Virus record (IMG/VR): IMGVR_UViG_3300030060_003808
Coordinates: 1 to 51,382 of that record
DNA length: 51,382 nt
Source of the DNA: a virus
Lineage: Duplodnaviria > Caudoviricetes
Strand: one strand, 5' to 3'
Both the position numbers and the translations under genes were made by a program. Within the stretch, counting starts at the first letter, position 1. Every line of letters begins with the position of its first letter. Shown piece after piece: positions 1 through 51,382 of this stretch. The notes beneath the pieces are model-generated. The model had not been told where the DNA came from. It saw only the letters and a list, made by a program, of their open reading frames with translations, and made no database searches.

Positions 1-507
1 GCCCTGGGTGATCGGATTCACCTTATGTGAGATAAACGAGCTGAAAGCAACCACTTCACCCGCCTTCGGACGCGTACAACTCTCCTCTTCGCTGGATCGA
101 AAGCATATATCGCCGCCCTCATAATCGTCATTCAGCAGCAAGCTCATGCTGATCTTGCGTAGAGCTGCTGTTCCCTTTGGCCCAATGTCAATGTGGTATC
201 TATATCCATTGGATGGCGCCTTATAGTGGATAATCTGGGCCCTTTCGATGCCAGATATGTCGTATTTGAAGTATTTATTGGCAGAAACAGCGATTTTATT
301 CAAAATATCGTACAAACGGACCTGTTTTTCATCAATCGGGTAGATCTCAGCGTCCCGGATCGACGTTTTTTCCACTTTTTCACCCTGGGTATGGATCCTA
401 CCGGGCTCTTTTTCTGCATCAACCAGGTAATTCATAAAAGAATCGACGTGATCCTGGCCAACATCGAGGCCTGTGACTCCGTGATTAGGTAGATTCTCTG
501 AGCTCAT
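1..507 (-). CDS. 2OG-Fe(II) oxygenase (PKHD/prolyl-hydroxylase-like), 3' end truncated by window start
   Basis: Not in the ORF track. Manual translation from ATG 507: MSSENLPNHG...YRYHIDIG...RKISMSLLLNDDYEGGD...GEVVAFSSFISHKVNPITQG. Shows HxD, the RKIS..LLND.YEGG motif and the distal His. Confidence 0.85.
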   Translation of the reverse strand, partial: MSSENLPNHGVTGLDVGQDHVDSFMNYLVDAEKEPGRIHTQGEKVEKTSIRDAEIYPIDEKQVRLYDILNKIAVSANKYFKYDISGIERAQIIHYKAPSNGYRYHIDIGPKGTAALRKISMSLLLNDDYEGGDICFRSSEEESCTRPKAGEVVAFSSFISHKVNPITQG

Positions 508-904
508 AGTCTTTCCAGTTGGTTTTCAGTGTTTCCAGCCAATCATCCATCGACATGACACAGATCTTGTCGTTTTCATGCGGCCAGTCCAGGTTAATTG
601 CATACAAAGGCACACACACTCGGATCGGTCTGCGGTTGTATTTGAAGATCAATACCGGGATCTTATCGCCGGAGCTGTCACACACTTGATCCCACCAGGC
701 GGATTTAATCCAGTCGCCTTCTTTGTAGAATTTACATTCAACTGCATGAAAGGGAATGTTTAGATCGCATAAATCTTTTTGCTGGTATTGATCCAGGTTC
801 CTTTTTGTCTCGTAATCGATTCCGTTGTCGACAAAGAAACCATTGAGAATTTTGGCTATATCTCGTTCAAATTTGGCGCCTTTGTTTCTCGAGTTGATCG
901 GCAT
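485..904 (-). CDS. Holliday junction resolvase-like PD-(D/E)XK nuclease
   Basis: N-terminal SRNKGAKFERDIAK and D...AVECK catalytic motif typical of phage Hjc-like resolvases. Confidence 0.75.
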   Translation of the reverse strand: MPINSRNKGAKFERDIAKILNGFFVDNGIDYETKRNLDQYQQKDLCDLNIPFHAVECKFYKEGDWIKSAWWDQVCDSSGDKIPVLIFKYNRRPIRVCVPLYAINLDWPHENDKICVMSMDDWLETLKTNWKDYELREST

Positions 905-939
905 TAAACGAGTTTATAAAAGTTAATACAAAATTACAA
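905..939 (-). promoter_or_regulatory. sigma70-type promoter, probably giving a leaderless mRNA
   Basis: Minus strand TTGTAA-N17-TAAACT, 6 nt before ATG 904; no SD. Confidence 0.55.
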
Positions 940-2268
940 ATCTAAGGAATCATTTTGTGCAGCTGCCATTTCTTGATCTTGGGCCAACAACATTGCACCA
1001 GCCACAGGTATTGCAACACCATATTTTTTAGAGATATCGATTACTCTGTCGTCAAAAATAACATAGTTACTGGTTTGGTCACCGACTTCCGAATACCGAC
1101 TAAATTCATCCAGGTATTTATTTCCTTTAATACCAACTGAATCTAATAACTCAGATGTTTTTTTAGCACCGATAAGCCCCTTCAACTCTCCTGTTAGACT
1201 GGCTCCACTGAAAGGTAACGGATTAGGAACAGATCTTTTTATAGCTTTTAATTCTTTTATGTAGTCACCAATGGTTTCTAGGCCTTCTAAAAAATCACTT
1301 TTTACAAATCCTTCATCAAGATTCAAACTTGAAATGGGTATTTCAAAAAGGTCATCAATTTTTTTCTTTACAGCTTTGTTTTGCTCGTTGAGCGGTTTAT
1401 CAAGATCAAGCAATTCATCTGGCGTTACTTTTAGTTTGACTTCATAAAGTTTTCCCGTGTCTTTTATTTTAATTTTGTCTATATTTTCTTCCAATAATGC
1501 AAGCTCGTCGGCATAACGCATTTTTTCATCAATCGTTCCGAAATCTTCTGCTCTTTTATAAGTTTCTTTTACTTCACCTAGCCATTTTCCAGTATCTTTG
1601 CCTGTTCTGTTTATTCTTTCAAAAAGATAAGTGTCAAAATATTCATTGCCTGTCGTGCCAACATATTCGTTGCCGATCCAAACTGGCTTTCCATCGTATT
1701 CAATGACAGCGCCCAATGCTTCTTTGTAGTTTTTTCCTACTTCATCTGCTTCTGCAAAATATAAACCACGGCCAAATGCTTGCACTCCTTCACCTGTGCC
1801 GATTTTTCCAATATCAAACTTATCGAAATCAGCAGCGGTTCCATGATAAGCAGTAATATAGTCCTCGCTTTCTGGTAAAGATGATAAGCCTTTCGCTTTT
1901 GCACCTTTGCTGGCCTTGCCTACAGCTCCGATCCCTTTGAGAGCTGTTCCAGCAATCGCTCCGTATGGTCCTGTGAGCGGAATTGAGGCATAAGCAGCAT
2001 CTCCCAGGACACCAGCTGACTGCAAAATTGCATCCAGGTATTGTTTGTTGGCAATGTTTTCAACAAAGCTCGGCATTTGCTCGGTAGGAATCATTTGTTC
2101 TTCGGTTGGCATCTCTGGATAGAAACCAAGATAGTCTGAGATCCCGGAGCTGGGTGCCATCAATCCAGCCATCCAAGCAGCTTGAGCTGGCAAAGCGCCT
2201 ACGCCTTCGCGATATGCTTGTGCTTCCTCCTGGCTGCGGAAGGGTTGAATTGAAAACTCACTGACCAT
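934..2268 (-). CDS. Putative virion-delivered effector with ADP-ribosyltransferase-like (ART-PolyVal type) domain
   Basis: YHGT..DFDKFD..KIGTGEG.QAFGRGLYFAE, GKLYEV, GIKG..Y.D and NYVIFD motifs, preceded by a Gly/Ala-rich pre-toxin-like helical leader. Confidence 0.7.
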   Translation of the reverse strand: MVSEFSIQPFRSQEEAQAYREGVGALPAQAAWMAGLMAPSSGISDYLGFYPEMPTEEQMIPTEQMPSFVENIANKQYLDAILQSAGVLGDAAYASIPLTGPYGAIAGTALKGIGAVGKASKGAKAKGLSSLPESEDYITAYHGTAADFDKFDIGKIGTGEGVQAFGRGLYFAEADEVGKNYKEALGAVIEYDGKPVWIGNEYVGTTGNEYFDTYLFERINRTGKDTGKWLGEVKETYKRAEDFGTIDEKMRYADELALLEENIDKIKIKDTGKLYEVKLKVTPDELLDLDKPLNEQNKAVKKKIDDLFEIPISSLNLDEGFVKSDFLEGLETIGDYIKELKAIKRSVPNPLPFSGASLTGELKGLIGAKKTSELLDSVGIKGNKYLDEFSRYSEVGDQTSNYVIFDDRVIDISKKYGVAIPVAGAMLLAQDQEMAAAQNDSLDL

Positions 2269-2287
2269 GTAAGAAATTTAACACAAA

Positions 2288-2641
2288 ATGAGCTCAGATA
2301 AAATTTTGTCGTAAGGAATCATTTTTTTTGGTGATTCAATGTATCTAACTTAGTTATATTTACCATCGCCATGGCCAGCGCCAAATATGGGGTGGTGGGG
2401 CCCCAGGAAAAACCAGGCCCTAGGAAAAAACGGATCCTAGGGACTCCAAGCCCCGCAGCCAAAGGGCTGCGACACCGCAGCGGACATGCTGCGAGCTGGC
2501 AGCGGATCGGCTGCCGTTACTGTTGTGCTCACAGTTTGCACATAGTTGCATATAAATATTAGAGCTTGCAATAGGAAAAAAGTCAATAATATCAAGGACT
2601 TAGGGCATTTTTTGTAAAAAAACAAAAAAATCTGAGCTCAT
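2288..2641. repeat. Non-coding region with ordered repeats, bounded by a 12-bp inverted repeat; candidate packaging or recombination site
   Basis: ATGAGCTCAGAT 2288-2299 / ATCTGAGCTCAT 2630-2641; CCYAGG at 2402, 2419, 2436; three GCAGC-N6-GCTGC palindromes starting at 2454, 2476, 2498. Confidence 0.6.
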
Positions 2642-2673
2642 CTACGGGAGAGGGCCATAACGAAGTTTATTCT

Positions 2674-3180
2674 TTACTTATCCTTGTCAGAGTAAGTCGA
2701 CGTATCAGATCCGAGCAGCTGGCCCAATCTTTCCTTGATTTGATCCCTGGACATCTTCTCCAGGTTGGCGTTGATGTTGATGTTCTGCGACCGATTGATT
2801 GACAGTCCGCCGAGTTGGTTCAGCTCTTTGATCGCTGAAACCGCAGCATTAAATTGTCCATTATCGTAAGCACTTTCCATGATCTTCCACAGCATCGTCC
2901 CGGTCTTTTGTGGTGTGATCGCATACTTCTCTCGCAGCTCATCCTGTTTGATCCGGATGGCCTTAACCACATTCGGATAATCCTTGCCGTTTAGCATTTT
3001 ATTGGCAGCTTGACTCGGGAACTCGTAGCCAGCTTTCCTGGCCGCCTCGGTCATACCGCATGCACCTTCGGTGTAATGCCAGACAAAGCTGACTTGCATC
3101 TCGGTCAACTTATGCTCCTCATCCTTCTCGAATTGAAGCGGTGCATTAACCATTGGTTTCTTGGGCTTTCTCTTTGGCAT
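2674..3180 (-). CDS. terS: Terminase small subunit
   Basis: LTEMQVSFVWHY...TEAARKAGY...ANKML HTH-type N-terminus and AAVSAIKELNQLGGL oligomerisation segment. Confidence 0.8.
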   Translation of the reverse strand: MPKRKPKKPMVNAPLQFEKDEEHKLTEMQVSFVWHYTEGACGMTEAARKAGYEFPSQAANKMLNGKDYPNVVKAIRIKQDELREKYAITPQKTGTMLWKIMESAYDNGQFNAAVSAIKELNQLGGLSINRSQNININANLEKMSRDQIKERLGQLLGSDTSTYSDKDK

Positions 3181-3420
3181 AATTTAATCTTACCTCATTT
3201 TAACTTTTGGATCAGTGCATAGAGGGTAGTGTATAGCCACTTCTAAATACCCGCTGTGTAACCCATAAGAATACAGTCTTATAACCACTTAATACTAATA
3301 TCTTTATATATATATACACTATACACTAATAAGACCTCTAAACCGCATAGATAAAGGCTTTCAGCATACCCTTTACTATACCCTCTGCTCTACCCTTCTT
3401 ATGCTAACCATTGCTTTAAA
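3181..3420. other. Putative replication origin (iteron-like repeats around an AT-rich core)
   Basis: AGAGGGTAGTGTATAG 3221-3236 opposes TATACACTATACACT (~3313-3327) and three TACCCT units (~3366-3396). A (TA)n tract lies at ~3305-3316. Located just downstream of the primase-helicase gene. Confidence 0.45.
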
Positions 3421-3423
3421 TGG

Positions 3424-3522
3424 CTAATCATTGCTAAAGATTGCATACAGCAATATACACAGCAAGACCACCGATGCCACCAATATCAGTGTACCTAACC
3501 CTGTCAACAGTGCATCAATCAT
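3424..3522 (-). CDS. Possible 32-aa single-TM peptide
   Basis: MIDALLTGLGTLILVASVVLLCILLYAIFSND; ATG overlaps the end of the primase gene. Confidence 0.3.
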   Translation of the reverse strand: MIDALLTGLGTLILVASVVLLCILLYAIFSND

Positions 3523-5686
3523 TCCAATTACTCCCGGATCCGCTCGATGTTCCATCGTCAACAGCGGTGTAATCGAGATCATATATCTTCTTCCCATTTG
3601 ATCTGCGCGGCTCGATGCCTCTCTCGTGTAACACACGATTCGCTTCTTTGAAGTCTGGCATCCTCGGGGCCTTAATGCCCAAATCGCGCAACAGCTTCGT
3701 CATCTGCACAGGCTTGGTATATGTGCTGCCAAAGTTGATGTTCTCTAGGATCAGATCCTCGACGCTCGATTGTGTTCGATACGCCTCATTGCTGTCTTGT
3801 AACAGCTCCCGCTCGTCCGGTGATAGAAACCAATTCTTCTGGCCTTGCACATACATAGTCTCTTTGACCTGGGCCCAGAGCTGCTGCATGTTGACACCAT
3901 GATTCACATTGATGTCTTTGACCGCGAGTACCCAGAATCTTCGATTCCCCGACGTGTCCGTCAAAAACTCGCGAGCATTGACCGATGCATAGAACGCCGT
4001 GCGGCGCTGATACGTTGTGAAGGCTCGGTCATACGGCAATCTCAGCTCATCCGTCTTCGCCGTGACAAATGCTTTCAGCTGGTCGATGTCCGACTTCTTA
4101 AAGGTCGACTCGATCTCGCCTAACTCCACAATCCAATGACTCACGGCTCGCTTCACAGAGTCCTTGTCAGAAGGGTTAAGCGTCGCACCCTCTAAGAGCC
4201 AGCCATTATTGTAATTGCAAAGGCGCTTGAACCATAAGGTTTTACCGAGTCCTTGAGCGCCCTGGAGGACCAGGATGCCTTCGAGCTCTACGCCATTCTT
4301 TTCACATGCTGCGGCCACACAGCTGATTAACCACTTTTTCAGCAGCATTTCTTTCAGCTGCGCCGACTCTTCTGTGACCAGCGAATCCATAAAGGCTTGC
4401 AGTCGGTCGGTCCCGTCCCAGGGTTCGCTCTCGATCCATTCCCGGACCGGGTTGTATTCTCTGGCCAAGACCTTGAGATAATCTCTGACCTTTGTGTGTG
4501 GGATGCCCATGTTGATGCAACGATCTTCGATCTCAATGAGACTGGCTTCCTCATACATATCGGCAATAAACTCCATGTTCGGTATGTCAATCTCCATCTT
4601 CTTCTTAATCACGTTGTATCGCACATCGACGCCGTGTGTAATCAATACGCCATTGATGTTGTCTTTGGTGTTTAAATATCTGCCGTTTGCATTGCGGTTG
4701 AAATCGTATTCAACAGGAACGTCGATCTTCTGCAAGACCACCTCGCCTTCGACGACTTCAACTTCGTTCTTATGGTCGTTGTAATCGCCTTGGCTTTCCG
4801 GCATCTGGATCTCGGCGTAACCGCCATTCTTTTGGATAAAGGCTGCCGCCTTCTTCGCTTCCTTCTCGCCTGTTTTACTATCATCGTTATCGGCCACGAA
4901 TATGTGTTTGTGCTTCGGAAAATACTGATACATGACCTCTGCGACCTTGATTAAGTTGTAAGCGTCAAATGCGACGACGACAGGCTGTGAGCGGTCAGCA
5001 TATATGGATGCGGCCGTGGCATAGCCTTCGGCATAATTCAAGCTGTCGCTTGTTTTAAAGATCTCACGGCCAAGAAGAAAAAAGCTGCCGCTTTTTTTGG
5101 AACCAGTAAGGAAACGCTTTGAGCCATCGGCTGCGATAAACTGTAGACCAACGATAGAGCCTTGATTGTCTTTAAGCGGGATCACCAGGTTATCGTGTTT
5201 GTCTTTCTTTAAACCATAGGACAAGACTTGCTTCTTCTCCAGGTACGGATGTTTAATCACGTCCTCGCATTGGTCCCAAATCGACTGCGATCGCTTCGCG
5301 GCCTGTGAATATTTCTCAGCGGATTTGACCTCGGCTTGTTTTTGTAAAGCTGCGATCTCGGCTTTCTGAGCTGGCGTCATACGATAGCGCTCACTGTTCT
5401 CTGGTTTCCAAGTCGCTGTGGGTTGGTCGGCACTGACTCTGTAATCGCCTAAACGTCCAAATGGAGAGGACTGATCGAGCCATGCTTGATACCAACCCAC
5501 GAGCTTCCTCTGGTTGCCAATGTTGATGTACGCTCTACCCACTGAGCCATCGGTAACCAGTCCCTTCTTGGGATCGGGTTCATAGCCATTGCTGGCCAGG
5601 AAATCGCTGAATTGTGTTATGTAATCCCCGGTAAATGGGGCGCTGAAATTTTTGGGTTTAGGTCCTTTTATCTTTAATGACATCAA
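3515..5686 (-). CDS. DNA primase-helicase fusion (Toprim + VirE/VapE-like P-loop NTPase)
   Basis: HPYL..K, AEGYATA and ADND...G Toprim motifs, DYND; Walker A LVLQGAQGLGKT, Walker B IVELGE, RLPYDR, FLTDTSGNRRF. Confidence 0.9.
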   Translation of the reverse strand: MMSLKIKGPKPKNFSAPFTGDYITQFSDFLASNGYEPDPKKGLVTDGSVGRAYINIGNQRKLVGWYQAWLDQSSPFGRLGDYRVSADQPTATWKPENSERYRMTPAQKAEIAALQKQAEVKSAEKYSQAAKRSQSIWDQCEDVIKHPYLEKKQVLSYGLKKDKHDNLVIPLKDNQGSIVGLQFIAADGSKRFLTGSKKSGSFFLLGREIFKTSDSLNYAEGYATAASIYADRSQPVVVAFDAYNLIKVAEVMYQYFPKHKHIFVADNDDSKTGEKEAKKAAAFIQKNGGYAEIQMPESQGDYNDHKNEVEVVEGEVVLQKIDVPVEYDFNRNANGRYLNTKDNINGVLITHGVDVRYNVIKKKMEIDIPNMEFIADMYEEASLIEIEDRCINMGIPHTKVRDYLKVLAREYNPVREWIESEPWDGTDRLQAFMDSLVTEESAQLKEMLLKKWLISCVAAACEKNGVELEGILVLQGAQGLGKTLWFKRLCNYNNGWLLEGATLNPSDKDSVKRAVSHWIVELGEIESTFKKSDIDQLKAFVTAKTDELRLPYDRAFTTYQRRTAFYASVNAREFLTDTSGNRRFWVLAVKDINVNHGVNMQQLWAQVKETMYVQGQKNWFLSPDERELLQDSNEAYRTQSSVEDLILENINFGSTYTKPVQMTKLLRDLGIKAPRMPDFKEANRVLHERGIEPRRSNGKKIYDLDYTAVDDGTSSGSGSNWND

Positions 5687-5713
5687 TCATCCTTATTTTC
5701 TTTTACTATTGTT

Positions 5714-5764
5714 TTGACATGCTAGGGGTTATAGGATAATATCCAAGTTTATTAAATTTTGCAA
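5714..5764. promoter_or_regulatory. Overlapping divergent sigma70 promoters for primase (-) and SSB operon (+)
   Basis: Plus: TTGACA(5714)-N17-TAATAT. Minus: TTGCAA-N17-TATTAT. The two -10 boxes overlap at 5736-5742. Confidence 0.6.
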
Positions 5765-5787
5765 ATACATAAGGTAGGAGATTTATT

Positions 5788-6510
5788 ATGAGCTTAACAA
5801 TCAGCGGCGAAAGCGGCGGTGGGGACTTCCCCAAACTGGAACCAGGTATCTATCACGGCACATGCTACAGCATCATAGATCTGGGTGAATCAGACCAAGA
5901 ATACAAAGGCGTGGTCAGCAAGAAAAAGAGAATACATCTCGGATTTGAGATCACTGAGGCAGTCGATCCCTCAACCAATACAGTAATGATGGAAGACGGC
6001 AGACCATTTGGTGCATTTAAAACTTACACTGCATCTACATCTGAGCTTTCGACTTTAAGAAAACACGTTGAGAGCTGGCGCGGTAAAAGCTATACAGATG
6101 AGGAAGTAGAATCATTCGATATTACTCAAATGATTGGCTGCACAGTTAAGATCGAAATTGGTTTAACAAAAAAGAGTGATTTCGGTGAGGGCGGTAATCC
6201 AAAAATCGTAGCACTCAGAGAACCGAGAGATGGCATCAAGAAGGTAGAAACACACAATGACATAGTGCTTTTTGATATCGACGATTACTGTGACGAGTTT
6301 ACTGGCAATTCCAGTCCGAAAAGCAAGGCCATGTGTGATGTCTTTGAATCTTTGGCTGATTGGCATAAGAGTGACATTGAAGCAAGTTATCAATGGATGG
6401 CCGCAAAACAAAAGTTTGAGGACACACCTGTTGAAAAACTTATGGAAGAAATGCCGCCAGAAGAAACGAACAACAAAGACGACTTCGAAGACGACAAAAT
6501 TCCTTTTTAA
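5788..6510 (+). CDS. ssDNA-binding / replication protein
   Basis: OB-fold-like N-terminus (PGIYHGTCYSIIDLG), acidic tail ending DDKIPF; SD AGGAG. Confidence 0.65.
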   Translation: MSLTISGESGGGDFPKLEPGIYHGTCYSIIDLGESDQEYKGVVSKKKRIHLGFEITEAVDPSTNTVMMEDGRPFGAFKTYTASTSELSTLRKHVESWRGKSYTDEEVESFDITQMIGCTVKIEIGLTKKSDFGEGGNPKIVALREPRDGIKKVETHNDIVLFDIDDYCDEFTGNSSPKSKAMCDVFESLADWHKSDIEASYQWMAAKQKFEDTPVEKLMEEMPPEETNNKDDFEDDKIPF

Positions 6511-6600
6511 TCGATCCCGGTGGGTGGTTTTCTCCTAGATGTCTCACAGCACTTGAAAATTCCACCCACCACCCCAAATGGCATTGGGTGGGCACCCTAA
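6511..6600 (+). ncRNA. Candidate structured antisense sRNA / 3'UTR RNA
   Basis: Stem GGTGGGTGG 6519-6527 / CCACCCACC 6562-6570 encloses TTTTCTCCTA-G-ATGTCTCACA, complementary to the leaders of the genes starting at 9300 and 28462. Confidence 0.55.
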
Positions 6601-6656
6601 ATGTTTAAACTTTATTCATGTTTGTATCAGCTCACCCAATGACCAAGGAAATAAAA

Positions 6657-6896
6657 ATGATAGATAAAATCAATCCAGATCATTACAAAAAAGCACCACT
6701 GGAAAGCATCGAATACATCGAGCACCAGCTGGGCCCAAATTTTAAATATTACCTGGTTGGAACGATCTACAAGTACCTTCATCGCTGGGAGTATAAAGAC
6801 GAACCATTAACGGACCTCAAGAAAGCACGTTGGTACCTGGATAAATTAATTCAACAGGTACAAGAAAAAGAACCATGGAAAAGTAAGAAGTTATGA
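6657..6896 (+). CDS. DUF3310-family protein
   Basis: DKINPDHY...IEYI...G.IYKYLHRW.YK...DLKKARWYL signature; SD AAGGA before ATG 6657. Confidence 0.85.
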   Translation: MIDKINPDHYKKAPLESIEYIEHQLGPNFKYYLVGTIYKYLHRWEYKDEPLTDLKKARWYLDKLIQQVQEKEPWKSKKL

Positions 6897-7054
6897 AAAA
6901 TTTATACGAAAAAATAATCGTACCTTTATTACAAATACTTTTTTGGAATAAAGAAGAAGGCGAAAATGCAGAGCAGAATAAAATTAACAAAGAGCTTAGA
7001 AAAGGTGGATATCCTCCATACAACGATTTAGATAGAAGATGGTGGATGAAGTGA
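6893..7054 (+). CDS. Hypothetical 53-aa protein
   Basis: Not in the track. MKNLYEKIIVPLLQILFWNKEE...WWMK; ATGA overlap with the upstream stop and GTGA overlap with the downstream gene indicate translational coupling. Confidence 0.55.
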   Translation: MKNLYEKIIVPLLQILFWNKEEGENAEQNKINKELRKGGYPPYNDLDRRWWMK

Positions 7055-7773
7055 GCAATCAAATAGAATACGAAGTTTACTCTTTACCCGCAGCTCTTAT
7101 GATGCAACACAATATGTCACAAGAGGTAGTGGCAAATCTCAATAATTACCTGGACGTTTTAAGATCCGACAAACACAAAGAATCAGCCTCCAAATTTTTG
7201 GTGGGCCAGATTCACCAGGGCGAACAACTCAGTATGGATTACATGGATAATCTACTGGCACCTTTCGTTAGCATTGTTGAGAGTCTGGGCATGGCTTATC
7301 TAAGACATTTCGTCGAGTACACAAAATCTCCCTTGAAACCGAAGAAAATAAGTATAGATAAGCTGTGGTCAGTCCACAGTTATGAGGGTGATTACAACCC
7401 TATTCACGATCATTTAACAGCGTCGAATATGGGCATTTCATTTACCACCTGGACCAAAGTGCCAGACCAAATATTAAAACCAGACGAAGAAGACAGTCTG
7501 AGATATGAGCTGTACGAAAATTCTGGCGCCATAGACGGCTTTATAAATTTTACCTATGGTTTGAATCAAACCGGGGATCCAGAGAGTCTAAGGCCCTCTC
7601 AGTCGCGCTATGTAAAACCAGAACCCGGTAAGTTATTGATGTTTCCGTCCTGGATGCAGCATTGTGTTTATCCTTTCTTTGGTGAAGGCGAGCGCAGAAC
7701 AGTGGCCGGGAATTTGAATTGTTTTGATTTAACCAGGGAAGAATTAGAGGAGATAGAGAATGAAAGAGTTTAA
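7039..7773 (+). CDS. Putative 2OG-Fe(II) oxygenase (TIGR02466-like); start may be GTG 7051
   Basis: WSVHSYEGDYNPIHDH, PEPGKLLMFPSWMQHCVYPF, ERRTVAGN. Confidence 0.8.
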   Translation: MVDEVSNQIEYEVYSLPAALMMQHNMSQEVVANLNNYLDVLRSDKHKESASKFLVGQIHQGEQLSMDYMDNLLAPFVSIVESLGMAYLRHFVEYTKSPLKPKKISIDKLWSVHSYEGDYNPIHDHLTASNMGISFTTWTKVPDQILKPDEEDSLRYELYENSGAIDGFINFTYGLNQTGDPESLRPSQSRYVKPEPGKLLMFPSWMQHCVYPFFGEGERRTVAGNLNCFDLTREELEEIENERV

Positions 7774-8536
7774 AATAGGAATGTATGACGATATCCCATA
7801 CGAACAGTATGCAGAGATCCCAGCTTTTAGATCTCACGATCTAACCTCGGTCATTAAATGCCCGTTCAGCTGGCAGAATAAAAAAGAAATGGTGCAAACA
7901 CCAGCTCTCTTGGAGGGCCGAGTGCAGCACACAGTTTTCCTGGAGCATCACAAATTCGACGAAGAGTTTGTCATTCAACCAAAAATTGATCGACGAACCA
8001 AAGCGGGCCGCGAGGAATACGAAGACTTCATGGCAAGTGTAGGCAATCGCACTCCAATCACCCAGGATCTATATGACACCTGTATGGAACGTCGTGAAGT
8101 AGTGAAACACTACATACCCAAAGACACTGACAAAGTAGAACACACCCTAGTCTTTGAGTGGCACGGCCACCCTTTCAAATGTCGTATGGACTGGTATGAC
8201 AACGAGTATGTATGGGACCTTAAAACTTGCCGCGACGCTTCGCCTCGTGGCTTTATAAGAGCGATTAATATGTTCAACTATCACATGCAAGCGGCAATAT
8301 ATGTCGATGCCTGTAGGGCTCTGGGATTGACTGCAAAAGGATTCAACTTCCTGGCCCAAGAAAAACAACACCCATATCCTTATGTTGTTTACACCTTATC
8401 CGACGAGGCCCTGGTCTATGCTCAAAAAAGAAATGAGCAAGCCTTGAGTTTATTGCTGAGATGCAAAGATGGTGAAGATTTCAAACCATACAACATCGAA
8501 GGAATCCAGACAGTAGAGCTCGGAGATCTATACTAA
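7760..8536 (+). CDS. RecE/exonuclease VIII-like PD-(D/E)XK nuclease (DUF3799-like)
   Basis: RRTKAGREEY, FKCRMD, WDLKT, YHMQAAIY, FLAQEK..PY. Confidence 0.85.
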   Translation: MKEFKIGMYDDIPYEQYAEIPAFRSHDLTSVIKCPFSWQNKKEMVQTPALLEGRVQHTVFLEHHKFDEEFVIQPKIDRRTKAGREEYEDFMASVGNRTPITQDLYDTCMERREVVKHYIPKDTDKVEHTLVFEWHGHPFKCRMDWYDNEYVWDLKTCRDASPRGFIRAINMFNYHMQAAIYVDACRALGLTAKGFNFLAQEKQHPYPYVVYTLSDEALVYAQKRNEQALSLLLRCKDGEDFKPYNIEGIQTVELGDLY

Positions 8537-8565
8537 AAAAAGGGAGCTCAGTGAGCTCCCTTTCT
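8535..8565. terminator. Rho-independent terminator between convergent genes
   Basis: AAAGGGAGCTCA-G-TGAGCTCCCTTT hairpin with a T7 tail on the minus strand. Confidence 0.85.
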
Positions 8566-8581
8566 CCCCTCTGGCTTCGAG

Positions 8582-8938
8582 TTACACTCTGATGCCAGCC
8601 TCTCTAATATCATGTAAACACTCAGAAAGATCTGACATAAAGCCTTTGAAAAGATCAAACGGATGATTTGATGTCAACCAGGAGTGGAGCTCCTCAGTTT
8701 TATCCATGCCAGATTCATCAAAGTAGAAATCACCCCAATGTCCATCATCGTTCCAACCAAGCAAACAACTCGGCAGAGCTCCTGTGCTTTTGGGATTGTC
8801 AAAAAACTTGATGATTCGCATGTGCCTTATGCCGTTGTCGTCCGAAAAGCAAATGTAATCGTCATGGTTTCCGGATATTGCAAAAGGAATCCTCAACATA
8901 TTTTTGCCATAAAGAGATTTTATATATTCAATCATCAC
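8582..8938 (-). CDS. Hypothetical protein (accessory cassette 1)
   Basis: 118-aa ORF coupled to the upstream gene; SD GAGGAGG. Confidence 0.7.
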   Translation of the reverse strand: MMIEYIKSLYGKNMLRIPFAISGNHDDYICFSDDNGIRHMRIIKFFDNPKSTGALPSCLLGWNDDGHWGDFYFDESGMDKTEELHSWLTSNHPFDLFKGFMSDLSECLHDIREAGIRV

Positions 8939-9300
8939 TCACCCTCCTCTATTTCAAAATTGCAAGAATCATAAGGAGTCATCATCAACCCAACTTCTTC
9001 AAAGTTTTTATAGATAATGGTTTCCCACTCATAAATTGGATAATCCGCATAACATGGATTTAAAAGATCGTAAAGAATACCGCCTTCACAAATGAAACTA
9101 AATTTGTCGTTGTGTTCATACTCTGGAACCCAAGCAACAGCCTCATCATCCCACCCTCTCTTTATCTCAAAAGCATCAGCATCATTCTTTTTAACTCTAA
9201 TGTAGCCATCCTTTTCATAGATAGTGTAGTCACCAAAATCGTAAAAATCTTTCAAAGTTTTGAGCAACACTTTCTTGATTTTTGGTCTAAGGTCTTTCAT
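8935..9300 (-). CDS. Hypothetical acidic protein (accessory cassette 1)
   Basis: 121-aa ORF with SD GGGAG and its own promoter. Confidence 0.75.
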   Translation of the reverse strand: MKDLRPKIKKVLLKTLKDFYDFGDYTIYEKDGYIRVKKNDADAFEIKRGWDDEAVAWVPEYEHNDKFSFICEGGILYDLLNPCYADYPIYEWETIIYKNFEEVGLMMTPYDSCNFEIEEGE

Positions 9301-9328
9301 ATTTTTCTCCCGTTTTGTTGTTATTTAT

Positions 9329-9375
9329 ATGTCTCACATAACTAATGTATCGTAAGTTGCAACTATATGCAACTA
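9329..9375 (-). promoter_or_regulatory. Cassette promoter with tandem TAGTTGCA repeats
   Basis: TTGCAT-N17-TACATT; TGCAACTA on the plus strand at 9358 and 9368; leader begins TGTGAGACAT. Confidence 0.75.
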
Positions 9376-9401
9376 TTTATTTACAATAATAACAACTTTT
9401 T

Positions 9402-10115
9402 TTAGGACAGATTTTCGTACAAATTGACCAGTCTTTGATGGTCGTGCAGCCAAAAAACCAACAAGTATCTATCACCCGTTCCGACGGGCAATCCTTTGTG
9501 GAGGTTGGTGAAACTTGGAAAGAAAAGCGCGTGGCCCGTTGGCAACGGACTGATCTCACCATAGTTGTGAAATGCGGTTCCACCGCCTTCATACTTACCA
9601 GTATTGAGCGGCACAACCACTGAGATATCCGCGCTCTCGTCGTGGTGCCAGGCACCTTGGCGTTTATCTTTCAGATTGTAATTGGCGATTTGGATGGTTG
9701 ATGGATCTTTGCAATCTCTTTGCCAGACCGCATTGAATATAGGATTCAAAACAGTTTGGACCACAAACCACATACTCCGATAGAGCTCCGGGACCTGTTC
9801 TCGCAGAATAATCTCTGGGATTTGGCGCAGCTCATCTTCTTCATCGTTGGCTGCAAACGAGACTTCTTTCTTCATCATCTCGATTTCTTTCAGCAGCAAC
9901 TTACAAAACTTTCTGCGGAACAACGGAACCCGGTAGATCTCCGGGTGTATTTTCTTTATGACTTTATGCACCGGAGTCTTTCCCATTGACTCTAAACCCT
10001 GGGCACCTTTAAATTTTGCAATCTGTGGCAAAGTGTCCTGGACAGCATTGTATGTCGTGTGATTAACCATCCAATGAGACTGCATACTGAGCAAATAATT
10101 TTTTACCTGGTACAT
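9402..10115 (-). CDS. 2OG-Fe(II) oxygenase, OGFOD2/PLOD (lysyl hydroxylase)-like
   Basis: IYRVPLFRRKFCKLLLKEIE, WHHDESADISVVVPLN..YEGGGT.F, LHKGLPVGTGDRY. Start placed at ATG 10115, behind an extended -10 TGTTATACT. Confidence 0.8.
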   Translation of the reverse strand: MYQVKNYLLSMQSHWMVNHTTYNAVQDTLPQIAKFKGAQGLESMGKTPVHKVIKKIHPEIYRVPLFRRKFCKLLLKEIEMMKKEVSFAANDEEDELRQIPEIILREQVPELYRSMWFVVQTVLNPIFNAVWQRDCKDPSTIQIANYNLKDKRQGAWHHDESADISVVVPLNTGKYEGGGTAFHNYGEISPLPTGHALFFPSFTNLHKGLPVGTGDRYLLVFWLHDHQRLVNLYENLS

Positions 10116-10188
10116 GGCCCAATAGTATAACAAATAAAAAAGAATAATCATTTGTATCTTTGTATTAAAAGTTATAGAATCTCACTAC

Positions 10189-10389
10189 ATGATTACAGGA
10201 TCTAACAATATGGAAAACAGAAAAGAAGGAAAAGAAATTAGGAAAAGTCTAGCGGTGGATCCGGCCACTTACGATCTTTTGCAATCAATCTGTGATATGG
10301 AGCAGAGATCTAAGATAAACCAGCTCAAAGTTTTGATTCAAAGAGAACACAAGCGGCTGTCGAATTTACCCGAAAATGAATTTGTTTAA
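10189..10389 (+). CDS. Small DNA-binding protein, ribbon-helix-helix-like (start may be 10210)
   Basis: RKSLAVD (beta strand) PATYDLLQSIC (helix) RSKINQLKVLI (helix); promoter TTGTAT-N17-TAGAAT at 10152-10180. Confidence 0.55.
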   Translation: MITGSNNMENRKEGKEIRKSLAVDPATYDLLQSICDMEQRSKINQLKVLIQREHKRLSNLPENEFV

Positions 10390-10627
10390 AAAAGTGGCAG
10401 ACATGCCGAAAAAAACGAAATCCGTTCCTCAATCTTACAAGCCTGTGCTCGAGGCCCAGGAAGTCATTGATTTGTTCAGTAGACTGACACTGCACCAACA
10501 AGCAGCGCTTATGAGGCTCATATCGCGCAATTTAGAGGTTGTTGTGGGTGAGGATAGGTATATGGGTTATGAGCTTGATTATGAGGTTGTAGGCGCAATT
10601 ATTCGCGCTTCTGAATCCCTAGACTAA
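10376..10627 (+). CDS. Hypothetical protein
   Basis: 83-aa ORF overlapping the upstream gene. Confidence 0.65.
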   Translation: MNLFKKVADMPKKTKSVPQSYKPVLEAQEVIDLFSRLTLHQQAALMRLISRNLEVVVGEDRYMGYELDYEVVGAIIRASESLD

Positions 10628-10878
10628 ACCCTTTTCTTGCGAGCTGTTCTGGTTCGAGCGAAAGATCTATTCTTGCTTTTAGACATAGAGCGTAAATTTC
10701 CATTTTTATTATTTAAAGGATTTCCGTCGCGGTGGTGAATGTCTTTGCCATCGCCTTTTTTGGCTTTGCCCATCTTGACTGCCAGTCTCCTGGCCTTGTT
10801 TCTGGAGGATCTTTTTTTAATCTGCTCTGGCCGCGAGTGATAGTTTTTGTATTCTTTGGCGTAATCTCGGGCCATCAA
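10624..10878 (-). CDS. Small basic HNH-family protein
   Basis: DIHHRDGNPLNNKNGNLR...NRS HNH motif. Confidence 0.75.
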   Translation of the reverse strand: MMARDYAKEYKNYHSRPEQIKKRSSRNKARRLAVKMGKAKKGDGKDIHHRDGNPLNNKNGNLRSMSKSKNRSFARTRTARKKRV

Positions 10879-13289
10879 ATCAAACCAGCTATACCGCCAG
10901 GCGTTTGCCGCATTGCGATCTCACGATCTTTCTCATCCGGAAGGATGGTCGGCGACATGGCCAGACTTGCATCACTTACTGTCGGCACGTCAAAAGATTG
11001 TATGTCGTCTACCAAGACATCTACATTTTGGTTTTGAGCGCCAATGAGCTTATCGCTCACCTCTCTATTTGAAACTCCACGAAAAGATAATTCGTTTGCA
11101 ACCTCTGGCGCTTGATCTATTACATTTTTAGCATCTTGTTCTGGGTTTGGTTCAGCCAACTCACCAATATGTCCAGCTGCGATGGCTTGTACTTGATCCC
11201 TAATTTCTGGTTCCAACTCATATATTTGAACCAATCTTCTGACATGTTGGCCTAAACTATTAGGATCATAAGCAGCTTTTTCAATGCCTTCGCCTAACCA
11301 ATCAACGAATCTTGGAGTCGTCATTAGTTTTGCCATACCTGGTGCAGCTGCAATCGATAAAAAACCAGCGTCATAAAAAGCGCCTCCTTTACCAACTGCC
11401 TCTACTGCCATACCAATCGCACTAGGACTAAACATACCCATAGCGCCATACAACCTAGCTGTGCCGGAAGGATTTGACATGGCTTCTGCATCTTTCGCAA
11501 TTCTTTCTAACACCTCTGTGAAGCTGTTTAATGAGGTAAACAACTCCTTATCACCGCCAAATAAAACTTGTTTCGCCTCTTCGGAAAGTTTATTGTAATT
11601 AGTTATAAAAGTTTGAGGCGAATAATTACTTTCAGCTAAAACTTCTGTGGCATCAATAGCTCCTTCTTTTATTGTAGTTGCCCCACGTCTTGCATAGGTA
11701 GGTAAACCAAGTTCACCAATCATGTGCCCGGACAAAATTTCCCATTCTTCTGGTGAAAACTCATCTTTTAATTTTTGTAACCTCATGCCGCCTTTTCCTT
11801 TTTTTGACAAAGCAAAATCCAAAGCGTCCGTTGCATCCTTTTTACCTTTGTTTATCACTTCTCTAACAAATGCAATATTTCCAGCACCAGGTTTCAGCTT
11901 TTCACGAGTAAAATTGTTTGCAGCTTTGTATGCTTCTTGTGCTTCTGGGCCAGCTTTTTTTACGATCTCATCCAATTCTTGTGTAATAATTCCATATAAT
12001 TCATCGAGTTTTCTATCAGCTCCAGTCATGGCACCTCGATATTTCGGATCAGCTAAATCAGCGCCCAAGCTCGACCTAAAATCTCTCAAAACACTATATG
12101 TAAGTTTGCCCTCTGCTTTATCCTTCAAAAGATTTGCCGCTGCTTCCATCGCTGGAGCATAAGTTTTTTTGAGAGCATTGGTTTCGGCACTAGCAATATA
12201 CCTGTTTACAAATCCGCTTATCGCAACCCCATTGGATTTCATCGAAGGATCAATGAAATCATCCACCGCACGATACAAAATATCTTGTTCTGCAATAAAC
12301 CTTTTATTTGCTGCACTTGCAGCTTCTAACAACTCTTCACTGGCTTGCTGATATGTCCTTGCTCCTCCATAACGATAAGTCAAAGTAGCTGCGAATCGCG
12401 TAATTTCATCAAGGGTTTGGCGAGCGTTATCTTGCATAATTTTTGTGCTCATAGGCATCGCTGCTAATGCTTTTTCAGTCATTTGTATGAGTGGGTTTGC
12501 TGTTACTTGACCAGCTGTAGGGTTGGTAATCCCAACATCTTCCATCATTTTAACAGCTTCATTCGCCGCTGGCCCGTTGACATTGTTGTCATACCTAGCT
12601 TTACCACCAACAAAACCTTTTATGCCTCTAAAAACTTTGTTGACGATTGGCCCAAATGCAGCGTTTATTGTTCCAGTTGTGCCAAAATCAAGTAATTGTT
12701 GCATGCCTGTTCTTTCATCTACAGTCTCGCCTAAAAAATCTAAAGCAGAGATGTAAGCCTCTCTTGCAGTTGCAGATCCCAAGCCTTCCCCAGCTATTAT
12801 GCCAGCAGCGATACCTGGAGGTCCGCCAGGAGCTCCTAGAATACCACCACCGATTGCGCCACCAATCGCACCACCTGTTTCTGCTATCTCTGGTCCTACG
12901 TCTGCTAGATCTCGTAAAGAAAAAGGGATCGGCATGCCAAACAAACGATTATATTCATCAAACAAAGTTAATTTTCCGGTTTCTGGATCAGTATATACGA
13001 AATTACCATTGCCAAATCTTTGTGCCCCATATATAGGATCAAACGATTCAACCATTTCCGCATCTGGGTAAAACTGCCTCAAAGTTGCCAATTTGTCAGC
13101 TGGTCTTTGTGCTGCACCAACAGCCATCCTCACATTCCCTGGTGCTCCTGTAAATGTATCAACAGAATCAAGTTTTGCCTTCTGTATTGCTTCTTCTATC
13201 ATTTGATCTTCCGCACTACCTGGATTCCTAGACGGCAAAGCCATGTCCAGTAGTGTGTTTGGATCCAAATTTTCTAAACCATTGCTCAT
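10875..13289 (-). CDS. Internal virion / DNA ejection protein
   Basis: 804 aa, helical, with glycine-zipper segment (GGAIGGAIGGGILGAPGG); last large gene of the structural operon. Confidence 0.6.
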   Translation of the reverse strand: MSNGLENLDPNTLLDMALPSRNPGSAEDQMIEEAIQKAKLDSVDTFTGAPGNVRMAVGAAQRPADKLATLRQFYPDAEMVESFDPIYGAQRFGNGNFVYTDPETGKLTLFDEYNRLFGMPIPFSLRDLADVGPEIAETGGAIGGAIGGGILGAPGGPPGIAAGIIAGEGLGSATAREAYISALDFLGETVDERTGMQQLLDFGTTGTINAAFGPIVNKVFRGIKGFVGGKARYDNNVNGPAANEAVKMMEDVGITNPTAGQVTANPLIQMTEKALAAMPMSTKIMQDNARQTLDEITRFAATLTYRYGGARTYQQASEELLEAASAANKRFIAEQDILYRAVDDFIDPSMKSNGVAISGFVNRYIASAETNALKKTYAPAMEAAANLLKDKAEGKLTYSVLRDFRSSLGADLADPKYRGAMTGADRKLDELYGIITQELDEIVKKAGPEAQEAYKAANNFTREKLKPGAGNIAFVREVINKGKKDATDALDFALSKKGKGGMRLQKLKDEFSPEEWEILSGHMIGELGLPTYARRGATTIKEGAIDATEVLAESNYSPQTFITNYNKLSEEAKQVLFGGDKELFTSLNSFTEVLERIAKDAEAMSNPSGTARLYGAMGMFSPSAIGMAVEAVGKGGAFYDAGFLSIAAAPGMAKLMTTPRFVDWLGEGIEKAAYDPNSLGQHVRRLVQIYELEPEIRDQVQAIAAGHIGELAEPNPEQDAKNVIDQAPEVANELSFRGVSNREVSDKLIGAQNQNVDVLVDDIQSFDVPTVSDASLAMSPTILPDEKDREIAMRQTPGGIAGLI

Positions 13290-13912
13290 TTTCCTAATAA
13301 CCTTACTAATTCTTCAAAACTTTCCGCAGCTTTTGGATCAAGTTGTCCAGCATCATATTTTGGCTTCAATATTTCGTAAACATCGCTTTGAGTCTTTCCT
13401 TGCTCCCCAGCTTCCATTTCTTTTACTAATCTTTCGTAAGCCTTTCCAGCTACAGCTTTGTTTCCTAAGTGAGCTCGCATACGAGCATCTCTTTTTCGCT
13501 GTCTTGTCACATCATCGTCACCTAATTTTTCCCACATGGTATCATCAATCCAATAAATTTCTGATTCATTGATAACAGCTCCGGTTTCTGGTCTAAGTTG
13601 AGCTGTAGACAAATCAATCCGAGCTCTCTGCCATTGTTTGTAACGTGAGCTAGTTATAATTCCCTCTAAGATGTCTGGAGCAAAAGAAGCCAAGTAGTTG
13701 AAATAATCTGTTGAGGGGTTGTAACCAGAGGCCAACAAATTATCTGTTTCCTCGATAGCAATTTTTTGTCGGTAAGCAAAAGCAGCTGCTTTGTTTTGAA
13801 CATCTGTAAAAGGGTTTTTTGGATCTTCTAACAATATTTCGCTTACGACTGGTTTGGGCGTTGGATCAGTTGCCGCATGAAATTTACTAAAATGATTATC
13901 TGACTCTTGCAC
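13286..13912 (-). CDS. Putative internal virion protein
   Basis: LRPETGAVINESE motif common in phage ejection proteins; GTG start. Confidence 0.5.
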   Translation of the reverse strand: MQESDNHFSKFHAATDPTPKPVVSEILLEDPKNPFTDVQNKAAAFAYRQKIAIEETDNLLASGYNPSTDYFNYLASFAPDILEGIITSSRYKQWQRARIDLSTAQLRPETGAVINESEIYWIDDTMWEKLGDDDVTRQRKRDARMRAHLGNKAVAGKAYERLVKEMEAGEQGKTQSDVYEILKPKYDAGQLDPKAAESFEELVRLLGK

Positions 13913-13914
13913 TA

Positions 13915-14757
13915 TTATTCCCTTCTCAAATCTACTGGCACTTGATCTTCACCATAATACGACACAAATTGATCGTATAAACTTGAATCCTTCCTCAACT
14001 CATCTATTGCTTCTTTTGGCGGCACTGGTTTTTGAACACTAATAACGGCATCAACATCAAAACCAGGTGTTGTAATTTGTCTTTCACCACCACCAGGTTC
14101 TTTTCTCAGTTCGGTTTTTGCTTGTTCAAGCGTTGCTTTCGCTACTCTAAAATATGGATCTTGTGCTGGATCATAAGGTTTCATTCCACCTTCTCCATCT
14201 GGTACCATTCTAAAAGTGTTTGTAGATGGATCAATTTTGGAAAGTATGTAATTCCAAGCACCAGCCTCAGTTGAGGTGCCGCCGAATAATTCGCCCTTAT
14301 TTTTCATTTGCTCAACCATCAAATCAAATTGTTGATCCAATGCCTTCGATCTAAGTGCTGCTTGCTCTTGTCTCTTTGTTTCGACTTGTTGATATGCCAA
14401 CATAGCAAGATCTTGTTTTAATTTATTTTTTTGAGCTTTTAGGTCACTAACTTTTCTATTAAACGATTCTAGGCCCGCCGTTAAACCAACACCAAAACCA
14501 CCTGGATCTGAGGCACCCGCGACCATGCCAGCACCAACAGCAGACGCTAAATCATAAATGTTTGCTTTTCTCGGTTGTGGAAACAATCCAGCCATGTTTT
14601 CCATTTGGTTTTCTATATCTGTTTGTGTGACAGGCGCACTCGCCCCAAGCGCACTATACAAATCAATAATTTCTTGTTGAGTAAAATTAGAAGTTGCGCC
14701 ACCACCTTCCTGGAATACGTCAATTTGCTCCGGTATTTGTGCCCGTGTGATTGCCAT
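13915..14757 (-). CDS. Putative internal virion protein
   Basis: Starts MAITRAQ...IDVFQEGG; coiled coil; lies in the ejection-protein cluster. Confidence 0.5.
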   Translation of the reverse strand: MAITRAQIPEQIDVFQEGGGATSNFTQQEIIDLYSALGASAPVTQTDIENQMENMAGLFPQPRKANIYDLASAVGAGMVAGASDPGGFGVGLTAGLESFNRKVSDLKAQKNKLKQDLAMLAYQQVETKRQEQAALRSKALDQQFDLMVEQMKNKGELFGGTSTEAGAWNYILSKIDPSTNTFRMVPDGEGGMKPYDPAQDPYFRVAKATLEQAKTELRKEPGGGERQITTPGFDVDAVISVQKPVPPKEAIDELRKDSSLYDQFVSYYGEDQVPVDLRRE

Positions 14758-16727
14758 TAAGTTGTCCCGCTGCCATATAGATTACCCAATGCTCCGAAAG
14801 TTGACAGACCTGTGCCGATACCAATTTGTGTTGCACTAGGTGGCGGTGCAAAGTCCGTGATAGTTTGGAATTGTCCGGCTGGTGCCATGCTGACAAACGG
14901 CTGCAATGCTTGATATTGAAGCAACGGAGTCATCTGTCTTTGTTGTAAGTTTCTGCGCTGTGCATCCAACATTCTTTGGGCCTGTCCTTGTTGTTGCCCA
15001 CCCATGCCATATAGAGCAGCTATGTCGGATGCCGAGGCGCCAGCTGCTTGCGCTCCAAGACCTTGTAAGCTAGAACCAAGGCCGAATTGGCCGCTGTATC
15101 TTTGTTGTCCGATTTGTTGCTCGGTTCCACCGAGTCCACTGAGAGCTCCAGCCAATGCTTGCGATCCACCGAATCCTTGCCCGGCTAAACCAGCTAAACC
15201 AGCAGAAGCCGCTCTTTCAGCTGCTCTCTGTCTTGCAAATTCACCCAAACCAGTCCTCTGAGCCTCTGAGAAGCCCCTAGATCGTATTCCGCTGACTGCT
15301 TCTGCTAATCCCCTTCCGAGCGCTTCTTGGCGCTCTGAGGCGCCCAAACGGGCTCTGGAGCCAAAGGCTGACTCTCCGCCTCTTGCGATATCCCCAGCTC
15401 TCGCTGCTATATCGCCTTGTGCTCCCCTTTCCATTATATCGCTGATGGTTTGTTGAACCACGCGATCTTCATACGGATCGTAAAATCTATCGGTCATGCT
15501 CGGATCATATCCGCCGATCGTGCCTCTCAGAATGTCAGCTGACTCACCCAAGCCACGTTGCAATGATCCCACACCGCCTCTTGTGGCCGCTAGTGAACCG
15601 ATTGCAGCTGTTCGGCCTCTTTGTAATCCTTCTTCCAATGCTTGTGTTCCAGCTCCATAAGCCCCAGCTGCTTGTTGCAAGTATGGATCTTGCATCCCAA
15701 GAGACTCTCGTTGCATTTGCATGGCTGCAAGCTGATCTGGGCTGAAATCAGCCACTTTTTCATCAATGACGATGGGTTGACCTTGATCGTCATAAAAAAC
15801 CTTCTCAGAGGCTCTCATTGCCCCAGGAATAAAACCGCCTTTTCCGCCAATACCGAATAATAATTGCTCAGTTAGAGGATCTAATCTTGTTGAAACTTGT
15901 TTTACACCAGCTGCATATGGCCCAGGCGCTTGAGCTACATTACCTGTGGATGGCGCTGTCTCTGTTGTTACTGGAGCAGTGTCCGGCGGCAGTGTTGTTT
16001 CTGCTGGTGGAATTACCTGTGGTGCTGGTGGTGAAATATCGACACCTACATCGGGCGGCATCATCGGTTGCTGTATAGGAATACTTGTATCTACAGGTTG
16101 TCCTGTAGTCAAATCAATTGGGGTAGGCATCACTTGAGCACCCGCCATCCCAGGTGCCAAAGTAGGCATGGGAGGTTGATACATCTGATTTCCGGTTATT
16201 GGATCGGTATAGTATTGGCCACCAGGATCAATACCTTCTGGAAGACCTGGTTGTGGCATAGTTGAGGGTGGTAAAACAGCGGGCATGTTACCACCACCGA
16301 TGTCTGGATTCATGCTCATTAGCATTTCTTGTGTTGGCTGAAAAGATGGAGGCACCAATGGACCAGTAAACATATCTTTCCCTCCAAAGATGGGCACTCC
16401 TCGATCATCTACTGCATCTAATCTAGGCATCTGCTCTATACTTGGTAGAAGCGGAGGTTGAACGTATCGCTTTCTTGGTGGAATCTTTCCAATTAAGTCA
16501 GCTAATCCGTCCTTTCCCATGGGCGGCAATAATTGCGTTAAACCCGTTGTGGTACCAGGATTTGGCCTTCTAATATTTGCCGGGTTCCTATTTCTGCCTC
16601 TTAGTTGACGTGGCGTCATTTGCCTTTCAACTGGCGAAACAATAGGACTAAGTGGACTAATGCTAGGCGGCTTAACTTGCTGCCTTGCTCTCATCATTGC
16701 ATCTCTAATACTATCAAAAATAGCCAT
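14757..16727 (-). CDS. Putative ejection (DNA transfer) protein
   Basis: Pro-rich N-half; FYDPYEDRVVQQT and AFGSRA motifs; Gly/Ala/Gln-rich helical C-half. Confidence 0.55.
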   Translation of the reverse strand: MAIFDSIRDAMMRARQQVKPPSISPLSPIVSPVERQMTPRQLRGRNRNPANIRRPNPGTTTGLTQLLPPMGKDGLADLIGKIPPRKRYVQPPLLPSIEQMPRLDAVDDRGVPIFGGKDMFTGPLVPPSFQPTQEMLMSMNPDIGGGNMPAVLPPSTMPQPGLPEGIDPGGQYYTDPITGNQMYQPPMPTLAPGMAGAQVMPTPIDLTTGQPVDTSIPIQQPMMPPDVGVDISPPAPQVIPPAETTLPPDTAPVTTETAPSTGNVAQAPGPYAAGVKQVSTRLDPLTEQLLFGIGGKGGFIPGAMRASEKVFYDDQGQPIVIDEKVADFSPDQLAAMQMQRESLGMQDPYLQQAAGAYGAGTQALEEGLQRGRTAAIGSLAATRGGVGSLQRGLGESADILRGTIGGYDPSMTDRFYDPYEDRVVQQTISDIMERGAQGDIAARAGDIARGGESAFGSRARLGASERQEALGRGLAEAVSGIRSRGFSEAQRTGLGEFARQRAAERAASAGLAGLAGQGFGGSQALAGALSGLGGTEQQIGQQRYSGQFGLGSSLQGLGAQAAGASASDIAALYGMGGQQQGQAQRMLDAQRRNLQQRQMTPLLQYQALQPFVSMAPAGQFQTITDFAPPPSATQIGIGTGLSTFGALGNLYGSGTT

Positions 16728-18884
16728 CTAGCTAGACTCCGCATTGGTAGAGAAAGCATCCATCATCTTATACATAAGATCCATGCCTCTTTCTCTGTTC
16801 TCTTCAAAACTAGGAACCAAACTGATTATGCCTTTTGGATCCATGGCCATATCATAAGAACCAGCGCCTCTGACCGCTTGGCCAGTCATTACAAATTCGC
16901 CGTCTGATAGCATGGCGGGTATATCGTCACTGGTTTCTGTGCCTGGACCATTGATGTCGCCATCCATTCTTGGAAACTGACTCGGATCCATGCCGCCACC
17001 TTCTTGCATTTGCACAGCTCCGCCTTGAGCGTAAGCCATAACTGGACCGCCGTACATCATAGCTGGCATAGAGGCAATGCCTTTTTTTACATCGTCAATT
17101 TCTGATTGTTGTATCAAATTTCCACTTCGCGGCCTTAACTGCCTAACTATTTCTTGTTCCATTTCTTGATTTGTAAACATTGAACCCGACCTCTGTTTCA
17201 ACATTTGCAAAACTGATCTTGCTACTTCATATTCTGGCGTGTTTTTTAATCTTGGATCTTGTTCTGCTCTGATAATAAATTGCATTGCAGCTTCTTCTGT
17301 TGAAACACCAGGATTGACAGCTCCACCTTCTTGTAAACCCCTAGCCATTCCGCCTGTAAGATCTTCAACAGCTCCGCCGTACATCATACCAGCCGGTTTT
17401 CCTCCAGATAGCTCTGGTATTGTGCCTTCCGGCAATAAACCAAACTCAACAGGATTTGGTGCGGGTTGTCCCATTCTTCTAGCGATCTCAGCTTCTATGT
17501 TGTATCGCCCGGTAGGGCTCTCCATAACCATAGGCGTCAGAGGTACGCCTTTTTGTTTCTTCGCATCTTCATAAGCCAGTTTACCTAAACCAGCAGCCAA
17601 AGCGCCAATTCCAAGATCTTTAGCAAACCCACCAAGACCGCTGCCACCGCCGCCGCCTAGTAAACCACCAAGACCGCCGCCGACTTGACCTTGGCCTTGA
17701 CCTTGGCCTGTCCCTAAAAAGAAATTTCTTAATTTTGGCCCAAGTGTTCCACCAAACATTCCGGTTTCCGCTACTTGATTCTCTGGCATTGCAAGATAAG
17801 CGTCGATTTTAGCAACGTCTTCCATATTTCCAGAAGCAAGAGCTTGTGCTCTGGCTTGCTCTAATTGTGTTTTTACTTGTTGTTTTGCAATCGATTCTGG
17901 ATCAGAACCCGGTCCCCCAGCATAATAATCTGGAGCACCCGCTAAACCCGAAAACGGACCGCCACCGAAAAGACCAGCTTTTGTAGTAAGCGCACCTTTA
18001 ATACCACCGAAACCGCCAGCTGTGCCTCCCGCTATGGAAGATATGCCGGGTATGCCAAGATTAGCAATCCCGCCCATAACAGTGCTGCCTATTTTTCCTA
18101 AAGCTCCACCGATGCCAGGTATTTTTGTAGCCAATCCGCCAATGCCGCCTAAAACACCGCCCAATGCTGTGCCAACACCGGGTATCAACATAGCTACTGG
18201 CGCAACTTTCTTAACGACTTTCTTAATGCCTTTGAATATCTTTTTGAAGAAACCAAACTGTTCTAGGCCTGTTTGTGGGTTTAGACTTGCAATACCCATG
18301 CCGACCACGGCTTCTTCTGGGTTGATGTTAAACTCTCTGAATTTTCTTTCTAATGCGCCTTCAAACTCGTCGTCTTCCATAAACTCGGGCGGTATTACTA
18401 TCTCGCCAGGTCGTAAATGCGCCAATGCCGTGTCTTCTCCGGTGCCAGCTGCTTTGAGCTGTTCTGCCAATGGTGCCATGGGTGCCATTTGTTGAGCTGC
18501 GGCCTTGCCAAGCAATTCGTCCAATCTTTGCCTAGTTTCCTCATCCATCTCATCCATGGGATCTTGGTCGCTTGGCATTGTGGACATACCGCCTTCTGGC
18601 ATTACATTAAAAGCATCTGGATAATTCATTTGTGGTGGAAGACTGTCCTCTGGAACCAAATCTTTTTCCATGTAAATGCCCTCGGCTCTGTCTTCTATTC
18701 CATTTTGATTAAAGTCCCTAAACTCCATGGTTTTCCTCATGCCGGGAACCATTCCAGTAGGCAGTGCAGAACCACCGATCAAACGTGGATTTTCTTGAGC
18801 CTTTTTCATCATCGTCGCGAAACGATCGGAACCTACGCTCGGTAATTTATAAACTTTTCTTAAACTGTCTTCAAGTGCACTCAT
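16728..18884 (-). CDS. Putative internal virion / ejection protein
   Basis: DTALAHLRPGEIVIP, SLNPQTGLEQFGFFKK and GPGTETSDDIPAMLSDGEFVM motifs; five xxGG motifs. Confidence 0.6.
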   Translation of the reverse strand: MSALEDSLRKVYKLPSVGSDRFATMMKKAQENPRLIGGSALPTGMVPGMRKTMEFRDFNQNGIEDRAEGIYMEKDLVPEDSLPPQMNYPDAFNVMPEGGMSTMPSDQDPMDEMDEETRQRLDELLGKAAAQQMAPMAPLAEQLKAAGTGEDTALAHLRPGEIVIPPEFMEDDEFEGALERKFREFNINPEEAVVGMGIASLNPQTGLEQFGFFKKIFKGIKKVVKKVAPVAMLIPGVGTALGGVLGGIGGLATKIPGIGGALGKIGSTVMGGIANLGIPGISSIAGGTAGGFGGIKGALTTKAGLFGGGPFSGLAGAPDYYAGGPGSDPESIAKQQVKTQLEQARAQALASGNMEDVAKIDAYLAMPENQVAETGMFGGTLGPKLRNFFLGTGQGQGQGQVGGGLGGLLGGGGGSGLGGFAKDLGIGALAAGLGKLAYEDAKKQKGVPLTPMVMESPTGRYNIEAEIARRMGQPAPNPVEFGLLPEGTIPELSGGKPAGMMYGGAVEDLTGGMARGLQEGGAVNPGVSTEEAAMQFIIRAEQDPRLKNTPEYEVARSVLQMLKQRSGSMFTNQEMEQEIVRQLRPRSGNLIQQSEIDDVKKGIASMPAMMYGGPVMAYAQGGAVQMQEGGGMDPSQFPRMDGDINGPGTETSDDIPAMLSDGEFVMTGQAVRGAGSYDMAMDPKGIISLVPSFEENRERGMDLMYKMMDAFSTNAESS

Positions 18885-19192
18885 GTTATGCTCACTGTGA
18901 CACTACCTAAACTCATTGTAGCAGATAATCCAGTCAAGTATGTTTGATGTTCATACAGATTTCTAAACTCTGTTCCATCAAAGGCTTGGTGAACCTCTAC
19001 TGTAGAATTAAATATAATCGCTCCAGTAGCAAATTGCAATTCACTAATCTCGGTCGAATTATAAATTTTTATTCTATCTGGATCGACTGCGCCCAGGTTA
19101 ATCTCTAAAATTCTTACCAAACGATTGAAAGTATCTGCTGTTACACTCTGACCATCTGCGATTGGTAGCCTAGTTGGTAATAACTTGCTCAT
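18881..19192 (-). CDS. Virion structural protein (hypothetical)
   Basis: Coupled ORF following the tail hub gene. Confidence 0.55.
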   Translation of the reverse strand: MSKLLPTRLPIADGQSVTADTFNRLVRILEINLGAVDPDRIKIYNSTEISELQFATGAIIFNSTVEVHQAFDGTEFRNLYEHQTYLTGLSATMSLGSVTVSIT

Positions 19193-21091
19193 TTACCTTC
19201 TCCCCGACGGCTGTATTTCTACTCTTGTGCTACCCAATCTCCATTTATAGTTTTTTCTGTCTGTTTCTGCGTTATCATCGTCGGACTCAAACCTAAAAAC
19301 AAATTGTCTGCCCCTGGATCTCAATGATCCGTAAGTGGTGCTGGATGTGATCTGCGTGGTTGAGTCTGTTGTGAGTGTTTGATTACTAAAGTCTCTTCGT
19401 TTTACAACGATATTCACGGCAGCATTTTGACTGGTTCCGGTGTCATTGACAAAAAGTATGTCCGGCAGAATACGTTTCAAAAATGCAAATCTATCGCCAT
19501 CCGATATATCAATGTCGGCAGATTCAATAAAAACACCATCCATTGAGCTCGTATCATTGTTGAATCCTTTTTCATGCTCATAAATGTATTTAGTTGACGA
19601 GGCTTCTCCAGCCGATAAAGGTTTATTGAATACGCCAGCTGACAACCAAGCATATCTCTCTAAAGATCCGATGCTCCACAAATTTTCTTCATAATTGTAA
19701 ATGACATATCTGGATATTTCCGTTCCGCTATCTGTCAAAGATGGATAAAAAAACCAAACTTCTGAAAACTCTTCGTTTAGCCCAGCAAAGCACTTATATG
19801 CTTGGCCTTCATCCAAATCACCAAAAACATAGTCTTGGACAGAACAAGGCAATTTTTGTACTGCGCCATTGTAAAAGTAAAACCCTTTTTTAGACATGTA
19901 AAATACGCCTTTCGCCGAGTTCACCGCTGCCTTTGGTCCAATCAATCCAGCGCCTTCGTTTATCAAATTCATTGCAAAAGTCAGTGGCGGCCCAATAAAG
20001 TTCATCGAATATAAAGATGTATCGGTCCAAATAAGAATTTCTTGTCTTGCTTTTAGGCCGCCAACAATCGATGAACCAGAAGATAAACGTAAAGATCCAG
20101 CCGTATTTGTAGTCAATGGTTCAAACTCAAGTTCGTTTTCTTGGTCACTAAATGCCACCAACATTGGATCAATGGTTCCTGTTCTGGAGCTCCCACTGAT
20201 CGGATCAGCACCCAATACTATCAAATGTCTGTCGGTTTCTGAGGTAATCACTTGCAAACCTTGAGTGGGCACCAAGTTTGCACCAGAAACAGAGGACAAT
20301 TTTGCTGCCCTAGTGCTCAAGCCATTATTCTCAACCCAACGATAAATGTCGCCACCACGAGGATTTATGATTAAATTCTCACCGAAATTATCGTGTGTCC
20401 AAAGCCTTAACTGATTTGTGTTTGATAAACTAGTGGATGATCCAAAACCACCAGCTCCCCAAGTACCAACACCCCAACCTGTAGATTGCACATAAACATC
20501 CAAACCAGAATTGACCTGGTATGCTGCATCTGTAGCAGATCCACCATTGCCAGAATCATTTGCATTGGCGGTTACTGTAGCTCCAGAGGTATCTTTAGCT
20601 GTGATTTTATAAGTGTTAGTGCCTGTTACAACATCAATCTGATATTCTTGGTTTAAAACCGCAGCTGTAATATTACCACTTACGCCTAATGCTACGGCGC
20701 TACTAAAGGTAACAAAATCACCAGCGACAGCTCCATGACTCGCATCTGTAACAGTAAGAGTAGATTCCCCGTCGGTCGCAGCGAATGTAGCTGCATTGGT
20801 CGTGTCTTTACGGATAGGCGTTACATCGTTGTATGTTCCACCTTCTTCAATGTAATACTTGTTTGTGGTGCCGATACCTAAATATTTAGCTCCGCCCAAT
20901 GATATCCAAGAGTGCAAAGCTCTAGCAGAACCAATTAAAGTATCGGAAGAATATTTTTCCCAGCCACCAATCTTTTCTGCGCGGCCTTTGCGGAAACGAA
21001 TTTTGTCGCCGTCAACCCAACCGCCTTCGTTTGAGTAATCGGTTTCTTCTTTGTTTATTCCTGGCTTAAAGTTTAATTTGGTCAGAGGCAT
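19193..21091 (-). CDS. Tail hub / stabilization protein (P22 gp10 / T7 tubular B-like)
   Basis: FKPGINKEET.Y..EGGW.D.DKIRFR.G..EKIGGW N-terminus, beta-propeller-like body, C-terminal WRLGSTRVEIQPSGRR. Confidence 0.75.
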   Translation of the reverse strand: MPLTKLNFKPGINKEETDYSNEGGWVDGDKIRFRKGRAEKIGGWEKYSSDTLIGSARALHSWISLGGAKYLGIGTTNKYYIEEGGTYNDVTPIRKDTTNAATFAATDGESTLTVTDASHGAVAGDFVTFSSAVALGVSGNITAAVLNQEYQIDVVTGTNTYKITAKDTSGATVTANANDSGNGGSATDAAYQVNSGLDVYVQSTGWGVGTWGAGGFGSSTSLSNTNQLRLWTHDNFGENLIINPRGGDIYRWVENNGLSTRAAKLSSVSGANLVPTQGLQVITSETDRHLIVLGADPISGSSRTGTIDPMLVAFSDQENELEFEPLTTNTAGSLRLSSGSSIVGGLKARQEILIWTDTSLYSMNFIGPPLTFAMNLINEGAGLIGPKAAVNSAKGVFYMSKKGFYFYNGAVQKLPCSVQDYVFGDLDEGQAYKCFAGLNEEFSEVWFFYPSLTDSGTEISRYVIYNYEENLWSIGSLERYAWLSAGVFNKPLSAGEASSTKYIYEHEKGFNNDTSSMDGVFIESADIDISDGDRFAFLKRILPDILFVNDTGTSQNAAVNIVVKRRDFSNQTLTTDSTTQITSSTTYGSLRSRGRQFVFRFESDDDNAETDRKNYKWRLGSTRVEIQPSGRR

Positions 21092-21120
21092 CGTTAGATT
21101 CTAACATATCCTTGTTGACC

Positions 21121-21549
21121 TTATGCTAAACGAATAATAGCGTTTGAAGCATCTGCGGTTGGAAAGACAACTGTAAAGTCACCAGCTGTCGATGTTTTAT
21201 CTGCGCCGAAATCAATCGCACAAACCGCTTTGTCTGATTGTGTATCGTTGTAGATTAAACAGCCTCTAGCTGTAACTGTTGCATTGCTGAACGTCAAATC
21301 TGCAAAATCACAAAAAGCCGTTGTGCTAGATGTGGTTGGCGTGACATTCGTTAAAGCGGCTCCGCCAGCTGTATAATTGGTACCAGTCGCTTGCCCTGTG
21401 GTGACATACGCTGTTGTCCCAGCTCCCAAAGTAGCCGAGCTTGTATATAAAGCCAATTTGAAGCTGTTTCCACTTGAGTTGGTAAAATTGTGAGTTCCAA
21501 CCAACAATTCTTGTTTGAAACTTGTTGCTATTGCCGATGTAATTGCCAT
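21121..21549 (-). CDS. Virion structural protein
   Basis: SFKQELL.G.HNF...FKLALYTSSA, YTAGG, DFGADKTST.GDFTV motifs. Confidence 0.65.
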   Translation of the reverse strand: MAITSAIATSFKQELLVGTHNFTNSSGNSFKLALYTSSATLGAGTTAYVTTGQATGTNYTAGGAALTNVTPTTSSTTAFCDFADLTFSNATVTARGCLIYNDTQSDKAVCAIDFGADKTSTAGDFTVVFPTADASNAIIRLA

Positions 21550-21837
21550 TTAAAGCTCCCTCAATATTTTAGCCATGTCTTCATGGCCCTGTTCTTTTAA
21601 TAAATTGGCATAAGTTGTGTTCTGTGACTTAATCGCGTTCTTTATTGTATATAAGATTACAGTATAAACTTGGTTTTGAAAAGCACGAGCTTGTTGTTTT
21701 ATATGATCGGGTGCACTATCTGATATATCACATATCTTTTTTGTGGCCTGTGCAGCCCAAAATTCAGCATCGTGCCCCTTATATTCTGTGGTTGAAACAG
21801 AGACATTCCCTAAAACAAAATCACCTTCTACGCTCAT
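21550..21837 (-). CDS. Hypothetical protein
   Basis: 95-aa ORF in the operon. Confidence 0.65.
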   Translation of the reverse strand: MSVEGDFVLGNVSVSTTEYKGHDAEFWAAQATKKICDISDSAPDHIKQQARAFQNQVYTVILYTIKNAIKSQNTTYANLLKEQGHEDMAKILREL

Positions 21838-21839
21838 AT

Positions 21840-22559
21840 TTATCCTTTGTATGGCTCTGGAGGCACCACGTCTTCATTTATTTTCAAACCAAGCTCTCCG
21901 AGCTTGTCATTGATTTCGTCAAAGGGACCAATAATAAACTTGCCCTCGTGTGGTATGGCAACCAAAGGTTTATCGAGCCTATGAAAACCATAAAGTTTCT
22001 CTGTGGCCGGAACATTCGAGTCTAAGACTGTGGATCTACCGCTGATCCCCACTAAAATGTCAGCACTCATACATTTGCTGATCCAAAACTCAACACAAGC
22101 CCTTCCAGCCTCCGCAAAGTGCATGTTCTCTTTGTATGAAAAATCAATGCCATAAAGATCGATTCTCCCAACCTTATTCCACAAAGCAAATGCGATTGTA
22201 TAAGCCACAGTCGTATTCAAGTATGCACATTTTGTGTCATTGCATACTTCTTCTACCGGGTATAAGACTGGATTCTTTATTCTGGGATCGAGCTCGCATG
22301 TGTAAACTGGCTTTTCAGTTTCGTCAAGTAAACGACACATAACCGAAGTTTGTTTCCCAGCATCGTCCGAATCATAAAATCTGCTTGCTGGATCCAGCAT
22401 AAAAATTCTATCACATGGGTATGTGGCCGCAGCTGAGTTGATGCACCAAATTTCATCCCATTCTCTTCCGTTTTGCAAACCGATAGCAAAATCAACCTGG
22501 GAAATCCCTAATCCAACTATTGCTACTCTTTTGCCTTCTAGTGACTCTATGCGATCCAT
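21840..22559 (-). CDS. Sialyltransferase/MptE(DUF115)-like Rossmann-fold protein
   Basis: RVAIVGLG.S, EIWCIN, DRIFMLD, TVAYTIAFAL, IDLYGIDF. Confidence 0.5.
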   Translation of the reverse strand: MDRIESLEGKRVAIVGLGISQVDFAIGLQNGREWDEIWCINSAAATYPCDRIFMLDPASRFYDSDDAGKQTSVMCRLLDETEKPVYTCELDPRIKNPVLYPVEEVCNDTKCAYLNTTVAYTIAFALWNKVGRIDLYGIDFSYKENMHFAEAGRACVEFWISKCMSADILVGISGRSTVLDSNVPATEKLYGFHRLDKPLVAIPHEGKFIIGPFDEINDKLGELGLKINEDVVPPEPYKG

Positions 22560-23203
22560 CAGCTCACATTAGAGCGGACTGAATCGTATCGATACTCGTC
22601 GCGGGTGCCACGACCTTCTGAGGTATTTTTCATTCTACCTACCGCCTCCTTAAATCTGCCCTCGAGCTGGGCAACGACATCGGCGGGTTCTTTTAAAAAG
22701 ATTGCACCTTCCACTAAAGAGCCATACAACAAAGCATCCGGATAATCCGTTGATAAAAATGTTGTACCGCTGTCACTACCATCTGTGAGGGAATTTGGTT
22801 TGTTTAAATAATGCAGCTCAACAGTATAATCCGCATCCGGTAGCGGAGACACCTCAAAAGCTGCTTCGTCAAATAAAGAGTAATACTTAGGCGTCGCACG
22901 AGTCGTGCCCGAAGAATATTCTTTAATAAATGACGGGTGTTTGAAATCTAAATAATCGTATGTGCTTGAGCTGATAATAGCCAAACTCATTGGCGCATAA
23001 AAATCAGTTGGTGTTGCTAAAAAACGATTTCCTGTTGTCAATGTGCCCTGGACATTCTTTCTTTGCTCTGGGAGCTGCACAAAAGAGAATATACGATCCT
23101 CAGACTCTTTGATAAAAGTCGGTAGTTGTGTTGTAAAAGTAGACTCAGAAACCTCAAGATAATCTTGAATTGCTGTTTTTAATGTTGCGTAGGTAAAACT
23201 CAT
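22559..23203 (-). CDS. Head-tail adaptor / tail tubular protein A-like
   Basis: TYATLKTAIQDY, PKYYS, P.PD..Y.VELHY, PDALLYGSLVE. Confidence 0.7.
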   Translation of the reverse strand: MSFTYATLKTAIQDYLEVSESTFTTQLPTFIKESEDRIFSFVQLPEQRKNVQGTLTTGNRFLATPTDFYAPMSLAIISSSTYDYLDFKHPSFIKEYSSGTTRATPKYYSLFDEAAFEVSPLPDADYTVELHYLNKPNSLTDGSDSGTTFLSTDYPDALLYGSLVEGAIFLKEPADVVAQLEGRFKEAVGRMKNTSEGRGTRDEYRYDSVRSNVS

Positions 23204-23511
23204 GTCGTTACTGTAACCTCACCGACGCTTGTTGTCACAGAAAATGTGTCCAGTACAGCGCCTAGCTTGCCGTCGCCCACATTTGTATAAACCAAAAATT
23301 TTGTGTTGTCTTCATCGACGTCCGGTCTTGCATTTCTAATAGCCTGTGGATCATTTGGTGAATTTTTTGGCATAAGCTGTGGATGTTTTGGGCTCCATTG
23401 ATCTGGTCCTACAAGTAGTCCGTCCCAAGTTTTTTTCATGTCCTGGAGCTTGTAACGAAAACCAGTTATGTCACAAATTCCGTAAGAGTATTTTCCAGAT
23501 GCAAAAGCCAT
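23200..23511 (-). CDS. Conserved virion-associated hypothetical protein
   Basis: GICDITGFRYKL..MKKTWDGLLV...KHPQL...DPQAI.NARP. Confidence 0.6.
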   Translation of the reverse strand: MAFASGKYSYGICDITGFRYKLQDMKKTWDGLLVGPDQWSPKHPQLMPKNSPNDPQAIRNARPDVDEDNTKFLVYTNVGDGKLGAVLDTFSVTTSVGEVTVTT

Positions 23512-24206
23512 TACGCGCTGTTATAACTTCTCAAGTTAGGTGAAATATTAAAAGAAGATCGATCTTCGTCTTGTGCCAAGGCTCTAGCAAATTCGTCTTC
23601 ATACAAGGCTTTCAACATTTGTGTTCTGTCTGGAGCTCTTTTCAATGATATGTAATAAGCTAGGCCAGCTGCTAAACAAGGATAAAAACGAAACGGCATA
23701 TCAAGTGTATTAGCCCCAGCATCCGCATCATCCATTCTAGTAAGCACGTTCATGTAAATAGTATAGGTGCTGTTTTTATCTGGTGCGGGCCACACAGAAA
23801 TAGTTGGCGTTAGCTGTTTATTTACAAAAAACTGATTTGGCTTCCCGGTTGTTGATTTTGTGGTTATGTGAGAATACTCCGCTCTGCTTAACCTGGACAT
23901 TGGAAGATCTGTGGCCTCAGATCCAATAGTTTCTCTTATAAAGACATCCAAAACATCGATTGCGGCTGTTCCATTGGTGCTGTCAACATTGTATGTGGTT
24001 GTATCTTTAACCATGGCCACAGTTTTCTCTTTAATAGACCATTGGTTTAGGCCGCGATTCGACCATTCTGCTAACATCAAATTTAAGCTCCTGGTTGCCG
24101 TTTTTAGATCGTAACCAGTTCTGAGCTCAATTCCGCAGCGCTCAAATGCCTCTTCGACGTAATCTGCTACATCTAGTTCAAAATTTTTGCTTCCCGAAGT
24201 TGCCAT
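23511..24206 (-). CDS. Head-tail adaptor (P22 gp4-like)
   Basis: EEAFERCG, RSLNLMLAEWSNRGLNQW, WPAPD, PFRFYPCLAAGLAYY. Confidence 0.7.
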   Translation of the reverse strand: MATSGSKNFELDVADYVEEAFERCGIELRTGYDLKTATRSLNLMLAEWSNRGLNQWSIKEKTVAMVKDTTTYNVDSTNGTAAIDVLDVFIRETIGSEATDLPMSRLSRAEYSHITTKSTTGKPNQFFVNKQLTPTISVWPAPDKNSTYTIYMNVLTRMDDADAGANTLDMPFRFYPCLAAGLAYYISLKRAPDRTQMLKALYEDEFARALAQDEDRSSFNISPNLRSYNSA

Positions 24207-24208
24207 AA

Positions 24209-24904
24209 TTACTCTTTTTCAATATCTTCATCTGGAGCGTATAGATTGTCAAATGTTATTATCGGATCTGTATAGCTCTCATGCTGCTCCGCAGAGTGAA
24301 CCCATTGCGAAGGCGAAAAATCCGGTGCGCCTTCACCAGTCCTCCATAAAGCTGGATTTGTGGCTCTGACTCTATTATTAGGCAGCGCAACAAAATTACC
24401 AGTCCAGGGACCAGCATCAGTCAAGTATAGCACATGAGATTGTTTGTGTTGAGCTGGATCATCCGCGATTGAATGTTCGGTATAATCTACTGTAAACATG
24501 TATTTACCCAGGTAAAATTCACCGCCTATTTTACAATACCAGGGGCTTGAGCTTACCCGATCTAAAGAAACCACGCTGTGATGGTGGCTCAAACAGTCCC
24601 AAGGCTGCGCTAAATGGTCTTCCATAGGCTCTGGCCATTCTTCTAAAGGAATATCGGCAACAAGCGCTTGTATTGGCATCCTGGCCCACATAGCCCCGCC
24701 ATGCACGTTTTGATCTGTCGAATCTTCTAAATCGGTTTCACAGCCTGTGAAAACCACTTGGAAAGACAGGGATCTGTCCGGGATTGTGTTTACTGCAAAT
24801 GCCAAGGCATGCAGATACTCACCATGATAGTTTTGGTGATTTGATGTAAATTCTCTTCTTACCCAGCATTTAAACTGAGGAATGTTTGATATTAAATACG
24901 CCAC
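24209..24904 (-). CDS. Conserved phage hypothetical protein
   Basis: 231 aa, Trp/His-rich (GGAMWARMPI, AQPWDC, QHKQSH, ALPNNR). Confidence 0.7.
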   Translation of the reverse strand: MAYLISNIPQFKCWVRREFTSNHQNYHGEYLHALAFAVNTIPDRSLSFQVVFTGCETDLEDSTDQNVHGGAMWARMPIQALVADIPLEEWPEPMEDHLAQPWDCLSHHHSVVSLDRVSSSPWYCKIGGEFYLGKYMFTVDYTEHSIADDPAQHKQSHVLYLTDAGPWTGNFVALPNNRVRATNPALWRTGEGAPDFSPSQWVHSAEQHESYTDPIITFDNLYAPDEDIEKE

Positions 24905-24927
24905 AATATTTAATTATATTAGTTAGT

Positions 24928-25101
24928 CTAAATGTTATAGTCGCCGCCTCTAGTCGCTGCACCCATGCCTCTTGCTACACCTCTCTTCTTGACAGGTCCA
25001 CCCTTAGACATATATTTGGTGCCTTTCATCTTGCCACCTTTAGCCATGTATTTGGTGCCTTTCATCTTGCCACCTTTAGACATATATTTACTTTTTTTCA
25101 T
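24928..25101 (-). CDS. 57-aa basic protein with tandem KYMxKGG repeats
   Basis: Not in the track. MKKSKYMSKGGKMKGTKYMAKGGKMKGTKYMSKGGPVKKRGVARGMGAATRGGDYNI; SD AGGAG; 36-bp tandem DNA repeat. Confidence 0.8.
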   Translation of the reverse strand: MKKSKYMSKGGKMKGTKYMAKGGKMKGTKYMSKGGPVKKRGVARGMGAATRGGDYNI

Positions 25102-25102
25102 T

Positions 25103-25399
25103 TCAGCTCCTACCGAATAATCCCATGTTAGGTTTTGATCTTATCATACCACCTCTGGCCGCAAAAGTTTTGACATTGGTTGGCTTTCCACCAACCCCTT
25201 GTTTTTTGGCTCTTTTTCTTTTGACCGCAGATTTTCTTTGTGATTTTGTCATGCTGGCCGCTTTTGCAGCTGGCACACATTTTGGATATTTTCTTTTAGA
25301 TTTTTTTGCTTTAGGTCTGCCGCACTTTTTAAATCCACCGCCTTTCTTTGGGGATCCAATATCAACCCAATCTTCTTTAAACCACTTGGTTAAGCTCAT
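25103..25399 (-). CDS. Small basic protein
   Basis: MSLTKWFKEDWVDI...KYPKCVP; Lys/Arg-rich. Confidence 0.75.
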   Translation of the reverse strand: MSLTKWFKEDWVDIGSPKKGGGFKKCGRPKAKKSKRKYPKCVPAAKAASMTKSQRKSAVKRKRAKKQGVGGKPTNVKTFAARGGMIRSKPNMGLFGRS

Positions 25400-25743
25400 T
25401 ACGCTCTAGGCACTTTGGTTTTTTTGCGCTTTGATTCCATCATCGCGCCACAACCTCTGCCTTGGACCATCATTACAGAGCCACCATTTTTCATGTAGCC
25501 CATTTTATTACGGACTTTCTTTGGTAGTTTTGACAATCCTTTATTTTTAGATGGCACTGCTTTTAAACTCATCTCTCCTCCAGTTGCTTTTTTGGCGCCT
25601 TTATATTTGCCGCCCATTTTTTTGTATTCTTTAACCATATAAGCATTGGCATAAGCAGACGGATAAACATCAAACTTAGCTTTCGCTTTGGATTTTGCTT
25701 TTTTATATAGACTTGGATTTGCTACGTTTTTTGGAATTGCCAT
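25399..25743 (-). CDS. Small basic protein
   Basis: NPSLYKKAK...PSAYANAYMVKEYKKMGGKY...RGCGA. Confidence 0.75.
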   Translation of the reverse strand: MAIPKNVANPSLYKKAKSKAKAKFDVYPSAYANAYMVKEYKKMGGKYKGAKKATGGEMSLKAVPSKNKGLSKLPKKVRNKMGYMKNGGSVMMVQGRGCGAMMESKRKKTKVPRA

Positions 25744-25749
25744 TCTTTA

Positions 25750-26043
25750 TCACCAATTTTTACAAGACCAATATCCAGCTGTAAAAACATCCTTTTTCTT
25801 TTGGACCGAATCGCAATTATGCCTGGCCCTAAAACTTTTTTTACGAGCTGGTTGGCTTTTTTTAATTGTCATTTTTGGATCCCCATATCGAACAATTTTT
25901 ACCTGGTCGCCTTTTTTAGCCAAGACAGCAAATTTTTTGTTCTTGCCTGGAGTCCTTTTTTGTTTGTTGAAACCAGAAAAAGTTTCCCCGCGGTAGGAAA
26001 GCCTACCGCTGGGAGATCTTTTTACATCCTTCGTAGTCGCCAT
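25750..26043 (-). CDS. Small basic protein
   Basis: KIVRYGDP.M...RKKSFRARHNC...AGYWSCKNW. Confidence 0.75.
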   Translation of the reverse strand: MATTKDVKRSPSGRLSYRGETFSGFNKQKRTPGKNKKFAVLAKKGDQVKIVRYGDPKMTIKKSQPARKKSFRARHNCDSVQKKKDVFTAGYWSCKNW

Positions 26044-26444
26044 TAATAGTTCTTATTAAGAACCAAAATGATTGTGTAAGCATCGCCGCTACTGTGTCCA
26101 ACAGTTGTTAAATCAATGTCTCCAGTTACTCCGCTTCCAGCATTGTTCGGAATACCAGTAAATAAATCATAGTATTCGTCCCCGGTGCTGTCAGCTGGCA
26201 AGTGTACTAAAAGGACATTGGAAGTTGCATCAAATTCTAATTTGACGCTCATACCAAGTGTTACCCAATAGATTCTTGCTACTGAAACAGAGGTGCATGT
26301 TTGCCCGGCACTGTTTGTTGCCAGGGCAGAAACATCTACTTTTTTAACAGCTGATTCACCAGTGCCATCAGAGACATTGGTGAATTTCAGTATGGCAGTC
26401 TTCTCACCATCTTGGATAGTTTGTGAAGTTACTGCATCAGCCAT
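26043..26444 (-). CDS. Virion structural protein
   Basis: MADAVTSQTIQDG...KFTNVSDGTGESAVKKVDVSAL; beta-rich. Confidence 0.6.
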   Translation of the reverse strand: MADAVTSQTIQDGEKTAILKFTNVSDGTGESAVKKVDVSALATNSAGQTCTSVSVARIYWVTLGMSVKLEFDATSNVLLVHLPADSTGDEYYDLFTGIPNNAGSGVTGDIDLTTVGHSSGDAYTIILVLNKNY

Positions 26445-26454
26445 AATCTACTCC

Positions 26455-27165
26455 TTACAGCTCTGTAACTGCTGTACGCTCTTTCATGGCTCCAACATAA
26501 TCGACTGTCAAAGTTTTAGCAGCAGCAGCACCATTTTGTATGCCAAATGAAAGAGTCATCTCTTCATTATCTGGAGCATTGGTACTTACTACAGTGCCCG
26601 CCAAAACATTGTTTTGGAAGACATGAAACTTCTGATCTTTAGGATCATAAACAAAACCTACAGTCATAAAAGTATCGTCGGCCAAAGCGTTTGGCAGATC
26701 CAAAGTCGATTGCGTGCTGTCTTTTTCAACGATGAAAGTAACAGTTGTTCCGCCGTCAGACTTCAAAAAGAAAATACCATCTGTCACATCCAAAGGCGTC
26801 GTGTCAGTCAGTTGTAAACCGCCTACGATGTCTGATTGCGTGGCATCACTGGTTTTAAACCTCATGTTGAAAGCCAGCTGCTTTCCAGTTTCGTATTTGA
26901 AACCTTCTTTAACCAGTTGGAAAAAGTCATGGTCATTGTCGCCAGCTGCATTGGTAATGAGTAGTAAACCACCATCGCCATCGGCTAGTGCCTCTGTAGC
27001 AGATCCAGTTCCGTCCTCAGTTGTTGTTATTGTCCAATCGGACGCTAAGTAAGTATCAAAATCATTGAAGTATGAGTGATACTTGTGTGGTGCGGGCATT
27101 TTAATTTTACCTAGTGTTGTATCAGTCCCAACATTGGTAACACCCGAAGTGAAATGTGTAGTCAT
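26455..27165 (-). CDS. Capsid decoration / beta-sandwich virion protein
   Basis: Start at ATG 27165 after SD AAGGAGG; MTTHFTSGV N-terminus, YFNDFDTY, beta-rich. Confidence 0.6.
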   Translation of the reverse strand: MTTHFTSGVTNVGTDTTLGKIKMPAPHKYHSYFNDFDTYLASDWTITTTEDGTGSATEALADGDGGLLLITNAAGDNDHDFFQLVKEGFKYETGKQLAFNMRFKTSDATQSDIVGGLQLTDTTPLDVTDGIFFLKSDGGTTVTFIVEKDSTQSTLDLPNALADDTFMTVGFVYDPKDQKFHVFQNNVLAGTVVSTNAPDNEEMTLSFGIQNGAAAAKTLTVDYVGAMKERTAVTEL

Positions 27166-27240
27166 AAACAGTCCCTCCTTATAAATAGACCATTGCGAGC
27201 ACCATGCCCGCAACATTTATTCTACTCTTTGATGATACTA

Positions 27241-27750
27241 CTAGGCGGTCTTTTGTGCAACAGAGCTGATTCCGAGTGATTCGAGCTGCTCTATTGTGCT
27301 CTCAGCTGTAGTATGTACGATTCCAATACCACCAGCTCCGGTCCAGGCATCGATGTTTGATTTTCTATCATCGATAAGGACGTGAGATGGCCTGGCATAA
27401 ACCGCCTTGTCTGCGCCTCTTAATGTAGAGGTGACTATCGGCTTTGGATGTATGTATTTGTTTACCCAAATAGTTTTGTCTCTGACAACCACTGGCCTGT
27501 TGATTGAGCCAGAGGCCGTCAAGATCTCCCAATGGATCCCGGTATTCTTCAAATGATTTACCAGGAGCTCCATACCGGGCATTGGAGGTAGAGCTGCAAA
27601 CAATCCTTTGTCGGATAATTCTTTCTTCCTGGAGTCGTAGTCGTCTTTGTTGGTAAACGGGCCGTTGAGAAACATCGGCAGCTCAATACCTTTTTCAAAG
27701 TCGGCTAAGACTCCATCCATATCGACAAATATTTTGTTTATTTCAGTCAT
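27241..27750 (-). CDS. 5'(3')-deoxyribonucleotidase, HAD superfamily (NT5C-like)
   Basis: IFVDMDGVLADF motif I, ILTA, K, LIDDR..N...W...GG.GI. Confidence 0.85.
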   Translation of the reverse strand: MTEINKIFVDMDGVLADFEKGIELPMFLNGPFTNKDDYDSRKKELSDKGLFAALPPMPGMELLVNHLKNTGIHWEILTASGSINRPVVVRDKTIWVNKYIHPKPIVTSTLRGADKAVYARPSHVLIDDRKSNIDAWTGAGGIGIVHTTAESTIEQLESLGISSVAQKTA

Positions 27751-28271
27751 TAGATCAACCCATTTTTAACCAGGCATTTGCCATAAACATGGTTGGCATA
27801 GTTGTTGAGCTTGTCTTTGATTTCTTTTTGTTCAGCATCGTGTTTTGCCTGTTCCTCTGGAGTTCTTTGAGGGTTAATTTCACACTCAACCTTTACAAGT
27901 TTCTGACAATGCAAAATTGTTTTAGCCTCGCAAATCTTAGCCCTTTGAGCATCGGTCAACTTGGTAACGTCAACATTTTTTTGAAAATGAGCAAGACTTT
28001 CTTTGGTGGCCCACTGAGGATCTAGTCCAATAGTCTTGATATGTCCATCTTCGTTCTCATAAAGAACCTCTATACCGCTATAAGTGCTTTTTTTCACAGC
28101 GCACCATTTGTCAGTCTTGGGATTCAAAGTCTGGTAACAAAGTCTGTCACCTCTTTTGGTTGTCTCAATCCAATACTTTCTCTTGGTTCTCAGTTTATAT
28201 CCCCAAGGATAATCTTCAACCACAACAGCATTGTCAGCTGCGTCCTTATTGTAAATTATATTATTTATCAT
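27750..28271 (-). CDS. Hypothetical protein (accessory cassette 2)
   Basis: VEDYPWGYKLRT...WIET...QTLNPKT..W...KKSTY. Confidence 0.75.
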   Translation of the reverse strand: MINNIIYNKDAADNAVVVEDYPWGYKLRTKRKYWIETTKRGDRLCYQTLNPKTDKWCAVKKSTYSGIEVLYENEDGHIKTIGLDPQWATKESLAHFQKNVDVTKLTDAQRAKICEAKTILHCQKLVKVECEINPQRTPEEQAKHDAEQKEIKDKLNNYANHVYGKCLVKNGLI

Positions 28272-28462
28272 TACGCTACCTCCCTAATTTTTCTAAGTAT
28301 GCCCTCGGCCACTTCCCAATCTTTATCAAGTCTTTCTTCTAAATCGGGGTGATTGTAATCACAAGGTTTCAAGACGGGGCTTCCGTCCCCACAAGCATAG
28401 GCAAGCTCAAGAGCATAGTCTATGAGCTTAACTTCATCTTTTTTCAATTTGACGTTAATCAT
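28271..28462 (-). CDS. Hypothetical protein (first gene of accessory cassette 2)
   Basis: 63 aa, SD TAGGAG. Confidence 0.7.
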   Translation of the reverse strand: MINVKLKKDEVKLIDYALELAYACGDGSPVLKPCDYNHPDLEERLDKDWEVAEGILRKIREVA

Positions 28463-28490
28463 TTTTTTCTCCTATTGGTTTGTTAATAAA

Positions 28491-28554
28491 ATGTCTCACA
28501 AATATATTATGGAATAATATGCAACTAATTGCAACTAATTATATACATTATTTT
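28491..28554 (-). promoter_or_regulatory. Cassette promoter with tandem TAGTTGCA repeats
   Basis: TTGCAA-N17-CATAAT; TGCAACTA at 28520 and 28530; leader begins TGTGAGACAT. Confidence 0.75.
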
Positions 28555-28571
28555 CATCTTTTTTTTGACGT

Positions 28572-28603
28572 AAAAAAGGGCCCCGAAAGGCCCTTTCTTT
28601 TTT
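28572..28603. terminator. Bidirectional rho-independent terminator
   Basis: AAAGGGCC-ccgaaa-GGCCCTTT flanked by A and T runs. Confidence 0.85.
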
Positions 28604-28613
28604 GGTGTGCAGC

Positions 28614-28940
28614 TCACTTATGGTTTTCACCATCTGGATTGATTGGTGTCATGCCCATCACAGATGGTCTGTGGGTTACTCTTGACAACCTCAACGGATC
28701 ACCAGGCTTGATCTCATCAATCGGTATGTGCTCCCAAGTATAAGCGCCACCACCATTGTAAATACCAACCAACGTGATTAAAGTTTCCTCATCTGGATCT
28801 TTGCCAAGCCTTTCTGCCATTCCGTTCCATTCGGCAACAGGATCAAATCTTTCGTAAAAGTTTGCACCCTTGCTAACAGTCTTGGTGTAGGTATTGACTT
28901 CATTGTCAGTGTTACAGGTTATATACATCATTCGTTCCAT
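28614..28940 (-). CDS. Hypothetical protein (accessory cassette 3)
   Basis: 108 aa with its own promoter and terminator. Confidence 0.7.
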   Translation of the reverse strand: MERMMYITCNTDNEVNTYTKTVSKGANFYERFDPVAEWNGMAERLGKDPDEETLITLVGIYNGGGAYTWEHIPIDEIKPGDPLRLSRVTHRPSVMGMTPINPDGENHK

Positions 28941-28984
28941 GGGATCCCCCTATATTTATTATTAATTAAAAAGAACATATTTGT

Positions 28985-29040
28985 AATGTATCAAAGTTTG
29001 CAACTATATGCAACTAATTATATACATTATTTTGCAACTA
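28985..29040 (-). promoter_or_regulatory. Cassette promoter with TAGTTGCA repeats
   Basis: TTGCAT-N17-TACATT; TGCAACTA at 28999, 29009, 29033. Confidence 0.75.
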
Positions 29041-29050
29041 TTTACAGGCC

Positions 29051-29080
29051 AAAAAAAAGGGCCCGTGAGGGCCCTCTTTT
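29051..29080 (-). terminator. Rho-independent terminator after major capsid gene
   Basis: AGGGCCC-gtga-GGGCCCT with a T8 tail on the minus strand. Confidence 0.9.
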
Positions 29081-29116
29081 GTAATACTGAGTAATAAAGT
29101 GTATTACGACTTCAAA

Positions 29117-30034
29117 TTATGCACCTTGAGATCCGTAGATTCCTCTCCAATCAGAGAAACCGAAAGAATATCTTTCTCTAGCCTTATATCTAATGTTGCC
29201 AGTTGAAAAGTCTGGTTCCATAGAAGTCTCCATTGGAGATCTTTGGAACATTTTTAGACCTTCGCCCGCTCCATTGACAGAAGTAAGGAGGAAGAAAGCA
29301 TCCGGATCAGAAAGATAATGATTGACTGCGTAGCCACCTGGTAATACTCCAGTGTTTCTAATCGCGTTGATGTCATTATCAGCTGTTCCAGATCTATTCG
29401 CAGAGTTTAAGATTCTGTCTGCAACAAAAACGAGTTGCGGCGGAATAATCATTTTTTCCGCTTGAACAGAAACAGTTAATCCTCTGTCGTCTGTAAAGGT
29501 TGAAATGTCAATTAAAGCATCTTCTAAGGAAGCCTCATTGAGATCCGCCATAGTTGTCGCTCTATTAGCAGCTGTTCCTCCACCGGAAAGTGGGTGAGCA
29601 GTGTTAATGAGTGATACGCCATCGCCTCCAGTAAAACTGGATGAGAAAGCGTTGTTCAACACGTCGGCTCCTTTGGTTTCTTTAGTATTAGCCATAGATT
29701 TGGCCAATGCTTTAACATATCGTTTGCCCAGAGAGTCATAAAGATTGTCTTCGACAGCTTCTTCTGTAAGTGCAAATGCAAGTGCAATCGTATCATGCGT
29801 ATATCTTGCGCTGTAACTTTCAGAAGCGTTGTCAAATACAACACCTTGACCTTCTGATTTAACGGGTGCAGAACCGAATCCTGTTATCAACACCTCTTCT
29901 TCAAATGCTCTACTTGAATCTTCTGTGACGAAAATATCTTCATATTCTCTGTCATAAGAGTCGTAGGACATTCCAAAAAGTGCATTTAGCCCAGGCTCAA
30001 GCTCTTTCGCTAGTTGTGCTCTTGAAATAGCCAT
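29117..30034 (-). CDS. Major capsid protein (Mu gpT-like, HK97 fold)
   Basis: MAISRAQLAKELEPGLNALFG, SSRAFEEE, APVKSEG, ARYTH.T.AL, YKARERYSFG.SDWRG; followed by a strong terminator. Confidence 0.9.
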   Translation of the reverse strand: MAISRAQLAKELEPGLNALFGMSYDSYDREYEDIFVTEDSSRAFEEEVLITGFGSAPVKSEGQGVVFDNASESYSARYTHDTIALAFALTEEAVEDNLYDSLGKRYVKALAKSMANTKETKGADVLNNAFSSSFTGGDGVSLINTAHPLSGGGTAANRATTMADLNEASLEDALIDISTFTDDRGLTVSVQAEKMIIPPQLVFVADRILNSANRSGTADNDINAIRNTGVLPGGYAVNHYLSDPDAFFLLTSVNGAGEGLKMFQRSPMETSMEPDFSTGNIRYKARERYSFGFSDWRGIYGSQGA

Positions 30035-30045
30035 TATTTATCTCC

Positions 30046-30633
30046 TTATGCTAAACCAGCACCTTTCTGCCCCATGATGTGGTTTTGAATCACACATAGA
30101 ACATTGGTGTTGCTTGACGCTACGTCGTCGTTATCGGGATCCTGGGAAATGTCAATACATTTGAGCGGTAACGTCGCGGTCGTAGCACCAGTAGTTACAT
30201 CTAGCTCTGCATTGGATCTTCCAGATTTAGTATCGCCAACGGGAGAACCATCCACGATGTCAAAGTTTCCAAACAGATCAGCTACCGGGAAGGTATCGTC
30301 TGCTTGTACTTCAAAGACAACATTAGGATCGTCAATCACGCTTGCAATGATATCCGAAGCAGAAATACTGCCAGGATAATAGTTTTTAAAGACTTGTTCG
30401 CCTGTAGTGGGATCGGTGTATGAAACTCCGTTAAACACTCCGACAATCGGAACAGTACCAGTTGCGGCATGACGTCCTAAAACTCCAGCTGTTAGCTGTG
30501 TTACCAAGTCGCCTTGGTAAATTGGAGTTGTGGCGCCACTAGCAATTCTATATCTGGATTGACCTCCAGAGTAGGGTGCTCCGCCCATTTCACGAACAGG
30601 CTTTAAACCAAAAGCGGCATCTTTATTTGCCAT
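30046..30633 (-). CDS. Capsid-associated structural protein
   Basis: MANKDAAFGLKPV, IYQGDLV, VGVFNG..YTDP, VIDDP.VVFEVQAD; directly upstream of the capsid gene. Confidence 0.7.
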   Translation of the reverse strand: MANKDAAFGLKPVREMGGAPYSGGQSRYRIASGATTPIYQGDLVTQLTAGVLGRHAATGTVPIVGVFNGVSYTDPTTGEQVFKNYYPGSISASDIIASVIDDPNVVFEVQADDTFPVADLFGNFDIVDGSPVGDTKSGRSNAELDVTTGATTATLPLKCIDISQDPDNDDVASSNTNVLCVIQNHIMGQKGAGLA

Positions 30634-30657
30634 AAGATTTACTCCTATTTATGTTTG

Positions 30658-31137
30658 TTACTTTTTCCCAAAAGTAACATTGGACTTTCGATTGGAGTCA
30701 TACTTCACATATCTTCCATCTTTTCTGGCATCGTTAAACATATTGTTGTCCAAGGCCTCAGTTCTAAGACGGGTTTGTTCTTCGTAATATTCATTACGTT
30801 CATCTCGAGTCTGTGAAGGTATTTTCGCCAATAATAGTCCTTCGCTATAAATTAAACCAGCATGTCTACCTGTTTCTGCAACGGGGTAAGAATATTCATC
30901 GGGTAAATCAGAACCTCTTACGAGCTCCCAACCTTCACGGATTCTTCTTGCCACATTCGCTTTATCCTCTTGCCCCAGCATGGATTCTCTTATCCAACGA
31001 TATTCGTATCCTTCTGGTGCCGGAGGTGTTTCAAGTTTTCTTACTGGCCTCCAAGGTTGTCTACGAGATGTTTTAGCGTGAGACTCGGACTCACGAGATT
31101 TTCTGGTATGTATCGGTTCATTATTTGATTCAGTCAT
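30658..31137 (-). CDS. Conserved head-module protein
   Basis: PPAPEGYEYRWIR...REGWELV...GLLLAKIP. Confidence 0.65.
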   Translation of the reverse strand: MTESNNEPIHTRKSRESESHAKTSRRQPWRPVRKLETPPAPEGYEYRWIRESMLGQEDKANVARRIREGWELVRGSDLPDEYSYPVAETGRHAGLIYSEGLLLAKIPSQTRDERNEYYEEQTRLRTEALDNNMFNDARKDGRYVKYDSNRKSNVTFGKK

Positions 31138-32066
31138 TTTGCCTCCCGGCTTGCTATTTTTTGTTTTTCTTTAGCAACGGATTTCAACCAGGCATCATCT
31201 GTCATGCCATATGGTTTTATCCCACGGAGAGTCTCGACTTCACTTTTTGTGAATGATACGCCGTTCTTTTTGCCTTGTGTTTTTTGCCGACTCCCAACGG
31301 AAGCAGAGGTGACTCTTTGCACAGCGGGCCTTTCCTCTTTCTGTCCGGCATTATCGGATCTAAGATCCGGATAAACTTTATAAATTCTTGTATTTAACTC
31401 ACTATAATACTCTTCGGAGTCTGGTTCAAATCCTTCATTAACTAAATTCACATGAGTAAAGTAAGCATATTGTGTTGGCTCTGGATCTTTTCCATACCAA
31501 TTATTTTGTGACTGCCAATCCAATGCTTCATTTGTTGGCTTAACCTCTTGTTGAGTTTGTTGCTGATTTGGTTGTTGAGATTGCTGTACGTTTTGCGGAT
31601 ATTGAGTATATTGCGCTTGCTGCTGAGATTGTTCTTGATTTTGTTTTGCAATACGAATTTTCTCTTTTTGTATAGAAACCTCGTTTTTCAAACTATCGGC
31701 TTTCGACATTAAATCAGCATCGCCAGCTGTATGTGCTCTTTTGTAGAGCTCATTTGCCTCTCTTTCTTTAACCTCAACATTTTCTTCTTCTTTTGCTAAA
31801 AGATTTTGTTGTGCTTGGAGAGCATGTTGATAGTAAGTTTGCACTTCTGACTCTCTTTGTTGGAGGGCCGTTTCTAATTGCTGTGCTCTTTCTTCGGTTG
31901 CTCTATTTCTAGCGTTTAATTTATTAATTCGTTTAGAAACACCTTTTGTATATTGTTCTAACTCATCATCGGTCGATGCTTCGGCTGGCGCCTCATTGTC
32001 AGTCACTTCTACCTCGATGTCCTCAACCTCTGGTTGCTGGACTTCTTTTACTTCATTCTCTGTCAT
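31134..32066 (-). CDS. Capsid scaffolding protein
   Basis: Acidic coiled coil, W...N.WYG, G..P.SEEYY.EL; located between portal and capsid. Confidence 0.7.
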   Translation of the reverse strand: MTENEVKEVQQPEVEDIEVEVTDNEAPAEASTDDELEQYTKGVSKRINKLNARNRATEERAQQLETALQQRESEVQTYYQHALQAQQNLLAKEEENVEVKEREANELYKRAHTAGDADLMSKADSLKNEVSIQKEKIRIAKQNQEQSQQQAQYTQYPQNVQQSQQPNQQQTQQEVKPTNEALDWQSQNNWYGKDPEPTQYAYFTHVNLVNEGFEPDSEEYYSELNTRIYKVYPDLRSDNAGQKEERPAVQRVTSASVGSRQKTQGKKNGVSFTKSEVETLRGIKPYGMTDDAWLKSVAKEKQKIASREAK

Positions 32067-32503
32067 AAGCTCACTATATCATCTGGATTAAGAATTGTGG
32101 CTATTACTTCATCATCATTGATGATTCGTACCTCTGCACCATCCTCAAGTTTAAATCTCGAACCAGAGTAGCGTCCGATTAAAACCCATTGTTTTTCTTC
32201 ACACCAAGGCTTGTCTCCAAACCTGGATTCATCGTTGTAACATTGCGGCCCCATTTTTACCACATAAGCAACAACTGTTGCCAATGCTTCACGATCGACT
32301 GTTTCCTTTGCAAGCACAATCCCGCCTTTTGTTTTTACTTTACCAGCATAAGGCAATACCAACATACGCCAACCTGTGGGTTGTGGCATCCTTTCTAATA
32401 TTGAGGAATCCAGCTTTTCTGGATCTAAAACTAAGTCTGTTGGATCAACATAAGCCTCTGCTACCTTTTTTGCCATAATGTTGTTTTCTGCTGCTTCCGA
32501 CAT
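32063..32503 (-). CDS. groES: GroES-like co-chaperonin
   Basis: PTGWRMLV, KTKGGIVL, V.KMGP, RYSG, RIINDDEVIATI. Confidence 0.8.
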   Translation of the reverse strand: MSEAAENNIMAKKVAEAYVDPTDLVLDPEKLDSSILERMPQPTGWRMLVLPYAGKVKTKGGIVLAKETVDREALATVVAYVVKMGPQCYNDESRFGDKPWCEEKQWVLIGRYSGSRFKLEDGAEVRIINDDEVIATILNPDDIVSL

Positions 32504-32685
32504 TATATATCCTTTCCTATGTCACTAATTTCGTTTGCAATATAGTATAAAGCAGAAAGCTCTCCTTGCAAATATTTATAATGTTCCATATCTTTTAGAC
32601 TACCCGACATGAGAGTTTCTTGTATCTGTTCCTCTCTGCGCTCGATTAGTCTTTTAACCTTATCGATTAAAGAAATATCATCCAT
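32503..32685 (-). CDS. Hypothetical protein
   Basis: G..KDMEHYKYLQG motif; coupled ORF. Confidence 0.65.
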   Translation of the reverse strand: MDDISLIDKVKRLIERREEQIQETLMSGSLKDMEHYKYLQGELSALYYIANEISDIGKDI

Positions 32686-32997
32686 TTATTTTGATTTTTT
32701 TGGTCTACCTTTTTTCTTAGCAGCTGGTTTTTTCTTAGCAGCCGTTGCTTTTTTCTTAACTGGTGCTTTTTTCTTAGCCGCAGCTTTTTTAGGAGCTGGT
32801 TTTTCAACCACTTCCTCTTCAACAGGCAATCCAGCTTCAATTCTAGCCATTTTATTGGCTATCCGATCAAGATTTGCCTGGTGTTTTTTCTCCTCTGCAT
32901 CTTGAGCAGCTTTGAGTTCTTCGGCTTCTTTAATCCTTTCAGCTTCTTTTTCAGCTTTAAGATTTTTAACCGCTTCTAATTTGTACGATGTTGTCAT
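32686..32997 (-). CDS. Lys/Ala-rich histone H1-like protein
   Basis: C-terminal PAPKKAAAKKKAPVKKKATAAKKKPAAKKKGRPKK. Confidence 0.65.
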   Translation of the reverse strand: MTTSYKLEAVKNLKAEKEAERIKEAEELKAAQDAEEKKHQANLDRIANKMARIEAGLPVEEEVVEKPAPKKAAAKKKAPVKKKATAAKKKPAAKKKGRPKKSK

Positions 32998-35486
32998 AAC
33001 AAGCCTCTAATTTTATTTTCTAATTCAAACAATTTCAGATCTGCATTTTGTTTCAATCTGTCAATCGCCACTTCGAGTTTATCATCTGCTATTGATTTTT
33101 GCACATTCATGCGCTCCGCTTGCAATTCCGCATCCATCATTTTTTCTTGAGCTCTTTGATTTTGTTTCTGTGAGAATTGTTGATTTTCAAGATCCAACTC
33201 TTTGTCTTTAAGATCTAATTCTCTCTTTCTTATGTCAACCAATGGATCTTCGCCACCGCTCATCCCTATAGATTGTAAAAACTCAGAGGCAAGTTCAGCC
33301 ATGATGCTAGAGCTCATCTGCTCCATCATCATTTGTATTTGTTGGCCAATCATTTGTGCTTCTTCTTGTGGGACTTGCTGCATCTGTGCTTGGATCTCTA
33401 CAATTCTTTGTTTCATCTCTTCTGGCATTTGTTCTTGAGCAATTTGGCTGGCCATAAATTGTAGATGTTGCATGCAATGACTAATAATCAATGCTTGCAC
33501 CTGGGGACTTTGTTTAACCAAATCTGTAAAAAATAAACTTTTGTGGGTTTCAACATGGGCTTGGTGATTCTGCTCTGGAAATGCTTGAGCTGGTTGGCCT
33601 AGTAATAAAGTAGAGTTTTCTGTTCCCGCATCTATTGGTTTTGGTGTCATGTCTGGCGGTGGCTGTATCAATGATTCTACATTATCGACGCCTAATGCTG
33701 CATACATTCTTCGGTATGCCTCATAAATACCCATCGGACCATGTATCTCTGGATTTGACTGCACCATTTGTAATAACTCTTGGGCCAAAGTTACTCTTTG
33801 GCTTTGTGAAAATATATTGGGATCTGATATTGGTATGATGTCTACCCGATCATCAAAATCTTGTTGTTTAATTTCGCTTGGAGCTGTGCCATTTTGGAAT
33901 GTATAAACAGGCGGTAAAGATTCCGAAAACACTTTAGACAATAAGCCAAACTCTACTTTTTGGGAGTGATGCAATCTTTTGTGGATTGCGCTCATCACTT
34001 TCGTTCCACGTTCCAACAAAGCGACTGTGGTTCCCACAGGCATTGCTTGGTTCATGTCGCCCACATTCATGTCAGCTATGGCCGCAAATCGTTTGCCAGA
34101 ATCAACCAAGATTCCTAATAATTGCATCAATACATTGCTTGGCTCTTTAATCGGCAGCGGGATTAAATTTTCTCTTAGCGATCCGCCAGTAGTATCAATG
34201 TCTCTAAACTCTCCTGGTTGCAATGGATCATCTTCATCCCGGATCCTCATTCCTCTGGCTTTAAAGCCAGCTGGTAAATTCGCCAATGTTCCGGCATCAA
34301 TGAGTTGTCTAAGTATTGATGTCGATGCTTTTGATAAGCCGCCGATCATGTGCGAAAGTCCTAGGCCATAAAAACCGAGTCCTGGCATAAACTTGTATTG
34401 CACAAAATAATTAATCTTATTTTTGAGCATGTCATTTGGAAGGTAATTTCTTCTAATTGACAATACTTTTTCAGAGTCTTCTTCTATTGTGACAATGTAA
34501 GGCAGCTTCAATCCGGTTGTTCTGCCTTCTTGGTCCATGTCCTCGAAGCCTTCAATATCCAATACTGTGTGGACTTCGTAAACTGTTCTGTTCCGGTTTT
34601 CTTTATAAGAAGGTGAGACACCTTGTATTTCATCGATTGCTTCTTCGACATCGGACATATCTTCTGAGTAAGAATCAGATCCGATATCTACATTTGCGTA
34701 AAAACCAGTAAGTTGTTGTTTTTTAATCTCGTTTGAAGACATGCTAATCGCATGTGTAATTCTCTCAGCAGAGCTGATATCTGTGGCCTCGTAAGGCACA
34801 ATTAGATCCTCTGGAGTTATAAATTTAGAAACTGCTCTGTTTAAAACAAAATCAAAATAAACTTTTTTGAATGTCGATCCAGCCAATGGCAAATAAAATA
34901 ACATTTGGTCGAGCTCTGGATCATATTCCTCCATTACATTCATAATGTAATAATTCATAAACTCCTGGACTCTTTCGGCTTGGCTCTCTGTTTCAACTGT
35001 GCGAGCTCCTACAATTTCTGTTTTTACTGGACCTTTAGCTGGCAACATTTCCTTATAAGCCTGGGCTTGGAATTGGGTTGTGGCTTCTGCTAGGATTGGG
35101 TGAATAACACCAGAGCTGCCCTCAAAAGGTTGTGATCTGCCTTCGTCAAATTTCATTCCTAAATATTTTAGGCCTTCTGTGTAAGTTTTTTCCCAATCGC
35201 TTCTGGATTGTTTGTCGCCTTTAATAGAGCTCAATAAATCACCAGAAATACTTTGCAAAATATCATCCGATAAAAAATCGACTAGGTTGGCGTTAAAATC
35301 ATCTGTGGGTTGTGGCTGACTTTGTTCTATCTCATCGTCAATAAAAATTTGTTCATTATCGACCAATATTTGTGCTGCTTCTGCAATTTGATCTTCCCGA
35401 GTTGTATCGGGAAAAACCTCTACAGCGGATCCTTGAGTTCTTACATCTGGATTGCTTTCGGTTCCTAATTGTTTGTCAATCGCCAT
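32994..35486 (-). CDS. Portal protein
   Basis: 830 aa after TerL; SGVIHPILAE, GSTFKKVY, PGLGFYGLG, RQLIDAGTLANLPAGFK; Gln-rich barrel. Confidence 0.9.
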   Translation of the reverse strand: MAIDKQLGTESNPDVRTQGSAVEVFPDTTREDQIAEAAQILVDNEQIFIDDEIEQSQPQPTDDFNANLVDFLSDDILQSISGDLLSSIKGDKQSRSDWEKTYTEGLKYLGMKFDEGRSQPFEGSSGVIHPILAEATTQFQAQAYKEMLPAKGPVKTEIVGARTVETESQAERVQEFMNYYIMNVMEEYDPELDQMLFYLPLAGSTFKKVYFDFVLNRAVSKFITPEDLIVPYEATDISSAERITHAISMSSNEIKKQQLTGFYANVDIGSDSYSEDMSDVEEAIDEIQGVSPSYKENRNRTVYEVHTVLDIEGFEDMDQEGRTTGLKLPYIVTIEEDSEKVLSIRRNYLPNDMLKNKINYFVQYKFMPGLGFYGLGLSHMIGGLSKASTSILRQLIDAGTLANLPAGFKARGMRIRDEDDPLQPGEFRDIDTTGGSLRENLIPLPIKEPSNVLMQLLGILVDSGKRFAAIADMNVGDMNQAMPVGTTVALLERGTKVMSAIHKRLHHSQKVEFGLLSKVFSESLPPVYTFQNGTAPSEIKQQDFDDRVDIIPISDPNIFSQSQRVTLAQELLQMVQSNPEIHGPMGIYEAYRRMYAALGVDNVESLIQPPPDMTPKPIDAGTENSTLLLGQPAQAFPEQNHQAHVETHKSLFFTDLVKQSPQVQALIISHCMQHLQFMASQIAQEQMPEEMKQRIVEIQAQMQQVPQEEAQMIGQQIQMMMEQMSSSIMAELASEFLQSIGMSGGEDPLVDIRKRELDLKDKELDLENQQFSQKQNQRAQEKMMDAELQAERMNVQKSIADDKLEVAIDRLKQNADLKLFELENKIRGLL

Positions 35487-35492
35487 ATCTAA

Positions 35493-35657
35493 TTAGTGTA
35501 GCACTCTTGGACTATGATAATCCATATCAATTAAATCTGTCAGCTCGCCGTCAACAGACAAACCATGATAATCTGCAATCGTTTCCGCGTCTTCTAAATT
35601 TTGTGCATGTATGTTTGGTCCAGCATAGTCTTTCCCGTCCAATTCAAAACTCGTCAC
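35493..35657 (-). CDS. Small acidic hypothetical protein; start uncertain
   Basis: Not in the track. (LKIF)VTSFELDGKDYAGPNIHAQNLEDAETIADYHGLSVDGELTD...RVLH fills the TerL-portal gap. Confidence 0.55.
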   Translation of the reverse strand: MTSFELDGKDYAGPNIHAQNLEDAETIADYHGLSVDGELTDLIDMDYHSPRVLH

Positions 35658-35665
35658 AAATATTT

Positions 35666-37150
35666 TTAGTAATATACTGTTCTGTTCTTCTTTAATAATC
35701 TCACCTCATCTTGGTAGTCTTCATTCAAAGATATAAAACCGCCTTGTCTAAATCTCATCAATGCCATTGTAGCACTATCGCAAAAGTCGTCATAATCGCC
35801 GAAAGGGAAGGATGCCATCTCTTCAATCACTTCATCTGCAAAATCTTTCTCTGGTGCCCATACCATGCCAGACTCAAATATGGGTGCAACACTGTTCATC
35901 CTAGCAATTTTATCCTGGCCTCTGCTCGGCGCATAAGAAGTTACAGGTATGCCCATTCTTCTCAGCTCATGTGTCAATGGTGTTCCAGACGCTTTGGCTT
36001 CAATTAAAACACAATCTGGCTCCCAATATCTATATTCTTCTAATGCCATTCTTTTAAGCTCTGGGAAGTCTACTCTTACTCTTTTTGCATCAAGTAATAT
36101 AATTTCATCTGCCTCGCCTTCTTCTCTGTTGAATATTGCCCAGGTTGTAATTGCTGAGTAATCAGCTGTTTCTTTTTTTGAAAAAGCGGTGTCATAACTT
36201 TGAATTACATAAGAATATGGCGGTATATCTGGGTTTTCCCATCGATTCCACCATTCTCTTTTAACAATAGAGCCTTCTTCCGCAGTTGGGTTTTGCATCC
36301 ATTGGCTATTCCATTTGGATATTGGCAAAGATGCTTTAACACCCAGGAGCTCCTCTTTTTTCCAAAATTCTGGCCATAAAGGATCTTCTGATTCTGGCAT
36401 AATTGCTGGAAACTCAATCACTTCCCATTGATCGGCATGATCCTCGCCTTGCCTGTTTAATACTTTTCCAACCAAATCTTTGGTGCTCCAACGTGTCATT
36501 ACTATCACGATTATTCCGCCTGGTTGTAGACGCTGCCTTGGACCAGAAGTGTACCATTCGTATGCGGACTCTAAGGCTTTTGGTGACATTGCATCTTGCT
36601 CTGAATGAGGATCATCAATAACCAAAAGATCAGCACCACGGCCTGTAATTGCACCACCCACGCCAGCTGCGAAAAACTCACCTTCTTGGTTGCTCGTCCA
36701 ACGGCCAGCTGATTTGTTATCCGCTTGTAACTGTAGCTCTGGAAAAACATGTTGGTAATCTTCGCTGCCGATAAGGTTTCTGACTTTACGACCGAACCTT
36801 ACAGCAAGTTCCGCTGTGTGTGTTGTCTGAATAATTTTTAAGTCGCCTCTTCTGCCCATCATCCAGGCCGGGAAAAATGTTGATGCAAACTCTGATTTTG
36901 AGTGCCTGGGCGGTAAACAAACAATCAATCTCTTGAGTTTACCATCTGCAATTCGATTGAATTTATCTGCTATTATTTTATGATGTCGGCCTTCAATAAA
37001 ATCTGGCCACATGTGTTTGATAAAAGACATGAAATCGGATTGGCAACTGTCTTGTTTCTCTAATTGATCGTATCGATTAATTAAAGCAAGCGCCTCGGCT
37101 TTATCTTGCTCAGACAGAATATCAAAATCTTTGTAGGAAACTTCACTCAT
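35666..37150 (-). CDS. terL: Terminase large subunit
   Basis: RLIVCLPPRHSKSE (Walker A), GAITGRGADLLVIDDP (Walker B), QSYDTAF, IEAKASG, DDFCDS nuclease motifs; start ATG 37150. Confidence 0.95.
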   Translation of the reverse strand: MSEVSYKDFDILSEQDKAEALALINRYDQLEKQDSCQSDFMSFIKHMWPDFIEGRHHKIIADKFNRIADGKLKRLIVCLPPRHSKSEFASTFFPAWMMGRRGDLKIIQTTHTAELAVRFGRKVRNLIGSEDYQHVFPELQLQADNKSAGRWTSNQEGEFFAAGVGGAITGRGADLLVIDDPHSEQDAMSPKALESAYEWYTSGPRQRLQPGGIIVIVMTRWSTKDLVGKVLNRQGEDHADQWEVIEFPAIMPESEDPLWPEFWKKEELLGVKASLPISKWNSQWMQNPTAEEGSIVKREWWNRWENPDIPPYSYVIQSYDTAFSKKETADYSAITTWAIFNREEGEADEIILLDAKRVRVDFPELKRMALEEYRYWEPDCVLIEAKASGTPLTHELRRMGIPVTSYAPSRGQDKIARMNSVAPIFESGMVWAPEKDFADEVIEEMASFPFGDYDDFCDSATMALMRFRQGGFISLNEDYQDEVRLLKKNRTVYY

Positions 37151-37216
37151 AAGCGAGCCGGGGGGCAAGGTAGTGACGTAAAAGACCACCCGACTCTAAG
37201 CGAAACCGCCTAGACG
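37151..37216 (-). other. Structured 5' leader of terL
   Basis: Hairpins CTAGGCG-gttt-CGCTTAG and GAGTCGGG...CCCGGCTC, the latter ending 4 nt before the ATG. Confidence 0.5.
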
Positions 37217-37231
37217 TAGTATTACACATCG

Positions 37232-37675
37232 CTAAATCTCGTGCCATGGTTCATTCATAAATAACAAACTTTCTGCCTCACGCCTACGGATCAAGCCATC
37301 CAGTGTCTTTCCGCCAGCTTTATTCCATCGTCGCATTTCGCTTGGTACTTTGGCAAAATTCTTGGCATTTATTTCTTTCAACATTGTAGAGGACTTGAGA
37401 TTAGTCGGTCCAAGGTTGTATGTCCAAGCAACCAATGAATCAAATTCATTCTGTTGCAGATCCACAGTCACCATATTGTTGACATAGCCCTCATACTCAA
37501 TCAGCTCATCTTCAAGCATTTTGTCCGCATCTTCTTGTGTAATGCAATCACCTTTGCAAACATTTTTTGTGTGGCCATAGCCAATAGTCCATACATCTAC
37601 TGCATCTTTGTATGCAGTTAGTTCACACCCCTCAAATTTTTTGATAAGTGCCTTTCCCTCTTCGGATATTTTCAT
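37232..37675 (-). CDS. Endolysin, GH24 lysozyme
   Basis: LIKKFEGC..TAY.D...VWTIGYGHT (E-D-T triad), FDSLV.W.YNLG, RWNKAGGK.L.GL.RRR.AE; start ATG 37675. Confidence 0.92.
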   Translation of the reverse strand: MKISEEGKALIKKFEGCELTAYKDAVDVWTIGYGHTKNVCKGDCITQEDADKMLEDELIEYEGYVNNMVTVDLQQNEFDSLVAWTYNLGPTNLKSSTMLKEINAKNFAKVPSEMRRWNKAGGKTLDGLIRRREAESLLFMNEPWHEI

Positions 37676-37676
37676 T

Positions 37677-38090
37677 TCATACTCCCCATGTTCCGTCCGA
37701 TCTAATCTTAGCGACTTTTTTACCGCCGTGATATTCAACAGCCAACTGTTCATCAATAAGAATAGCGCAGATATCCCGACCATCTTCACTGTACGGAATA
37801 CCCAAGATACGTCCGTATTTACCTTTGCCAAGCGATTTAACTTTGAATTTACCACTACATAACTCCTTTAATCGTTCTTTTGCTTTCAACCCTAAGACCT
37901 TTTCTTGTGCTCTTTCTGGATATCTTTTTGTGTTGATGCGACTCTCCGGGGTATCGATCCCGGCAAGTCGTATTCTTTGTTTGTGCAATCTGACTGAAAA
38001 TCCTAGGTCCAGCACACAATCCAAGGTGTCCCCATCTATTATTCTGTCTAGGGTTGCGTTATATACAAAAGCATCTGGCGCATCACTCAT
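37677..38090 (-). CDS. Thermonuclease (SNase-like)
   Basis: RIIDGDT, RIRLAGIDTPE, KYGRILG. Confidence 0.88.
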   Translation of the reverse strand: MSDAPDAFVYNATLDRIIDGDTLDCVLDLGFSVRLHKQRIRLAGIDTPESRINTKRYPERAQEKVLGLKAKERLKELCSGKFKVKSLGKGKYGRILGIPYSEDGRDICAILIDEQLAVEYHGGKKVAKIRSDGTWGV

Positions 38091-38472
38091 TTGTTTCTCC
38101 TTCTTTGGTTGTAACCATTCTATAATAGACTACGACATCTTTGAGCTCAGTGATGTATCGTTTGAGCTCTTGCATGTTGTAGGCCATCACTTCGTAATCC
38201 GGCACTGTCATTGCTAAAAATACAAGCTCACCTTCTTGTTCTTCGATGATTTTAAATTGTTCTGTGTAGTTTTCTGGCGTAATCGTCAACCATCTGACTT
38301 CCTTGAGATCTATTTCCCTAGGCATTACAGGCTGGACAATCGTTCTGTCTATTGGCTTCGATGTAACCTGTATTTCTTTAGTTGGAATTAGACTGCAACT
38401 GCAAGCCATCATCGAGATCATCAACAGTGCTGCTGAGTTTTTCGATGTCTTCCATGATATGTTTTGTGCCAT
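38083..38472 (-). CDS. o-spanin (Rz1-like lipoprotein); true start probably further downstream
   Basis: Hydrophobic stretch with lipobox-like MMACSC; overlaps the 3' end of the i-spanin. Confidence 0.6.
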   Translation of the reverse strand: MAQNISWKTSKNSAALLMISMMACSCSLIPTKEIQVTSKPIDRTIVQPVMPREIDLKEVRWLTITPENYTEQFKIIEEQEGELVFLAMTVPDYEVMAYNMQELKRYITELKDVVVYYRMVTTKEGETNE

Positions 38473-38773
38473 TGTTTATTTTCCTCTGCATTTCTACCGG
38501 ATCTGCAAGTATTTTAGCTGTCAATTTATAATTCTGAATAAACTGAGTGTATCTGTTGAGCTCTCTCATTGCCGCTTGACTTTTAACTGTCATGTCTTGG
38601 AGCTGTTGTGTTTGGAGTTGAAAATCATTCTCCAAGGTTTTGATTGTCTCTTCCTGGATTGCAACAGCTCCCTCCAGGCTTTTATTATTGGCTTGTAAAA
38701 CAATGTTTTCGTTATATAGCCAATAAGAGAGAGCACCCAATACCAATATAATTCCTATAAGTAACTGTTGCAT
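38378..38773 (-). CDS. i-spanin (Rz-like)
   Basis: N-terminal TM helix followed by coiled coil. Confidence 0.65.
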   Translation of the reverse strand: MQQLLIGIILVLGALSYWLYNENIVLQANNKSLEGAVAIQEETIKTLENDFQLQTQQLQDMTVKSQAAMRELNRYTQFIQNYKLTAKILADPVEMQRKINNGTKHIMEDIEKLSSTVDDLDDGLQLQSNSN

Positions 38774-39012
38774 TATAATCTTTTGATTATGTAGTTAAGG
38801 CCGCCAGCGCTTCTGTATTCAATCAATTTATTATCCTCATCTATAAATTTTAAGTGCCTATCTTTTTGAACCATGACTCTTTTCGATATATAAATTCTAT
38901 CATCGGCATCGCCATACTCTTTGTTCCAGGACACTGTAATTTCATATCTTGGCCTCATTAAGTTTATCAACCAAGTAAAAAACTTTTTAGCAGCTTTTTT
39001 TATACTGTCCAT
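38773..39012 (-). CDS. Hypothetical protein
   Basis: 79-aa coupled ORF. Confidence 0.6.
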   Translation of the reverse strand: MDSIKKAAKKFFTWLINLMRPRYEITVSWNKEYGDADDRIYISKRVMVQKDRHLKFIDEDNKLIEYRSAGGLNYIIKRL

Positions 39013-40766
39013 ATTGGCAGCTCATCCTTTTTACCTTTTACTTTAATCGATTCTAGTGATTTTAATACAAGTTTGCAATTCTTTGCAGTGTTCTCACCAA
39101 TCAATATATCTACACCTACGTCTTTTGTTGCGCTTTCTAATCTCGCCGCAGTATTAACTGGATCACCGATTGCTGAATAATCAAATCGAGTGTCAGATCC
39201 CATGTTACCTATGACAGCATTACCGGATTGACAGCCGACGCCCACTTGGACTGGATTGGATAATGTTTTGTTGAGCTCGTCTATTCCTTTTTGTATGTCT
39301 ATGGCCGCTTGAACAGCTTTGGTTTCATGTTCATCAAGATCCAAAGGAGCTCCAAAAATAAACATCCCGGCATCCCCAATAAATTTGTCGGTCATTCCTC
39401 CTAGTTTTTGCACAGCGTTTACTTGGACTGTCAAAGTTTTATTCATTATTTCGGTTACTTCTTCTGGAGATAATTTTTCACTGAGAGCTGTAAAACCACG
39501 AAGATCTGTAAAAAGATAAGTGCAGTATCTTTTTTCTCCGCCCAGCTTCAACAGATCTGGATTTTTTTGGAGCTGCTTAACTTGTCTTGGATCCAAATAA
39601 TGCTCAAATTGTTTTTTGATCTGTTGTCTCAGTTTATATTGTTTTCTGAAATTTAGATAAAAAGCGACAAAACCTACGATAAAACCAGCAATTAATGTCC
39701 AGGTAACATCAATTAAAAGCCCTTTTTGTATGGTTTGGTATCCAAAATAAGCGATTAGAGCGTTTATCAGCCCATAAGATACTAGACCAAGGGTAATGCC
39801 AAATACGTTCAATACGATCCAAATACAGCTTACTGAGAGCAAAAACAGTGCTATTTCTGCCAACAAAGCATAGTCTGGGATAATTGGGCTGTCTTGGATT
39901 AAAATTGACTCAGAAAGCGCAGCTTGTATTTTATGCGGTTCCAATAGGCCAGCTGGTGTCGCAACCTGTGGCATGATGCCTTTGGCCGTTACACCAACAA
40001 AAATAAAACGACCTTTGATGAGCTCAGTCTGTCTAATATCATTTAATGAAAATTGTGGCGTATCAACCCAGCTAATCCATTTTCTTCCCAGGGTGTCTGT
40101 TTTGACAGGAGGCAAGCCTTTAACTCGGACCTCTTGGATTCCAGCATCGGAGGTTTTAATTACATAAGTATCGGCACCAGCAAGGACTTTTAAGACTTCT
40201 GTTCCGTATGCACTCACCCAGCCATCTGGTGTTCTGAGCAACAATGGCATACGCCTTACCAGCTGATCTACTTCTGTGGGTGCTACCGCAATGCCCTGGT
40301 ATGCTGCTTCTCTTAATATCGGTATGTTCTGCACCACGCCTTTTGCTTTGAAACCGCCATGGTCTTGGCCCAAAATCACTGTTCCGGTTGTCATTGGGTA
40401 TTCGCCATTGTCGTTTTCAAATGTAGCCAATACGCTTGGTGCAGCTGCTAGGCTTTTTGCAAACTCTGAGTCACCACCAAATCTGTCATTCTGTGGAAAA
40501 GAGATTACCCAGCCAACTCCCAAGGCGCCTTGATCTAATAATTCATTTTGAATTTTTGCCAAGCGGTTTCGTGGAAACGGATAACCGCCTTCTTTTTCTA
40601 CGTCGTCTTCCGTAATGTTTAGTATCGAGAAATATCCAGAAGGTTTTTGTTCTGGAACCAATGTATCAAATGTTTTGAGTTTTAGTATTTCTAATGGAGT
40701 CCATTGTTGGACCAAAGGAGCTCCTAATAAAATGAGCAAAAAACCTAGCTGTATGGCTCTAATCAC
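39000..40766 (-). CDS. CHASE2-domain class III adenylate cyclase
   Basis: Periplasmic CHASE2 (GGYPFPRNRLA, DRFGGD..FA, DQLVRRMPL), three TM helices, cyclase motifs FTDLRGFT, DKFIGD, DYSAIGDPVNTAARLES (K/D pair indicates ATP specificity). Confidence 0.92.
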   Translation of the reverse strand: MIRAIQLGFLLILLGAPLVQQWTPLEILKLKTFDTLVPEQKPSGYFSILNITEDDVEKEGGYPFPRNRLAKIQNELLDQGALGVGWVISFPQNDRFGGDSEFAKSLAAAPSVLATFENDNGEYPMTTGTVILGQDHGGFKAKGVVQNIPILREAAYQGIAVAPTEVDQLVRRMPLLLRTPDGWVSAYGTEVLKVLAGADTYVIKTSDAGIQEVRVKGLPPVKTDTLGRKWISWVDTPQFSLNDIRQTELIKGRFIFVGVTAKGIMPQVATPAGLLEPHKIQAALSESILIQDSPIIPDYALLAEIALFLLSVSCIWIVLNVFGITLGLVSYGLINALIAYFGYQTIQKGLLIDVTWTLIAGFIVGFVAFYLNFRKQYKLRQQIKKQFEHYLDPRQVKQLQKNPDLLKLGGEKRYCTYLFTDLRGFTALSEKLSPEEVTEIMNKTLTVQVNAVQKLGGMTDKFIGDAGMFIFGAPLDLDEHETKAVQAAIDIQKGIDELNKTLSNPVQVGVGCQSGNAVIGNMGSDTRFDYSAIGDPVNTAARLESATKDVGVDILIGENTAKNCKLVLKSLESIKVKGKKDELPIWTV

Positions 40767-41472
40767 CTTGATTAATCGTCAATGTTTTATTGCAATTATT
40801 GGTGCAGTTATAATTTACTGTGATTGATTTATTGGTTGTTCCCGATTGACTTGCGGTGACATCGTAATCATCTGTGTAGAAATTTAATCTCATGTAATGA
40901 TCCCCGCTGCCTGTTTGTGTGATTGTGGCATCGTTGTTATCAGCCGAAGTGCTCGCATAAATCTTGGCGTAATGTTCTCCCGTTCCGGATTGATTGATAG
41001 AAAAATTGGAGCTGTCGCCAAAAGCACGGATCTCGCCTTCTTTATCATCGCCAGTTTGAGTTATGGAATACACGTTATTATCGCCTTGCATGTAGATTTC
41101 TGCATCGTTGTTGTTGCCATTCTGCACAACATCCATATCATTTCCATCATCGTCTGCATCGATATAACCAAAGTTATCATTGCCGTCCTGGTCAATCTTG
41201 TATTCATTTCCTGTGTGGTTGGCTACTTGGCTGTAAGCTCTGGCCGTGTTGCTCGTTCCTTCTTGGTCAATATCAATCGTAGCATTGCTGCAATTATGTG
41301 TGGTGTAAGTGCCTTGCGATAACCCGCACCAAACTCTTGCAGTATTACTGGTGCCAATTTGATCGATATGTATTAGCGAGGAGCTGCCTTTGGTTCTGAT
41401 CTCAACATTGTTGTCGCCCGCAACAGCAACAAAAGAAAATATACTAATCAGACTGATTGATAATAATTTCAT
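40759..41472 (-). CDS. Secreted curlin-repeat protein (CsgA/CsgB-like)
   Basis: Signal peptide, then ~22-aa repeats IDQ.G..N (IDQIGTSN, IDQEGTSN, IDQDGNDN, VVQNGNNN, ITQTGDD, INQSGTG). Confidence 0.75.
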   Translation of the reverse strand: MKLLSISLISIFSFVAVAGDNNVEIRTKGSSSLIHIDQIGTSNTARVWCGLSQGTYTTHNCSNATIDIDQEGTSNTARAYSQVANHTGNEYKIDQDGNDNFGYIDADDDGNDMDVVQNGNNNDAEIYMQGDNNVYSITQTGDDKEGEIRAFGDSSNFSINQSGTGEHYAKIYASTSADNNDATITQTGSGDHYMRLNFYTDDYDVTASQSGTTNKSITVNYNCTNNCNKTLTINQGD

Positions 41473-42535
41473 TTTCTCCGCCTCCATTGGTGGTTATGTT
41501 TATCTGCTTACCAGCAGAGAGTATCTGTATATTATATCCACCGGATTTATCTAATTCTAAATCAATGGTGTTTTCTACTTGCCTAACCAAAGTTAAGATT
41601 TCGCCTTCGACAAACGTATATACTTGTGCATCTTGGTCAAATCCAGCAATGATTCCTTCTATTCTCACGCCATCAATTTCACTAGCGTCTTGTTCTTTTT
41701 TACCTAAATCTTCAATGATTTCAAGTAGATCTTGTAGAAAATCGACGGCCAGTAAATCAATATCAAGCCTGGTAATCTCATCTTGTAGTTCATCTTCCGA
41801 TAAACCGCTGTCGTCGTCTAGGTCATTTTCCTCCAAAAAATCAGCATCCAAAACATTGCTCGACGAAGTGCTTTGATCTTCAACAGCTCTTTCAACTTCT
41901 TCTGGTGGGCTCACGATCAATAAATTATCAATAAAATTGAGCGATAAGTTTGCCAATACGACAGGTTGTGTCGGTGGTCTTTCTGCAACACTGACCATTG
42001 TGGCTTGGAATGGTTGATTCAAAACCTCGGTCCCGGCTATGGTTTCGACACTGATTGATCCAGAAGTGGTGCCGTCTGGGTTGGGAAGTAGAATTATAAG
42101 CGAGCGGCCGAGCTCATCGACTGTGGTTGTAAAATCAGTGCCTCTGATAAAAATTGAAGCACTCGGTGTCTCTATGGAGATGTTTTCTTTGTCTATTTTT
42201 CCCAGGGCGCCAGTAATAAAGCGGGCTGTTCCGCTGGCCATCTTGAGTGCCATTTTGCTTTTAGAAGGGTTAGGATCAAATATGTATTCATCAATAATGA
42301 TTTTAGAGTGCTCAGTAAGACGAATAACAGAAGAATCGAGAAACGTAATGCCAAGCCTACCATTGCCAGTCCGCACATCATCATAACTAAGAATGTCCAA
42401 AGAAGTTCTTGCGAGAAGTTTATCCGTTTGATCTGCTCGTAAAACTTCTCCATTGCCTCTGAGCTCAGATATCTCGCCCACTTGTGCATAAACATTGAAA
42501 GCCAGTGACGCTAGGATTAGCAGCCACTTGTGCAC
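41444..42535 (-). CDS. FecR-domain periplasmic protein
   Basis: Signal peptide; D.VRTGNG...ITFLD.S.IRLTEHS, G.ARF.TG, TPSASI.IRGTDF; acidic C-terminal half. Confidence 0.85.
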   Translation of the reverse strand: MHKWLLILASLAFNVYAQVGEISELRGNGEVLRADQTDKLLARTSLDILSYDDVRTGNGRLGITFLDSSVIRLTEHSKIIIDEYIFDPNPSKSKMALKMASGTARFITGALGKIDKENISIETPSASIFIRGTDFTTTVDELGRSLIILLPNPDGTTSGSISVETIAGTEVLNQPFQATMVSVAERPPTQPVVLANLSLNFIDNLLIVSPPEEVERAVEDQSTSSSNVLDADFLEENDLDDDSGLSEDELQDEITRLDIDLLAVDFLQDLLEIIEDLGKKEQDASEIDGVRIEGIIAGFDQDAQVYTFVEGEILTLVRQVENTIDLELDKSGGYNIQILSAGKQINITTNGGGENEIIINQSD

Positions 42536-43200
42536 TGATCTATGTCTATCGTTGCATTACTGGTGGTGGATGTAATTACCACAACGTCTGAAACACTGCC
42601 TGTGCTATTTGTTTGATCGATGTCTATGTTGTTCGTGGATCCGTCGATCTCAGCTGTGATTGAATGGTCAGAGTTTCCTGTTTGTGTCGTATCAATATCA
42701 TTAGAATCGCCATCAACATCCCAATTATTTATGCAGCCAACCACCTCACATGTTGCATTGAGATCATTTGAGTTTCCAGCAATTACGATGTCTTGATTAC
42801 CAGCGGTTGCGGTTGCTGCTGCACCTTGGGTAAATGTTACTGTGTTTGAATCACCTGTGGCCGCGTAATCGAAATCAGTGTTCGCTACATCTCCACTCGC
42901 ACCCAATGCCAATGTGGTTGTATTACTATCACCTGTAGTTGTAGCTGTAAAACTGGTGCTATTACCTTGGGCCACAGAAGCAGCCATGGTATTACTGTCA
43001 CCCACTTGGTCAATATCCACAGTCATGGATGTTCCTGTAAATGTTGCTCTCGTTTGTGATGTACCCACCTTGTTTGTGTCACCGATCTGATCTATATTCA
43101 TGGTCAACCCGGTTCCAGACTGAGTGATATAAATATCATTATTGCCAGCGTAAACTGTAGATACAGCAAACAATAAAATTAAACTAAGTATTTTCTTCAT
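42517..43200 (-). CDS. Secreted curlin-repeat protein (CsgA/CsgB-like)
   Basis: Signal peptide; repeats ITQSG, IDQIGDTN, IDQVGDSN, TTGDSN, ATGDSN, IAGNSN, VDGDSN, IDGSTN. Confidence 0.75.
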   Translation of the reverse strand: MKKILSLILLFAVSTVYAGNNDIYITQSGTGLTMNIDQIGDTNKVGTSQTRATFTGTSMTVDIDQVGDSNTMAASVAQGNSTSFTATTTGDSNTTTLALGASGDVANTDFDYAATGDSNTVTFTQGAAATATAGNQDIVIAGNSNDLNATCEVVGCINNWDVDGDSNDIDTTQTGNSDHSITAEIDGSTNNIDIDQTNSTGSVSDVVVITSTTSNATIDIDQCTSGC

Positions 43201-44005
43201 AACTAATGTCCCACAATTCTTCGTCAATACCTATTTGAATTAGATTATACACGGATTCTTCGATCGCAGCTTTTGTCGCATATCCCATGGGCTCATTTTC
43301 ACTATACCCGGTTTCTAGCTCAACGAGCTCCGTGCCCATTTCTATAAAACGAAACACATCTCTGCTCACGCCAGCGCTTAATATTGTTTTTGAAACCATC
43401 GTATTTAAAATGACTTCACCTGTTTGCACCAAGACAGCTCTCAAAGAAACAGTTATTTCGTCTTTACGCCACTGGTTATTTGAGCCAATTCCAAGGTATC
43501 TGGCCCCGTTTCCTCCGGTACCGATATTTGTATCATACTGTATAATCGCGCCTTCAATTATAATACCAGCAAATAATAGGGGTTTTAAAGTGTTGCCATT
43601 TTCACCATCATAACTTTGCCTGGTAGATTTTATGAGTTGACGTTCCCGTGTCAAAGCGTCTAAATTATTACGCTCAACGACTACAAACCAATTCCCTTTG
43701 CCCGCGCTTCTCAAGGAATCAATCAAATAATGGTCAGCTCCCTGGGTAACAGCGGTGCTAAATAATGCCATTTTCTGTGAGCTCTTGCGCTGTCCAGTCA
43801 AATCTTGAAACTTATATACGGCGACAACTGCTTTTTGATTGGGTGGCGGCAAATTAACCAGTTTTTCATGTGTTGGCCGCACAATTTTTGCTTCTTCAAC
43901 ACATTCTAAAAAACTGCCACAGCCAGTGCTGCCTACAGGTGCAAAGCTCGCACATCCATGCAAAATTGGCAATAAAACTATTAAATACCGCACTCGCCAG
44001 TACAT
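43184..44005 (-). CDS. csgG: Curli secretion channel CsgG
   Basis: Lipobox LHGC; LPPP...VAVYKFQDLTGQRK, FSTAVTQGA, WF.VVER..L..LT.ERQLI, EGAIIQYD, GARYLGIG, V.LR.V...TGEV, SKTILS. Confidence 0.92.
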   Translation of the reverse strand: MYWRVRYLIVLLPILHGCASFAPVGSTGCGSFLECVEEAKIVRPTHEKLVNLPPPNQKAVVAVYKFQDLTGQRKSSQKMALFSTAVTQGADHYLIDSLRSAGKGNWFVVVERNNLDALTRERQLIKSTRQSYDGENGNTLKPLLFAGIIIEGAIIQYDTNIGTGGNGARYLGIGSNNQWRKDEITVSLRAVLVQTGEVILNTMVSKTILSAGVSRDVFRFIEMGTELVELETGYSENEPMGYATKAAIEESVYNLIQIGIDEELWDISYEENT

Positions 44006-44454
44006 ACGCCAAATATCCCCACTGGAATTATTATTTCTGTGATATTTCCATCTGAATCAATCACTGTCAATGTTATGTTGATACCATCGTTCACAAAACT
44101 TATGGTATTGCCTTCGAGATCTATGGTCCCACCAGTGCCACCGCTTTCTGAGTTAAATAACGATTCTGCAATGTCTCTGGAGAGCTGCGAGTAAATTCTG
44201 GATTCTAGGTTTCGTAAAAATTTTGCAAGCGTTGTGTTCTCGGCTTCACGCTCTGCTTCTTTTAAAGCATCTTCTACTTCTTGTGCAATTTCGTCACGCC
44301 TGGTCTTTTCTTGCTCATCGATCGTTAAATAATGTGAGGAGCTCCCAATACCAGAAAAACTTGGGCTTTTGAATTGATGTACGATCTCATCCGATATAAC
44401 ATTCGGTGATAAAAAGATAGCTACATATAACCAATAGTTATTCCTTTTTTTCAT
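43981..44454 (-). CDS. csgF: Curli assembly factor CsgF
   Basis: Signal peptide, mature N-terminus EIVHQFKSPSFSG (cf. FQFRNPNFGG), F..NLESRIYSQLS; adjacent to csgG. Confidence 0.8.
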   Translation of the reverse strand: MKKRNNYWLYVAIFLSPNVISDEIVHQFKSPSFSGIGSSSHYLTIDEQEKTRRDEIAQEVEDALKEAEREAENTTLAKFLRNLESRIYSQLSRDIAESLFNSESGGTGGTIDLEGNTISFVNDGINITLTVIDSDGNITEIIIPVGIFGVCTGECGI

Positions 44455-44689
44455 TTTTCTCTTGCTCTCTAAGACGCACCACTGTATCGACTTTCTCTTT
44501 CAATCGTATCATATCCTGGTCTAGCAGTCGAAGCTGGTCGGTGAGCCTTATGATTGTGACTCGCATCTCTTCCACAGCTGGATCAATGATTCTAGTGATT
44601 GTCTGCCAAACAAAGAAAACAAAATAGCCTAGACCTATGGCCATGACTGTAGGAAAACCAAACTTCTGAACGAGCTCCACAATATCCAT
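44438..44689 (-). CDS. Small membrane protein (TM + coiled coil)
   Basis: LVQKFGFPTVMAIGLGYFVFFVW, then LDQDMIRL; paralog-like to the next gene. Confidence 0.65.
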   Translation of the reverse strand: MDIVELVQKFGFPTVMAIGLGYFVFFVWQTITRIIDPAVEEMRVTIIRLTDQLRLLDQDMIRLKEKVDTVVRLREQEKNEKKE

Positions 44690-44985
44690 TAATCTCTCCT
44701 GGCATCGATCTTTCCATCTTCTACAAAGTTTTCAGCTCTGGCAATTCGGTCCAAATCTGGAGGCATGTTCAAAGCACTTGACACGATTGTATCAATCCGA
44801 ATGATATCGTTGTTCATTATGGACGCCCGGGTAATGAGCATTTTCGTGATTCCTTGTATTGTTTTTATATCGTCGACTAGGCCGCCCATGAGCTGTCGCA
44901 TAATTAGAAATATAAAGTAGCCCATGATGAGGCCACTTGCGATGGGTAAACCGAGATCGCTAATCAAGCCAATGGCTTGTTCCAT
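44689..44985 (-). CDS. Small membrane protein (TM + coiled coil)
   Basis: LISDLGLPIASGLIMGYFIFLIM, then MNNDIIRI. Confidence 0.65.
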   Translation of the reverse strand: MEQAIGLISDLGLPIASGLIMGYFIFLIMRQLMGGLVDDIKTIQGITKMLITRASIMNNDIIRIDTIVSSALNMPPDLDRIARAENFVEDGKIDARRD

Positions 44986-45371
44986 TACTTATCTTCGCCT
45001 TTGAATCCTTTGCTTTGTCCGGATTTACCCGAGTAGACTCCAAATACGACGCCCATTGCCCCAACCACGACACTAACCAGAGCAGACTGTTCTAAATTTG
45101 GATCGGTTAAATTCATAAACCAAATAACAGATTCATACATGAGATAAATGTAAACGACTACAAATATTCTGGGAAAAATTCTCCAAGCATCAATCGCCCT
45201 GGCTAGATGTATGACTTTTTGCCAAGGATTAACATTTGATTCATCTTCGAGCTCTCTTATTTTGTCTTTTAATTCAGATATCTCTCGCATCATATCCATA
45301 AATTTCGAAAGGTCGATCTCGACCTCATTCCGGTCCATGTCTCCTTGGAATTGTCCTGGATGTTGATTCAT
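44985..45371 (-). CDS. Holin-like two-TM protein
   Basis: IDAWRIFPRIF...WFM.L..P..EQSALVSVVVGA; start ATG 45371 overlaps the upstream stop. Confidence 0.55.
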   Translation of the reverse strand: MNQHPGQFQGDMDRNEVEIDLSKFMDMMREISELKDKIRELEDESNVNPWQKVIHLARAIDAWRIFPRIFVVVYIYLMYESVIWFMNLTDPNLEQSALVSVVVGAMGVVFGVYSGKSGQSKGFKGEDK

Positions 45372-45550
45372 AACATTGCAGCCAATCCTACTACTGCGAC
45401 AATAAATGGGTAAACGGCCCAAATCATGCTTTCTAACTTATCAAATCTTTTGGATCCGTCTTCAAGCCGCCTTTCAATGTTTTGATAGCGTAGTGTGCAC
45501 TCTCTTTCGTGTGCTGCAATCCTTGTCATTGCTTTCTCGAGATCAGCCAT
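45368..45550 (-). CDS. XhlA-like coiled-coil/TM protein
   Basis: HERECTLRY..IERRL..G..RFDKLE followed by a C-terminal TM helix. Confidence 0.6.
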   Translation of the reverse strand: MADLEKAMTRIAAHERECTLRYQNIERRLEDGSKRFDKLESMIWAVYPFIVAVVGLAAML

Positions 45551-45714
45551 TATTTGTTCTTTTTTTTAACGGCGACTGTTTTGTAGGCCTCATTGACATC
45601 ATCGGTCGATTTATCATCGCCCACATAAGTCCCGTCTTCATTTCTGGCCCGAACCTTTTTTGATTCATAGCCTAAGAATTTAATTTTGAACCAATCTGAT
45701 AATCCGTAAGCCAT
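45550..45714 (-). CDS. Hypothetical protein
   Basis: RARNEDGTYVGDDKSTDDVNEAY motif; start ATG 45714 with SD AGGAG. Confidence 0.65.
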   Translation of the reverse strand: MAYGLSDWFKIKFLGYESKKVRARNEDGTYVGDDKSTDDVNEAYKTVAVKKKNK

Positions 45715-45890
45715 TACTTTTCTCCTGGTTTCATTTTGGCGCGGCCGATATTGAGCGCACATAAATCTATTAATTTATATAGCTTGCCAATCCAAACGTC
45801 GTCTTTCGGTGTTTTAGTAACCGCAGCTATGATGCTGCTCACACTAATGATTGCCATTATTAATGCCATCATATTTGCAAAAGTTTGCAT
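45714..45890 (-). CDS. Small holin-like membrane protein (58 aa)
   Basis: Not in the track. MQTFANMMALIMAIISVSSIIAAVTKTPKDDVWIGKLYKLIDLCALNIGRAK; TAATG couplings on both sides. Confidence 0.7.
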   Translation of the reverse strand: MQTFANMMALIMAIISVSSIIAAVTKTPKDDVWIGKLYKLIDLCALNIGRAKMKPGEK

Positions 45891-46096
45891 TATTCTTCTC
45901 CTTCATTTTCATCATCGAGGACCATACTGGTTGTCTCGAGATCTTCATTTTCAGTGTCTTCTAAATTTTTTATTTTTTCAACGACACTTTCTCTTATTGT
46001 GCCTATCGATTTGAGCTCGCTTCCATCCCATGCACCTCTTTTTGTGGCAATATCAATGAGCTGTAATATGTTTAAAAATAAATTTTTTTCTTCCAT
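45890..46096 (-). CDS. Hypothetical protein
   Basis: IDIATKRGAW.GSEL..IG motif. Confidence 0.65.
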   Translation of the reverse strand: MEEKNLFLNILQLIDIATKRGAWDGSELKSIGTIRESVVEKIKNLEDTENEDLETTSMVLDDENEGEE

Positions 46097-46116
46097 TTTT
46101 CACTACCTTTTTGAAT

Positions 46117-46461
46117 TTAAGTTAAATCTTTAGTTACGCTACTGGGTGATATTTGTTGAGAAATTTTTTGGTCTAACGAAGTTTTCAATTCAGCCACTTT
46201 ATCTGCGCCCATCGCAGTTTCAACCCATCCTTGAACATCACTTGTTTTTAAGCTAGACCAATTAATAAAACTAGATAAATCCGAAGTATCTAATATTTGT
46301 GTACTACATATAGTTTCTGAAATGTTTACACCATCACCATCTGTATTGGAACCATCTACACCTTTTAATTTCCAATGAACATTATGGACTACGTTTGATT
46401 TTCCGCTTTTCGTAGGGTACACATCACATCTGGAAACATCCCATGTATATGAAATTGCCAT
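46117..46461 (-). CDS. Tail-fibre-associated protein
   Basis: YTWDV, NVVHNVHW, FI.W..L....V.GWV..AMG; directly after the tail fibre gene. Confidence 0.6.
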   Translation of the reverse strand: MAISYTWDVSRCDVYPTKSGKSNVVHNVHWKLKGVDGSNTDGDGVNISETICSTQILDTSDLSSFINWSSLKTSDVQGWVETAMGADKVAELKTSLDQKISQQISPSSVTKDLT

Positions 46462-46462
46462 T

Positions 46463-48805
46463 CTAGTTTCCTCCTTCTAATGCTGATATTTTTGTTTCAG
46501 CAACTTCTAGTCTTTCAATTAATTGCTGTATGACCGAAATATACATTGCATCCTTTTGGACAAATTCAGATGTTTTTGAGATGCCTTTTACATCGCCATC
46601 TAGTTTAGTAATCTGATCGAGCAGAAGTGTGTCTTTTCTGTCTGCATCGGTTTCGACTTCTTCAATAAATCTTGGATCGATTGCTTCTTGTTCTTGAGCA
46701 ATGAATCCGATTTGCTGTGTTTTTCCGCCATGTTCTTCTGGGTTTATCCAATCAAAAGTTTTAGGAGAATACGCTTTAAACTTTTCAATGTCGTATGAAA
46801 AATCTTCAATGTTTTCTTTCAATCTTCCATCAGACGGACTATACGAGCCTTGAATGGTTAGATTACCAGAGCTGTCGAGTGTCATGTTCTCTGTGCCACC
46901 TGTTATCCAATACATCGTGTTTCCATCGTGATTGTAATAAAACTGACCAGAACCAGTGCCCGCTCCCGCACCATCTGCGAAATTGATTCTATTTTGTGAA
47001 CCGCCATTTCGAGTGTGCATAGAGATTATTGCATCTCTCGCGCTGGAGTCTTCGGTGCAATGTATTAAAAGTTTGCAAGTTCCCTCTTTTGATATGGCTG
47101 CTCTTTCTCCGTCAACGGCTGCTGTAGCACCGACAAAGAATACTCCATCTCCAACAACCGCGGTTACACCTGTAGATGAGCCAGCTCCCATATCTATCCT
47201 ATTTCCATTGTGGGCATAATTTATAAAGCCCGAAACAGTGCCTTCATCTTTGAATCTAATAAGTGCATTTCTATTGGCGGCACCTGTATCAAATACTAGT
47301 GTTGGATCGCCACCGCTTGCAGAATCTATAAGTAATGTTGGATCTGCAATATTTGACATTCCTACTCTAAGTGTTCCACTTTGACTGAACTCATAAAGAG
47401 CAGTTCCAGCGTTATTGCGATATGAAAGAGCATTAGTCCTTGAATCATCGCTGTGTAATTCCCACAGTCTGCTTCCGTTTTGATAAATTTCAAAACCTGT
47501 GTCATATCCGTCAGCAGTATTATCTATACGAATAAAGGCAGAAGCTCCGCCGCCTTTTACATGAAGGTCTTTAGACGGGGCATTGGTCCCCACGCCCAAA
47601 CGATCTTCTCCACCATCAACAAAAAGCATATTGGCATTGCCGTTGCTTTCAACACGGAAATCTAAATCTACTGAATCTTCGTTTATAACTGTTTCTGTGC
47701 TGTTAGCAAGAACCCTAGAATTTTGCGCTCCAGCTAAAATGGTGTAAAGCTCGAAACGACCATCTTCTGTGCCATCGGAAGCATCGACAATCCTCGAAGC
47801 CAATCCAGCATAAATTACATCTTGAGAGTTATCGTTTCTGCCTTCAAACTGTATTTCACCTATGTAATCGTTATCTGCTGGTGAACTTGAGTTTCTATAC
47901 ATTCTAATGTTTGGACCAACTGCTGCATCTGCATCCGTTGAAACAAGAGAAAGCTGATCGGTATTATCGCTTGTCGTAATGGTTAATCCGCCATCTGGGA
48001 TCGCTACATCTTTGTTCTCATCGACAGAAATAATTGGTGTAGTGCCTACTGTTGAACCTAGGCCAATAAGTAAATCATCGGCTGAATCATCTAGGGCAAT
48101 GTAAAAATCTTGTGCATTTCCGTCAAAAACTATTGCGGTGTCAACTGCTGCGCCATCTCCTAGGGTTACAGTATCATCGGTGATTGTCAGTATATTGTTG
48201 GTTCCGACTGTAGAACCTTCACCAATCACTAATTTATCGGCTGAATCGTCTAAGCCAACATAAAAATCTTTTGCATTTCCGTCATATACAAGTTTTGTGT
48301 CTTCTGCTGTTCCATCACCAAGCGTTATGGTTGTTCCGGAAACAGTTAAAGAATCAGCGACGTTGAGATCTGTAAATGCCTCAACCATAGCCCCGCCCGC
48401 GCCAGCTCCGTCTGAGTAAATTGTTTTTACATGACTATTGGGTATTGTAACAGTAGCCCCGGTGCCTTGTTTAATAATAATGTCGTATGGCCCAGAAGAT
48501 CCGCTGTCTGTTGTGGCGTTTTCAATAAACCATAGCTTTGAAACTGTGTTTGGGCTTATGGTAATTGTGCAAGTCGAATCCAATGCCCCGGTGTACTTCA
48601 AATACATCGATCTGCCTGGATCAGTCGCTCCGTCCGCAATCACAGTAGCGTGTGTATCGGCATTGCTGGTGATGGCCTCAGTCCCAAAACTAAAGGCTTC
48701 TGAAATCAACTCCAGATTTGTATTAGTGGTATCGCCCCAGGTTCCACTCTGCTCACCCGTTGTTATCTCTTCTAGTCTTAAATCATTTGTATATGCACTT
48801 GCCAT
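46463..48805 (-). CDS. Tail fibre with C-terminal intramolecular chaperone (peptidase S74-like)
   Basis: TGEQSGTWG.TTNTNL anchor; VINEDS.DLDFRVES, LGVGTNAP fibre motifs; SDGRLKENIED...GFIAQE; internal ~53-aa duplication (~48020-48335). Confidence 0.9.
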   Translation of the reverse strand: MASAYTNDLRLEEITTGEQSGTWGDTTNTNLELISEAFSFGTEAITSNADTHATVIADGATDPGRSMYLKYTGALDSTCTITISPNTVSKLWFIENATTDSGSSGPYDIIIKQGTGATVTIPNSHVKTIYSDGAGAGGAMVEAFTDLNVADSLTVSGTTITLGDGTAEDTKLVYDGNAKDFYVGLDDSADKLVIGEGSTVGTNNILTITDDTVTLGDGAAVDTAIVFDGNAQDFYIALDDSADDLLIGLGSTVGTTPIISVDENKDVAIPDGGLTITTSDNTDQLSLVSTDADAAVGPNIRMYRNSSSPADNDYIGEIQFEGRNDNSQDVIYAGLASRIVDASDGTEDGRFELYTILAGAQNSRVLANSTETVINEDSVDLDFRVESNGNANMLFVDGGEDRLGVGTNAPSKDLHVKGGGASAFIRIDNTADGYDTGFEIYQNGSRLWELHSDDSRTNALSYRNNAGTALYEFSQSGTLRVGMSNIADPTLLIDSASGGDPTLVFDTGAANRNALIRFKDEGTVSGFINYAHNGNRIDMGAGSSTGVTAVVGDGVFFVGATAAVDGERAAISKEGTCKLLIHCTEDSSARDAIISMHTRNGGSQNRINFADGAGAGTGSGQFYYNHDGNTMYWITGGTENMTLDSSGNLTIQGSYSPSDGRLKENIEDFSYDIEKFKAYSPKTFDWINPEEHGGKTQQIGFIAQEQEAIDPRFIEEVETDADRKDTLLLDQITKLDGDVKGISKTSEFVQKDAMYISVIQQLIERLEVAETKISALEGGN

Positions 48806-48823
48806 GTATTATGCCCTCTTTTT

Positions 48824-49540
48824 TTATACGGAGTCTCTACCCGCATCTATATTAGTATAGTTTGGAGTTTGAGTTGTTGCAATGTCTGAGTAACTAGGAG
48901 TTTGTGAAGTGCTGACATCCGAATAGTTTGGAGTTTGGTCAGTATCAATCAATCCATACACTAAAATAAATCCTGGGCTCACTGTCACGCTTACTCCGGT
49001 AAGGCTTACAATGGCTCCGGCTTGTATTGATACAGAGCCAATCGAGCTGGACATTGATTGGCCATCCAGGGTAAATATCTCATTGTGGAAGACAGTAACC
49101 GATCCAATGGCCGAAGTTATGGCCACGCCTGTTGGTGTGACGTTGGCTTTGGCGCTGACTGTTGGAGCTCCCAAAGCAGAAGTAATCGCTTGGCCGCTGA
49201 CACTGACAACCGCTCCAGCAACGACGCTTGGAGAGCCTAAAGCAGAAGTGGCAGCAATGCCTGTTGGTGTGACGTTGGCTTCTGCGTCAACACTCGGAGA
49301 TCCGAGCGCAGAAGTAATTGCTATCCCGGTTGGGCTGACATTGGCCTCTGCATCGACACTTGGAGTTCCAAGTGCGGATGTAATCGCTATCCCGGTTGGT
49401 GTGACATTAGCCTCTGCATCGACTGTTACGCTGCCAAGAGCAGAGGTAATTGCAATACCAGTAAGATCTACAGATACGTTGACAACAGCGGGTTGTCCCC
49501 AAGGACCAGAACCCCAAGTAGATCGTCCCCAACCAGCCAT
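48824..49540 (-). CDS. Repeat-rich virion structural protein
   Basis: GWGRSTWGSGPWG N-terminus; 21-aa repeat V.PTGIAITSALG.PSVDAEAN. Confidence 0.7.
   Translation of the reverse strand: MAGWGRSTWGSGPWGQPAVVNVSVDLTGIAITSALGSVTVDAEANVTPTGIAITSALGTPSVDAEANVSPTGIAITSALGSPSVDAEANVTPTGIAATSALGSPSVVAGAVVSVSGQAITSALGAPTVSAKANVTPTGVAITSAIGSVTVFHNEIFTLDGQSMSSSIGSVSIQAGAIVSLTGVSVTVSPGFILVYGLIDTDQTPNYSDVSTSQTPSYSDIATTQTPNYTNIDAGRDSV
49110..49470. repeat. 63-bp coding tandem repeat (~5-6 degenerate units)
   Basis: Recurring GTTGGTGTGAC.TT.GC.TCTGC.TC.ACACT units encoding the 21-aa repeat. Confidence 0.8.
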
Positions 49541-49677
49541 TAGAGATTATCGCGTACTTCAACCAATAAGGTTTTGATCTTGGTAAGCTCCGCTTCGACT
49601 GTATCGGTTATGAATTTGTAATCCAAAAGATAGTCAATCTTAGCAATGGCCTCAATTATTTTTTGTTTATTAGTCAT
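49540..49677 (-). CDS. Hypothetical 45-aa protein
   Basis: Not in the track. MTNKQKIIEAIAKIDYLLDYKFITDTVEAELTKIKTLLVEVRDNL; TAATG coupling to the next gene. Confidence 0.6.
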   Translation of the reverse strand: MTNKQKIIEAIAKIDYLLDYKFITDTVEAELTKIKTLLVEVRDNL

Positions 49678-49681
49678 TGTG

Positions 49682-51049
49682 TTATTCTACCTCAAAAATA
49701 TTTATGTTTTTAGGATTGTAATTATTTATAAACTTTTGTAAACTTGAATCTATGGAAGAATTTAATACATTATATTTTACTTGGGAAGAAGGGCCAGCAG
49801 TATTAGAGCCTGTTGAAAATGGCGATATTGGGTTCTTCATTACGCCTGGCGAATCTAATTGGATGCTTGCTACACCAAGGCAAGTTGCAGACTTTTTTAT
49901 TGACGGCTCAGAGATGTCCAAAACAAATTTTGAAAATAAATTTGGCGGCATAGGCGAAGGCTTGCCAGAGCTCCCAGCTGTAACATAACCACCACTAGCA
50001 AACTTTTTGATGTCTTGATCGTAAAATCTTGGATCTATTTCTTTTTTTGCTTGCCCAAAAATACTTTGCATTTCCTCAACCAATATTTTTCCTTTTGTTC
50101 GAGCTTCTCTGTTGAGTTTTGCAAGGTCATCAACATTATCCGGCAAACCTTTTGGAAAAACAGATCTAAACTCCTCATAGGCTAAGTGTGTCTTGTTTAC
50201 CGCTTTCCACATTGGTTCAGTTATGACACCAATCTCTGCCACTAGGGTTTCACCATCAGAGCCAGTAAACTGAATGTTTAATTTACGATCTACAAAACCT
50301 TCTGGCTTTATTTTTCTGCCTTTATCAAAAACTTTATAATTTTTCTTCATCAAATTTACAAAGGCTTCTTCTTCGGCTGGTGTTTTGATAACAACTCTTG
50401 TTCTAAGTGAATCGGTTATTTTTGATATATCGCCTTTGTATTTGGTGTCGGTTTTTTCTACAATTCTAGGAACTTGTTTTATTGTTCCAAGTGGCTCTCC
50501 ATGTTTGCCCATTTTTCCAATAGATTCTGGTATTGTTGTTTTTAAATCTAACTGTCTTGCTAGATTGTCAATTTGTTGATTAAACTCCGGGGCCAGTTTT
50601 ACCGCAACACTTCGCATCTTGTGTGCTTTTCCTATGGTAGAGTGTTTTTTATCAAATAATTCACGTTGAACAAATGTCAAATTTTCTCTGCTTGATGTTT
50701 CGCCTAAACCGCCAATTCCTTTCCTAACTGCTGGCATCAATGCTCGTTTGAGCGGTTCTTTGCCGAATCTTGTCAGCTCACCTACAACGGGTATGGCTGC
50801 AAGACCGGATAATCCAGCAATCCCAAGTTTCATCGCGGCGGATCCGAGCTCACCCTGGCTAAAGTCACGATAAGCATCACGGCCGTATTTGCCAGCTGCG
50901 GCTATGTCCATGGCTACGCCTGGAGGAGTGAAGCCAGCTGCAATCTGGGCCAGTAGCGGTACATTTTGTTCGTAACCTTCAACAGCTTTATCAAGGAAAT
51001 CTCTCTGTGCCGCACCGCCATCTTGAAAAATGTCGATATCTCGATACAT
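49682..51049 (-). CDS. Putative virion-delivered effector with RelA/SpoT-like nucleotidyltransferase domain
   Basis: IKQVPRIVEK, ITDSLRTRV, GFVDRKLNI, AEIGVIT resemble Syn1-Syn4; pre-toxin-like leader (GFTPPG...AAIPVVG); N-terminal IDIFQDGG. Confidence 0.7.
   Translation of the reverse strand: MYRDIDIFQDGGAAQRDFLDKAVEGYEQNVPLLAQIAAGFTPPGVAMDIAAAGKYGRDAYRDFSQGELGSAAMKLGIAGLSGLAAIPVVGELTRFGKEPLKRALMPAVRKGIGGLGETSSRENLTFVQRELFDKKHSTIGKAHKMRSVAVKLAPEFNQQIDNLARQLDLKTTIPESIGKMGKHGEPLGTIKQVPRIVEKTDTKYKGDISKITDSLRTRVVIKTPAEEEAFVNLMKKNYKVFDKGRKIKPEGFVDRKLNIQFTGSDGETLVAEIGVITEPMWKAVNKTHLAYEEFRSVFPKGLPDNVDDLAKLNREARTKGKILVEEMQSIFGQAKKEIDPRFYDQDIKKFASGGYVTAGSSGKPSPMPPNLFSKFVLDISEPSIKKSATCLGVASIQLDSPGVMKNPISPFSTGSNTAGPSSQVKYNVLNSSIDSSLQKFINNYNPKNINIFEVE
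49716..49751 (+). promoter_or_regulatory. Internal antisense sigma70 promoter
   Basis: TTGTAA(49716)-N17-TAAACT(49739), 7 nt before ATG 49752; hexamers identical to the promoter at 905-939. Confidence 0.6.
49752..49988 (+). CDS. Acidic 78-aa protein nested antisense in the RelA/SpoT-like gene; candidate immunity protein
   Basis: Globular-looking, aromatic and acidic sequence with its own promoter, while the opposite-strand frame becomes Ser/Pro-rich here. Confidence 0.6.
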   Translation: MEEFNTLYFTWEEGPAVLEPVENGDIGFFITPGESNWMLATPRQVADFFIDGSEMSKTNFENKFGGIGEGLPELPAVT

Positions 51050-51080
51050 ACCAAGATTATAACTGAAACTCTAAATATTT

Positions 51081-51382
51081 CTAATTTGAATAATCTCCGT
51101 AGCCAATATCATATTTTTCATCTTCCATATCAAGCAAGCCCTGGAATTTTCTCTTCAAGATTCTGTGAACCTTGTGATAAGGGAAATCTTCGTAGCCCGG
51201 GTGTGAGCTCTGAATCTGTCTGGCAATCTTTCTGGCCCCTAAACCTTTGGCTCTGAGCGCATAGATGTGTTTCAGCACTTCCTGTTCTTCCGGGATTGGG
51301 ACCAGCTTGGTTCTGCGTCTGCTGCCAGAGCCATCGTATTCTTTACGATAACCAAATGGTGTGTGGCCGCCAATCGAGTAGC
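51081..51382 (-). CDS. Serine recombinase/resolvase, C-terminal part (5' end beyond window)
   Basis: Open frame to the window end: YSIGGHTPFGYRK...LVPIPEEQEVLKHIYALRAKGLGARKIARQI. Confidence 0.75.
   Translation of the reverse strand, partial: YSIGGHTPFGYRKEYDGSGSRRRTKLVPIPEEQEVLKHIYALRAKGLGARKIARQIQSSHPGYEDFPYHKVHRILKRKFQGLLDMEDEKYDIGYGDYSN

Follow-up and report, generated by a model that had tools for sequence, protein, structure and literature searches.

Within a short operon of an uncultured marine phage lies a GC-rich hairpin whose loop is complementary, in two adjacent stretches, to the leaders of genes 2.8 kb and 22 kb away. Does this hairpin act on those distant messages, does it serve the operon in which it sits, or is the sequence shared for reasons unconnected with RNA? 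The initial annotation had read the locus as a trans-acting small RNA that clamps the 5′ end and Shine-Dalgarno (SD) sequence of two early cassette mRNAs and shuts them off. As far as sequence comparison can tell, this interpretation appears partly supported, and it is strengthened by comparative data from related phages.

The phage and the operon that carries the hairpin

The window (the whole stretch of DNA that was analyzed) is a 51.4-kb virus record with an estimated completeness of 95%, and its minus strand carries most of the genes. The portal protein shares 49 to 52% identity with those of the Pelagibacter phages HTVC023P and HTVC027P and 41% with those of the Roseobacter phages CRP-901 and CRP-902; the phage thus belongs to an uncultured marine podovirus lineage. 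No close DNA match to positions 5700 to 8600 was found among cultured phages, and a search of the window for tRNA and tmRNA genes found none.

The hairpin is located in a short plus-strand operon (5788-8536) that adjoins the primase-helicase gene (3515-5686) of the replication module. The operon lies 3′ of a promoter-like site, TTGACA-17-TAATAT (5714-5742, plus strand), which agrees with the consensus at 10 of 12 positions and, with its presumed start site, would drive the operon together with the hairpin. Its products comprise a 240–amino acid (aa) PHROG 862 protein, a DUF3310 protein, a 2OG-Fe(II) oxygenase, and a PDDEXK exonuclease. Genes for two distinct 2OG-Fe(II) oxygenases occur within 3 kb of each other on opposite strands (7039-7773 and 9402-10151). 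A terminator-like hairpin (8540-8565), with an A-run on its 5′ side and a T-rich stretch on its 3′ side, separates the operon, which ends at 8536, from a converging pair of minus-strand genes, which ends at 8582; it probably works in both directions.

The first gene of the operon (5788-6510, plus strand) encodes the 240-aa protein, which we describe as a probable SSB-type protein. Its C terminus reads ...DDKIPF (window 6498-6510), and the I-P-F residues are invariant in an alignment of 13 diverse homologues. We take this acidic tail to resemble that of bacterial SSB, which contacts replisome partners. The protein matches PHROG 862, a family of unknown function, and has no Pfam hit; a protein search with it returned only weak matches at 26 to 41% identity. 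An AF2 model (pLDDT 76) has fold matches in BFVD to uncharacterized phage proteins, to DUF669 proteins, and to one entry named “single stranded DNA binding protein.” A sequence-profile search against the PDB gave no match, and when the model was searched with Foldseek, no PDB entry reached E ≤ 0.001; the remaining rows, all weak, presumably include OB-fold proteins. Because neither PDB search gave anything significant, the name is kept at “probable.”

A 107-nucleotide (nt) gap follows this gene and holds the hairpin. The whole conserved element spans 6514-6575 on the plus strand and is the sole match in the window to the covariance model described below (57.7 bits, E = 1.2e-11). Its 5′ arm GGTGGGTGG (6519-6527) pairs with the 3′ arm CCACCCACC (6562-6570) to form a 9–base pair (bp) GC stem. 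The 34-nt loop holds both seeds: an anti-SD half, TTTTCTCCTA (6528-6537), and a half directed against leader 5′ ends, ATGTCTCACA (6539-6548), separated by a single G (6538). Alone, the hairpin is predicted to fold at -22.4 kcal/mol (z = -3.5; 1 of 200 shuffles folds as well), with the loop mostly open.

A second hairpin lies immediately downstream (6583-6639, plus strand), with 11-bp arms at 6583-6593 and 6629-6639. Its 5′ arm includes TGGGTGGG at 6585-6592 and could alternatively pair with the 3′ arm of the first hairpin, as had been proposed. Rechecking gave the same coordinates as the initial annotation for the stem, the loop halves, and this segment. We find, in addition, that the alternative pairing and the four-segment arrangement formed by the two hairpins are confined to the window’s own clade.

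The proposal that the RNA is made from the replication operon agrees with the setting, in which the element lies in sense orientation downstream of the promoter-like site at 5714-5742. Of the three sequence datasets listed as sharing DNA with 5600-9450 (word shares of 0.21 to 0.25), none is listed as RNA. The proposal of a discrete small RNA fared less well: Consensus scans of 6400-6620, which are simple and can miss sites, revealed no promoter-like or terminator-like site belonging to the hairpin itself. It may therefore act within the operon mRNA or after processing, and we do not claim a discrete small RNA. The hairpin is not an intrinsic terminator, given its 34-nt loop and a stem followed by ACCCC with no T-run; the same is true in relatives. 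A small minus-strand open reading frame (ORF) behind the SD-like stretch was also considered and rejected, as neither the window nor its relatives offer a start codon at a usable distance; the sole minus-strand ORF that overlaps the element (6440-6595, 51 aa) starts upstream of the motif.

Complementarity to two distant leaders

The two leaders matched by the loop belong to minus-strand transcription units of similar design. The first control region (9303-9375; leader B) contains direct repeats of TAGTTGCA, a -10–like TACATT, a 5′ motif (9338-9329), an A-rich 16-nt spacer, and an SD half (9312-9303). It precedes two genes of 121 and 118 aa with no family match (8582-9300, minus strand), which end at the terminator-like hairpin near 8540-8565. 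The second control region (28465-28537; leader C) likewise has TAGTTGCA repeats, followed by TTGCAA-17-CATAAT, a 5′ motif (28500-28491), a 16-nt spacer, and an SD half (28474-28465). The first gene behind it (28271-28462, minus strand) encodes 63 aa with no family match. In one relative (L063), a leader of the same 10-mer class stands before a 64-aa ORF whose N-terminal coding sequence is nearly identical to that of this gene.

Leader C reads TGTGAGACAT (28500-28491), 16 nt, TAGGAGAAAA (28474-28465), and aa-ATG; leader B reads TGTGAGACAT (9338-9329), 16 nt, CGGGAGAAAA (9312-9303), and at-ATG. The two loop halves are the complements of TAGGAGAAAA and TGTGAGACAT, respectively. For leader C, the complementarity and coordinates given by the initial annotation stand, while the spacing had slipped by one base (aaaATG in place of aa-ATG). 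For leader B, recomputation returned the same 10 of 10 pairs at the 5′ end, with eight Watson-Crick pairs and one G:U in the SD half. It is also borne out that in both leaders the 10-mer begins 5 nt past the -10–like hexamer (CATAAT in C and TACATT in B), which would place it at the 5′ end of the transcript if start sites are positioned from the promoter-like hexamers. Both leaders are predicted to be unstructured (z = -0.43 for C and +1.32 for B).

The 10-mer ATGTCTCACA occurs exactly three times on the two strands of the window, the other two copies being those at 9329 and 28491. In 300 first-order Markov simulations of the window, chance copies averaged 0.16, with a maximum of 3. The observation of a hairpin whose loop is complementary to two leaders is confirmed as real and not due to chance.

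Energy alone does not single the leaders out. The initial annotation had expected them to be the top matches of a genome-wide scan. When 10,266 windows of 60 nt were scanned with duplexfold (mean -11.6, sd 3.5), leaders C (-26.9) and B (-25.3) came third and fifth, respectively, among distinct non-self sites, and G:U-rich coding sites at 42444-42485, 39394-39426, and 15371-15404 score about the same.

The TAGTTGCA direct repeats are 10 bp apart, cover the -35 region, and are common to three promoters (9344-9375, 28506-28537, and 28980-29040). The third of these (29040-28980, minus strand) has the same design and no TGTGAGACAT leader, which shows that the motif is separable from the promoter. 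Each of the three sits 3′ of a GC-rich terminator-like hairpin (28575-28596 and 29058-29075 for the two at the distal locus). The term “cassette,” used by the initial annotation for both targets, is too narrow for the unit at 28462, where no terminator was detected past the first genes and minus-strand ORFs continue to virion and tail genes.

A conserved RNA hairpin with a covarying stem

We find that the hairpin is widely conserved. Nine viral contigs encode the SSB-type protein at 75 to 87% identity, and in these the gap is nearly invariant. Among 10 sequences in this identity range, only 2 columns vary in 6500-6559, against 4 to 12 per 30-nt coding bin in 6290-6499. One clade alters the 3′ arm and keeps a G:U pair at the changed position. 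A profile search recovered 562 viral loci encoding SSB-type relatives, of which the best 80 (40 to 87% identity) were fetched; in most of these, a GC-rich hairpin lies directly 3′ of the stop codon on the same strand.

Stems were aligned for 30 distinct sequences from relatives, in which hairpins had been chosen beforehand with a hairpin finder. The consensus stem has 9 bp, and eight of the nine pairs show compensatory double changes. Paired cells make up 98.1% of the alignment compared with 83.4% in shuffles, none of 500 shuffles reaching the observed value, although the percentage is inflated because the hairpins were picked with a hairpin finder. When the partner is slid by one to three columns, paired cells drop to 32 to 54%. 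The 268 stem cells include 22 G:U or U:G pairs and no A:C, which identifies the operon’s sense strand as the folding strand. The element is thus a helix backed by compensatory changes and strand-specific wobble pairs, as expected of a structured RNA, within hairpins that were preselected.

A covariance model built from the same finder-selected alignment was run on 91 sources (937 kb, both strands), with 53 matches at E ≤ 3.6e-6 and another 10 of lower significance. There is one copy per record, always 3′ of the SSB-type gene, and no second site in the window. A search of viral contigs for the two arms of the stem, with the loop left free, recovered no more than the same close relatives and unrelated GC-rich hairpins; a metagenome scan likewise returned close relatives only. 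Against all Rfam families, positions 6400-6720 produced only chance-level rows at E ≤ 10 (miRNA, LhrC, and U4atac), far below gathering scores. Whatever its function, the hairpin is a good new candidate for RNA family databases.

The loop also has a conserved plan. Across clades, a pyrimidine stretch complementary to an SD comes first (TCTCC, CCTCC, or CCTTTTT) and is followed, 0 to 8 nt later, by (N)CTCACA; the exception is the loop of G003, which has no CTCACA. The complement of the loop thus reads as a leader minus its spacer. This arrangement is what a decayed copy of a leader-cassette, left by recombination, could look like. Such a relic, or a chance match, would not be expected to persist: The element is kept down to ~40% protein identity, which leads us to exclude this origin, and it has one copy per genome, a covarying stem, and less variation than the adjacent coding sequence. 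We give the relic explanation next to no chance of being correct.

It is also conceivable that the molecule that folds is single-stranded DNA and that the hairpin works in replication, for instance, as a signal for priming or loading. The hairpin lies within a replication module, with genes for a primase-helicase and the probable SSB-type protein, and DNA hairpins tolerate G:T pairs just as RNA hairpins tolerate G:U. A replication signal gives no reason for a loop that mirrors, and changes with, the SD and 5′ end of other transcripts, and we regard this explanation as highly improbable. A T7-type primase site was specifically considered and rejected. The recognition site of such primases is GTC, and this triplet is present in the window’s loop and absent from the loops of most relatives.

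Apparent tracking of leader 5′ ends by the loop across lineages

We searched each record for TGTGAG with an SD and then a start codon behind it; 15 whole records were fetched, and many records are 25 to 80% complete. The leaders found in relatives lie behind promoters of the same design, again 5 nt past the -10 box. Leader positions 7 to 10 vary by lineage (ACAT, AAAT, TA.., and ATTA), and the loops follow. Both leaders in the window have ACAT at these positions and a loop that is the exact complement; two relatives (L010 and L012) also have ACAT leaders and the same loop, which is invariant in this clade.

In G005, L087, and L063 (53% protein identity), leader and loop match at 10 of 10 positions. 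L053 and L055 (57 to 59%) have an AAAT leader and a loop complementary to AAAC, that is, one change on both sides and one U:G. G001 has the leader TGTGAGTA and the SD GGAGGG, and its loop joins CCCTCC directly to TACTCACA, with a match of 8 of 8. The record of G014 carries two leaders starting TGTGAGAT, one per strand, both matched at 8 of 8, and its loop is complementary to nearly all of the shorter leader. The match extends to 10 of 10 plus 8 more in G009, while G008 has one U:G. By our own reading, the differences between leader and loop are mostly wobble-compatible (L053/L055, G008, G004/L061, and two positions in G011); the exceptions, also by our reading, are one U:U in G010/L114 and one A:C in G015.

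Over 15 pairs, the 5′ end of the leader matches the loop of its own genome at a mean of 9.53 nt. Only 12 of 5000 permutations of the 10 distinct loops reach this value, in a test that ignores relatedness and draws on about three independent changes, at positions 7 and 8. The four classes at these two positions (AC, AA, TA, and AT) are matched by the loops, although some leaders do not match the loop that their genome carries. In the SD half, by contrast, the match is not genome-specific (7.07 nt for own versus 6.34 nt for cross pairs). Of the covariation of seed and leaders that the initial annotation had named as a check, the comparison thus suggests one part, in the half of the loop that tracks leader 5′ ends; the covariation of the stem, on the sense strand, comes in addition to it.

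In a second test, the ribosome-binding regions of 12 further records were ranked by duplex energy. In eight of them (G002, G003, G006, G007, G011, G012, G015, and L061), the best or second-best non-self match is a leader that starts with TGTG or CGTG; in G004, such a leader comes fourth. G:U at leader position 5 occurs in several of these pairings (TGTGGG leaders). The ranking found no target in G013, L058, and L091, which are short or incomplete records.

Not all leaders conform. The leader TGTGAGTAAC of L051 and G004 does not fit the loop of its own genome. This leader class (L051:380 and L138:15681) and a second class, TGTGGGAATT (L135:6555, L139:6583, L061:7197, and L142:16906), recur almost unchanged in distantly related records. 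Judging from these sequences, the leader and its A-rich spacer look like a portable, common control module placed before unrelated first genes.

Could the shared motif be recognized as duplex DNA instead? Under this explanation, TGTGAGACAT would be an operator placed over +1 of the cassette promoters and once more within the operon, with one protein reading all sites. The same 10-mer does occur at three places, it overlaps the presumed start site, a common position for operators, and sites read by one protein would also seem to covary within each genome. A duplex site needs no hairpin, though, and here the site is always in the loop of a covarying stem whose G:U pairs point to one strand only. 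Moreover, the anti-SD stretch is likewise kept and varies with the local SD (GGAGGG in G001, an A-run plus GGA in G014, and GGAGAAAA in the window), and most of the positions at which leader and loop differ are of the wobble type. These features argue against a DNA operator, which we consider improbable.

A stronger rival places the function of the hairpin in cis, within the operon mRNA, as a stabilizer, as a processing site, or as a control of the downstream gene or of the SSB-type gene itself; the leader match would then be secondary and the anti-SD stretch generic. The position of the element between the SSB-type gene and the next gene is invariant, and the lack of genome specificity in the SD half also fits a cis role. 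In many relatives (L052, L061, L063, L068, L072, and others), the next ATG lies within ~10 nt of the 3′ arm without a visible SD; the cassette leaders, by contrast, have strong SDs. The loop also matches the ribosome-binding region of the SSB-type gene (7 nt in the window, 10 to 11 nt in L063 and L087, with 11 nt in L087), and this fit is slightly better within genomes than between them (5.82 versus 5.29 nt; 6 of 5000 permutations, relatedness ignored). In G012, the leader of the SSB-type operon (L153:14140-14194) starts with TGTGT and has the strongest predicted pairing with the hairpin (-22.5 kcal/mol; mean -8.2, sd 3.4), a pairing that hints at self-regulation in that lineage. Against this, the effect at the operon’s own ribosome-binding region is only ~0.5 nt, and a cis role leaves unexplained why the CTCACA half and two to four flanking bases track the first 8 to 10 nt of other transcripts. 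We regard a purely cis-acting element as plausible but, on balance, unlikely.

A model for antisense control of distant leaders

Our preferred reading, toward which the evidence tips us slightly, is that the hairpin is an antisense element within the operon mRNA that would pair with the 5′ end and SD of the cassette leaders. The conserved structured RNA at 6514-6575 would be transcribed, in sense orientation, together with the rest of the SSB-type operon and might or might not be trimmed from its transcript afterward. Its loop would offer two adjacent stretches, one against the SD region and the other against the first ~8 to 10 nt of the leaders at 9338 and 28500, which the TAGTTGCA-repeat promoters produce. 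If both stretches paired, the A-rich 16-nt spacer would be looped out and the leader 5′ end and the ribosome-binding site would both be clamped.

The likeliest outcome would be that translation of the first gene is blocked once the replication operon is on, possibly with a change in mRNA decay. Both pairing in vivo and the sign of its effect are inferred. Covering the SD argues for repression, whereas covering the 5′ end could change decay in either direction.

Should the model hold, it would offer a specific and testable account of how promoter cassettes could be timed or held in check in a phage that has no obvious repressor. Natural variants already provide compensatory pairs with which the pairing of loop and leader can be tested.

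Comparison with known RNA regulators

To our knowledge, the base-pairing RNA regulators described for phage genes stem from a few model phages, most of them being encoded on the strand opposite the target. In the accessible portions of the literature on pelagiphage RNA and on the promoters and transcription of HTVC023P, we found no description of an element of this kind. Among bacteria, trans-acting small RNAs have their own promoter and terminator and use a short imperfect seed that pairs with 5′ leaders and covers the SD. The hairpin resembles them in having a short seed complementary to a 5′ leader and its SD; it differs in lying inside an operon between two genes, with no promoter-like or terminator-like site of its own detected in 6400-6620.

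The sar RNA of P22 and the OOP RNA of lambda are small phage RNAs that repress phage genes by base pairing, sar at a ribosome-binding site, and both are transcribed from the same locus as their target, on the opposite strand, with full complementarity to it (PMC12197685). The pairing proposed here is instead short and in two parts, and its targets are far from the hairpin. An antisense RNA of the sar/OOP type arising at this locus was considered and rejected, as the strand opposite 6514-6575 has no promoter-like site and no ORF start.

The closest functional analogue is c4. There, regulator and target are on one transcript, the regulator is cut from a precursor, and a curated family is present in Rfam. 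Short sequences borne on the loops of the c4 RNA of P1 and P7 pair near the ribosome-binding site of a phage mRNA and block its translation, and c4 specificity differs between related phages by matched changes in regulator and target (PMC12197685). As in c4, the two seeds of the hairpin are exposed in a loop, here complementary to a target SD and 5′ end. The architecture differs: Both seeds share the loop of a single hairpin, one of them directed against what appears to be the extreme 5′ end, and the element lies 3′ of an SSB-type gene. Its targets are on other, minus-strand units (9338 and 28500), with the hairpin itself on the plus-strand operon. Since the hairpin also has no sequence or structure match to any Rfam family, it is not a member of the c4 family.

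By analogy with P1 and P7, which c4 sets apart, the loop and leader classes (ACAT, AAAT, TA.., and ATTA) might represent specificity groups. We view this extension as doubtful. If it were true, the hairpin RNA of a resident infection would silence the cassettes that a superinfecting phage expresses first if the two shared a class, and not if they differed in class, which would amount to an RNA-based code for kin exclusion, or heteroimmunity, in abundant uncultured marine podoviruses.

The element is thus a new RNA family that follows a known principle in an unusual arrangement. It would be a family known from comparison alone, across a wide range of uncultured marine phages, and its design would be unusual in that a single loop holds the counterparts of the ribosome-binding site and of the extreme 5′ end of messages transcribed from other parts of the genome.

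What the first reader, a model, noticed from the sequence alone, without database searches (positions are those of the whole stretch)
39000..44985. Phage-encoded curli-type secretion operon with two curlin subunits, FecR and a CHASE2 adenylate cyclase, inside the lysis cassette
Seen: overlapping, co-oriented genes in the order two TM proteins, csgF, csgG, curlin-repeat protein, FecR, curlin-repeat protein, CHASE2-3TM-class III cyclase with intact catalytic residues. The block sits between holin-like genes and the spanin/nuclease/lysozyme genes. No csgE, csgC or csgD is recognisable. Established: CsgG/CsgF export curlin amyloid subunits, FecR domains relay periplasmic signals, and csgF/csgG have been reported in T4-like marine myophages. 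Inference: in this podovirus-like phage the pore, its substrates and a cAMP-producing receptor form one unit. It could be a trans-envelope sensor (surface beta-solenoid, then FecR, then CHASE2, then cAMP) that affects lysis timing, superinfection response or host aggregation, rather than a plain biofilm module.
Basis: partly seen in the sequence, partly recalled or inferred. Interest (0 to 1): 0.9.

Follow-up and report, generated by a model that had tools for sequence, protein, structure and literature searches.

The report
Known phage curli-plus-cyclase module
This marine phage carries an eight-gene cassette (curli-type outer-membrane pore, fibre subunits, a FecR-domain protein and a sensor adenylate cyclase) that was already described in 2022 for this phage group, and what it does is still unknown.

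Summary
Window 39000-44985 (minus strand) encodes eight overlapping genes: two small paralogous membrane proteins, CsgF, CsgG, a curlin-like protein, a FecR-domain protein, a second curlin-like protein, and a CHASE2 class III cyclase. Spanins, a nuclease, the endolysin and TerL follow.

It is not new. Wittmers et al. 2022 (PMC9599517) describe this gene order in HTVC023P-type podophages and pelagimyophages. GenBank records of HTVC008M and Melnitz show the same order.

Linkage in IMG/VR is near-perfect. Of 51 CsgG-anchored loci with enough flank, 49 have the cyclase and 51 have FecR. All 22 cyclase-anchored loci have CsgG.

- The cyclase sensor is CHASE2.
- FecR next to CHASE2 is a bacterial pair: 31 of 80 nearest bacterial loci have it, and 0 of 80 have curli genes.
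- The FecR protein has a C-terminal domain found almost only in this protein family.
- The published "histidine kinase" label for the small proteins has no support.
- The lysis-gene neighbourhood is common in the sampled viral contigs but not universal (43 of 90).

The trans-envelope sensor idea stays untested.

The parts
44689..44985 (-). Small membrane protein, 98 aa. One N-terminal hydrophobic segment followed by a helical region. Paralog of the next gene.
   Evidence: No Pfam family. phrog_18771 at 1e-23. Hydropathy. BLASTP to the 83-aa protein gives E 3e-6. Among 50,697 phage records, homologs occur only in HTVC008M and Melnitz, directly upstream of csgF.
44438..44689 (-). Small membrane protein, 83 aa. 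Second member of the same family.
   Evidence: phrog_18771 at 9e-25. Of 66 family members scanned, 0 match a histidine-kinase Pfam family at E 0.01 or better. A profile search of the PDB gives only weak matches (E above 0.02), mostly to coiled coils.
43981..44454 (-). CsgF-like protein, 157 aa, with a signal-peptide-like N-terminus.
   Evidence: Pfam CsgF at 2.2e-11, covering profile positions 18-132 of 132. phrog_35372 at 6.5e-41. No sequence-level match to a solved CsgF.
43184..44005 (-). CsgG outer-membrane channel lipoprotein, 273 aa. A Cys follows LHG in the leader.
   Evidence: Pfam CsgG at 1.1e-54. Matches solved E. coli CsgG at 5e-46 over residues 44-268. 47% identical to HTVC008M CsgG.
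42517..43227 (-). Curlin-like beta-solenoid protein. The ORF is 236 aa from TTG. The likely start is the ATG at 43200, giving 227 aa. It has a signal peptide and a C-terminal Cys pair.
   Evidence: Curlin_rpt at 18.3 bits, below the cut-off. Repeated Q-x-G-x-x-N columns are invariant in 41 sequences, and relatives start at MKK. AlphaFold model pLDDT 83.4, all beta. VIA Z 17.8 to the SufD beta-helix, rmsd 2.9 over 196 residues, and Z 10-13 to pectate lyases and tailspikes.
41444..42535 (-). Secreted FecR-domain protein, 363 aa. It has a signal peptide, a FecR-like beta domain (about 16-209), an acidic disordered linker (about 209-282) and a family-specific C-terminal beta domain (285-360).
   Evidence: Pfam FecR at 5.6e-11. 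Model pLDDT 73.4. VIA Z 16.2 to the PupR C-terminal signalling domain 6ovk, rmsd 2.5 over 137 residues. The FecR neighbours of bacterial cyclases match only profile positions of about 7-206 with significance. A profile of the C-terminal domain finds 186 proteins among 1.84 billion representatives.
40759..41487 (-). Second curlin-repeat protein, 242 aa, with a signal peptide and a C-terminal CxxxC motif.
   Evidence: Curlin_rpt at 3.6e-17, four stretches. NCBIfam CsgA at 4e-13 and CsgB at 1e-12, both below the curated cut-offs. Present in 45 of 51 CsgG-anchored loci.
39000..40766 (-). Receptor adenylate cyclase, 588 aa. Order: TM segment, periplasmic CHASE2 domain, hydrophobic block at about 301-368, linker, class III cyclase domain.
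   Evidence: Pfam CHASE2 at 7.3e-25 and Guanylate_cyc at 6.1e-19. Solved bacterial cyclases match at 2e-33 to 8e-25. Catalytic positions are invariant in 59 sequences. Hydropathy.
38773..39012 (-). 79-aa protein of unknown function between the cyclase and the spanins.
   Evidence: No Pfam, NCBIfam or PHROG family. Homologs were detected in 13 of 157 loci.
38083..38773 (-). Overlapping i-spanin (38378-38773) and o-spanin (38083-38472) pair.
   Evidence: phrog_739 at 1.5e-8 and phrog_812 at 3.2e-11, both Rz-like spanin. N-terminal TM segment and lipoprotein-like leader.
37232..38090 (-). Nuclease (37677-38090) and endolysin (ORF 37232-37855, likely start near 37675).
   Evidence: phrog_452 endonuclease at 1.2e-30. 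phrog_7 endolysin at 6e-59, matching residues 50-202 of the ORF.

Best explanation
This is a copy of the viral type VIII (curli-like) secretion module already described for HTVC023P-type podophages and pelagimyophages.

The module is a chimera of three parts:
- An alphaproteobacterial-style csgF-csgG-curlin export unit.
- A bacterial signalling pair, made of a secreted FecR-domain protein and a CHASE2 receptor adenylate cyclase.
- Two small membrane proteins found only with this module.

Likely working (inferred): the cassette is transcribed with the downstream lysis and packaging genes. Sec exports CsgG, CsgF, the curlins and the FecR protein. CsgG and CsgF form an outer-membrane channel without a CsgE gate. 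One or two Cys-bearing beta-solenoid proteins are secreted onto the infected cell. In parallel, the FecR protein acts as periplasmic partner of the CHASE2 domain, and the cyclase makes cAMP in response to an envelope or secretion-state cue.

Shown here: the domain identities, the beta-helix model, the intact cyclase residues and the near-obligate linkage of all parts.

Inferred: secretion, fibre formation, FecR-CHASE2 contact and cAMP output.

Unresolved: the benefit to the phage. Candidates are aggregation, superinfection exclusion and lysis timing.
For: Domains.

Published description: the same order, written 'HK'-CsgF-CsgG-CsgA/B-FecR-(CsgA/B)-AC, with expression in metatranscriptomes (PMC9599517, passages).

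Cultured phages: GenBank records of HTVC008M and Melnitz show the same order. TerL is 57-62% identical to HTVC023P, HTVC027P and 023Pt_psg01.

Linkage in IMG/VR:
- 51 CsgG-anchored loci with at least 5.2 kb downstream: 51 have the first curlin, 51 FecR, 45 the second curlin, 49 the cyclase.
- 22 cyclase-anchored loci with at least 5.2 kb upstream: 22 each have CsgG, CsgF, FecR and a small TM protein.
- The order holds down to about 30-45% identity.

Bacterial comparison:
- Of the 80 nearest bacterial CHASE2 cyclases, 31 have a FecR-domain ORF within 10 kb and 19 within 500 bp. None of the 80 has CsgG, CsgF or a curlin.
- Seven alphaproteobacterial CsgG loci show csgF-csgG-curlin with 0 of 7 having FecR, cyclase or TM homologs.
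- Published FecR-CHASE2 clusters: PMC9239204, PMC5192318, PMC5498481 (passages).

Structure and residues: beta-helix model of the first curlin. Cyclase residues invariant in 59 sequences.

Transcription: genes overlap, and terminator-like sites are no more frequent than in shuffled sequence (13 found against 9.8 +/- 2.9).
Against: There is no experiment on any part of the module.

The CsgG constriction differs from E. coli. The Phe is kept, but the Tyr and Asn positions are not (alignment; residue roles recalled).

The curlins carry conserved Cys pairs that E. coli CsgA lacks (recalled). They may therefore not behave like classical curli.

In S. meliloti the FecR-domain neighbour was reported as not needed for signal perception by the CHASE2 cyclases (PMC5498481, passage).

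Two of the 51 loci lack the cyclase and six lack the second curlin. Those two parts are therefore dispensable.

All synteny counts come from related phages and include some loci cut from the same contig. They count sequences, not independent events.
Confidence: 0.6

Rival explanations
1. Lysis-timing device. The ungated CsgG pore, or cAMP from the sensor cyclase, tunes when the holin-endolysin-spanin pathway fires. This would be a functional analogue of pinholins or of T4 lysis inhibition. The repeat proteins would be accessory.
For: Buchholz et al. proposed lysis regulation for Melnitz CsgGF (PMC9004378, passages). In this phage the cassette abuts the spanins, nuclease and endolysin with overlapping reading frames. 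Spanin or endolysin homologs lie within 2.5 kb downstream of the cyclase in 43 of 90 loci.
Against: In HTVC008M and Melnitz the module is not next to lysis genes. 47 of 90 loci show no detectable lysis homolog downstream, although divergent genes would be missed. No holin is identified here. An outer-membrane pore cannot depolarise the inner membrane (established knowledge). The curlins are kept in 51 of 51 loci, which a pure pore role does not explain.
Confidence: 0.15
2. Trans-envelope tether sensor. The FecR protein spans the outer membrane through CsgG or docks on the curlin fibre by its C-terminal domain. It then reports surface events to CHASE2 and the cyclase.
For: The FecR protein has an acidic disordered linker of about 70 residues and a C-terminal beta domain (pLDDT about 80-86). 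The FecR neighbours of bacterial cyclases give no significant match to either (31 ORFs). The domain is nearly confined to this family (186 hits in 1.84 billion representatives). Its last strand resembles the first strand of both mature curlins, but only weakly (hhalign probability 3-10%). The gene order is interleaved (curlin, FecR, curlin, cyclase).
Against: The strand similarity is not significant. The fold of the C-terminal domain is unassigned. There is no evidence that a folded FecR domain is held at the CsgG channel. See also the S. meliloti result under the best explanation.
Confidence: 0.1
3. Open import or export pore. CsgG and CsgF without a CsgE gate let small solutes (cofactors, siderophores, peptides) cross the outer membrane. 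FecR and the cyclase regulate uptake-related physiology.
For: This is offered as an alternative in PMC9599517 (discussion passage). No CsgE was found in the genome.
Against: The seven alphaproteobacterial csgF-csgG-curlin loci sampled show the same compact order, though CsgE was not searched for in them. The paper says CsgC, CsgD and CsgE are not present in alphaproteobacterial modules (section read). Lack of a gate is therefore probably ancestral, not a phage adaptation. The FecR protein lacks the anti-sigma part, and the phage lacks an ECF sigma factor, so an iron-regulator reading has no basis. The curlins are universally kept.
Confidence: 0.1

Closest known systems
Viral T8SS module of HTVC023P-type podophages and pelagimyophages (Wittmers et al. 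2022, PMC9599517; GenBank HTVC008M KC465899, Melnitz MZ577097)
   Same: Same eight genes in the same order. The phage lineage matches by TerL (57-62% identity). CsgG is 44-47% identical to the myophage copies, and FecR is 34-39% identical.
   Different: Nothing in the architecture differs. The paper calls the small proteins histidine kinases and FecR an iron regulator. It does not mention CHASE2, spanin, holin or endolysin (0 occurrences each). Its supplements were not seen and may list this genome.
Enterobacterial curli system (csgBAC-csgDEFG)
   Same: CsgG channel lipoprotein, CsgF, and secreted proteins with curlin repeats.
   Different: No CsgE or CsgC. One operon instead of two divergent ones. 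The subunits are about 230-240 aa with conserved C-terminal Cys pairs. The constriction residues differ in part. The cassette also has FecR, the cyclase and the small membrane proteins.
Alphaproteobacterial csgF-csgG-curlin loci
   Same: Order csgF, csgG, then one to three curlin-repeat genes, in the 7 best of 39 CsgG-positive genomes among 401 searched.
   Different: 0 of 7 have FecR, CHASE2 cyclase or small TM homologs within about 9 kb.
Bacterial FecR-domain protein plus CHASE2 sensor pairs (Campylobacterota cAMP cluster PMC9239204; S. meliloti CyaD1 with SMc02177, PMC5498481; Burkholderia BiofilmReg PMC5192318)
   Same: A secreted FecR-domain protein is encoded next to a CHASE2 receptor. 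Among the 80 nearest bacterial cyclases this holds within 500 bp in 19 and within 10 kb in 31.
   Different: The sampled bacterial pairs are never next to curli genes (0 of 80). The bacterial FecR proteins lack the acidic linker and C-terminal domain. Identity to the phage cyclase is mostly about 26-35% (best segment up to 42%).
FecR/PupR anti-sigma regulators of cell-surface signalling
   Same: The periplasmic FecR-like fold matches: Z 16.2, rmsd 2.5 over 137 residues to 6ovk.
   Different: There is no cytoplasmic anti-sigma domain and no membrane anchor beyond a signal-peptide-like leader. The phage has no ECF sigma factor.

Membership tests
Published viral T8SS module (Wittmers 2022) | Gene order: small membrane protein(s), CsgF, CsgG, curlin, FecR, (curlin), adenylate cyclase | tested here: met
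   against the paper's passages. The same order is annotated in HTVC008M and Melnitz.
Published viral T8SS module (Wittmers 2022) | Carried by HTVC023P-type podophages or pelagimyophages | tested here: met
   TerL is 62.5% identical to 023Pt_psg01, 58.5% to HTVC027P and 57.2% to HTVC023P.
Curli / type VIII secretion | CsgG channel domain | tested here: met
   Pfam 185.4 bits against a cut-off of 20.8. Solved E. coli CsgG matches at 5e-46.
Curli / type VIII secretion | CsgF partner | tested here: met
   Pfam 44.5 bits against a cut-off of 25.8. No phmmer match to a solved CsgF.
Curli / type VIII secretion | Secreted subunits with curlin repeats | tested here: met
   The 242-aa protein scores 62.5 bits against 20.7. 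The 236-aa protein scores 18.3 bits, below the cut-off, but is a paralog (E 8e-9) and models as a beta-helix.
Curli / type VIII secretion | CsgE gate and CsgC chaperone (enterobacterial type) | tested here: not met
   No match at E 1 or better in the genome. The paper states that alphaproteobacterial modules also lack them (section read).
Curli / type VIII secretion | Subunits form extracellular amyloid fibres | not testable with these tools
   Needs Congo red or ThT binding and microscopy.
CHASE2 receptor class III adenylate cyclase | CHASE2 domain between transmembrane segments, followed by a cyclase homology domain | tested here: met
   Pfam 88.4 and 68.7 bits. Hydrophobic segments at 1-19 and within 301-368.
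CHASE2 receptor class III adenylate cyclase | Metal-binding Asp pair, substrate Lys, transition-state Asn and Arg | tested here: met
   D421, D465, K461, N538 and R542 are invariant in 59 sequences. Alignment to solved cyclases. Residue roles are recalled.
CHASE2 receptor class III adenylate cyclase | Makes cAMP | not testable with these tools
   Needs cyaA complementation or an enzyme assay.
FecR-type anti-sigma factor | Periplasmic FecR domain | tested here: met
   Pfam 43.2 bits. Z 16.2 to PupR 6ovk.
FecR-type anti-sigma factor | N-terminal cytoplasmic anti-sigma domain with a membrane anchor, and a cognate ECF sigma factor | tested here: not met
   The FecR domain starts at residue 52, after a leader. 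No Sigma70_r2 domain in the genome.
Histidine kinase (label given in print to the small proteins) | HisKA or HATPase domains | tested here: not met
   No Pfam family for the 98-aa protein and only a weak non-kinase match (TMEM62_C, E 0.06) for the 83-aa protein. 0 of 66 family members match a kinase family. No HisKA in the genome.
Phage lysis cassette | Endolysin and a spanin pair | tested here: met
   phrog_7, phrog_739 and phrog_812.
Phage lysis cassette | Holin upstream of the block | tested here: inconclusive
   The small TM proteins at 44985-45890 match only PHROGs of unknown function or none.

The most novel reading that the evidence does not exclude
The FecR protein is a phage-built coupler. 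Its FecR domain engages the CHASE2 cyclase in the periplasm. Its family-specific acidic linker and C-terminal beta domain engage the CsgG channel or the curlin fibre. Under this reading the cassette is a single trans-envelope device. It would convert secretion load or events at the cell surface (contact, superinfection) into cAMP, and through that influence the adjacent lysis genes.
Probability: 0.12. Interest if true: 0.8.

Novelty: already known. Interest (0 to 1): 0.35.

Why it matters
The module is one of the most widespread accessory cassettes in marine phages. IMG/VR alone gave 267 CsgG relatives and at least 594 cyclase relatives. The protein collection gave 7,571 cyclase relatives among the 8,000 candidates scored. 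Its hosts are reported to lack curli genes (PMC9599517, PMC9004378).

Knowing what it does would show how infection reshapes the surface and signalling of very abundant ocean bacteria.

For this scan the main result is that the finding is a rediscovery. The useful residue is a sharper hypothesis: the FecR-CHASE2 pair is a bacterial sensor module grafted onto a curli export unit. It also corrects two published labels. 'Histidine kinase' has no support, and 'iron regulator FecR' does not fit a protein without the anti-sigma part.

Tried and rejected
DNA search. blastn of the block against 50,697 phage records found nothing.

Complex prediction. FecR (residues 19-363) with the CHASE2 periplasmic domain (24-300) returned no verdict (score 0.00, controls not run). 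This says nothing either way.

Foldseek. The search of the curlin model gave no match at E 0.001 or better. Only the VIA second look gave clear beta-helix rows. The Foldseek match of the FecR model to a 'cell surface anchoring domain' (5ix9) looked at first like a clue for the C-terminal domain. VIA places it on residues 16-114, the N-terminal FecR fold, so I dropped it.

C-terminal domain of FecR.
- The protein-atlas look-up gave no usable hit.
- The profile search found one 3,353-aa repeat protein. Its Pfam rows are scattered weak matches, so I set it aside.
- hhalign of the FecR C-terminus against the curlin and CsgF profiles gave probabilities of 1-10% only.

Small membrane proteins. The atlas look-up gave only unnamed viral clusters, plus one automatic 'MotA/TolQ/ExbB' name with no Pfam support.

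Curlin profile comparison. hhalign of the two curlin profiles gave E 1.8e-39. My two sets were slightly cross-contaminated, so I rely on the BLASTP of the window's own pair.

Promoters and terminators. The scan was at chance level.

Sequencing runs. Two runs held small shares of the region. An RNA-library contig of 772 nt covers 38108-38879 (spanins) with 5 differences. The T8SS genes were covered only by short partial pieces in that run. This shows neither expression nor silence of the module.

tRNAs. None were found, so there is no host clue.

Corrected count. I first counted 33 bacterial loci with FecR by eye and wrote that in note 2. The scripted count is 31 of 80.

Papers, and what I saw of each.
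- PMC9599517: passages and section 8 in full.
- PMC9004378, PMC5192318, PMC5498481, PMC9239204: passages only.
- PMC7029224: search listing and start of the abstract only.
- Supplements are closed. Fig. S3 and Data Set S1 of PMC9599517 may list this genome.

Searches behind 'not in print in this library'.
- 'CHASE2' + 'FecR': 4 papers, none on phages.
- 'CHASE2' + 'adenylate cyclase' + 'periplasmic': 6 papers.
- 'curli' + 'pelagiphage' from 2022: 4 papers.

Full report
WHAT IS THERE

The window is a whole 51,382-base virus record, estimated 95% complete. It has a terminase, portal, major head protein, tail fibre and primase-helicase. TerL is 57-62% identical to phage 023Pt_psg01 and to Pelagibacter phages HTVC027P and HTVC023P.

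On the minus strand, 44985 to 39000 holds eight genes whose frames overlap by 1-44 nt:
- Two small membrane proteins of 98 and 83 aa.
- CsgF.
- CsgG.
- A 236-aa repeat protein.
- A 363-aa FecR-domain protein.
- A 242-aa curlin-repeat protein.
- A 588-aa CHASE2 class III cyclase.

All Pfam matches pass their curated cut-offs except Curlin_rpt in the 236-aa protein, which scores 18.3 bits against 20.7. That protein is nevertheless a paralog of the 242-aa one (31% over 200 aa, E 8e-9). It has invariant Q-x-G-x-x-N columns in 41 sequences. It models at pLDDT 83 as an all-beta helix that aligns with SufD (Z 17.8, rmsd 2.9, 196 residues), pectate lyases and tailspikes.

Directly downstream come a 79-aa ORF, an overlapping spanin pair, a nuclease, the endolysin and TerL. 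Upstream are small proteins with one or two hydrophobic segments but no assigned function. 'Holin-like' is therefore unverified.

No CsgE, CsgC, cNMP-binding, Sigma70_r2 or HisKA domain is found anywhere in the genome.

IT IS ALREADY DESCRIBED

Wittmers et al. 2022 (PMC9599517; passages, section 8) report this cassette in HTVC023P-type podophages and in pelagimyophages. They describe one or two 'histidine kinases', CsgF, CsgG, CsgA/B and FecR, frequently followed by a second CsgA/B and an adenylate cyclase. Their further points:
- FecR and the cyclase are not in bacterial T8SS operons.
- The nearest relatives are alphaproteobacterial.
- Myo- to podovirus transfer is likely.
- The genes occur at all 65 GOV2.0 stations and are found in metatranscriptomes.
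- Proposed roles are aggregation ('sibling capture'), superinfection defence, import, or host recombination.

Buchholz et al. 2022 (PMC9004378, passages) proposed that the Melnitz CsgGF pore regulates lysis.

The GenBank records of HTVC008M and Melnitz show the same eight-gene order. In Melnitz, FecR, both curlins and the cyclase are annotated. Among 50,697 phage records, CsgG homologs occur in these phages plus one 1.5-kb Salmonella phage fragment (7 records). FecR and small-protein homologs occur only in these phages (6 records each).

HOW TIGHT IS THE UNIT

IMG/VR holds 267 CsgG relatives among 269 candidate stretches. I kept 157 loci and scanned them with profiles built from the phage proteins.

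- CsgG-anchored loci with at least 5.2 kb downstream (51): 51 have the first curlin, 51 FecR, 45 the second curlin, 49 the cyclase. In the one exception I read (L071), the module ends after FecR and opposite-strand genes follow.
- Cyclase-anchored loci with at least 5.2 kb upstream (22): all 22 have CsgG, CsgF, FecR and at least one small membrane protein.
- The order is unchanged down to about 30-45% identity.

Caveats: the loci are relatives, and a few come from the same contig. These are counts of sequences, not of independent events.

Spanin or endolysin homologs lie within 2.5 kb downstream of the cyclase in 43 of 90 loci. In the myophages the neighbours are the ssDNA-binding protein gene upstream and a minus-strand gene downstream, a tail tape measure in HTVC008M and a hypothetical protein in Melnitz. 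The lysis neighbourhood is therefore common among these contigs, not a property of the module.

WHERE THE PARTS COME FROM

The 80 nearest bacterial relatives of the cyclase are mostly Alphaproteobacteria at mostly about 26-35% identity (best segment up to 42%).
- 31 of 80 have a FecR-domain ORF within 10 kb, and 19 within 500 bp.
- 0 of 80 have CsgG, CsgF, a curlin or the small proteins.
- Five of those genomes have no CsgG at all.

Conversely, I searched 401 genomes of the class that holds the genome titled Bradyrhizobium sp. ORS 111. Of these, 39 have CsgG. The seven best loci read csgF-csgG-curlin(s), with 0 of 7 showing FecR, cyclase or small-protein homologs within about 9 kb.

FecR-domain proteins next to CHASE2 sensors are in print for Campylobacterota cAMP clusters, for S. 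meliloti CyaD1 and for a Burkholderia kinase operon. The phage cassette is thus two bacterial modules spliced together with interleaved genes, plus two module-specific small proteins.

(a) CHASE2. The cyclase's periplasmic sensor is CHASE2. The word does not occur in the 2022 paper.

(b) The FecR protein is not an iron regulator of the FecR/FecI type. It has a leader followed directly by the FecR fold (Z 16.2 to PupR's signalling domain). It has no anti-sigma part, and the phage has no ECF sigma factor.

(c) The FecR protein has extra parts. It carries an acidic disordered linker (about 209-282) and a C-terminal beta domain (285-360, pLDDT about 80-86). The FecR neighbours of bacterial cyclases give no significant match to either part (31 ORFs, significant matches within profile positions of about 7-206). 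A profile of the domain finds only 186 proteins among 1.84 billion representatives, nearly always at a C-terminus.

(d) The 'histidine kinase' label has no support. The two window proteins match no kinase family, 0 of 66 family members do, and the PDB gives only weak matches, mostly coiled coils.

(e) The cyclase looks functional. The metal, substrate and transition-state positions are invariant in 59 sequences. Solved bacterial class III cyclases match at 2e-33 to 8e-25.

(f) Cys pairs co-vary. Both curlins, and in half of the lineages CsgF, end in a Cys pair. The CsgF and first-curlin CxxxC motifs are both present or both absent in 73 of 74 distinct pairs. This is a clade effect at least in part.

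MECHANISM

The best-supported reading has two arms.
- Export arm: the CsgG lipoprotein and CsgF, without a CsgE gate, secrete one or two beta-solenoid proteins.
- Signalling arm: a secreted FecR-domain co-sensor works with a CHASE2 cyclase that makes cAMP.

The two arms are expressed together and selected together. The link between them is inferred from gene order and co-occurrence only.

Points against, or still open:
- The phage has no cAMP reader.
- Part of the CsgG constriction is changed.
- In S. meliloti the FecR neighbour is reported as dispensable for signal perception.
- The cyclase and the second curlin are lost in a few lineages.

Rival readings are lysis timing, a trans-envelope tether through the FecR C-terminal domain, and an open solute pore. 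They are scored separately. None is excluded.

VERDICT

Interest is moderate because the function is still open, and because the FecR-CHASE2 framing gives testable predictions.

Noticed in passing
whole window; L001, L002, L240, L241: The window has 42.1% G+C. The sampled regions of cultured relatives have 33.7-37.0% (HTVC008M, HTVC027P, 023Pt_psg01, Melnitz), and the median of 157 related viral loci is 37.3%. The host of this genome may not be SAR11. No tRNA gives a clue.
   Followed up: partly
window 40759-44454 (C-termini of CsgF and both curlins): Cys pairs sit near the C-terminus. Two or more Cys lie in the last 30 residues in 77 of 84 first curlins, 58 of 58 second curlins and 45 of 90 CsgF proteins. 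The FecR proteins have none (0 of 113). The CsgF CxxxC and first-curlin CxxxC are both present or both absent in 73 of 74 distinct pairs. Relatedness of the loci is not controlled for.
   Followed up: partly
L069, L071 (IMG/VR loci): A variant of the module lacks the cyclase. In L071 it ends after FecR and opposite-strand genes follow.
   Followed up: partly
window 43184-44005: Against E. coli CsgG, the loop aligned to the constriction keeps the Phe. The Tyr and Asn positions are replaced, and the loop is one residue longer (alignment; residue roles recalled).
   Followed up: no
protein P0144: A 205-aa predicted protein joins the FecR C-terminal domain (residues 18-96) to the start of a CHASE2 domain (115-193). 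It is either a gene-calling fusion across adjacent genes or a real fusion in a lineage without the second curlin.
   Followed up: no
window 37677-38090: A nuclease gene (phrog_452, 1.2e-30) sits between the o-spanin and the endolysin and overlaps both. In other loci its homolog lies upstream of the module instead.
   Followed up: no
window 38108-38879: One 772-nt contig from a marine metatranscriptome library covers the spanin genes with 5 differences. DNA carry-over is not excluded.
   Followed up: no
window 934-2268, 2454-2515, 6511-6600, 49682-51049: Other first-stage notes on this genome cover RelA/SpoT-like and ART-like effectors, palindromes and an sRNA candidate (listed). I did not examine them. 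PHROGs gave no family for the ORFs at 934-2268 and 49682-51049.
   Followed up: no

Follow-up and report, generated by a model that had tools for sequence, protein, structure and literature searches.

A small gene nested antisense in a Tas1-like gene of a marine phage encodes a conserved predicted partner of the Tas1-like domain

The MuF polymorphic toxins of temperate phages include apk2-iapK-aph1 modules, in which the genes for a binder immunity protein and an HD hydrolase immunity protein follow that of a phage (p)ppApp synthetase toxin (available passages of PMC12226406). The toxSAS systems (FaRel, FaRel2, PhRel and CapRel), which are also found in phages, combine a toxin of the small-alarmone-synthetase (SAS) fold with a small cognate protein or a hydrolase that neutralises it, as described in the available parts of PMC7229694 and PMC11782079. 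Tas1 is likewise neutralised by a small binding protein, as the title of its structure entry states (PDB 6ox6). Phage polyvalent proteins, whose genes lie among virion genes and which are proposed to be packaged and injected, have also been reported to contain RelA/SpoT domains (available passages of PMC5512222). Here we describe a phage locus in which a large ORF with a synthetase-like domain (T) contains, on the opposite strand, a small gene (S) whose product is predicted to bind that domain.

The window, that is, the whole stretch of 51,382 nucleotides that was analysed, comes from a nearly complete uncultured marine phage (the record is 95% complete) related to the pelagiphages. Its TerL matches those of isolated phages at 58-62% identity, and those of the Pelagibacter phages HTVC027P and HTVC023P at 57-59%. 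In the collection of isolated phages, blastn with the region and tblastn with T, S and the T of a deeper clade gave no matches, and no named relative carrying an S-T pair was found there. T is located in a structural/late operon with adjoining tail-fibre genes, and its stop lies 4 nt short of the next minus-strand gene. The initial annotation, made from the letters of the window, had noticed an acidic and aromatic plus-strand ORF of 78 aa opposite the end of T; this ORF is present as described and contains 14 D+E residues, 3 K+R residues and 11 aromatic residues. The features of the locus are listed in Table 1.

Table 1 Positions of S, T and associated motifs in the window
Feature	Position	Strand	Description
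S	49752..49988	+	78-aa gene including stop; ATG 49752, TAA 49986-49988
T	49682..51049	-	455-aa ORF: N-terminal helical module, synthetase-like domain, KKFASGGYV, disordered tail
T residues 1-118	50696..51049	-	Conserved N-terminal module, also fused to other toxin-type domains
T residues 120-345	50015..50692	-	Small-alarmone-synthetase/Tas1-like nucleotidyltransferase domain
KKFASGGYV motif, T residues 348-356	49982..50008	-	Final T segment kept in all clades
T residues 354-433	49752..49990	-	Dual-coding tail segment, reverse complement of S
Last 23 T codons and stop	49682..49751	-	Overlies the S promoter-like region
-10-like TAAACT	49739..49744	+	TG directly 5'; ends 7 nt before the S ATG
-35-like TTGTAA	49716..49721	+	17 nt 5' of TAAACT; 4/6 consensus positions; weak evidence
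TTTACA-N16-TACAAT promoter-like site	49715..49742	-	Shares DNA with the S motifs; scanner match 10/12

S lies wholly within the last 80 codons of T, and both frames are open over its entire length, as initially claimed. The third codon positions are common to the two frames. The locus thereby resembles the bacterial antisense overlapping genes treated in the available parts of PMC9927249 and PMC7457138, where an ORF lies opposite an annotated gene and the wobble positions coincide. The stop codon of S faces the third base of the G354 codon and bases 1 and 2 of the Y355 codon of T, and the T protein beyond these residues is rich in Ser, Pro and Gly, which agrees with the earlier observation that S ends where T passes FASGGYV and turns Ser/Pro-rich. 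Judged on the window alone, the overlap is not beyond chance. Synonymous resampling gives a probability of 0.33 that the S frame is open given the T protein and of 0.65 that the T frame is open given the S protein, and the window holds many other long antisense ORFs outside S/T. In the homologues, taken sequence by sequence, the T frame is open given the S protein with a probability of mostly 0.06-0.25, and the S frame given the T protein with 0.05-0.5. Because these values are not small and the sequences are related, openness alone was discarded as decisive; the support for the overlap comes from the relatives.

S is a genuine gene on the opposite strand. The initial annotation had tied its reading to the conservation of S, and S is intact, with start and stop kept, in all 132 related records, a count that includes duplicate contigs (48 sequences are non-redundant at 96% identity). 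The start is GTG in L023 and L108-110, and a contig end cuts two of the records. In the AlphaFold model, S is predicted to be a small alpha/beta protein (pLDDT 88.1, pTM 0.75). It belongs to a family of proteins of about 75 aa without prior description; a search of 1.84 billion representatives at E <= 1e-3 gave 50 clusters, most of them with lengths of 66-92 aa. No family was found for S in Pfam, PHROGs or NCBIfam. Foldseek against the PDB and BFVD gave no match at E <= 0.001, the best BFVD match being an unnamed 73-aa viral protein (E 0.03), and the S profile against PDB sequences gave a chance match only. A protein-atlas lead pointed to Tis1_ImmP with a score of 0.77, below its reliability level, and 25% of the cluster members carry that family; none of 30 S-family members matches the Pfam family Tis1_ImmP itself.

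It is extremely improbable that S is a spurious ORF, open and conserved in appearance merely through the conserved tail segment of T. Such a reading can draw on the single-sequence probabilities for an open S frame, and on the fact that gene callers annotated S on few contigs (9 proteins). It conflicts with the retention of start and stop in every record, and with the persistence of S where T is absent, detached or ending early. Particularly, four loci carry S without T (L067, L080, L107 and L113), and in two of these the antisense frame is broken. Moreover, the confidently folded model of S stands against a T tail with a pLDDT of about 30, and the substitution patterns described below point the same way.

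A total of 168 T homologues were found. The core domain of T is modelled with a pLDDT of about 80-90, whereas the tail is predicted to be disordered. In Foldseek, T is matched best by small alarmone synthetases and by Tas1 (E 8.9e-6 to 4.8e-4), among them SAS1 (5ded, E 8.9e-6), RelP (6ex0, E 3.7e-5) and Tas1 (6ox6, E 4.3e-5), each with probability 1.00. TM-scores normalised by the target are 0.45-0.52 for the SAS/RSH fold, with 0.52 for Tas1. Among solved structures, Tas1 is also the best sequence match to the T core, whose profile aligns with it at TD..R, GE and H..YE..R (E 1.4e-4). Pfam RelA_SpoT (PF04607) scores 14.6 bits on T (E 0.04), below the gathering score of 27, and the best value among the relatives (22.6 bits, L140) is also under this cut-off. 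D213, R216, D254-R255-K256, E272 and H288 of T are invariant in both clades and align to the KDLARN, GEIQV and GHKYYE segments of Tas1. The motif that we take to be Syn4-like (the assignment of T residues to particular Syn motifs is partly our assumption) reads E-I-G-V-I-T in the window's clade versus E-I-Q-I-K-T in the deeper clade, and from this difference the activity of T may be altered or lost. In what follows, T is assumed to be enzymatically active and toxic; its domain in the window would then be a nucleotide pyrophosphokinase of the Tas1/small-alarmone-synthetase type. Tas1, a (p)ppApp synthetase effector, is delivered by type VI secretion, whereas T is a phage protein.

The N-terminal module of T is found with other partners. 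Loci L030-L037 resemble T in this module only, and their C-terminal parts match Zeta_toxin (E 7e-16) or ART-PolyVal (E 5e-10 and 4e-11). Variants of T with 560-640 aa contain two effector domains, while the T of the window contains one. T is a late-operon protein whose conserved N-terminal module carries interchangeable toxin-type domains. This organisation resembles that of the polyvalent proteins in the available passages of PMC5512222, which likewise combine a constant module with changing conflict domains (RelA/SpoT, ART-PolyVal and Zeta-type). It differs from them in the single effector domain of the window's T; delivery of T in the virion is presumed here. The passages of the same paper make no mention of a nested antisense partner. 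T also differs from the toxSAS toxins, which are encoded in co-directional bicistronic operons in the available parts of the two toxSAS papers, since it is larger, consists of several modules and is encoded in a structural operon.

In 119 of the 132 records, a T-core ORF converges on S from the opposite strand. Seven of the remaining 13 end at a contig edge, and among uncut records the pairing amounts to 119/125. The 119 pairs comprise 95 that are fully nested, 22 with an overlap of 29-89 nt and 2 that are adjacent. S occurs in two settings, either convergent with a T homologue or just 3' of an HD (alarmone-hydrolase-like) gene. In 11 of 23 partial-overlap loci, an HD_4-like gene is located on the 5' side of S at a distance of 2 nt; in all four loci with free S, the distance is 40 nt. 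The Pfam HD_4 match of this gene (E 1e-4 to 5e-4) is below the curated cut-off, and its match to the N-terminus of NCBIfam spoT_relA (E 1.1e-7) is far under the cut-off of 499 bits. The HD gene was not found in the 95%-complete record of the window's phage, and the window's clade has lost it.

The HD-S-T triplet of the relatives shows the same three roles as Apk2-IapK-Aph1 in the available passages of PMC12226406, with the binding of S being predicted, and both systems place a RelA/SpoT-type pyrophosphokinase domain on a phage carrier protein. Several differences are evident. No MuF domain was found in T, for which a Pfam scan at E <= 1 gave the weak RelA_SpoT match only, and the window's clade is without the HD gene. 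The immunity genes are convergent with T, whereas those of Apk2 lie downstream on the same strand, and in the window's clade the whole of S lies antisense inside the toxin ORF. S may be viewed as analogous to IapK and Tis1, and it is not detectably homologous to them.

The relatives also indicate how the nesting arose. In the deeper clade, T ends 3-22 residues past the GG motif (with the equivalent KF..GG.V); overall, 22 records have a T that ends soon after GG, and 2 have a detached tail. In the KKFASGGYV motif, K348, K349, F350, G353, G354 and V356 are invariant or nearly so. As the T of the deeper clade stops soon after GG, full nesting is a derived read-through extension of T. The ancestral layout would have been an HD-hydrolase gene followed by S, with T convergent to S and an overlap of 29-89 nt between their 3' ends. 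The T stop just past KKFASGGYV would have been lost in the window's clade, so that T reads through the whole reverse complement of S; with its new stop just ahead of the next gene, S became fully nested and 237 nt encode two proteins. In contrast to the bacterial antisense cases, as presented in the available parts of PMC9927249 and PMC7457138, the embedded S is the older and well-folded partner, and the tail of the host gene T is the newcomer. An origin of S as a de novo overprint inside T was rejected, as S is a folded, widespread partner that is present without the T tail. Natural variants without the tail (L025/L070 and the whole partial-overlap clade) indicate that the tail is not needed for the core function of the family.

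Selection on the two frames was assessed by the transversion diversity at the shared wobble position in 46 non-redundant sequences. Sites free in both frames show a diversity of 0.395 (31 context-sites). Sites that are 2-fold in S and 4-fold in T show 0.150 (22 sites, p = 4.5e-5 versus the both-free sites), which equals the value at real 2-fold sites in the T body (about 0.15, 0.149; p = 0.99). In addition, the T 4-fold sites are invariant at the two Trp codons of S (46/46, 22/22 and 8/8). Both patterns speak against a spurious S. As a control, the non-overlapped T body shows no effect of the shadow-frame class (0.386, n = 66, versus 0.386, n = 107; p = 0.45). The initial annotation had named selection in both frames across homologues as informative, and this wobble site-class test finds both constrained: the two frames are under purifying selection, and S is as constrained as ordinary coding sequence. 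The support for S/T is comparative (about 100 loci, among which T identity falls as low as 35%), unlike the expression data behind the bacterial antisense genes in the available text of PMC9927249 and PMC7457138.

Sites that are 4-fold in S and 2-fold in T bear on the tail of T. Their diversity is 0.224 (p = 0.0014 versus the both-free sites, and p = 0.0005 versus the T-body control value of 0.386), a result from 17 context-sites of related sequences. The T frame is open in 95 of 95 nested records, and transversions that would create a T stop are absent at 3/3 TA-family sites. We consider it rather unlikely that only S is selected as a protein, with the T tail as a passenger that is kept stop-free to avoid polarity and a tail constraint that is an artefact of the small sample or of context. 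The predicted disorder of the tail, the 22 partial-overlap and 2 adjacent relatives that lack it, and the few context-sites are in line with this explanation. So is the dominance of the S-frame pattern, as the diversity over the overlap is lower at S position 2 (0.230) than at S position 1 (0.269), the reverse of the T-body pattern. The last 23 codons of T, furthermore, are conserved as DNA and not as codons: the T 4-fold diversity is 0.119 there and T 2-fold and 4-fold sites do not differ (p = 0.78), so that a coding signature hinted at by per-position diversity was rejected by the site-class test. However, the depletion at sites synonymous in S and non-synonymous in T persists after exclusion of the stop-containing codon families, both in a set of 22 sequences (0.251 versus 0.416, p = 0.009) and in the 46 sequences (0.224 versus 0.395, p = 0.0014), and the same geometry in the T-body control has no effect.

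The constraint on the T tail is real and amounts to about 70% of that on S, weaker than that on the T body, and S dominates the constraint on the shared DNA. The initial view of a dispensable effector tail is not borne out in this simple form for the window's clade, where the tail is open in every record and under amino-acid purifying selection, yet relatives do without a long tail. The tail would be a disordered extension that is kept open under weaker purifying selection, most plausibly because it holds ribosomes on the operon up to the next gene.

The motif pair TTGTAA-N17-TAAACT reported before S is present, and its interpretation as the gene's own promoter can be upheld in part. In 31 of 32 sequences, S copies that are not overlapped by T among them, a TAnnnT element precedes the S start at a fixed distance of 7 nt; in L027 it reads as a perfect TATAAT. 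Across this -10-like stretch, the T 4-fold sites are near-invariant. The complete pair matches the consensus at 8 of 12 positions and is not among the sites given by the promoter scanner; TTGTAG/TTGTAA is kept in nested copies and not in the HD-S context. The scanner reported one site in the region, on the minus strand, which is not significant by itself as 2.3 sites are expected by shuffling. The 7-nt spacing suggests a leaderless or near-leaderless mRNA. If the element is used as a promoter, as we infer, S would be transcribed separately from the late operon, for instance in a lysogen. One RNA library shared 0.09 of the query words; the matching contig covers 49524-49641, outside S, and such contigs are strandless. 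No terminator-like sites were found in 49300-50300, and the sole Rfam match, SNORA13 (E 0.53), is a chance one.

A complex of S with the RelA/SpoT-like domain, suggested in the initial annotation, was examined by structure prediction. T residues 120-345 together with S reach a score of 0.83 (0.83, 0.82 and 0.83 in the individual runs), against 0.02 for the best of three controls. Of 80 solved complexes, 58 reach the mark used, as do 2 of 110 mismatched pairs; these counts hold only roughly because author-built alignments were used. The runs share at least 95% of contacts, with a partner pLDDT of at least 88. The residues listed for the predicted interface on T are 202-203, 246-249 and 291-324. 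Binding of S to the catalytic domain of T is thus supported by the models.

We regard it as fairly probable that S is an immunity protein or antitoxin that would bind the catalytic domain and keep T inactive. S and T would then form a toxin-immunity-like pair similar to Apk2-IapK-Aph1 but with a new, dual-coding layout. It seems improbable that S is real and the partner of T but no antidote, serving instead as a chaperone or adaptor for the loading of T into virions, or as a regulator, with the overlap incidental to genome packing. In the regulator variant, T would be a non-toxic alarmone synthetase used by the phage to reprogramme the host. The predicted complex is silent on inhibition, and the invariant catalytic-type residues D213, R216 and E272 are not among the listed interface residues. 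The position of T beside tail-fibre genes and the lack of detectable similarity of S to known immunity proteins (by Foldseek, Pfam, NCBIfam and the PDB profile) also agree with a non-antidote role. On the other hand, S occurs with the HD hydrolase-like gene and without T in 4/4 free-S loci, which fits orphan immunity pairs better than it does a packaging chaperone. Furthermore, the HD-S-T triplet mirrors aph1-iapK-apk2 (available passages of PMC12226406), and the nearest solved-structure sequence match of T is the toxin Tas1.

The initial proposal had gone further, to a toxin-immunity pair locked together by overlap. The pair itself gains from the conservation of S with T, from the predicted complex, and from the HD gene that completes the module in relatives. 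The lock, in which the nesting evolved as such on the same 237 nt with both peptides functional and the tail having its own role, is a tentative reading, possible rather than probable. If it were true, recombination could not part the toxin from its antidote. The two mRNAs would be fully complementary, and each would down-regulate the other. The disordered tail could then act as a packaging signal, as an autoinhibitory or processed pro-segment, or as a sensor. It would also represent de novo protein sequence that arose by antisense read-through of an older gene and was selected across a phage lineage.

To our knowledge, few antisense overlapping protein genes of phages and bacteria are well supported, and for most of them the support consists of expression data from a single strain. 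In the case of S and T, both frames have stayed open in about 100 loci, and the constraints on them can be told apart by a site-class test with a control. Moreover, the direction of origin can be read, as the older, folded S was overprinted by the read-through extension of the convergent T, and the birth and retention of new protein sequence thereby become directly testable. Nested partners of this kind are systematically missed because standard gene callers report a single gene where there are two. The S family provides new candidate inhibitors of Tas1-like alarmone synthetases, and the N-terminal module of T a new carrier for phage effector domains of the RelA/SpoT-like, Zeta toxin and ART-PolyVal types. 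Our analysis indicates the presence of alarmone-type conflict systems in abundant uncultured marine phages akin to the pelagiphages.

The 78-aa ORF S, a candidate immunity protein or binder of the putative effector T, lies wholly within the last 80 codons of the 455-aa T frame. The third codon positions of the two frames coincide, and S position 1 is opposite T position 2. The promoter-like hexamers, their spacer and the S ORF are each found where the initial annotation placed them; the S stop falls opposite the GG-Y of the T motif KKFASGGYV, and past this motif T is rich in Ser, Pro and Gly, as had been described. The proposal that S possesses its own promoter stands in part: the TTGTAA and TAAACT hexamers with their 17-nt spacer are present, but they match the consensus at just 8 of 12 positions and are not reported by the promoter scanner. 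The scanner call in this DNA is instead a minus-strand site, which is located inside the end of T, upstream of a 45-aa gene and the tail-fibre genes, and has its DNA in common with the promoter-like motifs of S. Synonymous resampling of the window sequence gives a probability of 0.33 that S is open given the T protein and 0.65 that T is open given the S protein, and long antisense ORFs are frequent across the window. Judged on the window alone, the nested pair is no more than chance.

Features of the nested locus, its surroundings and related loci
Feature	Position	Strand	Description
T	49682-51049	-	455-aa ORF
T N-terminal module	50696-51049	-	residues 1-118, ~105 recurring
S	49752-49988	+	78-aa ORF
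TTGTAA hexamer	49716-49721	+	17 nt before TAAACT
TAAACT hexamer	49739-49744	+	end 7 nt upstream of S ATG
Promoter-like site	49715-49742	-	TTTACA-N16-TACAAT, 10/12 matches
Repeat protein	48824-49540	-	238 aa; PHROG minor tail, E 5.5e-5
Antisense ORF across repeats	49011-49577	+	188 aa
Integrase fragment	51081-51380	-	PHROG 95, E 1e-9
Module fusions	L030:2980-4182, L036:2953-5052, L037:2965-5997		loci with T N-terminal module fusions
S with T-tail relic	L098:1071-1382		between AIPR (abortive-infection-type) and ImpB/UmuC-type genes
Free HD-S pair	L080:755-1276 and 1316-1531		no T

Metagenome protein collections yield 168 homologues of T. The T tail is present and conserved in 16/16 aligned homologues, including forms of 560-640 aa with an extra domain inserted ahead of the KKFASGGYV motif. 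In these variants (P0010, P0038, P0040 and loci L012-L019) the insertion follows ...DPxFY, and the tail and S are the same as elsewhere; P0010 weakly matches ART-PolyVal (E 0.007). The relatives comprise 37 viral loci from the T alignment, 80 metagenome loci from the S alignment and 23 viral loci of a distant S subgroup. In an HMM tally of 132 S-holding records, with duplicate contigs counted, every record has an intact S (contig ends cut two of the records), so the conservation on which the initial annotation had made its reading depend is borne out. S starts with GTG in L023 and L108-110. In 95/132 records S lies completely inside an open T frame that is continuous with a T core, and in 22/132 the two genes form a 3'-3' overlap of just 29-89 nt. 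The T tail is detached in two (L025 and L070, where T ends ...DPSFYD and the motif is deleted), and the opposite strand lacks the T core in 13, namely seven contig-end cuts, four pairs of S with an alarmone-hydrolase-like (HD) gene (L067, L080, L107, L113) and two tail relics (L096, L098).

Selection on the two frames, which the initial annotation had suggested comparing, was resolved by sorting the shared wobble positions into 4-fold and 2-fold degenerate classes by the S and T codon families, and by measuring transversion diversity between sequences that share their flanking dinucleotides (46 non-redundant sequences). Sites free in both frames have a diversity of 0.395 (31 context-sites, 30 of which vary). 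The value falls to 0.150 where a change is non-synonymous in S alone (S 2-fold, T 4-fold; 22 context-sites, p = 4.5e-5 vs free) and to 0.224 where it is non-synonymous in T alone (S 4-fold, T 2-fold; 17 context-sites in related sequences, p = 0.0014 vs free). Particularly, T 4-fold sites at the two Trp codons of S show zero variation (46/46, 22/22, 8/8), and no T-stop-creating transversion occurs at three such sites, where C/T transitions are frequent. The same geometry applied to the non-overlapped T body as a control (43 sequences) gives no shadow-frame effect (0.386, n = 66, vs 0.386, n = 107; p = 0.45), while real 2-fold sites there have ~0.15. The S-constrained sites are indistinguishable from these real 2-fold sites (p = 0.99), and the T-tail sites differ both from the control (0.224 vs 0.386, p = 0.0005) and from real 2-fold sites (0.224 vs 0.149, p = 0.039). 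Because of these values, S is under the constraint of ordinary coding sequence, and the T tail is under weaker purifying constraint, roughly 70% of that of the T body. Nucleotide diversity in the overlap follows the S pattern (0.230 at S position 2, 0.269 at S position 1), and both values are below those of the T body (0.378 at position 1, 0.289 at position 2). Averaged over sequence pairs, amino-acid identity reaches 0.62 in S, 0.57 in the T tail and 0.51 in the T body. The last 23 codons of T, which lie ahead of the S start, show almost no variation even at T 4-fold sites, and conservation there is therefore at the DNA level, not the codon level.

In the T model, residues 120-345 are confident and tail residues 346-434 have a pLDDT of ~30. 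By fold, T comes closest to small alarmone synthetases and to the type VI effector Tas1 (E 8.9e-6 to 4.8e-4), and the core profile matches Tas1 at E 1.4e-4 with TD..R, GE and H..YE..R aligned; the Syn4-like motif is divergent in the window's clade. The Pfam matches of T (RelA_SpoT) and of the HD gene (HD_4, E 1e-4 to 5e-4) stay under the cut-off, and the HD gene also matches the hydrolase end of NCBIfam spoT_relA (E 1.1e-7). The T N-terminal module, apparently a polymorphic carrier of conflict domains, is fused to other toxin-type domains in marine viral contigs (Zeta_toxin, E 7e-16; ART-PolyVal, E 5e-10 and 4e-11). Phage polyvalent proteins have been described with this architecture, and RelA/SpoT is among the domains noted in them (PMC5512222).

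S is predicted as a compact β-sheet with two helices (27 sequences; pLDDT 88.1, pTM 0.75). Neither PDB nor BFVD contains a fold matching it at E <= 0.001, and it belongs to no family in Pfam, PHROGs or NCBIfam. Searched against 1.84 billion cluster representatives, the S profile retrieves 50 clusters (E <= 1e-3), of which 28 reach E <= 1e-10. Protein lengths lie almost without exception between 66 and 92 aa. A few of these proteins contain two tandem S domains (P0167, 275 aa; P0175, 223 aa), and P0130 (173 aa) carries an N-terminal coiled-coil-like extension.

The complex prediction proposed in the initial annotation favours binding: S with T(120-345) scores 0.83 (runs 0.83, 0.82, 0.83) against 0.02 for the best of three controls, on a scale whose mark is reached by 58/80 solved complexes and 2/110 mismatched pairs, counts that are only rough for custom alignments. 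The runs share at least 95% of contacts, with partner pLDDT of at least 88. The predicted interface joins S residues 21-27 and 39-54, where conservation within S is highest, with T residues 202-203, 246-249 and 291-324.

Deep-clade loci are arranged as HD-like gene, S and convergent T, with 2 nt between the HD gene end and the S start in 11/23 loci. This triplet parallels the apk2-iapK-aph1 loci that encode MuF toxins, in which a binding immunity protein and an HD hydrolase counter a (p)ppApp synthetase toxin (PMC12226406). The window's phage, whose record is estimated to be 95% complete, has no HD gene. The four free HD-S pairs, with a 40-nt spacing, are possibly orphan immunity pairs. Those of L107 and L113 adjoin a Sel1-repeat protein and membrane proteins, and two of the four free loci have an interrupted reading frame antisense to S.

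Deep-clade T stops 3-22 residues past KF..GG.V, and a tail of this kind is absent from all other RSH proteins retrieved. Since the T tail is predicted to be disordered and reads as antisense translation, and since S is predicted to be folded, is widespread and can exist by itself, the most parsimonious scenario would be loss of the T stop codon followed by read-through across the convergent partner. S is the lone plus-strand gene within a minus-strand operon in the window's clade, and the new T stop lies 4 nt ahead of the next gene; it is therefore plausible that the open T frame is kept so that ribosomes stay on the message. A -10-like TAnnnT with TG immediately before it lies at a fixed 7 nt from the S start in 31/32 sequences compared, free copies included, and this fixed distance suggests a leaderless-type S transcript. 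The single RNA-library contig recovered for this region covers 49524-49641, outside S.

The 51,382-base window, a complete IMG/VR virus entry, encodes terminase, portal, major head protein and tail fibres, with nearly all genes on the minus strand. By TerL, its closest relatives among isolated phages have 58-62% identity and include Pelagibacter phages HTVC027P and HTVC023P (57-59%). T lies near the right end, between tail-fibre genes and an integrase fragment; as this fragment runs off the record end directly upstream of T, a temperate lifestyle is suggested, with T and S lying close to the end that carries the attachment site. The antisense ORF across the repeat protein is probably a by-product of repeat composition.

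A limited literature search, short of a full survey and covering PMC5512222 and PMC12226406 in part, found no description of a nested toxin/antidote-type arrangement. Toxins of the alarmone-synthetase type that are countered by binder and hydrolase immunities are already known, as are phage polyvalent carriers. What appears to be new is the S family, its convergent pairing with T and, most notably, the complete antisense nesting of one gene in the other with purifying selection on both frames.
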